DNA of 63,668 nucleotides, counting the filler, from Hyphochytrium catenoides (lineage: Eukaryota; Protista; Hyphochytriomycota): the NCBI GenBank assembly GCA_900088475.1. It is 21 parts of 21 records of this genome, joined end to end, with 100 filler letters (N's around TTAATTAATTAA, not from the genome) between each part and the next. Parts side by side here need not be neighbours in the genome. Positions count along the whole stretch, not along the records: positions 25,218 to 27,264 come from FLMG01000385.1; positions 27,365 to 34,345 come from FLMG01000394.1; 19 more parts are not named here. One strand, given 5' to 3'. The notes under the pieces are model-generated. The model saw only the letters and a program-made list of their open reading frames with translations. It was not told the DNA's origin and made no database searches. The translations under genes and the position numbers were made by a program. Each line of letters opens with the position of its first letter. Within the stretch, counting starts at the first letter, position 1. Positions 1-63,668 of the stretch are shown here, piece by piece.

Positions 1-12508: not shown

Positions 12509-13657
12509 CTACGTATGGTGACCAGGAGGTGAGAAAGAGGAGGAGAAAGAAGAAGGTCTTCTTGGTCCCATTGGTGCAGGATATGCAGGTGGACGAGGCT
12601 GGGAAGAAAAAGGAGCAGCAGCTGCGGCCGCTGGTCCTCTTCCTCGCCCTGCAGCTCCACCAGCAGCTTGTCCTCCTCCTCCCGTGGAGATGTGTTCTAT
12701 CGTCGTGCTGAGGATCTCAACACTGCTCTGAAGAGCGGCATCTTGAAGGTTTTGCAGCAGTGTATCGGTAAAGTCTCCTCCGGCCCCAGCACCAGCAGAA
12801 TAAGTATCCTGCTCTTCTCCCAGTGAAGAGATAGAGCTCAAGACAGCGCCAGAGAGAGAGTGAACAAGCCCACCGACAATCTGTCTTCCCAGCTCTCCTT
12901 CTGCGGCCCCAGGCTGGCCGCCGCCGCCGCTTCCTCTGGGTGCAGGAGCTCCACAGGGTTGAGGAAAAGGAGCAACAGGCCCGTGGAAGGCTCCTTGAGG
13001 AAGTCTTCTCTGCTGCTGTTGCTGTTGCTGCTGCTGCTGCTGCTGGTGTTGCTGCTGCTCTCCGGGCATCGGTTGGAAGAGCTTGCCAAAGAACCTGGCC
13101 AAGTACTGGGTGTCTTGCCCTACTGCTGGTTGCTTTTGAGAGACCCCTTGCTGTTGGGGCAGTGGAGGATGGTAGCTCTCACGGCGCTGTCCCTGCCATT
13201 GCTGAGCCACGGGAGCCGGAGAGTGGGGAGGTAGCTGTTGTAAGGGTGGACGGGGACCTGGAGGCTGAGGACGGGGTGGCTGAGGCCGGGGAAGCTGAGC
13301 GTAATGACTAGAAAAAGGGGACGTGGGATAAGCAACTACGTGCGGCTGTTGTTGGGGCTGCAGCTGCTGCCACTGCTGCCACTGCCACTGCTGTTGGTCA
13401 TTGGTTCTCTGAGACTGAGAATGAGAATGACCAGCCATTGCTGCGGGATAGCGCGGGTCATTAGCAGCGATAATTTGTTGTGCTCTTGCGGCTCCAAGGC
13501 TTTCTTGTTCTGCTTCTTGCTGCCGCTGCCACTCATGATAACGTTGCCAATGCTGGTAGCTATCCTGCCACTGCTGCTGAGCAAGCCCTCCTCCTCCTCC
13601 CGGCTGTGGACGATAAGGAGCCTGTTGAAGGTGCTGAGAAGGCCCTTGAGAGATCAA
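12509..13657 (-). CDS. Gln/Pro/Gly-rich low-complexity protein (at least 382 aa; 5' end probably in the gap)
   Basis: Long open frame with polyQ and WQ/YQ-rich segments; no recognisable folded domain. Confidence 0.55.
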   Translation of the reverse strand: MISQGPSQHLQQAPYRPQPGGGGGLAQQQWQDSYQHWQRYHEWQRQQEAEQESLGAARAQQIIAANDPRYPAAMAGHSHSQSQRTNDQQQWQWQQWQQLQPQQQPHVVAYPTSPFSSHYAQLPRPQPPRPQPPGPRPPLQQLPPHSPAPVAQQWQGQRRESYHPPLPQQQGVSQKQPAVGQDTQYLARFFGKLFQPMPGEQQQHQQQQQQQQQQQQRRLPQGAFHGPVAPFPQPCGAPAPRGSGGGGQPGAAEGELGRQIVGGLVHSLSGAVLSSISSLGEEQDTYSAGAGAGGDFTDTLLQNLQDAALQSSVEILSTTIEHISTGGGGQAAGGAAGRGRGPAAAAAAPFSSQPRPPAYPAPMGPRRPSSFSSSFSPPGHHT

Positions 13658-14017
13658 TGCAGGCCGACCGCCGGCATTGTTAAGAAGCGTCTGGTTTGCG
13701 GGAGCACCTGCCGCANNNNNNNNNNNNNNNNNNNNNNNNNNNNNNNNNNNNNNNNNNNNTTAATTAATTAANNNNNNNNNNNNNNNNNNNNNNNNNNNNN
13801 NNNNNNNNNNNNNNNATAGCCTTGACTAAGAGTCTATTAGGTGACACGCAAAATTAAGGTTCATGCTGGTAGAGAGGAGAGGGTTAGTTTTACTTTTCAA
13901 CCATGGTAAGCACTAATAAGCACCGCCACTTTCATAAACTGCAAGAGAGGTAGAAGAGAGATGACACTAGACGAAAAAGAAATAACGAGTGAGAGGTTAC
14001 TCCACACACAAAGAACC

Positions 14018-14777
14018 CTAAGCTGTAAGCAATATTCCAGCCGCAAGGAGGAAGAGAGCAGAAGAGCAGGCATAGCAATGAGGAGTTATATAACAAACAT
14101 CATCCGGCCCTATCGGAAGGTAGATCCAACGCTCCTGACGAGGTCCTATAAACCAGGATCCGCAAGTAAGGCAGCGATAGACTGGTCCATCCTCCCCTAC
14201 GTCGAATTGCACTTTATCCTCACCAATTACTACGCTTAGGGAACTCATTAACCGATAGAGATACTCAATAGCAGCCTGTTGTTTACGCTGCTCTATTGGA
14301 AGGTTTGATAGTGTCAAAGACTTTAGCGCGCCATACCTGTCGCCATTTAGAGTTTGTTTTGTCAGCCAGGTGACAGTCAAATTGCATTTTGTATCCTCAT
14401 GAGCGATGACCAACAGATGCTTACCTTGGCAAATCAGGAGGAATTTCTATGGCGCGGACGCGGAAACTCCTGCCTCCTTTGTAGTGGGTCTTGCCACAAT
14501 TTAGTCGGTGAGCACCTTCCCGTAGCTTCCCTAAAAATTCCACAATGGCCTTGACTGGTTCCCTATATGTAGAAATGTCTAAACCCGATGGTGCTCCGTC
14601 GCTGTCACTCCCTTCAGTATCACTGCTATCCATGAAGTGACGCAGCTCAAACAAGTTAACACATGCTAGAGCCTGGAATAGGCTGATCACATAACAATCT
14701 GTAGAGTTGTGATTGTTGACACCCACAGGAGGACCGAGGGCATGAGCAGGCAAGTCGTCACATCCCCTTTCTACCAT
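14018..14777 (-). pseudogene. USP/peptidase C19-like deubiquitinase domain, disrupted
   Basis: Cys-box-like PPVGVNNHNSTDCYVISLFQALA. After a break near 14420 come QQAAIEYL (resembling QQDAxEFL) and a CLTC zinc pair. The His box was not recognised. Confidence 0.6.
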
Positions 14778-14835
14778 TGTAGAAATGATTCAACTTGTTA
14801 TGTGTACTTCGGGTGCGTTATCCAGAATGTCCGTC

Positions 14836-15150
14836 CTCCTCCGGTGCTCCGGTTTTCCGTTCTCCGGTGCTCCGGTTTTCCGTTCTCCGGTACTCCGCTT
14901 CTCCGTTCTGCGGTTCCCCGGTTCTCCGTTCTCCGGTACTCCGGTTCCCCGGTTCTCCGTTCTCCAGTACTCCGGTTCTCCGTTCTCCGGTTCCCCGGTT
15001 CTCCGTTCTCCGGTCCTCCGGTTCTCCGTTCTCCAGTTCTCCGGTTCTCCGGTTCTCCGTTCTCCCGTTTTCCGCTCTCCGGTTCTCCGCTTATCCGTTC
15101 TCCGGTGTTCCGGTTTTCCGGGTGTTCTGGTTCTCCGGTTCTCCGCTTTT
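14836..15150. repeat. Minisatellite of alternating CTCCGTT / CTCCGGTT units
   Basis: Directly visible array of about 40 units of 7-8 bp; the same unit recurs at 15732-15790. Confidence 0.95.
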
Positions 15151-16146
15151 TTATCAATTCTCCAGCTCGGTTATCTGTTGTCTCGATCTCTGGTCCACGT
15201 TCTCCAGTCACCGCCGGTCCCCGTTCTTAGTCTTAAGTTCCCGTCTCCGTTATCCTACGCTTCTCTGGTCTTCGTTCTCTGTTCTCTCGAGTCTTCACAT
15301 TTGGTTCTCTGTTCTCCGGCGGTATCTCTGTTCTCAGTTATCTGCTATCTGCTTCACCTTCGTCCTCAGTTAACCCTAACCCTCCAATCTCGAGCCTCGA
15401 TGCCGACATCGGCGGCCACTCAAGTTAAGTCTGCACTTATGCTCATTGGCACCCTTTCTCCATCCCCTTTGACCCTGAACCGCTTGATCACAGCGCGTTC
15501 CGTTACCTTCCTGTCACTTTCTTACAAGGTGACGTCTCCGAAGAAAGGCAACAGTGGTAGCTGTCTTCGTATCACTTCCAGTGACCGTTACTTCTCCGAG
15601 ACATTTGGGTCTTGGTTTGTAACCACTTCCTAATTCTCTGTAAGCAAAATTGGCACAGAAATGTGAAAATGGGGATAGCGTTGTCAATATTAAGTCTTCA
15701 GTCAAGTGAAAAACACTAAAGTCCGGGAAAGCGCCGTTCTCCGCCGTTCTCCGCCGTTCTCCGTTTTGGTGGAAACGGAGAACGGAGAATACTTCACGCA
15801 AGCAACTGATGTGTGACCACTGGCATTGTAAAGCAACCGCCTTTCGTCTTTGTTTATATAAACAAGCATTGTAGCGTACGACTGTAGTGGTAGTTCGAAC
15901 TTGCACTTATGACAACGGTCGTTTTCCCTATCATAAATCGGCGCGGAGTAAGCGTACTTCGCTAGTACTTGTACTGGAGTAACCGTACTTGATTGCTGCC
16001 CTTCCTTTTCCTCCCGCTTTATCTCTCTCTCTCTCTCCCTCTCTCTNNNNNNNNNNNNNNNNNNNNNNNNNNNNNNNNNNNNNNNNNNNNTTAATTAATT
16101 AANNNNNNNNNNNNNNNNNNNNNNNNNNNNNNNNNNNNNNNNNNNN

Positions 16147-16182
<36 letters not shown>

Positions 16183-16442
16183 TCTACTTCTGTTCCCTCC
16201 TCTCTCTCCTCGGCTCACCCTACTATCCCCTTCTTGCTGTCAAAGAGAAGAGAGGACAGGTAAAAAGAGAGAGAAGAAGAACACGAAGAAGAGGAGAAGG
16301 TTTTCAACAGCGGAGGGAAGAAGATGATCATAGCTCAAGGGTGCGTCCAGCGGCCGCAGGGATGAAGAAAAACGTGCACAGAAGAGATCTGCCGCACGCC
16401 GCCTCGTCGTCGTAGATACTCAAAAGGAAACAGTGGAGGCGC

Positions 16443-16475
<33 letters not shown>

Positions 16476-16693
16476 AGAGAGAAAAGTGGGAGCCCAGAGG
16501 AGAGAGAGAGAAGAGCGAAGAGAAAGAGAATAGAACTTCTCGCGCGGCCTTTGTCCTCAGCGAAAAAGCGAGATCAGCAGGGAAGCTTTCTTCGTCTTGG
16601 TCTCTATGCTGTCTTTTCGCTCTTGTCTTCCTCCTCTTTCTCCTTTCTTCTCTCTCTGTCTTTTTCTTTCTTTCTGTCTCTCTATACTCTCTC

Positions 16694-16726
<33 letters not shown>

Positions 16727-17350
16727 GTCTCTCTGTCTCTCTGTCTCTCTCTCTCTCNNNNNNNNNNNNNNNNNNNNNNNNNNNNNNNNNNNNNNNNNCT
16801 CTCTCTCTCACTCTCTCTCTTGTAGTACCTTTTGTCTCCCTGAGTTTTTGCCTCTTTTTTATAATCGTTACCCGTGTACTGATTCAGGATATGAGACCAG
16901 AATTCTGCCATGGCACTGTAGCTTACTGTACGTTTGGTAGCGGATTCCCGATACAGTCTATCTCATCCTTGATATTCATTGCGAGTTGCTGTTCCGACGT
17001 AACAAACAGAGGTGGTACAAGGTCCACAAACAGAAGAGGACTGACAAAAAGGTAAGGCGGAAAGGATGGGTGGGGCTCCAGCTGCCTCCTACAACAACTT
17101 CCTTTCTGTCTCAATGAGTATTAGGCGGGTAGGCTGATGAGATAGGAGGATGTGTGGGTGGGCATTCAAAGACCTAAGAACTGACCTAAGCCCACCCTCC
17201 CACCNNNNNNNNNNNNNNNNNNNNNNNNNNNNNNNNNNNNNNNNNNNNTTAATTAATTAANNNNNNNNNNNNNNNNNNNNNNNNNNNNNNNNNNNNNNNN
17301 NNNNTCTCTCTCTTACTCTCTCTCTCTCTCTCTCTCTCTGTGCTTCGCAG

Positions 17351-17591
17351 GCTTTAAGCTCTCTGCGGTCTCTTCTTGAGGAGTTCGAGTGTTTAACTCA
17401 CGCTCCGTCGTGTCTCTCTCTCGAGGATCTTCAGCTCTTTCTCTTCTCTTTCTCAGCCCGAGACCCGAACATATTATCCCGATCATGCATGGTGGTCAGT
17501 AGTGTTGAGGATATGTCTCTCTTCTCTCGTTTCTCCCTCCCTTCCTTTCTCCCTCCGTCTCTCATCTCAGTCTCTCTGTCCCGTCCCTCTG

Positions 17592-17631
<40 letters not shown>

Positions 17632-18040
17632 GCTTTTTTTTTCTCCCCGATCACTCCCTCGCTCTTGCCCGCCTCTCACGTCTCCCTTTCATCCTTTATT
17701 GGTCGTCTAGAAGTCTTCTTCCCTAAATATCGCGCCTTCCTCTCAGCCCTCTCTCTCTTCTTTCGCCGTCTCTTTCTGTACCGGTGATTAGTGCTTCTCC
17801 TACGCGTCCTCTCTCGTTTTTTCCTCTCTCTCCCTCTCTCTCTCTCTCTCTCTCCTCTGTTCAACCCCTTCCCGCTTCTCTTTCACCCCAATATCTGGGG
17901 CATCAATGCGTCCCTCTCGTACACTAACTGACTCTCTTCTTCCGATTTCCCGCTCTTTCTCTCTCTCCCTCTCCCTCTTTCTCTATCTCTCCCTCTCTCT
18001 TTCTCTCCTCTTTCTCTCCTTCCTTACTCTCTCTCTCTCG

Positions 18041-18072
<32 letters not shown>

Positions 18073-18406
18073 GCTCTAACAGCCGGGGCTATACTTGGAA
18101 GAGAAGGTACTCGGCCTGTTTGACTTTTGTCCCTTTCTGGAGAGCTCTCTCTCCGCGCACGGCGTCCCTGAGATCCTAATAAAGACACAAGAAGTGGGAC
18201 AGTTTATTGGCTACGCCGTGAAGGTGAGAGAAGAGATGAAGAGGAGCGCGTGCGAGAGAGAGAGAAAGAGAACAATAAGGAGGAAAAGCGAGAGGGAGAG
18301 AGAGAAAGAAAGAGAAAGAGCAGAGACAGAGAGAAGGATATTTTACCGTTGTCTTTCTTTTGCCTCTCCACCCTAAGAATTTGACATCCCAATGGCACCC
18401 TCCCTC

Positions 18407-18441
<35 letters not shown>

Positions 18442-19525
18442 TTCTCTCTCGGTCTCTCTCTCGGTCTCACTTTCTCTTTCTTGTTATCTGTCCTTCTCTC
18501 ACTCTCTTCAAACCTTCTCGTCTCTCAAAACCTCTGTTCTCTTTCTAACTGTGGATCTCTGTAGCCTGTCTACGATCTCCTTCGACTTCCTCTCCTGAAC
18601 CGCTCGAGACAGCGGCAGCGACTTGTTTCAATGTTTGATGACTGGGCCCTATTGCAGGGAGAGGTAAGGGAGAGAAAGAGAGAGAGAGAGACAAAGACAG
18701 AGTGCTATCTCCCTTCTATCAAGTTTCTCTTCTTCATTCCGTCTTTCTCGTCCGCCTCTCTTCTCTCTCTCTCTCTCTCTCTCCCTCTCCATCCTTCTCT
18801 ATCTCTCTATCCTTCTCTCTCTCTCTATCCATCTCTCTCTCTCCCTCTCTCGCTCTCTTTCATTCTCTTCTCCTCTCTCTCTCTTGCTCTCCTTGGTAGA
18901 TTGCGAGTTTCTTGTCTTTTTTTTGCAGTTCGTGCACTTTCTTGCAAAGACAAAATGCCTCTTTGCTTTGCCGGCATCTCTTTCTCTCCCTCTTTCTCTC
19001 TTCTTTTTCTTTTTCTAATGCTCTTTTTCCTCCGGTGACATTATCCCACTCAGCTGCGCACTCACTCTCTCTCTCTCTCTCTCTCTCTGACATTTGATAT
19101 TAGGCGGAGAGCATTGACAACGCCTTTCTCTCCGAACTTCAAGTGGAGGTGCGGGTCTCTCTCTTTCTTCCTCTATCAATGATCTCATATACTTCTTTGT
19201 ATACTCGCAGCATTCTACTCTTGGCTCCGCTTCGACTCTTTCCTCTTTTCTTCCCCCGTCCGCTGCTTTCGCACCTCTCTCTGGCGTTCCTCTGTGTCTC
19301 TCTCTCTTTCTTTCTCTCTCTCTTCCGTCAATATCTCTCTTCTGTGAGGTGGCTTTCCTTTTAAATATGTCCAGACGAGTCTCCGCTTTTTCTTTCTAGA
19401 CGCCTACCTAGCTTGATCTCTCTCTGTCAAGCCTCAGTTCTCCATTTGTCGCTTCTCTCTGTCCTCGCTCAGTTTCTTGCCCTTCCTCTAGTTTCTCTCT
19501 CGCGCTTTCTCCCCTCGCTACCTCC

Positions 19526-19565
<40 letters not shown>

Positions 19566-19660
19566 TTCTATCTCTCTTGCTTTCTCTCTCCCGCACTATC
19601 CTCTTCCCTTTTCCTCTCTCTTCCTCACTCTCTCTCTTTCTCTTCTCTTTCTCTCTCTCT

Positions 19661-19695
<35 letters not shown>

Positions 19696-20690
19696 TCCCC
19701 CTCTCTCTCTCTCCCTAACATTCTTTCCCTCTTTTTGTGGCACTCTTCTCAGGCGAATGAGATGTCTCGTTATCTGAGTGTCTGGGTCCTGCAGCAGGTG
19801 ACCCGCTGTCTCTCCCACTATCTCCTCCTCGGCATCGAGCTAGAGCTCTTCGGAGATATAGAATTAGACTATATTTTATGGTAAGCTTGAGAGACAGAGC
19901 GAGAAATAGAGAGACAGCAATAAAAGAAGGAGAGAGAGCGCGATTGAGAAAGAGAGAGAGCAGTAGACATCAGAGTGATAGGTTATAGAGAGAAAGGACG
20001 TAGACTCAGAGGTGACAACAGAGAAAAGGGAGCGAGAGAGAGGGAGAGAGAGCTTTGAAAAAAAGAGAGAGAAACAAGGAAGAAATACCTCAGACGAGGG
20101 GAAGAGAAAACCGCACGCTAAAAGAATCGGGGGGGAAGCTTACAAAAGAGAGAGAACGGGTAAAAGGCCCAGTTGCTCGGATCTGACTCTCTTTTTTATT
20201 TTCCCTTGTGTCTCTTTCTCTCGCTCTCTCTCTCACTCTCCACCTCTCTCTCTCTCTCTCTTGCATGACAGGTATTTGGAGTACGTAATGAGCCTGCGGG
20301 TTGGCTATCTGAAGGTTTCCATGCTTAACAGCCAGCAGAACCACATCACCATGGAGACACACACAGGAGAGAAGCTCCCAGCGCCCGATGGTCTCTCTCT
20401 GAACTCCCTCCGCTGAACTTCTCTATTTTCTCTTTCTCTCTCTCTTTCTCTCACTCCCGCAATATGTTGCTTTCCTTTTCGGGTGCTTCCGCCTCCTCCT
20501 CCACCTTGTGACCTCTGTACTCTTCCTCTCTGTTTGCCCATGTCTTTCTCTTTCTTTCCTTCTTTTTCTCTCTATATCCCTCCATCTCTTCTCTCTTTCC
20601 CTTCCTTTCTCTTTCTCCTCTTCTTCTCTTCCCTTTCTCTGTAATTCTCCCTCTCTCTTTCGTTTCTCCCTTTCTCTCTCTCTCGTTCTC

Positions 20691-20735
<45 letters not shown>

Positions 20736-21968
20736 TTCTCTCTCTCCAACCAACACTCTCTCTTCTCTCTCTCTTTTTGTACGTCTCTTGCCAATTCCAT
20801 CACGAGTTTTTCTTGTTTTCCATCCACCCTTTTTCCTTCCTCCAAAGCTCCTTCTCCCCGATTGCGGGGAGTGTCTTGCTTCTCCATTGATTTTCTCTTC
20901 CTTCTCTCTCTCTCTTCCTCTTTTCTCGGCTTCAGTGCGATATTTCGAGCAGGAGATAGCGATCGGAGAAGGGATAAAGGCGATTTGTAAGGGAGTTTTA
21001 CAGGTGACGCTTCTCTCTCTCTTCCTCTTTCTTCTGCCTGTGTCTCTTTCTGACTCTCTCTCCTTCTCAAGACTTCCTTCTCTCTCTCTTCTCCTATTTC
21101 CATAATATGTTGACCATCCCTTTTTCTCTTCGTTTATAGATTTCGTCGGCTCTTCAGTGGACATCCTCTTCCGTGTCGCCCAACCTGCCTCTTGTCTTTC
21201 GCTTTAGCCTCGTAGGGCCAGTCTTTCTTTCTTTCTCTTTCTCTCTCTCTTTCTCTCACATCTTTCTCTCTTTTTCTTTCTTTCTCTCTTCTCTCCTCTC
21301 GCTCTCGCTCTCTCTCTTTCTTCTTTTCTTTCTTACATGAACTCTCTTCTCTTTTTCTCTCTCTCTCTCTCTCTCTTCTTTTTTCTTTTCTTCTTCGCTC
21401 TTCTCTTCTCTCTCCTCTCCTTTCCAGGTGCTCATTGGCCTTCGTCCGGAGAGCCGGTACCGGCCAGCTGGGCACGGGTACGGAAACCCTAAGATAATGT
21501 TCGAGCACCGTGTCGGCCCACTGCGTGTGATCCCTAAGCCTGAAGTCCTGGAGTGGGAGAGCTTCCTTGAGACCATGAACAGAAATGACAGGATCGATGT
21601 AAGACGGACCAGTTAGAGAAAAAAGAGAGAGAGAGAGAGAGAGAGAATGAAAGTGAGAAAGAGAGAGAGATGTGTGTGTCAGATAGAAACAGAGAGAGAG
21701 AGAGAGAAAGGAAAAGCTCTTAACATCAAGAGTTAAAAGAGAAGAAAGGGCCACCCGTAAGGCAAGGTAACAAGGCTGAATGATAGAAAAGAAAGAGAGA
21801 GAAAGAAAGAAATTGAGGAGGAGAGAGAGGGAAGGGAATACGGGTTGTGACTCGGGACTAAGGAACGGGAGGCGAGAGTAAAGGAAAAAATGACAGCGAA
21901 GTCGCCCTACAGCAGAGAGCAAGATGCGCAGGATGTGTTGGTGCAGCCTATCCTGTTGACTCAATTTT

Positions 21969-22013
<45 letters not shown>

Positions 22014-22353
22014 GTCTCTCTCTACCGTCCCTCTCTTCACTGTGACATTACCTCGGGTCATTGCTTTCCCGTGCGTAATCGTCTAAATCATTATTCTCTG
22101 TGCCTGTTCTGTGTGTGTTCTGTCTTGCATCTTTCTTTCTCCGTCCCTCTTTCTCTTGCTGTTTCTCTCTCCCTTCTCTTATGTACCCCTTCTTTAGCCT
22201 TACCTGTACCTTCGAGCGGCTTTGGACTCTTTTAAAAGTGCCAAGGTTGCCTTTGAGCACTGCCTGCAAATCCCTATCCCAGACCATCTCAGAAGCAAGG
22301 AGGAAATGAAGACAATGACTAAGGTCTCTCTCTCTCGCTCTCTCTCTCTCTCG

Positions 22354-22400
<47 letters not shown>

Positions 22401-22837
22401 CCAACTGCCCGTCTTACATCGATTCTATCATTTCTGTTTCTGCTTCCCTGCCCTTTCTCTTATCTCATTTTGGTTGGGCCTTTTGAGCGTCCTCTCCTCG
22501 TGCTCCACCTTCTCTTCGCTGCTCTTGGCCCTCTAACAAATACTCTCCCGCTTGACTTGCTTTGGTTTTTCTCTATTGTCATTGTTTCTCCAGACCCTTC
22601 TCTCCTTTTCTCTTACTCTCTCTCTCTCTCTCTCTTTACTCATCTCTTGTCTTCTGTTTCTAGGTTGCGGTGACAAACTCGGTCGCTCTTCTGAAGCTCC
22701 TGCAGTCCCACAACCAGACTACCAGGAAGGAAATTAAAGACAAAGGAGAGAAGAGAGAGAAAGGAAGAAAAGAACTTCCGGTTCGCCTGGAGTACAATGT
22801 GCATAAGATTCTCCCAGTCCTGTGCGCCAAGCAGTAA
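17351..22837 (+). CDS. NAA35: NatC auxiliary subunit NAA35/MAK10, 3' part, 10 exons: 17351-17494, 18083-18223, 18565-18663, 19104-19148, 19753-19880, 20272-20390, 20936-21003, 21428-21598, 22198-22323, 22664-22837
   Basis: Spliced peptide contains PNILSRS, LNRSRQRQRL..FDDWALLQGEAESID, WVLQQ..HYLLLGIELELF..ELDYILWYL, AICKG, FEHRVGP, VAVTN and the C-terminal HKILPV, collinear with MAK10. Intron phases are consistent; the gene ends in TAA. Confidence 0.9.
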
Positions 22838-22940
22838 CGGCGATGAGAGGAAAGAGAGAGAGACACGACACAGAGAGAGAGAGAATACATCAGGACAGGA
22901 AGCTGACAATACTTTGTTCTGGCCGTCGCGCTTTTTTTCT

Positions 22941-22974
<34 letters not shown>

Positions 22975-23088
22975 CCGCACTCTCTATTNNNNNNNNNNNN
23001 NNNNNNNNNNNNNNNNNNNNNNNNNNNNNNNNTTAATTAATTAANNNNNNNNNNNNNNNNNNNNNNNNNNNNNNNNNNNNNNNNNNNN

Positions 23089-23639
23089 CGTTATTGACTC
23101 AAGCAGCTGGATCTTGTCGCGATGCTTAACGTTATGGCCTTGGTCCTTCTCTTTTTTGTCCCCATTCTTCTCTGTTTTTGATGAAGCTTCGTGACGTTGT
23201 CTACTTGAGTCCGCTTCCTCTATCTTCTTTCCGAAGAAGACTGCTGGCTCTGTTGGTGTCCATCTTCACCAGCGATTAGGTGCTCCTCTCTTCCTGCTTT
23301 GTGCTCAAGGTTAGGATGCCCTCGATGTGCTGAAGATAGCGCAGTCGGTGGCTTCTCCGTGTGACCGCGAATAGCCCAGCACGCCCACCCCAGGATGGTG
23401 GAAGTGGAGTTGTCAACGGCCTTCAGCACTGTGTAACGTCCGGAGTCGTTTTGAAGCCAGGAAGAAAGAGGCTCCGCCATTATCTCTGAAGAGGCAGAAG
23501 AATAGTCCTTGCCCAGTAATTTCACCTGCGTGTGACGATCTGTTGCGAACGCCTCAGAAAATATAGCGACTAGTGAGGTGAGGTCAGTGAGCGTAGCTCG
23601 CTGAAGCGTGATAGGGATAGGAGGAGTTGAAGTCATCAT
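23089..23639 (-). CDS. GNAT N-acetyltransferase, N-terminal half, intronless; reading frame broken near 23220
   Basis: ITLQRATLTDLTSLVAIFSEAF...VLKAVD...ILGWACW matches the GNAT N-terminal pattern. The acetyl-CoA motif A would lie beyond the contig edge. Confidence 0.6.
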
Positions 23640-25559
23640 GGCTAGTGGTGGGCGACGACAATATTATATAGATCCACCGCGACGACGGACCGCCCGCGGC
23701 ACAAAGAAGCTCTTCTACTTAGTTAGGCAGCCTTCAGGACCAACAAGTAGCAGGGCTATGGATCGTTGCTATCCCGACGAGGAGGTAGGTAGGAGGGAGG
23801 TGCCTTATTGTCTTCCACCAGCGCATCATGCAGTTAGTCCTCCTCCTCCTCAAGCCTGCTTCCCACTACCTCCTGCTGCTTTTCTTGTTGATAATATTAA
23901 AATGTATTTCTTGACTTGTTGGCTGGTCACGGTCGTCAGGAGACATTGGATGCCCCTCGGATGTCATACACTCGCTACCGGCGCCACAGAACAAGATCCT
24001 TGTCCGCCGCTCGTTATTAACAAGCATATAACAACGGAGATGTAGAATGGAGGCAGCTCAACATCAAGAAGAAGAACGAACTTCTTTATTCGTTCAGAGA
24101 TGATGCAGGATGATGTTGCTTAGCCTTAGATTAAATTAGGGCAAGGGTTCTGATTCATGAGATTTGGGTGCAAATAATGGCGTTCCCTCTCCCGTCGTGC
24201 GCATAGTTCTATATTATTAGGGGTACTGCCTATGAAGCTGAATATGTGTACGCACAAAGAGTTGGATGTTCGTTGTTGTTTTCGTCTGACGCTATCCTAA
24301 TCTCAGTGCTTATTACTACAATGCGCACATGTTACGTTCATATGTGCGCGCGCAGGTACATCTAACTAGTATTAGTATAATGGCACACCTTTGCGCATAG
24401 TGCGAGCGCTCTTGTTGTTCCTGCTGCTGTTGCAACCTCTACTACCACTACCACTTAGCAGCTGGTGAATGAAAGGATAGTTCTTCAAACGCATTCTTGC
24501 ACATCTTGGATTGCTAGACAGAGAAGAGCACTACTCATCCTTCTCCTCCTCCTGAGGTAATAAGGGGACGGATTTTTGCAGTGCGCCACCACTCCTCCCA
24601 GTTGATGATGATGATCGATGATGATGTCCTGCAACAACAATCATCATCTCCGAAGAGAAAGATTCTTCTATTATCATCCACCTCTTCTTCTTCTGCTGCT
24701 CTCTACTTCTGCTTGTTTGCAGAGAAAATAAAGCCAGCCGTCGTTGCCTCCTCTCAGGGTCGGACACTTTCGTCCTAATATAATCATTGTTGCGCGCAGG
24801 CGGCGGCATGGTAACGTGGTGCGTGGTGATAGTCCTTAATAATAAGCAGCAACAAGGTGGAGGTTATGAGAAAATTTTCTAAGCTAAGAAATAGTTCAGA
24901 GTTCCGTCATATTGACTAGCGAGAACAACGCCGCTCTGCGAAAACTCTCCGCAGCAGGAGAATCAAATAATGGTTCTTTGGCTGCTTTTGGGTGGTGGTG
25001 GTGGCCAACTTCCGGCTGCTGTTGCTGCTGAGGGTGGTACCGACGAGCTTCTATGCCCTTTTTTTTTTTTGGTGCTGCGGTATTCGTTCGTTCCCTGGCC
25101 TTTATTTTTTTTGGTGCNNNNNNNNNNNNNNNNNNNNNNNNNNNNNNNNNNNNNNNNNNNNTTAATTAATTAANNNNNNNNNNNNNNNNNNNNNNNNNNN
25201 NNNNNNNNNNNNNNNNNTGCTCCTCCATCGCCGCCAGCTCCTCGTCCCGGTGGTCCAAACATTTGCACAGTTCTGACACAGAAATGAGTTAGACCGAAGA
25301 GCAGGTTATCCCGGGTGTATGGTTGGATGGGCGGAAGTGATGATGGAAGGGAGATAAGACGAGTAAAGCGCCAAGGGAGGAGGTGACCACCAGAGTAGAA
25401 ACAACGCACGGGACCAGGCAAGGCACAAAGAGAAGAAAGTCATCCATAGGGACTTGCAATGTGCGTGCGTCTCTCTCTTTCTCTTTCTCTCTCTCTCTTT
25501 CCTTTCTTCCATTCGGCTCTCTCTCTGCCTTGTCTGTCAATTCACTCTCATTTGCCTAC

Positions 25560-27240
25560 TTTTAAGATACTTGGCGAGCCTCTTTTTATCCTGTCTGGCG
25601 TCCCGGAGTTCGGACTTCAAGGCTGCCCAGGATGAAGGTTCCTTGGGGTCTCGTAGCACAAGCTGGTACTGAGTCCAGTCAGGCTCTGGTTTGCCGGCCC
25701 TGAGAGTCTCTTTCAGCTCTTCATTCTCCGCTTCCAGAGAACAGAGTTCGCCCTCCAGAGCGCGGATTTTCTCGTCTTTCCCTAGGAGAAGAGGTTCAGT
25801 TTCAGCGCGAAGTAAGAGAGATAGGGTGGTTCTGCCGCCAATCCTTGGTAAAGAGTTGGGAGTTGTAGGACGAGAGGATGGAAGGCCATAGAAGTGGATG
25901 TAAGGCATAGTTCAAGGTGGGGGGAGGAGAGGCGGGGGTGAAGGAGGTAGGGAGAGAGAGAGAAAGAGAACCTTCCATGGCTTCCTCCAGTCTCATCTTT
26001 TCCATCTGACGTTGTGTCAGCTGCTTTCCCAGGGCAGTAACTCGAAACTTCTGCTCTTTAAGGTCCCGTTCTTTGGATTCGAAGGCGCGGGACATATCAG
26101 CCCACTGTCTCACTCCAGAGTGGAACTCTATCATATATAAAGGGTAAGAAGCGACGTGAGGGCTCCAGCAATGGAATCGCCGCCAGCAGGTCAATGGAAG
26201 GAGGAGCTGATGATGAGGATAGATAGCCCTTATCTGAAGGGGAAGGGAGCGTATTGGTAGAGAAAGAGGAGGGAGAGAAAGACCAGAAAACCAGGGGAGG
26301 AATCAGAGAAAGTGATGCTGCATGTACGCTCGTGGATAAAATCCTGATCAGGAAAGGCTTTGAGAGCATTCTTCCATACAAGCTTGCTTTCTGGCGATAG
26401 CTGCGATATACAAGGAACAGAATGAACGTACGGGGAGCGAGAGTGTTTCATTACGAGAGACTGAGGGAGAGACAGAGTGAGAGCAAGAGAGGGAGGGAGA
26501 GCAAGAGAAGGAGAAACGGAGAGATCTAGACCAAGAGCGTGGGAGAGAGACAGAAAGAGAATAACGAGACAGACAAGGGCAGAAGAGGAGATGGCAAATG
26601 TGTGGGCAAAGGAGATGAGGGCAAACATTCAAGAGAAACAATCTTTGAGAGACAGGACAGAGCAGGCTGATAACCCAAAGTCTCTCCCCCATCCCATTTC
26701 CCTTTCGGCCTCCTCATTTCCCCTTCCCTGCTCACAGGACTGACATCAATCAGAATCAGCGCTTTTTTCAGCAGCATCCATATGTCCTCATAAGACTGCA
26801 CAGAGGCCCGAGCTGCCTTGAACTCTGCAGTCGCGGATGGAAGGTCGCCAAGCTGTGGAGGATCGAGAGCAAGAGCCAGTGGAAGAATCGTCATCGCCAG
26901 CTCCACCTAAGAGAAAGGATTGGACGCACCACGAAGACACAGCAGTAATTCTAGCCAGGAATGGACAAAGGAAAGAGATGAAGAGAAACTGTTAAGAATG
27001 GACGCGCTTCCAGGAAACGAGTGACACTATCGTATAAGGAATTGGGGAGGCTAACGCTGCCAGAGCAAGAGCTTACGCCCAGGAGCAGCCAGAACATGAA
27101 GAGGAGCAGAATAAACACTAGCAGCGTCGCACTGACCTCAGCTTTGCAGATCGCCCGAACTACATGCGAAACTTCACCAGCCCATCGTGGGTAAGCGAAT
27201 GACACAGCTGCGAATCTCACTCTCAGCACCTCAGTATGGC
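25560..27240 (-). CDS. Multi-exon gene fragment of unknown function with a coiled-coil region
   Basis: Non-repetitive coding-like blocks (e.g. KDEKIRALEGELCSLEAENEELKETLR, RAFESKERDLKEQKFRVTALGKQL) separated by CT-rich introns on the sense strand. Confidence 0.5.
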
Positions 27241-28756
27241 TAGGGACTTCTTCCTCCTCATAATNNNNNNNNNNNNNNNNNNNNNNNNNNNNNNNNNNNN
27301 NNNNNNNNTTAATTAATTAANNNNNNNNNNNNNNNNNNNNNNNNNNNNNNNNNNNNNNNNNNNNGCCGAAGGCTGGATTACGCACTAGGAACGTCGGGCG
27401 AGCCCTAGGCGGCGAAGCCTAAAGCTATTGATTGATAAAATCAAACATGGTGTACGCTCCGAGCGATTTAACTCGGGCAATATAGTGAGCCATTCTGTTC
27501 TGTGACCACGGATGACCATCACAGTTCCATTTGAATCTAGGAGGCCGTCCGCGTAAGGATCGTGGGACGCTTTTCCAACAGGCCTATGTTAGGCTTATGC
27601 TGTACTAAGAAGGGCTGTACTGACCGCCCAAGACTATGGGGTTTCACTGTATATGAGGTAGTCCATACATATGTACCGTGGATGGTGAACAGGGTTAATG
27701 TTAGGCTTAGTTTGGCGCCCACTTATGCCACTTCCTCTCTAAGATAATGTTCTGCACCTATGTGGGCGCCGAACTAAGCCTGTCTTTTGTTTTGAGTCAC
27801 ATGTCCCAGGTGAATAAGTGTGGCCTAACGCTCTGACCTATATAGGTAGCTGGGTTAATGCTGCTGCTCTCTTGGATTGCTGCTCACCTATTACCCAGGT
27901 TCCAGCTGGCCCACCACTCCAGTATCTTTCTGTGATTTGTGGGTTTGGCCGATGGTCTATTTGAGGTCATAGCGTTTTTCTAAAACGAACGAGACGAGAT
28001 CATCTGCATCAGTGCTGGTTCGCCTCTGGCTGCTGGCAAGAGGCAGAGCAACCGGCGGAGGACGAGCTGCAGGAGGCGCGGGAGCCATTGCCAAAATTAC
28101 ATATTAGATAATGAGAAGATGGGATTAAGAAAGGCAGCAGCAACAATAGTATCAAGACGAAGAATGATCAGCATCATGGTGGAACGAGAAAGTTGAGCTC
28201 AAGCAAAGAGGCAGTCCGCAAGAGAAAGCAAAGAGAGGCTGCGAGCGAATAGGCAAAAGAACAAGACCATCTCTAATAGCTTAGGGAGGAACGGAAGGAT
28301 AATGACTCAAGGGAGATTGACGGTAGCTCAAGAGAAAAAACAATGGTGGTGGTGGTGGCAGCGCTGCCGCACACCCCTTGTTCTTCTGCTCTCCTCCGCT
28401 CTCCACTTCTATACCTACTGGCGACATAGAGAAGGTATCTGCTGGGGCTGCAGAGGCTCAGGCTACAGCTGCCTATGATGCCTCCAACACCAAAGAGAAG
28501 ACTACAACGAAAAACCTCAGGGTGCAGCCTCTGATGTCCACCTTCTTCAAAGCCGTAGTAGTAGGGGCAGCGATCCCTGCTTCTTCATGTCATGGTATGG
28601 ATAGGACCCACAGAATCATTGGTAGTGAGCACTGCGACCACCGCCAGGTCTTATAGTGAGCGTTACGTTCTTCAAGAACGTTGCTACCTTTCATATATTT
28701 ATAGACATACTGACTATGACCTTGCTTAACAGGAGGCAATAGGCTTAAAGAACGTT

Positions 28757-30335
28757 ATGTGTCTACTCCAGAAGAACGATTACACTCCGACGGTGACGCA
28801 ACTCAGGAACAAGACAACAACGTCGGGAAGAACGAAGTTCAGCCAGAAGAAGACGTTTCATTTACGTTTGTTCATGGGTCCTTGTCCTCTGAAGCAAACT
28901 TATCTCCTCCGCCCGCTCCTCCTAACAGCGGCACCATCTCGGAAGGTGAAGCTCATAGCAGGAGATGGTTACTGTCAGGCTCGAGCGCTTGCAGCAGGTT
29001 TCTCATCGAATGGGACAGGGTATCTTTCATGGGTGGCACTACGGTGTCTAACCAGTGAATTTATGCTAAGAAGTATGGCGTGGTTTCGCCCAACCTGCGG
29101 GCCAAAGTACGTCAATAGCACTACCGTCCGCCCCACAGCACCCGACACTCATGAGGCCCAGGAGGTATATAAGACCTATGCGAGACGCTACAGCCACACT
29201 TTCCCAAGCGTTGTTGGACGAGAAGGATGGGGAACAGATGACACCATTAGGCCTTTCTGCATTCTCTTTCCTCACAGGCCAGTGGTTTTGCTGCAAATGG
29301 ATGATGACAAGGATCAAGTGATAAATGCAATCACCGTCTACAAGCAAAAGACTATTGTTGACAACAGCCAGTTCTCTCTCATAGGAGAGCCACCTCCGCG
29401 AACAACAGAGGAGCGCCCAGTGCGCGGTCCAACTGCCTCCAAACTAGCTTTTCTTAGACACTTCCCTACTGCCACTATTGTCCTTCTCTGGAGGGGGCAA
29501 CCACTATGATGTGCTTCTAAGCCAAGAGGATCTCGCCAGGGAGTGTGCGGCACCTTCCTCTCTACTACCCAGGCTTGGCAGGGACAAGGTGTGCTTCCGG
29601 CATATCCCTAAAGAGCTGCTCTTTGGACTAGTTAAGCGAGTTCGGCACCTTTGTCCAGCAAACGGTCGTTGTCTCTTCGTCGCGTTTCTTAGAGGTATGC
29701 AGTGGTCCAGTGACCACCACCAGTTAGACGCCTGTCTATCTTACAACGATCTTCTCCTAGACCTGAAAGCCTATGCTGAAAGTAACCAGAACGCGCTTTT
29801 GAGGTTCTTTAGGGACAAAATTGTTGACGCTACCATGCTAGAGTTGGGTTTGACAAAGGAAGAGACCTTCATGACCAGGATATCGGTCATCTTTGACGAA
29901 ATGGAAAGTTTCTACCATACGCCTATTGGTGACCTCATGCCGAATATTCTTGCTGCATGTTATGGAGTATGCTTGAAAATCTACAACCGTATGCCGGGTC
30001 AACCCCTTCCACACATTGTCGACATCGTTGGTTCAGCATTGTCTAGCTACGGTTGCCAGGCTCAAAGCAGCAAGACAAGGATTGGTGATGCCTTTCGTGG
30101 GTCAGTCCTTCCAGCGATCGTTGTGCTGCTAAGGGCTAAAGATCATTACGATTCAACGATATCAATTGGCCATCTTAATGACACTGAAAGAGCTGGCCCT
30201 TCGCTGGGCACTTGCCTACTGTGTCAAGAAGACGTTAGGTTTGGGGACAGCACTGCAACGCCAAATACAATGAAGGGAGGAGGAGGTAGGTGCTGGATCT
30301 CGTCATGCCCAACAATCCTGCCCCCATCTATCTGA
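28757..30335 (+). CDS. Tandem OTU-like cysteine protease (deubiquitinase) domains inside the TIR element; single frameshift in a G run near 29495
   Basis: Domain 1: IAGDGYCQARALA ... EGWGTD ... NHYDVL. Domain 2: CPANGRCLFVAF ... IGDLMPNILA ... DHYDST. Confidence 0.75.
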
Positions 30336-31046
30336 CAACTCTTTCTCCTCCCTGGAGCAGGCAAGCAGAAGAAGCAATCCTTCAACGCATCTTTCCTCCT
30401 TCAGCCATCAATGTCCCATGAGGAGCAGGCACAAAAGAACTCTCCTCTTGACAACACTACAAAGACAAAGAAGAGGCCTGTAGCCACGAAGGATATAAAA
30501 GAAGAGATTCAATCAGGGGCTGCTACCAAGGAAGATTCCAAGTACCCTCCGCAGAAGGTGCAACGAAGGGCGAGTGGGGATCATGGGAATGATGGAGACA
30601 CAAGGGCTAAGAAACGGCAACCAAGTTTCTCTGTTTTCCGCCAGAAAGCAACGCCGATATACCCTTCTCCGGAGACTTCTTGGAGGAATAGGTACACATC
30701 ATCATTTGACGGTGGGCAAATATCTTTAATAGAAAGAGAGAGAGAAACAGCAGGAGAGAGAGATGCAGAGAGCGGGAGGAAGAGAGAGAAAAAGAGAGAG
30801 AGAGAGAGAAGGATATAGGGGGAGAGAGAGTGAGAGAGAGAGAAGAAGATAGACAGAGAGAGAAAATGGAGACGAGGGTAGGGGAAGAGAAAGAGGGAGA
30901 GAGGAGACGGGAGGAGGGAGGGAGAGAGAGGTTGAGAGAGGAGAGAGAAGAGTTAGGAGAAGGATGGGAGATTGAACTTTCGTAAATCGACATCATCACG
31001 ACCTTTTCGTTATTATGTCTTCTAATCTTCTCTTCTCCATTACCAG

Positions 31047-31500
31047 AGAAGAAATAGCAGAGGAAGAGGGAATGGGCGTCTATGTGAAGCCCTACCGGAA
31101 GTTTTCAAGATTTACGTCGCAGCAGCTGAACTTCTTGGAAAAGATGTCAACCTCCACCTCACGGACCCGAAGCAGAATGTGATGTCTCCAGAAGAGACTC
31201 ACAGAAGGATGCTACTCCGATTCAATGAGAGCAAGGGCCCATTTGCGAGAAAGTTCGTTCTTACGGTGATCCAGATTAGGGCGGAGTTTAGCTACCTGGC
31301 TAGCACCAGAAAGGCGAAGAAGGTGAATCTGACCATCCCAGACGAATCTCTAGAAGAGGGCGGAGAAGATCTGCAAAACCAATGAAGAAAATAAAGTGTA
31401 AAAGGAGACGGTTAAATTTTTGACTAGATGATTGGAAGATAGAGAGATCATCCTTGCTACAAGCATAAGAAGCAAAGTGAGTGCTGACTTACGAAGGACA
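31047..31500 (+). pseudogene. Homeodomain-like (three-helix) DNA-binding segment at the 3' end of the TIR element's gene; frameshifted
   Basis: RKFSRFTSQQLNFLEKM ... MSPEETHRRM ... LTVIQIRAEFSYLASTRK. Preceded by a GA-rich intron-like tract ending CCAG at 31046. Confidence 0.45.
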
Positions 31501-32185
31501 ACTTTATTAATGCGAACGGACAGGAATGGAAGAATAGTCATGAGCAGGCCTATATGTAGGAGGAGATAGACATATAGGTGATGAACGATGAACGACCAAT
31601 TTAGATAGTACTTTTATGATTTCGTTTTGCATCTACATTACTTATCTTCATGGGACTATCTACTGATAATAGTACTTGTAATAGATGTAGAGAAGGATGA
31701 TAATAGAAAGGAGGAGAATCAAACAAGACCAATCAAAGAAGGAAGAATCCTCTTCCGTAGCCTCGTCATCATCAACGTCATCATCATGATAAGAAGAGAG
31801 CGAAGAAGGAAAGAATCATCCTCCACCTGACTTGAGTGTTATTTATAATCAAGGAGAGAAGGAGAAGAAGGAAGCCTAATCTCAGGCTTCATTACTATGG
31901 TTTTCATTCTACATTGGTAAAGTGCTGCAGCTTCCCATGGTTCTACTTGTACGAGTACTGTACCCTGCAGCTGGAGGTGGATGTCCCACTCCCCAAAGTG
32001 GGACAATCGGACGAAATTTTGTATTTTTCGTTGAAACTTACGCGGACAGCCTCCTAGAGCTTACAGAGTTCTCTAGATCCGGGGGAGTGTTGAACTGTGA
32101 TCAACGCTGAAACCAAAAAGTGTACAGCGGACGACGCAGAGGGACAATCCCTGGTATATAAACAAAAAACGGAGATTAGTCAAGA

Positions 32186-32266
32186 GTACGTTTGGTGTAT
32201 GATGCATCCTGGTTAGGGTGTCGGCATCAAAGACAGAAATCCTCGGTTCAAATCCCGGAGCGTACA
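32186..32266 (+). tRNA. tRNA-like sequence, probably a degenerate tRNA-Pro(AGG) with an intron or insertion (pseudogene or TE-borne)
   Basis: 7-bp acceptor stem GTACGTT/AGCGTAC; B-box GGTTCAAATCCCGGA; TTAGGG anticodon loop; TTTT shortly downstream. D and anticodon stems are imperfect. Confidence 0.5.
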
Positions 32267-32786
32267 AGACTTTTCTCCGGTATATCCAGAGACCCCCCAA
32301 TATTAATTCAAAGTGCTCATCATCCAATGATAAAATCAAACACATGTAAGCGATACGCTTTTGAATGGTCTGCATACCCGACGAAGATATGGTACTTAGT
32401 GTTAGATTATAAGGGATGATTGGACAATGTCATTAGATGGAAGTGCTCTACGTATAAGCCCAACTGGCGTCCCATAATCTAGAGCTATTCTGACTATGGC
32501 AACTATTCCTACTAAACCCTAAGATTTGGAGTAATAGATATTCTTAGATGTTGACTTGTGGGGTACTTGGGAAATTGGAAAGTGAGATTAGAATGAAGTG
32601 GGGGCCGGACCAGAGGAGGCGGCCTTACTGGCGTCCGAGGACTTGGATGCCTCACAGCCACTCATTTAGATGGTGGTCTATCGCCATACATAATACTAGC
32701 AGCTAACTGTGCTAACTTGTAATGGCGATATCTCAGCAACTAGAAAGAGTTAGAAGCTGAGATTTGGAGAGTATAATGACCGTCAT

Positions 32787-34345
32787 CTAAAAACGAGGCC
32801 AAGGAAGACCCTTGGTCAAAACATCAGCCGTCATATCACACGATATGGTGAATGTCAGCTTGATACTCCCAGACGTTACCTTTTCTCGGACGACGCAGTG
32901 CTTGACATCGATGTGCTTGGACTTGGGCCGAGCCATCTCGCAAACCGTGATCGTGCTCTTGTTATCCTGATAGATCTCTATTGGTCCCTTCTGAGGACAT
33001 CCTAGCTCCCCCAGAAGGCACAAAATATGATTCACGTGCTTGGTGGCCGCCCAAAGAGAGATGCATTCCGCCTTGGTCGAAGAAGAAGCTGTGAGTTGCT
33101 GCTTCAGCAACTTCCACACGAAGGCGCCTTCAGCCAACGTGAAGTAGTACCCTGAATTGGACTTCCTATCCGAGGGGTCATTGGGCCCAGTCAGCATCCG
33201 CAAACGCTTTCAGGCATGGCATACTCTTTCCCCCAAGAGTCAAACCTAGGTACTGTGCCCTTCAGTCGCTTTACAGCCTTCCAGTGCACGATTCTTGGCG
33301 TTGACGTGTGCTGGCTTACGGACTGTACCACATAATCAATGTCGGGCGGGTAATGACCATAAGGTACATAAGACACCCTACGGCCTCCCGGTATGGTATC
33401 TGGCTCAGAAGCTCTCGAGTCTCTGGGGCAACTGGAATGTCTCGTCCCTTCGGCAGGTATGACTTCGGGGTCACTGGTAGCGGACTTGGATGGCAGTCAG
33501 CCATGTTGAACCTCTCTAGAATACTACTGATGTACTTTGGCTGCGACAGTGTTATGGTCCTTGCTGTCCTGTCACGATGTACCTTGATCCCGAGGAAACA
33601 GTTGAGTTCCCCGAGATCCGTGACCTCGAACCTATCCGAGAGGATCTTTCTTCATGCCACTAACAAGAGCTGTCGACTCTTCTATCAAAAGTAAGTCGTC
33701 GACAACCAGAGTGATGGTCTCTGGCAGCTTGGAGCCAGTCCCAGTGCGGTGTCGATATACATACGAGGTTCACATATGGTAGGGTGGAATCCGTGCTTCT
33801 TCAGATACCCGTCAATCACCTTGTTCCACTGCCGTGGACTCTGCTTCAGTCCGTATATGCTTCTCTTCAGCTTGCAGACATGATCTTGAGAATCAGCACG
33901 AGCAAATCCAGGAGGCTGCTTCATATACACAGTTTCTTCCAGCTCGCCGTGCAAGAAAGCAGTCTTGATGTCCTTATGATGAATCTCCCTGTCAAACGAT
34001 GCCGCCAATGACAGGATGCACCGAATGGATTCATATCCGATTGTCGGAGCAAACACTTCTTGATAATTGACTCCCTCCTTCTGCCGAAAACCTTGTGCCA
34101 CTAACCTTGCCTTGTATCTCTCTACAGTCCCATCAGCGTTGGTCTTGACCTTAAAAACTCAGCGGCATCCCACAATGTTTGCTCCACGAGGGCGGCGAAC
34201 CAGTTCCCATCCCCCGTGCTGCTCCATGGAATGTAGCTCGCTGGAGATTGCCTCCTGCCACTCCACTGTCTGGGGAGAGGCCAACGTGGCTTTTAAAGTT
34301 GTTGGAGTCTGAGGGCACAGCTATGTGGACTACAAGCTGGCAAGC
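32787..34345 (-). mobile_element. Ty1/Copia pol fragment (RT plus RNase H), degenerate
   Basis: YKARLVAQGFRQKEG, DIKTAFLHGEL, LKRSIYGLKQSPRQW, PYREAVGCLMYL, YQDNKS, SKHIDVK, ADVLTKGL; several frameshifts. Confidence 0.95.
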
Positions 34346-34499
34346 NNNNNNNNNNNNNNNNNNNNNNNNNNNNNNNNNNNNNNNNNNNNTTAATTAATTA
34401 ANNNNNNNNNNNNNNNNNNNNNNNNNNNNNNNNNNNNNNNNNNNNTCATATTCATTTAATAGATTTTCCCCTTAGACCACAGTCCCATTCCTTACAATA

Positions 34500-35190
34500 G
34501 CAATCTTCAAGCAGTGTCCAAAGAATTACGAGACCGCCCGCAAGATTCGCTTCTTACTTGAGCATGGCATGGCCCCTGGTAGACTACTAGACAGTCTAGC
34601 ATGCTTTCTCTGCGTGGAAACGGTGGACGATTTAGACTTTCTGTACTCTCTCCACCCTCAGAATCTTACTCCGGACGATTCTCTTTGGTCAATGACATTG
34701 GCCCAGCCATCAGTGAGGCGCCAACTTTTAGATTGGTTCGAAACAAAGAGTCGTTGCCCTAAGACGGCTCTTAGTAAGATTCCCTCAAACTTTCTCCAGT
34801 ATAAGCTCAAAGATGCTGATGGTCTGGAAGTTGCAAAATGGCTGTATGGACATAACTCTATCTGGAGGAGCATGTCAAAATCCGAAGGCTTATCGCCGTC
34901 ACTGGAGATTGGATATCCTCCAGTGGGTCTATGCTACCAATGGTTGCAGTGGGCTGGTGCTCTCTAAAGTTGTTCGCGATTCAGTAGCACTTGGAAATAC
35001 TGAGGTCCTCAATTGGCTACCACCTCAAATTATTAAACACGGAATAGAGCTGGATTGGACTTGTAGAGGTAAATGTACCTGCAGAAGGCCATGGAAGAAC
35101 TATTTCGTCAAAAAATGCCACTGCCGTTGCCTCCGAGGTGCAATCGGACAGGCTTTAATCTTCGGACAAAATAGTCAGAACTTGTAGAAA
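34500..35190 (+). pseudogene. Divergent ankyrin-like repeat protein fragment, frameshifted
   Basis: Repeated motifs GLEVAKWLY, LDILQWVY, GNTEVLNWL and a GHxxTI-like motif spread across frames. Confidence 0.5.
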
Positions 35191-36034
35191 CTTTGTAGTT
35201 ACACAGAACATTAGTTCTTGTTCGTGTTCTACTGTGAGGAGACACAATGTTGTTCTGCTGCACTGGTACATGTAACGCAGTTGTTGTATACTGGGCCTGT
35301 GCGGCTTGATCAGTTTGAGGCCCCTCACTTTCTGCCTACAAACTGATCAACGTGCCGCTAACAGCCAGTTTTGGGGATCAGTTTGGCTCATTCTCAGGGG
35401 TGGGCAATTAGGGGCACTCTCTCAGCATTGGCCATAGGTTAAATTATCACCTCCATAACTTTCTGNNNNNNNNNNNNNNNNNNNNNNNNNNNNNNNNNNN
35501 NNNNNNNNNTTAATTAATTAANNNNNNNNNNNNNNNNNNNNNNNNNNNNNNNNNNNNNNNNNNNNTCTGCTCTGTCTGTCTATCGCCTTATCTCTCTATT
35601 CTTCTCTCACCGTTCTTTTCTCTGTGGTCTCTCCTCTTTCTCCTCTCCTCCTTCTCTGTCTATGAACCAACATTCTCAGTCTCTTGATTGACACTCTCTT
35701 TTCCTCCTCCCATTGGCTTCGTCTCTATCTCTTTCTCGTCTCTTCGGTCCATTTCCAGCGCTTTTCTCTGGCAAACACCTGGAAGCCAATAAACTTCTTT
35801 CTCGTTCAGAAAGCGTTTCTCTCTCTCTCTCGTCCGCCTGTCTATCTCTGTCCAGTCGAGCTTCGCTTTCCCTCTTGGAGAGGATCAAGAAAGATTACAA
35901 TCTGCCGCCAAATCCTCAGAGCTCCACGATTCCTTGTTCTCTCTCTCTCTCTCCTTTTCTCTTCACGTGTCTCTCTCTCTTTCTATTGCAAGAAGAAACG
36001 AGGAAGACATAACGCTGTAGAACCAGTTTTGAAG

Positions 36035-36098
36035 ATGCCCGTCCTATCGAAGAGGTAAGCGCCGCGGAGGACGGAGCTTGGGGTCAGGAATAGTGAGT

Positions 36099-36138
<40 letters not shown>

Positions 36139-36285
36139 CGTATCAGAAATAGAAGACGAAATATGAGAAGGTCGAAGTGCCAGACCACGAAGGGAGGCGA
36201 GGAGAGAGGGAAAAGGGCAGGCACTTTTGAACGAGAGCGACAAGGGCAGCGGATGTGTAGAGTCCGCTAGCGGAACAGAGAGAAA

Positions 36286-36321
<36 letters not shown>

Positions 36322-36610
36322 GAGAGAGAGATAAGAGAAAGGAAAGCTTTGGGGAGTGGACGCTTCTCACATTTCCCTGTTGTCTGGTATAGGGCCCTGG
36401 AGGGCATTGCCCATTATAAGTACAAGCCGTAAGTCCCTGCCGGTCTCGCCGGACGTCCTAGTCTCTCTCCTTCTCTCGCCAGTTCTCTCTCTCTCTACAT
36501 ATATATATGTATACAATACCGTCTTTCCATTCTGTCTCTAACCTTCTTCCATCCTGTTCTTCTCTCGATGAATTTCTTGGCTTTGCGATGTTGCTGTGTC
36601 ACTAGTTGTC

Positions 36611-36663
<53 letters not shown>

Positions 36664-36844
36664 GAGCCATTATACTTGGCTGGACACGAATTTGACTCCC
36701 TGGTGGAACTTCTGCGCGGGTCTCCTTCCTCTCTCTATGGCGCCCAACCTCGTCACTCTCGTCGGCACCGCCGCCTGCGCGCTCTCTGTCTTCCTCCTCA
36801 ACTCGCAAGCCCCACACCTGGACGAGAGAGCACCTCTATGGGTA

Positions 36845-36876
<32 letters not shown>

Positions 36877-37021
36877 CTCGATTCTGACGAACCGAAGATT
36901 GCTTTTAGTGCAACTGTTGGGGAGATTGTGGAAGATGAGAGAAGTCGTCAGAAGTAATATTTCTTAGAGTCAGGGGACAAGACTTGGGAGAGAGAGAGAG
37001 AGAAAGAGAGGGGGAGAGGGA

Positions 37022-37088
<67 letters not shown>

Positions 37089-37387
37089 GAGAGAGGCCGG
37101 GGTTGCTATCAATCCATCCGTCTATGTCTGTGCAGGGGAAGTATCTTTCGATATTGTCCGTTTGTTCTTTGTCTCTTTCTGTCGCCCATTCTCTCTCTCT
37201 GCTTACCTCCACTACCACTAATGTCAAACTCTCGTCCTCTCTCTTTCTCTTTCTCTCTCTCTTCGGGTGCAGATGTATGGGTTCGGCTCCTTCTGTGTCT
37301 TTTTCTACCAGACGATGGACGCGATCGATGGGAAACAGGCCAGGAGAACCAATAACTCCTCACCTCTGGGACAGCTCTTCGACCATG
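36035..37387 (+). CDS. CDP-choline/ethanolamine phosphotransferase (CEPT1/EPT1 family), first four exons
   Basis: MPVLSKR / [12 protein letters not shown] / SHYTWLD...[10 protein letters not shown] / [28 protein letters not shown] (CDP-alcohol phosphotransferase motif). Confidence 0.93.
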
Positions 37388-39106
37388 GTGCCCTCTCTTT
37401 CTCTCTCTCTCTCCCTCTCTCTCNNNNNNNNNNNNNNNNNNNNNNNNNNNNNNNNNNNCTTCTTGCTTCCCTATTCGCTCCTGCATACTCTCTCAATCTC
37501 TTCCTAAGCGAAAAGCCTCTGCGCTCTCTTCGTCATCTTTCTGTACCTCTGTCTCTCTCTGTCACTCCTCTATTAGAACCGATATTCCCGCCTCTTCTGT
37601 CTTTCTTCTCTCTCTTTTTGCTCTCTCTTTCTTCTGTCTCTTTTCTCTCTTTCTTTCCTCTCTCTCTTGATGCATTCTCACCGATAATTCTCTCTCGTTC
37701 TCTCTCGTTCTCTCTCTCTCTCTCTNNNNNNNNNNNNNNNNNNNNNNNNNNNNNNNNNNNNNNNNNNNNTTAATTAATTAANNNNNNNNNNNNNNNNNNN
37801 NNNNNNNNNNNNNNNNNNNNNNNNNCCCAACTATGGTGTTCTCGATGGCCTGTACCCAGGCATTTTATTGATACTATCACTCAGGCAAGAAGAGATAGAG
37901 CGAGGGGTAGATGCGAGGAGGACGGACCAAGCGAGAGAAGAGACGTAGGGGAGAGGACGAGCGACGAGAAGAGACAGGGAAGAGTTGGCGTCTTCTGTGT
38001 GGAGAGAGGGAGAGATAACAAACATCGCCTTTGATAGAGTTCTTAGTTGTAACCACCACAAAGTAGTTATTGAGACAAGAACTGAGGGATGATCAGTCCA
38101 TTAGTAACTGTATACAGTACAACTACTGTTCGTCTAGTTTTGGCTCTTGGGCTGTCCCTCAACGTGCAGTAAGCCTTAAGTTCTAGGGATGTCCCGGTAG
38201 TTAGTAAGTAAAGCCTTTAATTAACCTACACTCCTAGTACTGTTCTCTATATTAAAGAAAAACGGTTGTAGGATCTTCACGTGGCCGCTTCATCACTCAT
38301 CTTCCTGCTGGAAGTATGAGATCGATCGTAATAATAACGAAAGGTGTACCACCAATCCCTCCTCTCTTGGCCTGCCTAGGTAATAAGAATTGATGAGTGG
38401 TGCTGCTGCTGCATAATAAGGAAGAAGAGTTCATTAAGATAGCAGGGACCGCTGCACAGAAATAATGATGTGTCCATCGTCATCATGGGCTCGCTGCTGC
38501 GATTCAGAAGTCGTCTTCATGCAGCGATTCGCACTGGTGATGACTAAGTAACAGGGTGGTCCATCTTGAGAACATGAAGATCAATAAGAAGGAGGAGTGA
38601 GGCTCGGTGTCGGGCCGTAGGACTGCAGTTTGTTCCCTTCGTCTGGGAATCCTTAGTACTTGCTATGCGCTATGTGGTGAGGTGTTCCTGACTATGCTGT
38701 GGAGATGGCTTGTAAAGCTGAAGCTTTATAGCTTCAATGTGGTCGTTCCTCCGTTGTTGAGGCTCCTCGGCATAATAACCATTCTTGGTCTCGGGAGATG
38801 CGCTGCAGGATTCTGTACCGCATTCCTGCTCATCAGGTTTAGACCCTGCTTTTCTTGCTTGTCTGGCAAATAGTGATGATAGATACTCTTGATGTCTTCT
38901 CTTCCACCACCATCCTCTTCAATAACCATTACTGGAGTAAATCAACTATTATGAGAAGCCAAAAAGGGGGGTGATCTCTGCAGCCCTCACTATCAAGCTC
39001 TGGCTATAATAGCTAGTAGAAAGGCAACGCACAACGGTAAGGCCACCAGCAGCAGTAGCGGCGGACGGACAGCCAAGATGTAGAGATAATATCTCATATT
39101 ATCATA

Positions 39107-39265
39107 CTATCCCCCCTTACATCTATGTCTCTCCTCTGCCTTAAATGTTTTGGTGCACACATGGAGGACGCCTTCGTTAAAGGCGCCAATGTGACGCTGT
39201 CCTTGCAGACAGGCCACTACAGCACTTGCTAGATGTTTGCAAGGTAGGCTAGGGGAAGTTATTGC
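39107..39265 (-). mobile_element. Possible 3' end of a decayed Gypsy element (PPT plus chromodomain-like remnant), with LTR-like sequence toward lower coordinates
   Basis: Minus-strand AAGGGGGGATAG resembles the PPT at 8783. Upstream WPVCKDSVTLAPL resembles a chromodomain tail. Confidence 0.3.
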
Positions 39266-39544
39266 NNNNNNNNNNNNNNNNNNNNNNNNNNNNNNNNNNN
39301 NNNNNNNNNTTAATTAATTAANNNNNNNNNNNNNNNNNNNNNNNNNNNNNNNNNNNNNNNNNNNNTCTCTCTCTCTCCATGTGATTAGCTCTTTCTTCCT
39401 TCCTTCTCTCTTTATCTCTTCCTCGGCTGTCTCTCTTTTTCTCTCTCTCCATGTTAGTTGACTCTTTCTCCTACATCCTCCGTTCCTTTTTATGCTGTTT
39501 TCTTACTCTCTGTCTCTCTCTTTCTTTCCCTCTCCCTTCCTCTA

Positions 39545-40738
39545 GCTTCTGGCTGCTCAGGAGGCTGGCGCAATCTACACAGGCAGCTTCTTTAGCCCAG
39601 ATAACGAGAGACTCAACAGGTGCGTCCGCAAACTTAACAAGAAGGAGGTGGGAAGAAAGAAAAAGAGAGAGAAAGAGAGAGATGGAAGACGTGGGGGAGA
39701 GAGAGACATTGGCAAGGAAGACAGGGAGACCTATCGTTGGGAAAAGTCTGGGATGAGGGACACTGATGTACAAGGTTGAGCTCAATCCTTTTCTCCTTTC
39801 TCTCTTCTCTTTTCACTCCGAACTTTCCTCTGCGGGCCTTTCCTCTTTCACCCGTGTCTCTCTCTCTCTCTCTCTGTCTTGACGTTGTAGGGCTACTGAG
39901 TACCACAAGAGTGCGATTGAGCTTATGGACGACGCGGGGAAGTGTGTTTCTCTTATCAACCTCGGACTCTGCTATAGCTCTCTGGGACAGGTCCACTCCT
40001 CTCTCTCTCTCTCTCTCGTGCGCGTCCTTTATCCTCTGACTCTCTCTCCTCTCTCTCTGTCTCTCACTGCCTTGTGTTTCTATCGGTGTACTCATGGGCG
40101 ACTGTCTCTCTTTACTCTGTCTTTCTGAAGCAAGAGGAGGCGGCGACTAGCTTTCAATCGTCTCTGCGCTACGCCGTCGAGCTCCGAACCACTCTTGGGC
40201 AGACGCTGGCAGTAGGAAACCTAGGGCTGCTCGCTTACCGTGAGGTGCGACATGTGCAGTCTCTCTCCCTCCTCCTTTTCTCTCTCTCTCTTCTCTTCGT
40301 TCCCATCTCCTCTTCCCTTCGTTCCCTTCTCCTCTTCCTACTATTAGTCTCTCTTTGTCTCTCCCCTCGGTGCGCTTAATAATTCTTCGATGCTAGTTGC
40401 TCTAACTCTTCTAGAGACGGCCAGTTCTTCTTTCCTCTCTCTCTCTCTCTCGTTCATCTTCTCTCTCTCTCTCTCTCCTTCTCTTACCGTGCTCTCTTGT
40501 GTCTGTGTCTCTCTCTCTCACTGTCTCTGTTCTACCACTCTCTCTTTCGATTCTGTTTCTCTCTCGCCAATCTCTGTTTCAGGGCGATATGTCGACAGCT
40601 AAAGCTTGTATGGAGCAACATCTGAAACTGTGCCGGGAGGTGAGGCACTTCTTAGGAGAATGCCAGGCGAGCGTGCAGTTGGGGCTCATCGAGGCACAAG
40701 CAGGGAACCTTAGAGAGGCTGCTAATCACTTTGAAGAG
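39545..40738 (+). CDS. TPR-repeat protein (TTC28-like repeats), four internal exons
   Basis: ATEYHKSAIEL..INLGLCYSSLGQ / QEEAATSFQSSL..AVGNLGLLAY / GDMSTAKACMEQHL..QLGLIEAQAGNLREAANHFEE, with in-frame GT-AG junctions. Confidence 0.8.
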
Positions 40739-40920
40739 GTAAACAAAGAGAGAGAGAGAGAGAGANNNNNNNNNNNNNNNNNNNNNNNNNNNNNNNNNNN
40801 NNNNNNNNNTTAATTAATTAANNNNNNNNNNNNNNNNNNNNNNNNNNNNNNNNNNNNNNNNNNNNGGACCATTGGCACGGTGGATGCTAAGCATCGCACC
40901 GCTCATACAAGTAAGCTGTC

Positions 40921-41950
40921 CCGCCCTAACCTAACCCTAACCCGCTCCCTAACCCGTTCCCTAACGCGCTCCCTAACCCGCTCCTTAAATTATACCATCC
41001 CCGCTGCCCCGGCCGAAATCCGCTGCCTTATCCAACTACACGCTACTCTTTCTTAACCGCTGACCAATCCACTGCCCTGAACTGCTGCCTATCCTACCCT
41101 AATCCGCTCCCGATCCTTAATCCGCTACCTATCTTTAACTAATCCGCTGCCCCTTCCCAAATCCCCTGCTTTAACCCTAACCCGCTACCCTTTCTTACCC
41201 GCTGCATAACCCGCTGCCTCACGCCGCTGCCATTACCTCTGCCTACCGAACCGTAACCCGTTGCCTATCCCTAACCGCTCCGTATCTTATGCTATCCCGC
41301 TGCCCCATCCCAAATCCGTTACCTTATTCAGTTACACGCTACCGTTTCTTACCCGCTGTGCGCTGCCCCTTCTCGAATCCGCTGCCTCTTCCCGAATCCG
41401 CTGCCTTATCTTGAACCCGCTATCCTTCCTTACCCGCTTCCTAACCCGCTGCCCTAATCCGCTGCCTATCCCTAACCCGCTCCCTATCTTAAAGTAATCC
41501 GGTGCCCCATCCCTCGGCCTTATCCCTAACCCTAAGCTGTCCCACCTCAAATCCGCTGCCTTACCAGCTATCCTTCCTTACCTGCTTCCTAACCCGCTGC
41601 CCTTACCCGCTTCCTAATCCGCTGCCCTTACCCGCTGCCTATCCCTAGCCCCCTCGCTATCTCATANNNNNNNNNNNNNNNNNNNNNNNNNNNNNNNNNN
41701 NNNNNNNNNNNNNNNNNNNNNNNNNNNNNNNNNNNNNNNNNNNNNNNNNNNNNNNNNNNNNNNNNNNNNNNNNNNNNNNNNNNNNNNNNNNNNNNNNNNN
41801 NNNNNNNNNNNNNNNNNNNNNNNNNNNNNNNNNNNNNNNNNNNNNNNNNNNNNNNNNNCTTGATAAAGTCTAGTACCCCATCCCAACCCACTGCCTTATC
41901 CCTAACCCGCTACCCTTTGTTACCCGCTACCTAACACGCTGCTCTTATTT
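40921..41950. repeat. Degenerate satellite built on telomere-type CCCTAA (12-bp CCCTAACCCGCT and ~19-bp AACCCGCTGCCTATCCCTA variants)
   Basis: Directly visible; extreme C-strand bias; spans an N gap. Confidence 0.9.
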
Positions 41951-42057
41951 CTATTCGCTGCTATCGGCTGCCGTGTGCCCTCCCTTTCTTTTTNNNNNNN
42001 NNNNNNNNNNNNNNNNNNNNNNNNNNNNNNNNNNNNNNNNNNNNNNNNNNNNNNNNN

Positions 42058-42960
42058 GGGGTCGACTTATTTACACTGTTCTATATGTTACTTTAGAGAG
42101 AGAACAAAGTTGGGACTATGAGCTGTGTAGCACAGAGTGTGTTCTCGCTAGCCACTGATGTGAAGATTCATATGCACGCCAGGTGTCTGTTTTGCAAGTA
42201 CGGTTCATTGGGATTTATCGGACCTCTCCTAAGAGGAGAGTGTAGTTAGAGATAAAAGCTTCCATCAAGTCTAAGTCTACAAGCAGTAGTGTCAGCACAG
42301 CAAAGTGACTGTTGACAAATCTCCCTTCAGACTGAGAGAGTCCGGGTATGTACATAAGAGACGCAGAGGTGACCCTACCGTAATGCTTCCTATGCCAGAG
42401 TCGAGTAGTCACCCCTTGATAGACAGANNNNNNNNNNNNNNNNNNNNNNNNNNNNCATCACAATGTCGGCGGATGATTGACCGGGGCAATGCCTTCGTCA
42501 ACATGTGTCAGCTATCATCTCTTCCGTGCGGCAATAGAGAAGCTGAACCAATTCAGATTGAACACACTCCCGCACAAAGTGATATCTCACATCACGCTGC
42601 ATGGTCCGCCTCTTGTGGTTCTCCTCCTTAGCTAGAGAAATAGGCCCTTGATTGTCCTTGTGAAGGACTGGAGGAGAGTCCTTACCAACTCCGAGAGCTT
42701 TCGCACCCTTACATTAGCCAAAGGAGTTCCCTTGTAGCCTCATTGGCCTCAACATATTCAGCTTCTGTACTGGAAAGAGCACAGACTTCTGCCTTTTACT
42801 TGCCCACATCACTGCATTTCTGGCTAGTAAGAAGACGAATCCATAGGTAGACTTCCGTCCATCCAGATCTCCTGCCCAGTCGGAATCTGTGTACCCGCAA
42901 ATAGCTTCAGGGTTAGCACCTGTGAAGGTTAGGCCATATTTTTCGGTACACTTGAGAAAC
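42058..42960 (-). mobile_element. Copia RNase H fragment (42455-42960) followed by a PPT-like tract and probable LTR (about 42410-42058)
   Basis: GYTDSDWAGDLDGRKSTYG..WASKRQK and EMIADMLTKALP; minus-strand AAGGGG-TG at about 42417-42410. Confidence 0.8.
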
Positions 42961-43693
42961 TAAGGATTCATTGACTGTTTTGCTCTGTCCTACACGCCTT
43001 TCACTACTCGTACTTTAGTATGTCACGTTGTTGTCCCTCACTCCTACTTCTACCTCTGCCACAGGCAAAGCAAAATGAGCCTGCCCCGTGCTTTGGATTA
43101 GCAAGGGAGAAACGATGACAGACCCCCTTTTTTCCTTTGTTCCTTCTTCCACTCTTCCATACCTTTATATTCGTGAACTCATGCATCCTCTGCTCCCTTC
43201 GCTTTATGTGTAAGGTCCTTCCCTGTGACAAGCGTCAGGCACCTGCGCCGAGATGACTGGAGGAAGAAGAGAGGGCAGATGGAGTGTCCCCTACTGAAAG
43301 AAATTTACCAATTTGGAAGGAGAANNNNNNNNNNNNNNNNNNNNNNNAGCGGCGAAAGAGCGAGAAGATTAGAGAAATAGAAAGGAAAGGAGAGGACATC
43401 CCCGGCGCCTCCTGAGTGTATCATTCAAATCAATGATACCCAGATGCTTTTCCTTCTAGTCGCTACCGCTTTCATCCCTTACGCGTCTGTTTTTCTGCTT
43501 GCAGAAGGTCCGTAAACTCAGGAATGACCTCTATGTTGGATCTCCCGTACTTAAGACTTTGAATTAGTCCATGAATCCTTTTTCGCACCTCTTCNNNNNN
43601 NNNNNNNNNNNNNNNNNNNNNNNNNNNNNNNNNNNNNNTTAATTAATTAANNNNNNNNNNNNNNNNNNNNNNNNNNNNNNNNNNNNNNNNNNN

Positions 43694-46600
43694 NGTGATG
43701 TGGTTATCGACGAGTCTCGCTCTGGGGCCTTTATTTCTACTCAAACAGGCAAAAAGGCAGCAACATTATGATTATATCTCTGGCCCAAGTCCAACAAAAA
43801 GTAACCCGAGCGAGAGAAGCCCCAAGCTCTTTGGTAGGCACCATCCCCGTGTTAATGACTAACATCGCAAACACAGTGGCAGAGGTATACACAGATGGCT
43901 CCTACTCCAGGGATAGAGAGCAGGCAGGATTTGGCATCGTCTGCCTCAACGCACGGAAGGAGGTAGTATACACGCTAGGATGGCCACTCACAACTAAACT
44001 TCATGGAGCTTCCACCCCATTCATAGCAGAGTCCATCATCGGCATTCTAGCGGCACTGCACCTACTACAACGATCCACGGGCACTTTCACCATTTATCTC
44101 GACAACCGGGCGGCAGTTAACCTAGCGGCGAAGGCGGAAATTTGGGAGCTCAGGACGACTATGCGCGCACCTGCAGTGACACTATGGGGAGAGATTTACG
44201 AAATCATGCGGCAGCGTATCCAGGCAGGAAGGAAAGTGGAGATAGAATGGTGCAAGGGCCACCAGGACAGAGAACCAAAACAAGATCGGCACCATAGATG
44301 GAACTCCATGGCGGATGAGCTAGCGAACGAAGGCGGAAAGAGCTTTGACCCTGCTCAAGCGCTTGATTTCACGTTGTACCCACAGGTGGGGCCACGCTTT
44401 GTTGCTACCTCTAACCCTGGCAAAAGCACAATCATAGGTGATGTGAGGAAAGCCATCCGGCGGGAGCTCCAGCACCGCCATCTCAAAGCGTGGAGTGAGA
44501 AGCCCATCCAGGGACCATAACTACAGCACTTCATTATGGACAATACAGCCCCTTGTGGCACAGCAGACGACGCGGAGCAGAAGACCTACAGAGAGGACCC
44601 GGAGAAATAGACTACGCCTGCCACAGATGTCCTGACAAACGGGGAGATGCGATGCACGTCCTAACTGAATGCCTCGTCACAGTGGCACACAGAGACCGTC
44701 TATGGGAGTCTATGGACCGTTTCTTTGAACGATGGACGACTGCGGAGTCCAGAGAGAGAAACCAGCTTCAGACACCTTTGCGCTGCACTAACCAGACGCT
44801 CCACCACCTCCCACGGAGCCTACAAGAGCTCAATTGGCCAACGGGCGAAGGTAATCATGACAGCATGGATCTAACCATCTCACCGTCAGCAGGAGACCTC
44901 TGGTTTCTGGGTATAGTGCCCCAGCAAATAGCCAGGGCAATGCATAGAGAGATTGAAGAAGGCACGCATACAGCACTGAGGCCATCGAAAATCATCCCAA
45001 GAGCAAAAGGACTCAAGCGACTGGTGGACCTGATAATACGTTTCTCCGGCGAGGCTCAGAGAAGCTACAAGGAAGATATGGACAAATGGCTCCAAGAGGA
45101 AGGCCTATCGATCAAAAGGCCAGAAGCATCGCCTCAAGACGAAGAGAGACCAAGAAACGACACAAGGCGACGAGCCCGGCAAGGCCGACTAAGGCTACAA
45201 GCAGGAGGAGAACCCACCAATACACCCGGAAGTGCTGATCTGGCAGCACCACGAGGCCGCTCTCAGACCCTACGATGTGAAGGAGAAGCCTGCCGCACAG
45301 AGGTTGAAGTGGGTCAACGCGAGCAACCCAATCTCGTCAGGCAGAGCTTGACTAACATCAAGAGATGCTCGCGATGCTATCAAAGGGAACGACAGGAGAA
45401 ACAGGTAAGGGAGATTAACTGGAGAATGCATAACCACCGAGTGCTACAGGGCTACCTACACAATCGAGAGGAGAATCATGGTCAGACAGCGGCAGAGTGT
45501 CATGCGTATTTACTCTCGCACGGCTTCAAGTGCTCAGCCATGGCGGTACACAAAGCCCTGGATGAATTGGCAGCGGCAGAGGAGAGGAATCACGATGGCC
45601 AGGCCCAGCCGTCAGAACCAACTCGGCCAGCAGCTGGCACAGCAGGGACAACAGACGGCCAAGAGGCAGAAGAGACTGAAGACGACGGAGACACGAACGG
45701 GGACAATAGAAGGACAAGATCGAGATTAACAGGTCGACGAGCCCCACAAGTGGCCGCTCGTCAACGTGACCGCAGACAAGAACAGCCAGCAGCAACCAGC
45801 AGCGGGACACACCGCCGCATAACAGACTTCTTCCAGAGACAGGAACGACCAGAACAAGCGCAGCCACCAAGGGGGCCTTCGCCTGACCGACCCACAACAA
45901 CAGTGGTAGCAGCAAGCGAGGGAGACACCAACAACGGCACTGGAGTCGCCATCGCCGGTTCGCCCAGAAGAGCTTTTGATGTACATTAGGCTAGACGCAA
46001 GGGGAGTCCGAGACACCATCATGCTGAGGTAGGAAAGGCTCACAAGATAAGGAGAAGAGCGATACACGAAGAAGAGAGATAAGGATACGGGACGCCAGCG
46101 AGCCTGGTGCACAATCCAGAGCCTAACTTTATTAGCGCATGATGATCCAACCCCATCACCACGGCCGCCCCTTAAGAGCAGGGGTAGTGGCAGACAGGGG
46201 CAGGACTCCCCAAGGGGGCGGTGTCAATGTAACCTCACAGGAGGCCTCACCACCCATACCGCCATCAAAACAAAAAAAAAATGATTATATCTCTATGTTT
46301 CCCATTAAAGGGAGCAAAGAAGCAACTGTCGCTGAAGCAGGTCAACTAGATGATGAAGCGAGTGCAGCGAGACAAGCAGAAAAAGAAACTGCACCTTCTG
46401 CTGACGAAGCAAGTCCCAACCAATGACTGTCTGGGGCCGGAGTTAGAGAGCAGCGTTGCTGATGGGACGGAGACGAGCGAGCTTGGCGAAGATGAAGATT
46501 ATCCGGCAGCTTCTTCTCCCTCCTCTCCGACCACAATCACGTCTCCTCCACTCGGTCCTATCACTCGTGCTCGTGATAGACTGCTGCAGGGAGACTCTCT

Positions 46601-47270
46601 CTCTTTTCCAATAGGCCAGGCTAATCCGAGAACAGTCCGCGAGGCACTCTCTGGACCTCATGCCACAGAATGGCTAGCCGCCATTACCTCAGAGCTTACA
46701 TCAATGCAGTCCCATGAGGTTTACGATCTAGTGCCCCCACCCCCCGGCGCTCATATCATCCGCTCTCAATGGATCTTTAGGGTCAAGTTGCATAGCGATG
46801 GCTCAGTGGACAAGTACAGGGCTCGTCTAGTCGCTCTTGGCAATCGACAGAAGCAAGGTATTGACTTTAGCGAGGTCTTTGCTCCAGTGATAGGGCATGA
46901 CACTGTGCGCTGCCTTCTCTCGGTCGCCGCCACGCTGGATGTAGAAGTGCATCACGTCGATATCAAGACTGCCTTCCTGAACGGCAATCTCGATGAACAG
47001 GTGTACATGCGTCAACCACCGGGATTTGCAACCCCTGAACAGGAAGATCACGTCTGGAAGCTGAAGAAGTTGATTTATGGTCTTCGCCAGAGCCCCAAGA
47101 TGTGGAACGACATGCTGCACCATTAGCTGATTGGGCAAGGGTTCCAGCGCAGCGTTTGTGACTTTGGGGTATACGTCAAGCGGCACTTTTCGAGACCTGA
47201 GGACCGTGAGATCGTCGGCGTCTTCGTTGATGACATGCGCCTCTTTGCTCTCACCACCGCAAATTGCAGG
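43694..47270 (+). mobile_element. Ty1/Copia pol (end of integrase, linker, RT), interrupted by a LINE insertion
   Basis: DVVIDE at 43696 (the SRDVxFDE motif). After the LINE: NPRTVREAL..W, YRARLVALG, DIKTAFLNG, YGLRQSPKMW, VFVDDM. Confidence 0.92.
43782..46280 (+). mobile_element. 5'-truncated non-LTR retrotransposon: RNase HI, CCHC knuckle, long C-terminal extension, 3' UTR and A-tail
   Basis: RNase H motifs VYTDGS, AE, YLDN, WCKGH, NSMADELA; knuckle CHRC-x8-HVLTEC; tail AAAACAAAAAAAAA. Perfect 14-bp TSD ATGATTATATCTCT at 43768-43781 and 46281-46294. Confidence 0.93.
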
Positions 47271-47459
47271 TCTCAAGACTATGCCGTCTGCTCGTTTCTG
47301 TTGGGTATATAGTATTACAGAGGTGTGGCTTGATATTTGGGATAGACTAATTGGCTTGTNNNNNNNNNNNNNNNNNNNNNNNNNNNNNNNNNNNNNNNNN
47401 NNNTTAATTAATTAANNNNNNNNNNNNNNNNNNNNNNNNNNNNNNNNNNNNNNNNNNNN

Positions 47460-49170
<1,711 letters not shown>

Positions 49171-49403
49171 TAATAGAGGAAAGCGTACCCCGTGCGCGCC
49201 ATTCAGCCCAAGGCCTCAAATTACTGTTAACTGTTGCTAGTCCTTTAGGAAAACACTACCCGTGATCCGAAATTGAGGGGAGAAGGCTGCCGGCTGGGGT
49301 TGCCAGGGAACGAACATTTGACCTTGAGAAGACATCCCATCTCTTTCAACTGACAGCTCTTGGTGGTCGCTTATCCAAATGGGAGCTGCTATCCCTCTTG
49401 GGA

Positions 49404-50736
49404 TCATAGCAGAGAGAGGATCACTGCGGCGCCCAGTGCAGAGATTATCTGGCTTTCATCTCTCTGTTGGCCTTGTTCTGTGGCAAAAGATTGGTGAAGG
49501 GCTTCAACTAGCCGTCTAAACTGTCCATCGGCTGCCTCTCCTCTTCGAACAGAGTCCTGCAGGTGGCGCCAAAGCTCTGGCAAAGCCTCGGTCGCATCTG
49601 CTTGAGCTCCTCGTGGCCTAACTTGGTTGTTTGTGGCTTGGTTGCCAGATGCAGGAGGAGTAGAGGATGGAGGCCGCGCGGATCCTTTCGTGCACTCTTC
49701 GATAAAGCTCCCGACTTCATCAAAGTATTCCTTACCATAAAGGAGAGTGAGATTATTATGATCTCCTCGCGGAAAACGCTTGATTTTCTTCTTCGTGGAG
49801 CCACAAGCGTCGTAGAGCTCCTGACCTTGCCGAACTGCGCAAGTATCATTAGATGTGAGAGAGCGCACGGAGGAGGTAGCAAAAAGGCTTCATGCGTGCA
49901 GTGGCATGATAGCGAAACACTCTATAAGAGCTAGAGACTGGTGCTCTCTCCTGGTACCAAAGCTAGGATTGAGGATACACGGCGCGCTGTAGCGGGCAAT
50001 GTAGACACCGAGGGGTTGATGGGAACAAGGCTGTAGGGCTCTACCTGGGACGATACTATCCCGCTCTCCATGAAGCACCAGCAGTGGCATGCCTCCGATA
50101 TGATTCATCTTCTCCTGGTTCCTGAAGATGTCCGGAATGGTCCTAAGGATGTGAGCTCCATTCGGTATCATCAAGCTTAGCTCCTGCGTCCATTTCCTTC
50201 GTTAGTCGCATGCTGCTTGCAGAGCAGCTCAAGAGGGGAAAGTACCTGAACCATCGGAAGCTCTGACAGAAGAGTCAAGCCTGACTCAATGATCAGGCCG
50301 CAGAACATTTGCGGCGAGTGGTGAGCCAGCTCTATCGCACAGGCACTTCCAATTGACCTGAGAGAGAGTGAAAGTGAGCGCTGAATATAGATGGACTCCT
50401 TCCTCACTGTGTCTCATTTCCTCCTTCCTCTCTCCTCACTAAATTCCTGTTCATTCTTTCTTTGTCCCTTTCTCTCTGTTATATCCTGGACTTCGACCTC
50501 CTTGTCTTATCTGATCACTTATTCTATCGCAGACCTTCAGCTCCATCTGTCTCTGGTGTTACTCTGTCACACTTGGCCCTAGCCTCGCACATAAACCCTA
50601 GCAGTTCTGGCACTGACCTGCCAAAGAGCACCAGCGGGCTGTCTTTGCACTTGGCAGATGTCAGAATATTGGGAAGTTGCTTCAGGAGAGAGCGACTATC
50701 CGCTGCCACTCTTGAGAGTACGGGCTGCCCAGTACT
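49404..50736 (-). CDS. Alpha/beta hydrolase (ABHD13/ABHD17-like), 3' part, 4 exons
   Basis: Nucleophile elbow LFGR|SIG, GLIIESG, acid motif LVLHGERDSIVP, His motif GDHNN. Confidence 0.88.
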
Positions 50737-51240
50737 NNNNNNNNNNNNNNNNNNNNNNNNNNNNNNNNNNNNNNNNNNNNTTAATTAATTAANNNNNNNN
50801 NNNNNNNNNNNNNNNNNNNNNNNNNNNNNNNNNNNNAGAGAGAGAGGGAGATAGATAGAGAGAGAGAGAATGAGGGTGAGAGAGGGAGACACAGAGAGAG
50901 ACAGAGAGAGAGAGAGGTGAGATAGAGAGAGAGTGAGAGGATGAGAGTGAGAGAGGGAGACAAAGAGAGAGAGAGAGAGAGATGAAGGAAAAGAGACACA
51001 CACCAGAGAGAGAACCTGGAGAGGGAGACAGACAGCTGGGCTCTTGGAGGGGGAAGAGAAAGAAGAGATCAAGAGAGACCAAGAGAGAACAGAGGCTGCA
51101 CATTTTAGGGGGAAAGACTGAGAAGAGAGAAGAGGGAGGGAGACCTTTATTCGATGGGATCTGTATCGGCGTCTGCAGACCCAGAGTGAGGACCTTGCTT
51201 GAGCACCTCGACCTGATGAGTCTTCTCAAGGGGAGAGAGA

Positions 51241-51280
<40 letters not shown>

Positions 51281-54163
51281 AGCCTATCTCACCACTGCTA
51301 GACATCTTGACTTGGAGACACTTCCTCAGCGTCTCCCGTTGTTACTTCTTCTCGCGCTCTTTTCCCTCTCCCAAGCATCTGAGACTGAGTTTCCCTCAGA
51401 TAAAACGCAAGAGACGGAGCTTTGTGGGTCCTGATCCCTGGCAGGGGAAGACTGACACAGCTGATGGAGGAAGAAAGGGCTCTTTCTCTCTTCTGCAAGG
51501 TTTGCCCTGACCGCTTGAGACCTTCGTCCTTCCTTTCCCACGGCCATTGCTCTTCGGATGAGTCGTTGCTCGGCTTTCCTTGCTGACGAAGGCTGAGCCA
51601 TGTCTCCTCTTCTACTGCCCGCAGCGTGCCCTAGATCTCTGTTAAGTGGTCGTAGGCTCTCCGCTTGACCCAGCGCTGCCGTGCGGACCTTGTGCTGCTT
51701 CCCTGTCAATCAAGAGAAGGAGCAAGAAGCAGCCGTCTTTATCCGTCTTTCTGACTGTCCTGGGCAAGATCGCATGAGCTTTCTTTCTCATATGGAAGTC
51801 CTTGACGCCGCAAAGGAGCTAAAGCAATAAAGTTCTTCTGCTCCCTTTGCTCTTCTTTTTGTCCTTGGCTCGGCTCCTGTTTCTTTCTTTTCGTCCTCTG
51901 CCTTTCGTCGTCTCTTTGGCTCTCTTTCCTGCGGTCTCGCGGTTCTTCATAGAGAGAAAGGAGAGGAAAGCAGACAGAAAGAAGAATGAGACGATGAAGT
52001 GAACGGCGAGGACCGAGGCACAGACTCTTCTCCTGCTTTCTTTTCTGATGCTGATGGAGAAGAGCTCTCTCTCTCTCCTGCGTCAGAAGAGAAAGCTTTT
52101 ACTTTGAGATAGAGGCAAGCTTCGTTCAAAAGAAAGGAGCAGAGACGAGAGAGGAAGAAGGATGAAGAGAGAAGGCTGCTCGCCGAAAAGGAAGAGAAAG
52201 CTCCAATAAACTCTGCTTATTCTTTAATTTGGCCTAGTCTTTCTCTCTGCTTGGTCACTCTTCTCCTTCGTGCACCCGTAAGGTCAATGCCTTTCCTTTG
52301 TCATCGCTGCTGCTCCTGCTGCTGTTGCTAGCTTGGCAGTCCATTTCTTATCTAAAAACCAAGAAGAATAAAAGATCGAGCTTTGCCATTATGTGCAGTG
52401 GGAGGTCTTCGTCAGACAGAAGGCGGCGCATTGCCGGCGGGAGGCAAGTAGTCTGGCGCTCCTCGTGCTGCTTAGGCAAAGGCTCTTCACAACAGCAGCG
52501 CGTGACCTCGAGCAGTTCTTTCAGACGCCAGTAAGAGGTAAGACTGCCTGCATCACTAGCGGCGGAGGCAGGAGTGAGTACCTTTCTTCTTCTTCGGTGC
52601 GTGCGTGCTGTCTTCCTCTTCAATATTGGCGGCTCTGCTAGCTCCGCGAACAGCAGGGCAAAAGCTAGAGGCGTGAGAGTGAACGTCATCCCCTTACTTC
52701 TTCTGAGCCAAGAGGAGAGAAGAGATTATGGAGGTGGGCAGAGGAGGAGGAAGAGCTACTTGAATCATAATCTTTGCCGAGGCTTTTGCCATGTCGACCG
52801 GGGAGATTGTGAAAGAAGGGAGACTACCAGGAATGGAAGGAGGAGAGTGACCTTCACTCTCGAGTGATGATGCACTCTGATGAGCCCAGCAGGCAGCCCA
52901 GTCGCTCCTCTCTTTAGCAGAGTCTCATAAAAACAACGATGATGTCTTAAAATTCAAGACGGAGAATGTAAAAAGGGTGATGAATGAAAGAGAAGAAGAC
53001 GGAGAACATGACAAAGAAGAAGAAGAAGCAGTCCATCGATGAGGAAGATAGAGATAGGCCTGCGCGCCTATTCATAGCGCTCTCCCTACATCTTCCTTCT
53101 TCTAAGCAGTACTAGCCAACCTTCCTTGAGATGAGGAGGAGGAGAAGGACCAGCTAGTAGATAATGATGGTCCGCTGCCTTCTCCGCGGTGACTCTTCAG
53201 GCTTTACCTTCTCTCTCCTCATCATTCCTTGTTGCTTCCCTAAGACCGATAGGATTCTGGCCCCTACTGCTGTTTGTTGGGAGGAAGGAGGTCACACGGC
53301 AGTAGAACGACGCAGGCCGATTCTACGCCATTGAGACACGAATAAGATCTTAGGCACAAAGTTCTGCCACGCTCCCCGGTCGCCCCACATAGAACTACGG
53401 CTAGCAGAGAAGCAGCCTCTTGGTTGGGAAGGAGCAAGGCGATGGGCAAGAAAGATCCATAGATGCTCTGGATGGCCTTAGCCTTGGCAGCTTGTGCCAG
53501 TCTCCTCCTGTCTCCGGACAGAGAGGTTAGGCGATAAGTCCTTTGTCTAAGATCTCATAAGAGGAGAATGCATGTCATTCAGACGAAGCCCATAGCTCAG
53601 GAGGCCGAGCTCTCCCACGGCCTGTCTACCAAGAGTCCGTGGTGCTCGATGTCTTTCTCTCCCGACTGTCCTGATGGCGACCACGTAGAAGCGTTTCCGC
53701 GGCTTCTCTGCCTGTCTTCTTCATGACACTACGCTTTCGTCTTTCACACAGGGAATAAAACCTATCACGATTAACGGCGGAGTCTCACATTGTCTTCCTA
53801 GTACGAACGGCATCTATGAAGGAGATAGGAGTTCGAAGCGAAGAGAGAGACGGCTGTTCCCTCTTCAGATTGTCTGGCGCTAATAATGGCTACTATGGCA
53901 ATGACCATGGACGTGCGAGGTGGGAGGACGGACGACCTTCACTCATGCCGTTGGAGAAGGAGAGAGGAAGAGGCAAGATGCGTCCGCTCGTGAGCAGATC
54001 ACCATCTTCACTGCTTGCGGCCCCTATCTCCTTCATTCAGCAAAAATCTCTCTACGGGTCAAAGCCGCCAACCAAAGGCAAGCTAGGCTACTCAGGCAGC
54101 AAGCAGAAAAAAAAACAGAGAAAGACCATCACGTGAACTCTTTCTATCACCTCGTTCGTCACC

Positions 54164-54958
54164 ATGGCTCAGCTTCTTCTTCGTTGCTCGCTGCTGTTTG
54201 CTCTGGCGTCCGTCAGCTCCTTGGCTACCCTGACAGATGCCGCGGCCAACTTCCACACAGTGCACGTCAATGCACTGGAGAACACCGTGGAAATCAAGAT
54301 CAACAACGCAACCGTCTATACCTCCGACAAGCTACTGGGCGAGCACAAGTTAGGAGAGTATCTCTACCTGGTAGAGTCTTCCGGCGTCTCTGCCTCTGTA
54401 GCTGGCAGACCGCTTACAAGCCAGAAGACCCCAGCCCTGACCAAGGATGCAAAGGCTCTCAGTATCTTTACCTTTACTGAGGACATTGCGTCCGTTGTGC
54501 CTGTCGCACAAGCTAGGGATGCCCTGGCCAGAGACTCCCGTCAGACAATCTATCCTGGCTCTTGCTGCGAAGCTTGGTGCCTGTTTGGTGACAGGTTCAC
54601 ATGCAGAGTCGGAGTGACAAGGGTGAAGACCCAATGGACTGGCACCTGCCACGACTGGAGCGGTTGTGGCGACATGTTGTCTCAAGCGCGCAACAGATGC
54701 GGCACCAGGACCTATGAGAACTGGCAGTGCTGGATGTATAAGGATTATGGCAATGGGATCTGCCTATGGGAGGGCGACTTCTCAACAGACAACGCCGCCT
54801 GGTGCGCTGATGGGCTACTGAATGCCTTCTCCGGTGGTTTCTACCCAGAGACGTGCTGCGCTCATCTCGTGAGGACGGACCTCGGCCCTTGCGCTGTGAC
54901 GTGGGCCTGCAATGACAACAATGGCGAGTGTGGAACTGGAGGCAGCTGCACCGTCTAA
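54164..54958 (+). CDS. Intronless secreted cysteine-rich protein (264 aa)
   Basis: Clean ORF with coding-like codon usage; hydrophobic signal peptide; Cys-free middle region; C-terminal ~135 aa with 16 Cys and 7 Trp. Confidence 0.85.
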   Translation: MAQLLLRCSLLFALASVSSLATLTDAAANFHTVHVNALENTVEIKINNATVYTSDKLLGEHKLGEYLYLVESSGVSASVAGRPLTSQKTPALTKDAKALSIFTFTEDIASVVPVAQARDALARDSRQTIYPGSCCEAWCLFGDRFTCRVGVTRVKTQWTGTCHDWSGCGDMLSQARNRCGTRTYENWQCWMYKDYGNGICLWEGDFSTDNAAWCADGLLNAFSGGFYPETCCAHLVRTDLGPCAVTWACNDNNGECGTGGSCTV

Positions 54959-56549
54959 GCCGACCTAGCTCTTGACCCTTGGATAATCTATGATAATGAT
55001 AGCTGCTTGCGGCTTGTGAGGAGAAAGAAGGAGAGAGAAGACACGTATGCAGCTCTCGATAATAAGCAGATAGGATCTTCTCCTGATAAGAAGAGTGGCA
55101 CTCGTCAGGCACGCGGGACCGCTGGATGGCCCTAAGAAAGCAGCTTCACTAAGGTTTCAAAATAATAGATAACATAAGCGATGATGAAGATTGGTACATG
55201 ACGTCCATCGCTCACGAGATCACAATCCTCCGCAAAGCCATCCACTTCACCTCTTAACCCTTGAAATTCTATGATTATCCTTGGCTGTCCGTCTATTCTT
55301 CCATCCTTGGAGCAAGGCGTCGTCTCTCTTCACATTATTTTTGCTTGAGAGAGAGAGAGAGAAAGAGAGTGCGTTCATGGGGTCCTAAGTAAGAGAGAGA
55401 AAGATGGGAGATGAAGAAGAGAGAGAGAGAGAGAAAGACTTCACGCGGTCCTATCCAGTCCTGTTGCCCATATGTATCTTATCCCTTGGTACACTGAAGG
55501 GAAAGGCAACCCTGTTATCTCTCTATCTCATGGCACAGGAGGAACAGGAGAACGGCCCGCTGCCAGATGCAGACTGTCTTGACAGAGTGGCATGGTTCAG
55601 GAGGACCAGGGAGCAAGAGGGACAGAAGAGAGAAAGATCACCGTGGCCATGGCAGTAGCGGCAATGAGCGTCCAGATAATACGTCGGCATTGGGGCTCTG
55701 TGGCCCCTCGATCACCTTCCCAGCGAGGGGAAATGGGGCTGCGTGTCTGGCTGTGCGCTTTGAGGCTCCGCAAGAGCGACATTGCAGGAGCTGCCCATTG
55801 TTTCTAGTCTTGCTCTCTCCTTTTTTGGCGGGCCAAGGCGTTTAGCTGAGCGCCGCTGCGGGCGGGCTGAACTCTTTCACCGCCTCGTCGTGCTGTCCGC
55901 TAGTCTGGTCAGCATCCGCTGCCTCATTATTAGCTATTGCCTGCTGCTAGGTCAGTGCTTGCTGAATGTGGGGGATATACGTCTGCCTCGTCTGGCTCGC
56001 TTAAGCTCCCTCGTCTTTCTCTGATGCCTGTCTACGCATCGCATCAATCAACACACTCTTCTTCGGTATATATCTGCTGCTGCTTACTTCTCATTGTCTG
56101 TCTAGCGCGCCTCTCTTCATCATCAGTCACTTGCGGCCTTTCACCGCTTGCCTGCCAGTAACACATCTTCTCTCTCCGCGTGTCTGCTGCTGCTTCTCCA
56201 TCATCTGTCCAGCTTCTCAGCTCGCTTTACCATCTTAACTTATCGCTGCTGCTTGCTTCCCTTGCCCTGTCTGGTCCTTTATCTGCTGCTGCTGCCGCTG
56301 CTGCTTGGCCGGTGGAAGGGCCCGGCCCGCCTTGAGCTTCAGCGGCACTGACATCTCTTTGCCTTCTTAGTTCTTGATGGATACATTTCATGAAACCGTG
56401 GGTCATTGAAGGAAATGAAAAGAATCTTTATTGATTATTATCAACTGAGGCGCAATTTTTGTTAAAAATGAAAGCTATCGTTCCGATTGTTGCGGAAGGC
56501 AAATGATGTTGCTGAGGCTTTTTGAGCAGGGAAAGAGAGAGAGAGAAAC

Positions 56550-56586
<37 letters not shown>

Positions 56587-56940
56587 TAGAGCGAGAGAGA
56601 GAAAGAGAGGGAGTGAGAGAGAGAGAGAGAGAGAGAAACATAGAGCGAGAGAGAGAAAGAGAGGGAGTGAGAGAGAGAGGGAGAGAGCGAGAGCGAGAGC
56701 GAGAGAGAGGGTGAGAGAGAGAGAGAGTGAGAGAGAGAGAAAGAGAGACAGAAAGAGACAAAGAGGCACCAGAAGCACAAAGAGAGAGAGAGAGAGAGAG
56801 ATGCAGAGACAGTTAGGAGGAGTGCAACAGGACGGCCAGGAGATGGGTCCACCTGTTCTTGCTGTCTCTCAGAGCAGCATCTCATAGCGCCATTGGGTCA
56901 GTCCCGCGCAGAAGAGAGAAGAGAGACCATAGCTTAGCGG

Positions 56941-56971
<31 letters not shown>

Positions 56972-56997
56972 TCCCACTCTAATAGACCTCGAAAGAG

Positions 56998-57124
56998 ATG
57001 ACGTCAAGAAGAGGGGAGCAGGAAGAGAATGAGGAAGACAGAGAGGAAGATGAGTTCAAGCGCGCTCAAGAAGAAATTCGAGAGCTTGGATCTGTCAGCC
57101 AGGAGCAAATGCTAGCACTCTACG
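56998..57124 (+). CDS. First exon of an acyl-CoA-binding (ACBP) domain protein
   Basis: EFKRAQEEIRELGSVSQEQMLALYG matches ACBP helices 1-2 (F..A...V......S.E..L.LYG); followed by a GT donor at 57125. Confidence 0.65.
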
Positions 57125-57177
57125 GTGCGCACCAGGAGACAGCGACAGAAAAAGAGAGAGGAGAGAACTCAGAGGGG

Positions 57178-57208
<31 letters not shown>

Positions 57209-57375
57209 AGAGCGAGAGAGAGAGAAACTGAGGTCTATCCCAAGACACACCTACGCTGCACTTTGTGATCTTCCGTTATGCTTTACGATCTCCTTGCCTA
57301 TGTCCTCTCCGTTCTTCTTCGTTGAATATTTCTCCCGCTATGGCTCTTCTCTCTTGCCTTTCTCACTCTCACTCA

Positions 57376-57406
<31 letters not shown>

Positions 57407-57773
57407 TTTTTCTGCTTGTTTANNNNNNNNNNNNNNNNNNNNNNNNNNNNNNNNNNNNNNNNNNNNTTAATTAATTAANNNNNNNNNNNNNNNNNNNNNN
57501 NNNNNNNNNNNNNNNNNNNNNNAAGCAGCCATTCAGAGTTAGGATTGATGTCCACTTTCTAGAGATCGGCAAGAAAGTAAGGCCACCGAGGGCGAGAAAG
57601 TAGTGGGAAGGAGGGTTATGTGGACCAGAAGAGGGCGGAGGCCAGGAGGACCCGTGAAAGTAAGAAAAGGCTGAGGCCCAAGTGGCTGATAAGGAAAAGC
57701 CGAAGCATAGAAGAAAAACGGAAGTATAACAGAGAAGTAAAGAAGAGAGAAAGAGAAGAGGCCTTCCTCCTTA

Positions 57774-58523
57774 CCTGAGGCAAGAAGGCAACTAGCCCCA
57801 AAATCTGGCTGAAGTCTGAGTGACGGCTACACCGTCAAAAGGACAGCATTAGCAGTGGATTCCCTCTATCGTCTCTCTTATCTTTTGACCTCTGTGGATA
57901 TGTACTTACTTGAGGTAGAGACTGTAGAAATAGACAGAGAAGTTGTGCCGGTTGTCCCGTCGGACAACGTGGTAGAGATATGTCTCAAATAGGAACTCGA
58001 AGCGGTACCTGTCCGGCGAATAAGAGGAAGGTAAGAAGAGAATGAGCATGCAGAAGGAGAAGAAGCAGAAACAAAGTCAAGGAAGAGCCTCTGGGGGAAG
58101 AGAGAGAAGCTATGTCTAGAAAGAGTAACGCTTTAGCAAAGAAGCACGAGTGGTTAGAGACACAGAACTAGGAGAGCCCGAGAGAGGCTATCTCTACCTG
58201 TCAGATGTGGAAGAAGACACCGATGAAGAGGTACTCGCAGGAAGGAAAATGGAAGAGAAGCAATGGCAGCAGAAGTAGGCAAAGAGTGTCACCTACAAAT
58301 GGTAGAATAGCGCTCCCAGTAGTAGAAAGATGCCTCCGCTGCTGAGAGCGAACTTAACACGGTTTCTGTTGACCATTGAGATGCTTTGACGCCAAAGGGA
58401 TGCTGAGGTGTTGACCGCACATTGAGGGTCATAGCCGCCATCCAGAAACTGGCAGATGAAGGGTAGAGAGAGAGAAAAAGGTCAGGGAAAGAGATGTGAG
58501 AGAAAGGATTGTGGGACAGAGAG

Positions 58524-58557
<34 letters not shown>

Positions 58558-58617
58558 NNNNNNNNNNNNNNNNNNNNNNNNNNNNNNNNNNNNNNNNNNN
58601 NNNNNNNNNNNNNNNNN

Positions 58618-58652
<35 letters not shown>

Positions 58653-59206
58653 GAGAATGAAAGAGTGAGTAGGAGAATAAAAGGTTGGAGAACGGGATTG
58701 CCCTCCCAATTTAGAAGCAGAGACAGGATCTGAATGGACACGTTAGAGCTTCCATAGAGCTTCAAGAAAGCAAGAAGGACAGTAAGAAAGTCGCGCGGCT
58801 TGTCCTTTGACGAGGAGGCTATAGCGTCATGGGACACCTTACCAGCATGAGTGTAAGCGCAAATACGATGGGATAAATCTTGAAGTGCACCGCTAGGCCG
58901 TAGCTATCGGGCAGCAAGAGGAAGAGGGTGCACGAGCAAGAAGAGATGATTGTGGCGTCAGTTCAAAGAAAGCATCGGCAGCGGGTCCGGAGCAATGGAC
59001 AGCATCATCAGCATCGGTGACGTAGTAACGTTAAGTGATCAGCGGTACCATGAATTGAGAAGGAAAGAGAGTCAAAGTGCTGCAGAGCAGAGTGAGGGAG
59101 ATTGAAGTGAGAGCGGAGAAGAGAGAGAGAAAGAGAGACCAGGGAAGAGCGGTAGCCAGCCGCCGTTGACAAGAGATACTGAAGAGTGCATACCTACCAC
59201 AGGCCG
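57774..59206 (-). CDS. PIGM: GPI mannosyltransferase I (PIG-M/GPI14), internal exons
   Basis: [14 protein letters not shown]; [32 protein letters not shown]; LVAFLPQ. Confidence 0.93.
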
Positions 59207-59450
59207 NNNNNNNNNNNNNNNNNNNNNNNNNNNNNNNNNNNNNNNNNNNNTTAATTAATTAANNNNNNNNNNNNNNNNNNNNNNNNNNNNNNNNNNNNNN
59301 NNNNNNCTCTCTCTCTCCCTCTTTCCTGCTCTTGCTCTCTAGCGCTCTCGTTTTCTCACCTGCACAATCCAGCCTCTGTCTTGTTTCTCCTGTTCTCTTT
59401 AGCGTCTCTCCTAAACTGGTGGTTTGTCTCTTACTTCTCGCTCTCGACAG

Positions 59451-60217
59451 GCACCATTTTGGCTTACGGGCAGACTGGTGCCGGGAAGACATTTACCATG
59501 GTAAGAGTGACAAACTGAGCGAGAGAAGAGGGGGCGAGAGCTGGAATAGCAGCAAAGCGGAGAGAGAGAGAGGAAAGAGTCCATAGAAAAGAGACGATGC
59601 TTAGAGAACAGGACTAAACCTCTCTTTCCTTCTCTACTTCTCCCCTTCTTCTCTCTCTCTCTCTCTCCCTGTTTTAATGGTTCTAAAGTCAGGCAGCAAC
59701 CAGCAGTACTCGGACCGCGGCCTCGTCCCTCGCTCTATCTCTCACGTCTTCCGAGAGGCGAAGCGTCTGACTGGCTTCGAGCTGTGCGTGCGTCTCTCCT
59801 ACGTTGAGATTTACAATGAGAAGATCTATGACCTCCTCGCCGCAGAGGGAAAGACGGCAGACCTGCAAGTCGTGGAGCTCAAGAGCGGTGCGTGAACGAC
59901 TGAGCAGGAGAAGAGATAGGCAGATGGGAAAGAGAGACGTCCCAAGATAGAGAGACAGTGAGGGAGTAACAGAGTGAGAGAAACAGAGAGAGAGAGAGAG
60001 AGAGAGAGAGGCAAAGGAGGAGGAATCGCGAAGAAGAGAGCGGATCAAAGTATTGAGTTTTCCCGGGACTAATCGCGCTTGCTGCTGAAGGTGTCACGAT
60101 TATCAGAGGTGTGGAGATGCCAGATGTGAAGTCAGAGGAAGAGGCCCTGGAGAAGCTCTTTGAAGGAGAGACAAACCGCGCCATCGCTGAGCACCAACTC
60201 AACAGCGCCTCCTCCAG
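59451..60217 (+). CDS. Kinesin motor domain, kinesin-9 (KIF9/KIF6-like); exons 59451-59500, 59689-59887, 60091-60217
   Basis: P-loop AYGQTGAGKTFTM, YSDRGLVPR, SYVEIYNE, and LFEGETNRAIAEHQLNSASSR (the switch-I context typical of kinesin-9). Confidence 0.88.
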
Positions 60218-60914
60218 GTGTGGCCCCTCTTCCTTTCTTATTGGCAGAGACAGAGAGAGAGAGCGCGAAATGGAGAGAGAGAGAGCGAGTGTGAGAGAAA
60301 AAGAGAGAGAGAGAGTGAGGGAGAGCTAGAGAGAGACATACGAANNNNNNNNNNNNNNNNNNNNNNNNNNNNNNNNNNNNNNNNNNNNTTAATTAATTAA
60401 NNNNNNNNNNNNNNNNNNNNNNNNNNNNNNNNNNNNNNNNNNNNCGAGTTTTCCTGTATCTCATACATAGGACTGGGGAAAGTGATGAAGCTCTGACCAA
60501 TTATAGGATTATAATCTTACTTTCGGCCGAGAGGAAAGCTCCATTGCACCAATGAAGCCTGCATAGAACTATTGCTGTTCAGACCGAAGGATCGATGGAG
60601 GCAGCAGACTGGCTTGACTTCAATCATCGCTCGCTTGACATAGAGTCTACCAACACCAGTGATGACAAGAAATTATCCTTCTCTTGCTCAGATCGCCCTC
60701 TAGTGAATGTTGATGTTGATCTTAGCTGGTGATGATGATATCGATGGCATTACTATGCAGCAGCAGTAAGGAGGAACAAAGTAGTATGACGGCAGAGGAA
60801 GAAGAGAAGTTGTGTCACTCGTCTTCTCCTGCGTCAGAAAGCAACTACTACTACATTAATATTACTCTCGCCGGCATCATTAGCTAAAATTAACAAGAAG
60901 AGTAGTTTGGGGAA

Positions 60915-61890
60915 CTAATTCTCATCATCACAAGAAGTATTGGTGCTGGAGCCAGCAGTAGTTCTCTCTGTAAGCTCTTCAGCCTTGTTGAGCTTCCAAA
61001 CAATCGCCTCGTTGATAACCATAGCCTCAAATTCTGAATTTACCTTTCGCCCTGCATTCTCTTCCGCCTATCGCGTTGCAGTCCATAGTCCTCATTGAGC
61101 TCCGCCGTTTTCTTCCACTTTCGAATCATGGTTGGTGTCACCTTCCCGTAGCCCTCGATCTTATTGATGTGGGACACAGCGTCCTCCTTCGAGTTCTCCT
61201 CATCTGTGGTCAGCCAGTTGAAGAACTTGAGAATCTGAGGCTTCTGCGCCTCCGTATATCGGTTGCGAACGAGTTTGATTCCAGCCCTGATGACGAACTT
61301 TCTTTGGAAGCTCTTGTAGCTCTTCTTGTCTCTAGCACCCCCTTGTCCTCTCTTTTTCTTCTCGCTCCGAAGCATCTTCTCCATCTCCTTATCGTGGAGA
61401 GACACTAGTAGCTCCTTGAATGCTGCATAATTAGCTGGACTCATCATGTTAGTAGTGCTTCTTCTCAAATGTTGTTGGCCGCCGTGGATTGATGATTCTC
61501 TTCATTATGGCTGCTTCTCTGCACTTCTTCGCCCTCACAGATGCTAGTGCCATCTCCCGAGGGACGGGGTGACGGGGGATATTCTTGTATCTGAGGTTGG
61601 TGAATAACAACGTCGTCGATTTCCTCTTTTCTTCCTTACTACGAGTAGTCATAGCTATAGTACTACCACCACCCCCGCCCACCGCTACTACTATCGAAGA
61701 AGGAAAGGTTCAGTAGCCGAGAGTGTAAGCTTGACTCCGCTTCAGATGCCTCCAACGCCTGTAACGTGGGCTGGAATCCGTCGTAAGCCTTATCTTTGTC
61801 TTGAACGGGGAAGGATGAAAAGATGGTGGCTTGACATTTCATCCTCTTGCTCCTTTCGACCTCTTCAAGGGCAATCTGCCGCTTAGGCAC
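60915..61890 (-). mobile_element. Decayed pogo/Tigger-like transposase N-terminus (HTH DNA-binding region)
   Basis: RNRYTEAQK..IL...VTPTMIRKWKK, then after a frameshift GRKVNSEFEAMV. No DDE core or TIRs seen. Confidence 0.5.
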
Positions 61891-63668
61891 ATGATGATGA
61901 TGATAGTGGTGTACAACAGCAACTGTGAATGAAGAAGCTGTTAGTATCGTACCAGTTCAAAACTGAAAGCTCCAAGAAGTCTGACTGTCTTCGATGCAGT
62001 GCGGAGAGAGGAGGAAAATCATTCATTGCATCGATCAATAGATAGAATCGACGATGACAATGAACAAGGAGATGGACAATAATGATGGGAGAGACTGAAC
62101 ATCCTTGACTGAAAATCCTCTCAAGATTGCGAGACGGTCGAGTGAGGGCCTGCATTTTGAATAGGATAATCCTTATTATGGATATTACTTCCTTTATCAC
62201 TAATGTATGGGCTGCCGAACATAGGTTTGGGAAAAAATATTGTTGACCATGANNNNNNNNNNNNNNNNNNNNNNNNNNNNNNNNNNNNNNNNNNNNTTAA
62301 TTAATTAANNNNNNNNNNNNNNNNNNNNNNNNNNNNNNNNNNNNNNNNNNNNCTCTCTCTCTCTCTCTCTCTCTCTCTCTTTACAGAGAAAGTCAGCGCA
62401 GAGAGCAGAGAAGGCAGGAAGGAGGCTGCCCGACTGAGATGCCTATCACTCTAACAGCTCAAGCTACCTAATCCTCAGCATAATCACCCACTAGTACCGG
62501 ATATATTGCCGAGAATACCAATCAGTAGTGGAAGGATCTGCCTATACCTGTTGATTAAACCGTAGCACCTAAGAAGGAGGAAGATATCCGATTTTAAAAA
62601 CCTTCACCACCTGAACTTACGCCACTCAAGATTCGGTACAACCAGGAACGCCACAGCCCACCCACCCCGTCTTTCTCTCTCCTGATAACCTTCATATATT
62701 TCTTTATCGCGTATGTTTCACATCTTTCTATAGTAATTACTTTTTCGCGAAACCTTCCATGCAATGTTTCTTTGCTGACCCAGTCAGCCAGTTCTTAGGC
62801 GGGAAGTGCATGTCTGGTCCACATCTTGGAAGTGCAGCGGCCACCATTTCCCCCTTCCATCTAGCTCTTTCTCTTGTCTCTCCCAGCCACTCTTCCTTCC
62901 AGTGAACCCGTTCTTATAAGTTGTAAATCAATACCTCTTCTGCTCTCTTCCTCGATTTTACGTTTGCCTTCGTGCATGGCTATCGAACGGAAACCTTCTC
63001 GCGCGCGCGCTCTGTCTCTCTCCCTCTTTCTCTCTCTCTCTTTCTCTCTCTTCTCGCTCTCTATATCTCTACCTCTGTCACACTCTCTCTCTGTTGCCTG
63101 TCGCTCTCTCTCTTTCTCTCTTCTTGCTCTCTATATCTCTCTACCCTCTCTGTCACTCTCTCTCCCTCTCTCTCTCTCTCTTTTTCTCTCTTCTCATGAC
63201 TCTGTCTTTCTCTTCGCTGTCTTCCCCTCCTGCCCTTGGGCTGCTTCCCTTTCCCAGAAGTACAAGTACAACTTCTCATCGGAGTGGTGTTTTCCTCCCT
63301 GTGTTGACTGCTTACACATCATCACAAGGAAGCACGCTGCACTCAGGGAAACGGTAGGAGAACACACCTCTTCGCCCTAAAGAGCAGGAGAAACAGAGAA
63401 GGGCGGAGAGNNNNNNNNNNNNNNNNNNNNNGAAGAGATGGGCACCGTTTGATAGGATGTGCTGATCTAAAACCGAAAGAAAGTGTATGTCTCTCCAAGA
63501 GAAGCATCATCATCATCATCATCATCGTCGGCTTTGGAAGAACAGAAAGATCGCGGTATTTCTCTTCCCAGAGATGGTGTTCCTGGGTTCTTTCTTTCCT
63601 CCTTTTTCAGAGCGGTGCCCTGTCCTTCTATTGGCACGTTTTGAGAGAGAGAGAGAGAGAGAGAGAGA

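Follow-up and report, generated by a model that had tools for sequence, protein, structure and literature searches.

In Hyphochytrium catenoides we identified a real, low-copy cut-and-paste transposon that has no transposase gene of its own and whose single recognisable gene probably codes for two OTU-type protease domains, as judged from motifs and a protein-language-model atlas. The element spans 4,513 bp, bounded by terminal inverted repeats (TIRs), at positions 27541-32053 of the window, the stretch of 63,668 nucleotides from the assembly GCA_900088475.1 that was analysed here. The explanation that we favour, and that we hold to be fairly likely, is a non-autonomous, Sola3-like DNA transposon with a divergent tandem-OTU gene, present in the window as a decaying copy.

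An inverted-repeat search delimited two arms of 22 nt, palindromic flank included (27536-27557 and 32037-32058), that are 95% complementary, and within them a core of 17 nt with 16/17 matching positions located at the exact ends of the element, as in transposons of class II, subclass 1. The motif GTGGGAC occurred just three times in this piece of the window, each time at 70 nt or less from an end of the element, and is a possible transposase-binding site. Logan contigs from three H. catenoides DNA runs, X1-X3, were checked for joints and word depth. Five of them (3, 1 and 1 in the three runs) exhibited a joint from 27536 to 32054 which skips 4517 nt, with 4 letters compatible with both sides, and hold one CTAG; two more diverged empty-site paralogues (27530 to 32054 and 27540 to 32080) hold one CTAG each. 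Because these empty-site contigs are uninterrupted paralogues of the surrounding very high-copy repeat, they demonstrate the insertion together with the 4-bp CTAG duplication. The TIRs, the duplication and the 4,513-bp span described in the initial annotation were all recovered in this way. The copy sits in a very high-copy repeat, with word depths in X1-X3 of 4,655, 63,808 and 444 at 27365-27536 and up to 21,196, 268,595 and 2,883 at 32058-32760, and of 18-80, 220-1,250 and 1-19 within the element.

Table 1 Features of the element and of its flanks, in window coordinates.
Feature	Position	Strand	Basis
Host repeat, left half, very high-copy	27365-27536		Word depth; joints straight to 32054
Left target-site duplication (TSD), CTAG, 4 bp	27537-27540		Sequence; single CTAG in empty-site contigs
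Left terminal inverted repeat, GAGGCCGTCCGCGTAAG	27541-27557	+	Inverted-repeat search
Subterminal motif GTGGGAC, left end	27562-27568	+	Motif count
First recognisable exon, open frame, with QPLMSTFF	28327-28594	+	Frame analysis
Predicted intron 1 (GTATGG donor, CTGAC branch-like site, AACAG acceptor), in phase	28595-28732	+	Prediction from sequence and frame analysis
Linker exon part, acidic, low-complexity, frame switch near 28938-28945	28733-28940	+	Frame analysis
OTU-like domain 1	28943-29510	+	Motifs; atlas score 0.93
OTU-like domain 2	29640-30170	+	Motifs; atlas score 0.79
Predicted intron 2 (GTAGGT...CAG), in phase	30286-30360	+	Prediction
Putative basic linker exon, NLS-like stretches KTKKRP and RAKKRQ	30361-30691	+	Prediction
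Predicted intron 3, including GA-rich microsatellite 30730-30960	30692-31048	+	Sequence and frame analysis
Last exon (tail), stop codon 31383-31385, without recognisable domain	31049-31385	+	Frame analysis; Pfam
Subterminal motif GTGGGAC, inverted pair, right end	31983-32004		Motif count
Right terminal inverted repeat, reverse complement GAGGCTGTCCGCGTAAG	32037-32053	-	Inverted-repeat search
Right target-site duplication, CTAG	32054-32057		Sequence; empty-site contigs
Host repeat, right half, and additional high-copy sequence	32058-32760		Word depth

The size of the family was read from internal joints and depth, the flanks being those of one insertion site. About three forms were present in the genome: the full one, with a depth of 18.4 in run X1, and two internal-deletion derivatives, which have lost 1,466 nt (joint 28462 to 29929, depth 26.4 in X1) and 864 nt (joint 28574 to 29439, depth 12.9 in X1), and with them most of the OTU gene. 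The three depths total 57.7, compared to 57.4 summed beyond the deletions in the same run, and variant contigs diverge by 2-5% from the window sequence. A small family with deletion derivatives, in keeping with the non-autonomous or deleted family first proposed, is borne out by these joints and depths at the one site examined; its copies may have arisen by independent transposition or by segmental duplication. In the contigs of X1-X3 neither a transposase in any of the about three forms nor a longer copy of the element was seen, and no partner transposase was seen in H. catenoides. Within the element no transposase-sized open reading frame was found, the stop-free stretches beyond the OTU gene being low-complexity and at most 165 codons long, and there was no transposase relic, in agreement with the absence of a visible transposase noted initially.

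The terminal 17-mer of the element, with C or T at position 6, also ends at least 67 independent metagenome insertions, 60 of the 67 being flanked by TTAA. Their outer flanks are unrelated and they fall into at least three subfamilies which are alike over the first ~19 nt only; the metagenomes with the TTAA-flanked relatives are what we take to be coral-holobiont samples. These relatives, among them L094 and L081, encode a DDE-like transposase with no match in Pfam or the PDB and with weak RNase-H-type structural neighbours. No OTU domain was detectable in the relatives with identical termini, and no relic of their DDE-like protein was found within the element. Only the central TA is common to the duplicated CTAG and the TTAA of the relatives, the two outer positions being different. 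The Sola3 group of the Sola superfamily, reportedly described by Bao and colleagues in 2009, has GAG termini and a 4-bp TSD that is usually TTAA; the ends of our element read GAGGC..., GAG-type termini like those of Sola3. The initial guess of a Sola-like element fits, for Sola3 in particular, given a GAGG terminus exactly common to TTAA-targeting DDE-like elements, and the shared terminus supports a non-autonomous, Sola3-like reading for a family whose TSD and GAG ends resemble Sola3 most closely. An assignment to piggyBac was rejected, with no DDE_Tnp_1_7 match for either the element or the TTAA relatives and with termini in GAGG, not CCYT.

In the favoured reading, the 17-nt ends, GAGGCYGTCCGCGTAAG, possibly together with the GTGGGAC motifs, would be bound by a transposase whose gene lies outside the element. 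Excision would then be followed by integration at a palindrome of 4 bp with the pattern N-TA-N, in this case CTAG, which would be duplicated. The ends match those of TTAA-targeting elements with a DDE-like transposase lacking a Pfam model, and in place of a transposase the element would hold a four-exon gene of ~830 codons, its product comprising two tandem, highly divergent OTU-type (deubiquitinase-like) domains, an NLS-like basic linker and a tail. By analogy with Ginger1, Helentrons and ULP1 MULEs, the product of an intact ancestor would have worked in trans, on those steps of transposition, repair or silencing that depend on ubiquitin.

All splice sites of this gene were predicted from the sequence, in which two stretches, of 259 and 295 codons, are free of stops. 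At the end of intron 3, two adjacent acceptors (AG|AG, positions 31046 and 31048) choose frame 1 or 0 of the tail; a high word depth was observed over 30565-30964 in the contigs of X1-X3. The basic linker exon gave no Pfam match. The reading frame is broken at least twice, near 28938-28945, where no correctly phased GT..AG intron spanning the frame switch was found when the sequence was read by eye, and at the G5 run 29493-29497, which cuts domain 1; the contigs of X1-X3 are identical across 28545-29526. Since the gene is frameshifted rather than intact, the full protein cannot come from this copy. The frame breaks here and the deletion of most of the OTU gene in the other forms together indicate a decaying copy without a working gene.

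We then considered the two OTU-like domains. Domain 1 exhibits a Cys loop GDGYC (Cys at 28973-28975), a WGTDD loop and NHYD (His at 29502-29504), and domain 2 a Cys loop ANGRC (Cys at 29670-29672) and DHYD (His at 30144-30146), with the order and the spacing of OTU proteases (176 and 158 residues from Cys to His motif, respectively). The pair of Cys and HYD motifs appeared in 0 of 5,000 shuffles, for a pattern composed after the data had been seen. In the protein-language-model atlas, domain 1 scored 0.93, with 184 features in common with OTU clusters and 64 of its 100 nearest clusters belonging to OTU families; domain 2 scored 0.79 to Peptidase_C65/OTU (otubain/OTU) clusters, a result graded as a mere lead by the tool. 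For domain 1 this language-model support is strong, for domain 2 weak. Neither domain matched Pfam PF02338 or PF10275 at E<=10, the query for domain 1 lacking the His strand owing to the frame break, and phmmer against the PDB gave no OTU match for either. No homologue was found among 1.84 billion protein representatives or in a word search of 5.8 billion proteins, and the two domains showed no similarity when aligned with each other. Single-sequence AlphaFold models had pLDDT values of 32 and 38 and were both unusable, the low-confidence model of domain 2 being all-helical. Of the initial claim of two OTU domains, the motifs stand as read in both and the atlas agrees for domain 1, but Pfam, PDB and profile searches lent it nothing. 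We consider that OTU domain 1 is probably real and that two OTU-type protease domains in the gene of the element are probable.

The OTU gene might instead be an ordinary host gene, or part of a Helentron, caught between the ends of a non-autonomous element and carried without a role in the manner of Pack-MULE transduplication, which we regard as possible though unlikely. Such a capture would agree with relatives that have identical termini and a transposase without detectable OTU, with the persistence of two of the three genomic forms despite deletion of the OTU region, and with the presence of introns as in cellular genes. Helentrons do have OTU ORFs, and those of Phytophthora infestans were mined in the same study (PMC4067079); the copia element neighbouring ours has oomycetes as its nearest named relatives. 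However, introns are also common in transposon genes such as those of Ginger1 (PMC2836005), and no donor can be named because neither domain has a cellular or Helentron homologue in the databases searched.

Somewhat more doubtful, in our view, is that the two domains belong to an orphan transposon protein of another fold in which the [DN]GxC and HYD motifs arose by chance. The missing Pfam matches even at E<=10, the empty PDB and homologue searches, the failure of the domains to align mutually, and the lower atlas score and all-helical model of domain 2 would all be expected of such a protein. They have to be set against the atlas neighbourhood of domain 1, the OTU spacing never reproduced in the shuffles, and the succession, in OTU order, of a Cys loop, a WG..D loop (in domain 1) and, after a hydrophobic strand, HYD.

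Other parts of the initial annotation concerned the termini of the protein. The sequence QPLMSTFF at 28525-28548 fits the PIP consensus Qxx[ILM]xx[FY][FY], for which 0.023 chance matches are expected per protein of such composition. Upstream, TTG is the sole in-frame start, because the first in-frame ATG falls inside QPLMSTFF, and a second consensus match, QNALLRFF, lies within OTU domain 2. The motif is present as first read, but with this bare consensus match, the TTG start and the second match in domain 2, the replication-fork targeting drawn from it is not supported. Likewise, CLLC is present but as a single CxxC without partner ligands. The homeodomain-like tail is unsupported: neither open frame of the tail matched a homeodomain or any other Pfam family at E<=10, and the frame change that it needs is dispensable given the alternative AG acceptor. 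It is improbable, in our estimate, that a Sola3-like lineage swapped its transposase for a nuclear tandem-OTU deubiquitinase docking PCNA via an N-terminal PIP box and acting in trans. If this were true, transposition of the family would be protected or favoured by the trans-acting protein, through such means as the removal of ubiquitin from PCNA or histones at sites of gap repair, or a blunting of ubiquitin-dependent silencing. The element would be a parasite of its autonomous relatives, paying its way with an accessory enzyme, and its domains would represent an orphan OTU branch to which none of 1.84 billion protein clusters is detectably related.

Autonomy of the element, whereby the transposase would be the protein with the OTU-like domains or some unrecognised portion of that protein, is very improbable: the OTU gene is the sole long reading frame and the contigs showed no copy of greater length, but the ~160 low-complexity N-terminal residues, the 109-residue basic linker and the 111-residue tail cannot accommodate a DDE/RNase-H core beyond the OTU-like domains, and the same-terminus elements use a separate DDE-like protein of which no relic is found here. 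A non-autonomous Helentron or Helitron2-type rolling-circle element, a group with OTU ORFs and subterminal inverted repeats (PMC4067079), is hardly tenable, being already contradicted by the 4-bp target duplication in the empty-site contigs, with inverted repeats at the very ends, no Rep/helicase match or relic in the element by Pfam and ORF scan, and a terminus that otherwise bounds TTAA-flanked DDE-like elements, not Rep/helicase ones.

Proteases of the ubiquitin system recur in transposons of unrelated classes, namely OTU in both Ginger1 and Helentrons, ULP1 in MULEs. A third independent case would bolster the view that deubiquitination aids DNA transposons, and a protease gene standing alone in a transposase-less element of another superfamily would offer a clean system for separating protease from transposase. 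The exact 17-nt terminus common with TTAA-targeting elements of unrelated samples could guide a search for the partner transposase, and also lets the shift of target from TTAA to CTAG be studied. As a counterweight, we examined a broken copy from a tiny family, and its assignment as a protease gene is putative.

Several known systems combine some of these characters. Arabidopsis KI-MULEs are transposase-less TIR elements with ULP1-like protease genes. Like our element they have TIRs, no transposase, a gene for a cysteine protease of ubiquitin-like modifiers and few copies, but they belong to the Mutator superfamily, with a 9-bp duplication and a ULP1/C48 protease instead of OTU. With Sola3 the element has in common a 4-bp duplication with a palindromic TA core, short TIRs beginning with GAG, and TTAA relatives of identical terminus encoding a DDE/DDD-type transposase unmodelled in Pfam; it differs by CTAG and by the lack of a transposase, the likeness being drawn from descriptions of the group. 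Sola has no Pfam model (PMC5751038), and Sola3 is reported to be abundant in the oomycete Phytophthora sojae (PMC11139960). Helentrons resemble it by a separate OTU-like protease gene in a DNA transposon, thought to aid transposition (PMC4067079), but are rolling-circle elements with Rep/helicase/endonuclease and without target duplication, whereas in ours the TIRs lie at the exact ends and 4 bp are duplicated. An OTU domain in a cut-and-paste element, held to be undescribed in the initial annotation, was already published for Ginger1, the transposases of which have a C-terminal OTU domain and 4-bp palindromic TSDs (PMC2836005). Ginger1 has a Gypsy-integrase-like transposase, ends in TGTNR, TIRs of 40-270 bp, CCGG or CCGT as target and, in some elements, introns (PMC2836005). 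Membership in Ginger1 was rejected, with no rve match, GAGG ends and a CTAG duplication. Our element is like it in being cut-and-paste, in its specific 4-bp palindromic duplication and in its OTU cysteine-protease domain, and differs by two OTU-like domains and by having no integrase. Since other transposons are already known to carry OTU domains, the element of H. catenoides is a variation on a familiar theme.

We read the sequence from 27365 to 34345 of the window in full. The repeat finder returned one long inverted pair (Table), whose left core reads GAGGCCGTCCGCGTAAG and whose right core is the reverse complement of GAGGCTGTCCGCGTAAG, the two matching at 16/17 positions; CTAG flanks each arm externally. 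CTAG is palindromic, so that a 4-bp duplication, a longer TIR and a TA duplication are inseparable from this sequence alone. Contigs from Logan for three DNA runs (X1-X3) of this organism were then placed on 27365-33360. A joint from 27536 to 32054, skipping 4,517 nt with four letters compatible with both sides, was present in 3, 1 and 1 contigs of the three runs. Two further, diverged uninterrupted sites joined 27530 to 32054 and 27540 to 32080, each across a short filler that does not match, and a single CTAG was present in the uninterrupted paralogues of the host repeat. At the ends of metagenome elements bearing the identical 17-mer, the base before GAGG is the A of TTAA; the element therefore begins at GAGG and its duplication is the 4-bp CTAG. 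The word depth was thousands to hundreds of thousands in the flanks, compared to 18-80 in X1 inside the element, which places it within a very high-copy repeat. The TIRs and CTAG target duplication of the initial annotation are thus borne out, the empty-site contigs carrying one CTAG at the 27536 to 32054 joint: the element has TIRs and a 4-bp duplication, and lies inserted in a repeat of high copy number. A GTGGGAC motif occurs only 3 times in the piece, each time within 70 nt of the element ends, and may belong to a putative binding site of a related transposase. The TAGGCTTA-type repeats may be candidate subterminal repeats, their enrichment (10 matches, 4.9 expected) not being significant.

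Features of the TIR element, with positions along the window
Feature	Position	Details
Inverted arms	27536-27557 and 32037-32058	22 nt, 95%
Exact repeats of TAGGCTTA	27590, 27702, 28740	one-mismatch version CAGGCTTA at 27775, minus strand
Hairpin	27703-27781	23-nt arms (91% complementary) around a 33-nt loop, some 160 nt in from the left end
PIP-consensus match QPLMSTFF	28525-28548	first recognisable exon
Predicted intron 1	28595-28732	GT..AG, right phase, CTGAC branch-like site
OTU-like domain 1	28943-29510	
OTU-like domain 2	29640-30170	
Predicted intron 2	30286-30360	GT..AG, right phase
Predicted intron 3	30692-31046/31048	GT..AG, right phase
GA-rich microsatellite	30730-30960	in predicted intron 3

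The family of the element is small and contains deletion derivatives, the forms being counted from internal joints and depths. A 982-nt contig of X1 (depth 18.4) was identical to the window over 28545-29526, and nothing else mapped there. Two deletion forms were found in the same run, one joining 28462 to 29929 (1,466 nt skipped, filler TACA, depth 26.4) and the other 28574 to 29439 (864 nt skipped, depth 12.9). The depths of the full form and of the two deletion forms sum to 57.7, compared to 57.4 summed beyond the deletions, and hence there are about three forms; the complete coding region is retained in only one of them. Additional joints skipped 511 nt (31452 to 31964) and 61 nt (27937 to 27999). 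The variant contigs differed from the window by 2-5%, with changes equal across codon positions and symmetrical transitions, showing that the copies decay neutrally. Such a pattern of about three forms is what would be expected if a DNA transposon had given rise to derivatives by abortive gap repair.

In the three runs the word depth of the host repeat (27365-27536 and 32058-32760) reached about 1,000 times the element's, and many contigs that extended to about 32231-32335 continued again at about 27433-27486. The sole internal feature found in it was TTGATAAAATCAAAC, a direct repeat of 15 bp (27433-27447 and 32328-32342). Despite a T-arm-like string near 32250, ARAGORN and Rfam searches of the whole piece called neither a tRNA nor a SINE-type RNA within the repeat. 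A degraded Ty1/copia element follows on the minus strand (32787-34345), in which an RVT_2 fragment (E 2.7e-39) occurs together with shifts of frame and with fragments from the RNase H/integrase side. Among named proteins, oomycete copia proteins are closest to its reverse-transcriptase fragment (53-59% identity), and closer matches (77-92%) were found on 1-kb ENA metagenome contigs.

Two stop-free runs in the element, of 259 and 295 codons, greatly exceed the chance expectation for 4.5 kb and belong to a frameshifted multi-exon gene with three predicted introns. Word depth in the microsatellite within the predicted third intron was at least 100-fold higher than in the element around it, so its sequence is common to many other loci. 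Two frame changes are unexplained by introns, at about 28938-28945 and at a G5 run (29493-29497), the latter cutting OTU-like domain 1 between its body and its His motif. A search for a short intron near 28940 found no phase-compatible GT..AG pair. The contigs of the three runs were identical to the window at every position of 28545-29526, which indicates that the breaks are present in the sample DNA, unless one platform bias is common to all runs. The full protein cannot be encoded by the element's copy of the gene.

We then investigated whether the two domains described in the initial annotation as OTU-like are supported as such. Domain 1 displays the elements of an OTU protease in order: a strand, GDGYC..RA, a GWGTDD loop, a strand pair, a hydrophobic strand and NHYD. 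In domain 2, ANGRCLF.A is followed 158 residues on by VVLL...DHYD. A regular expression for the Cys loop and HYD, written after the data had been seen, matched 0 of 5,000 shuffles. In the Atlas feature search domain 1 scored 0.93 with 184 shared features, 64 of its 100 nearest clusters being OTU, and domain 2 scored 0.79 to otubain/OTU clusters, rated by the tool as a lead only. Against these motifs and Atlas neighbours stand the negative searches. No open frame of the element had a Pfam match at E<=1 or E<=10, and phmmer against PDB gave no OTU match for either domain. A word-indexed search of a 5.8-billion-protein set with the ORF at 29478-30335 and the OTU1 piece yielded no homologue; exhaustive phmmer of the same ORF against 1.84 billion representatives gave 0 matches, and the OTU1 piece had no relative in a scan of IMG/VR. 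The two domains showed no significant similarity to each other by BLASTP and MAFFT, their Cys loops not being aligned. Single-sequence AlphaFold models of both domains, proposed initially as a check on the fold, had pLDDT of 32 and 38 and were useless because they were built without an alignment. Taken together, domain 1 very probably has the OTU fold and domain 2 is somewhat favoured to have it; both are putative OTU proteases, judged from their sequences.

The proposed PIP box is a motif match. QPLMSTFF agrees with the PIP consensus, with a chance expectation of 0.023 per protein of the same composition, but the first in-frame ATG of the exon lies inside the motif, leaving TTG as the only upstream in-frame start, and a second consensus match, QNALLRFF, occurs in the middle of domain 2, an internal position that makes it unlikely as a docking peptide. 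The homeodomain-like tail was not confirmed: neither open frame gave a homeodomain or other profile in Pfam at E<=10, and a tandem AG|AG acceptor permits a tail without a frame change that excludes the FTSQQLNFLEK string. The supposed CLLC pair is a lone CxxC.

For the distribution of the termini and their target duplications, the 17-mer GAGGCYGTCCGCGTAAG was scanned exactly against JGI/ENA metagenome contigs, giving at least 120 loci. About 50 among the matches listed were GC-rich, bacterial-looking contigs with unrelated context, a number of chance order by rough estimate. At least 67 other loci (L004-L118) belonged to a small number of sample series (OMLO01, Ga0126337-43 and Ga0099803-10), presumably coral-holobiont metagenomes, and all had related subterminal sequence. 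TTAA directly preceded the 17-mer in 60/67 loci among the matches listed and the outer flanks were unrelated, pointing to independent insertions of TTAA-targeting elements. These end in exactly GAGGCTGTCCGCGTAAG (e.g. L081:5941-5957 and L094:1991-2007). At least 3 subfamilies (L081-type, L094/L110-type and L013-type) have only the first ~19 nt in common, and the terminus is thus conserved above the family level. In addition, the strings AAATTTCG and CGATTG occur both in the right end of the window element and in the main metagenome subfamily. Metagenome contigs usually break 55-120 nt inside the TTAA-flanked element, which suggests a very high copy number.

Homologous reading frames were found in the loci L094 (interior 1991-4679) and L081 (interior 1-5957). 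Both resemble a DDE-type transposase, with the blocks IIDWAM..., LRSDEA.CYHN and DFSEP..GKD in L094; the DDE-like pieces span L094:2473-4678 and L081:2797-3918, with a weak SAP-like C-terminal end (E 0.2). Neither frame had a Pfam or PDB match. In the ESM Atlas they fell in unnamed mollusc, rotifer and cnidarian clusters, with weak ISAzo13/DDE_3/rve structural neighbours. The L081 element also contains, at 18-1108, tandem repeats of about 75 codons in open frames, with units bearing SSKPSVQLFNPCPFHCKPRPSRVSLESLGL. The DDE-like transposase is probably of Sola3 type or of another unmodelled superfamily. Sola3 elements target TTAA and have GAG ends; as a name for the group of the window element, Sola3 is a lead taken from these features. 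The earlier Sola-like assignment fits the GAGG terminus, which is identical to that of the TTAA-targeting DDE-like elements. The cores of Sola, Zator, Kolobok and Academ have no Pfam model, according to work on fungal transposons (PMC5751038).

The window element carries no transposase, in agreement with the first reading: tblastn with the coral-type transposase detected no relic in it. By tblastn, the proteins of the element likewise had no relative in the metagenome loci. A nine-residue string, ERPVRG(P/T)TA (29411-29437, domain 1 insert), matched L094 at about 3660-3690 over 8/9 positions (tblastn E 0.49, 7-kb search); this sole protein-level echo between the two elements is probably due to chance. 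A related transposase would mobilise the element in trans, the OTU-like gene then being an accessory or a passenger. An autonomous element was ruled out since there is no room for a catalytic core, and a Helentron by the target duplication and terminal TIRs.

The family is decayed and very small, which lessens the significance of the element. MULEs devoid of transposase can carry ULP1 protease genes, and form a close functional parallel to it. Helentrons carry OTU ORFs (PMC4067079). Rust fungi have an excess of OTU genes (PMC5295586), and one oomycete is rich in Sola3 (PMC11139960). In the cut-and-paste element Ginger1, which has TGTNR ends and a CCGG duplication, an OTU domain is joined to an integrase-like transposase (PMC2836005), so the claim that OTU domains are undescribed in cut-and-paste elements is not supported. 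What is new is the combination, in which a stand-alone gene bearing tandem, very divergent OTU-like domains lies in a non-autonomous element of a Sola3-like group.
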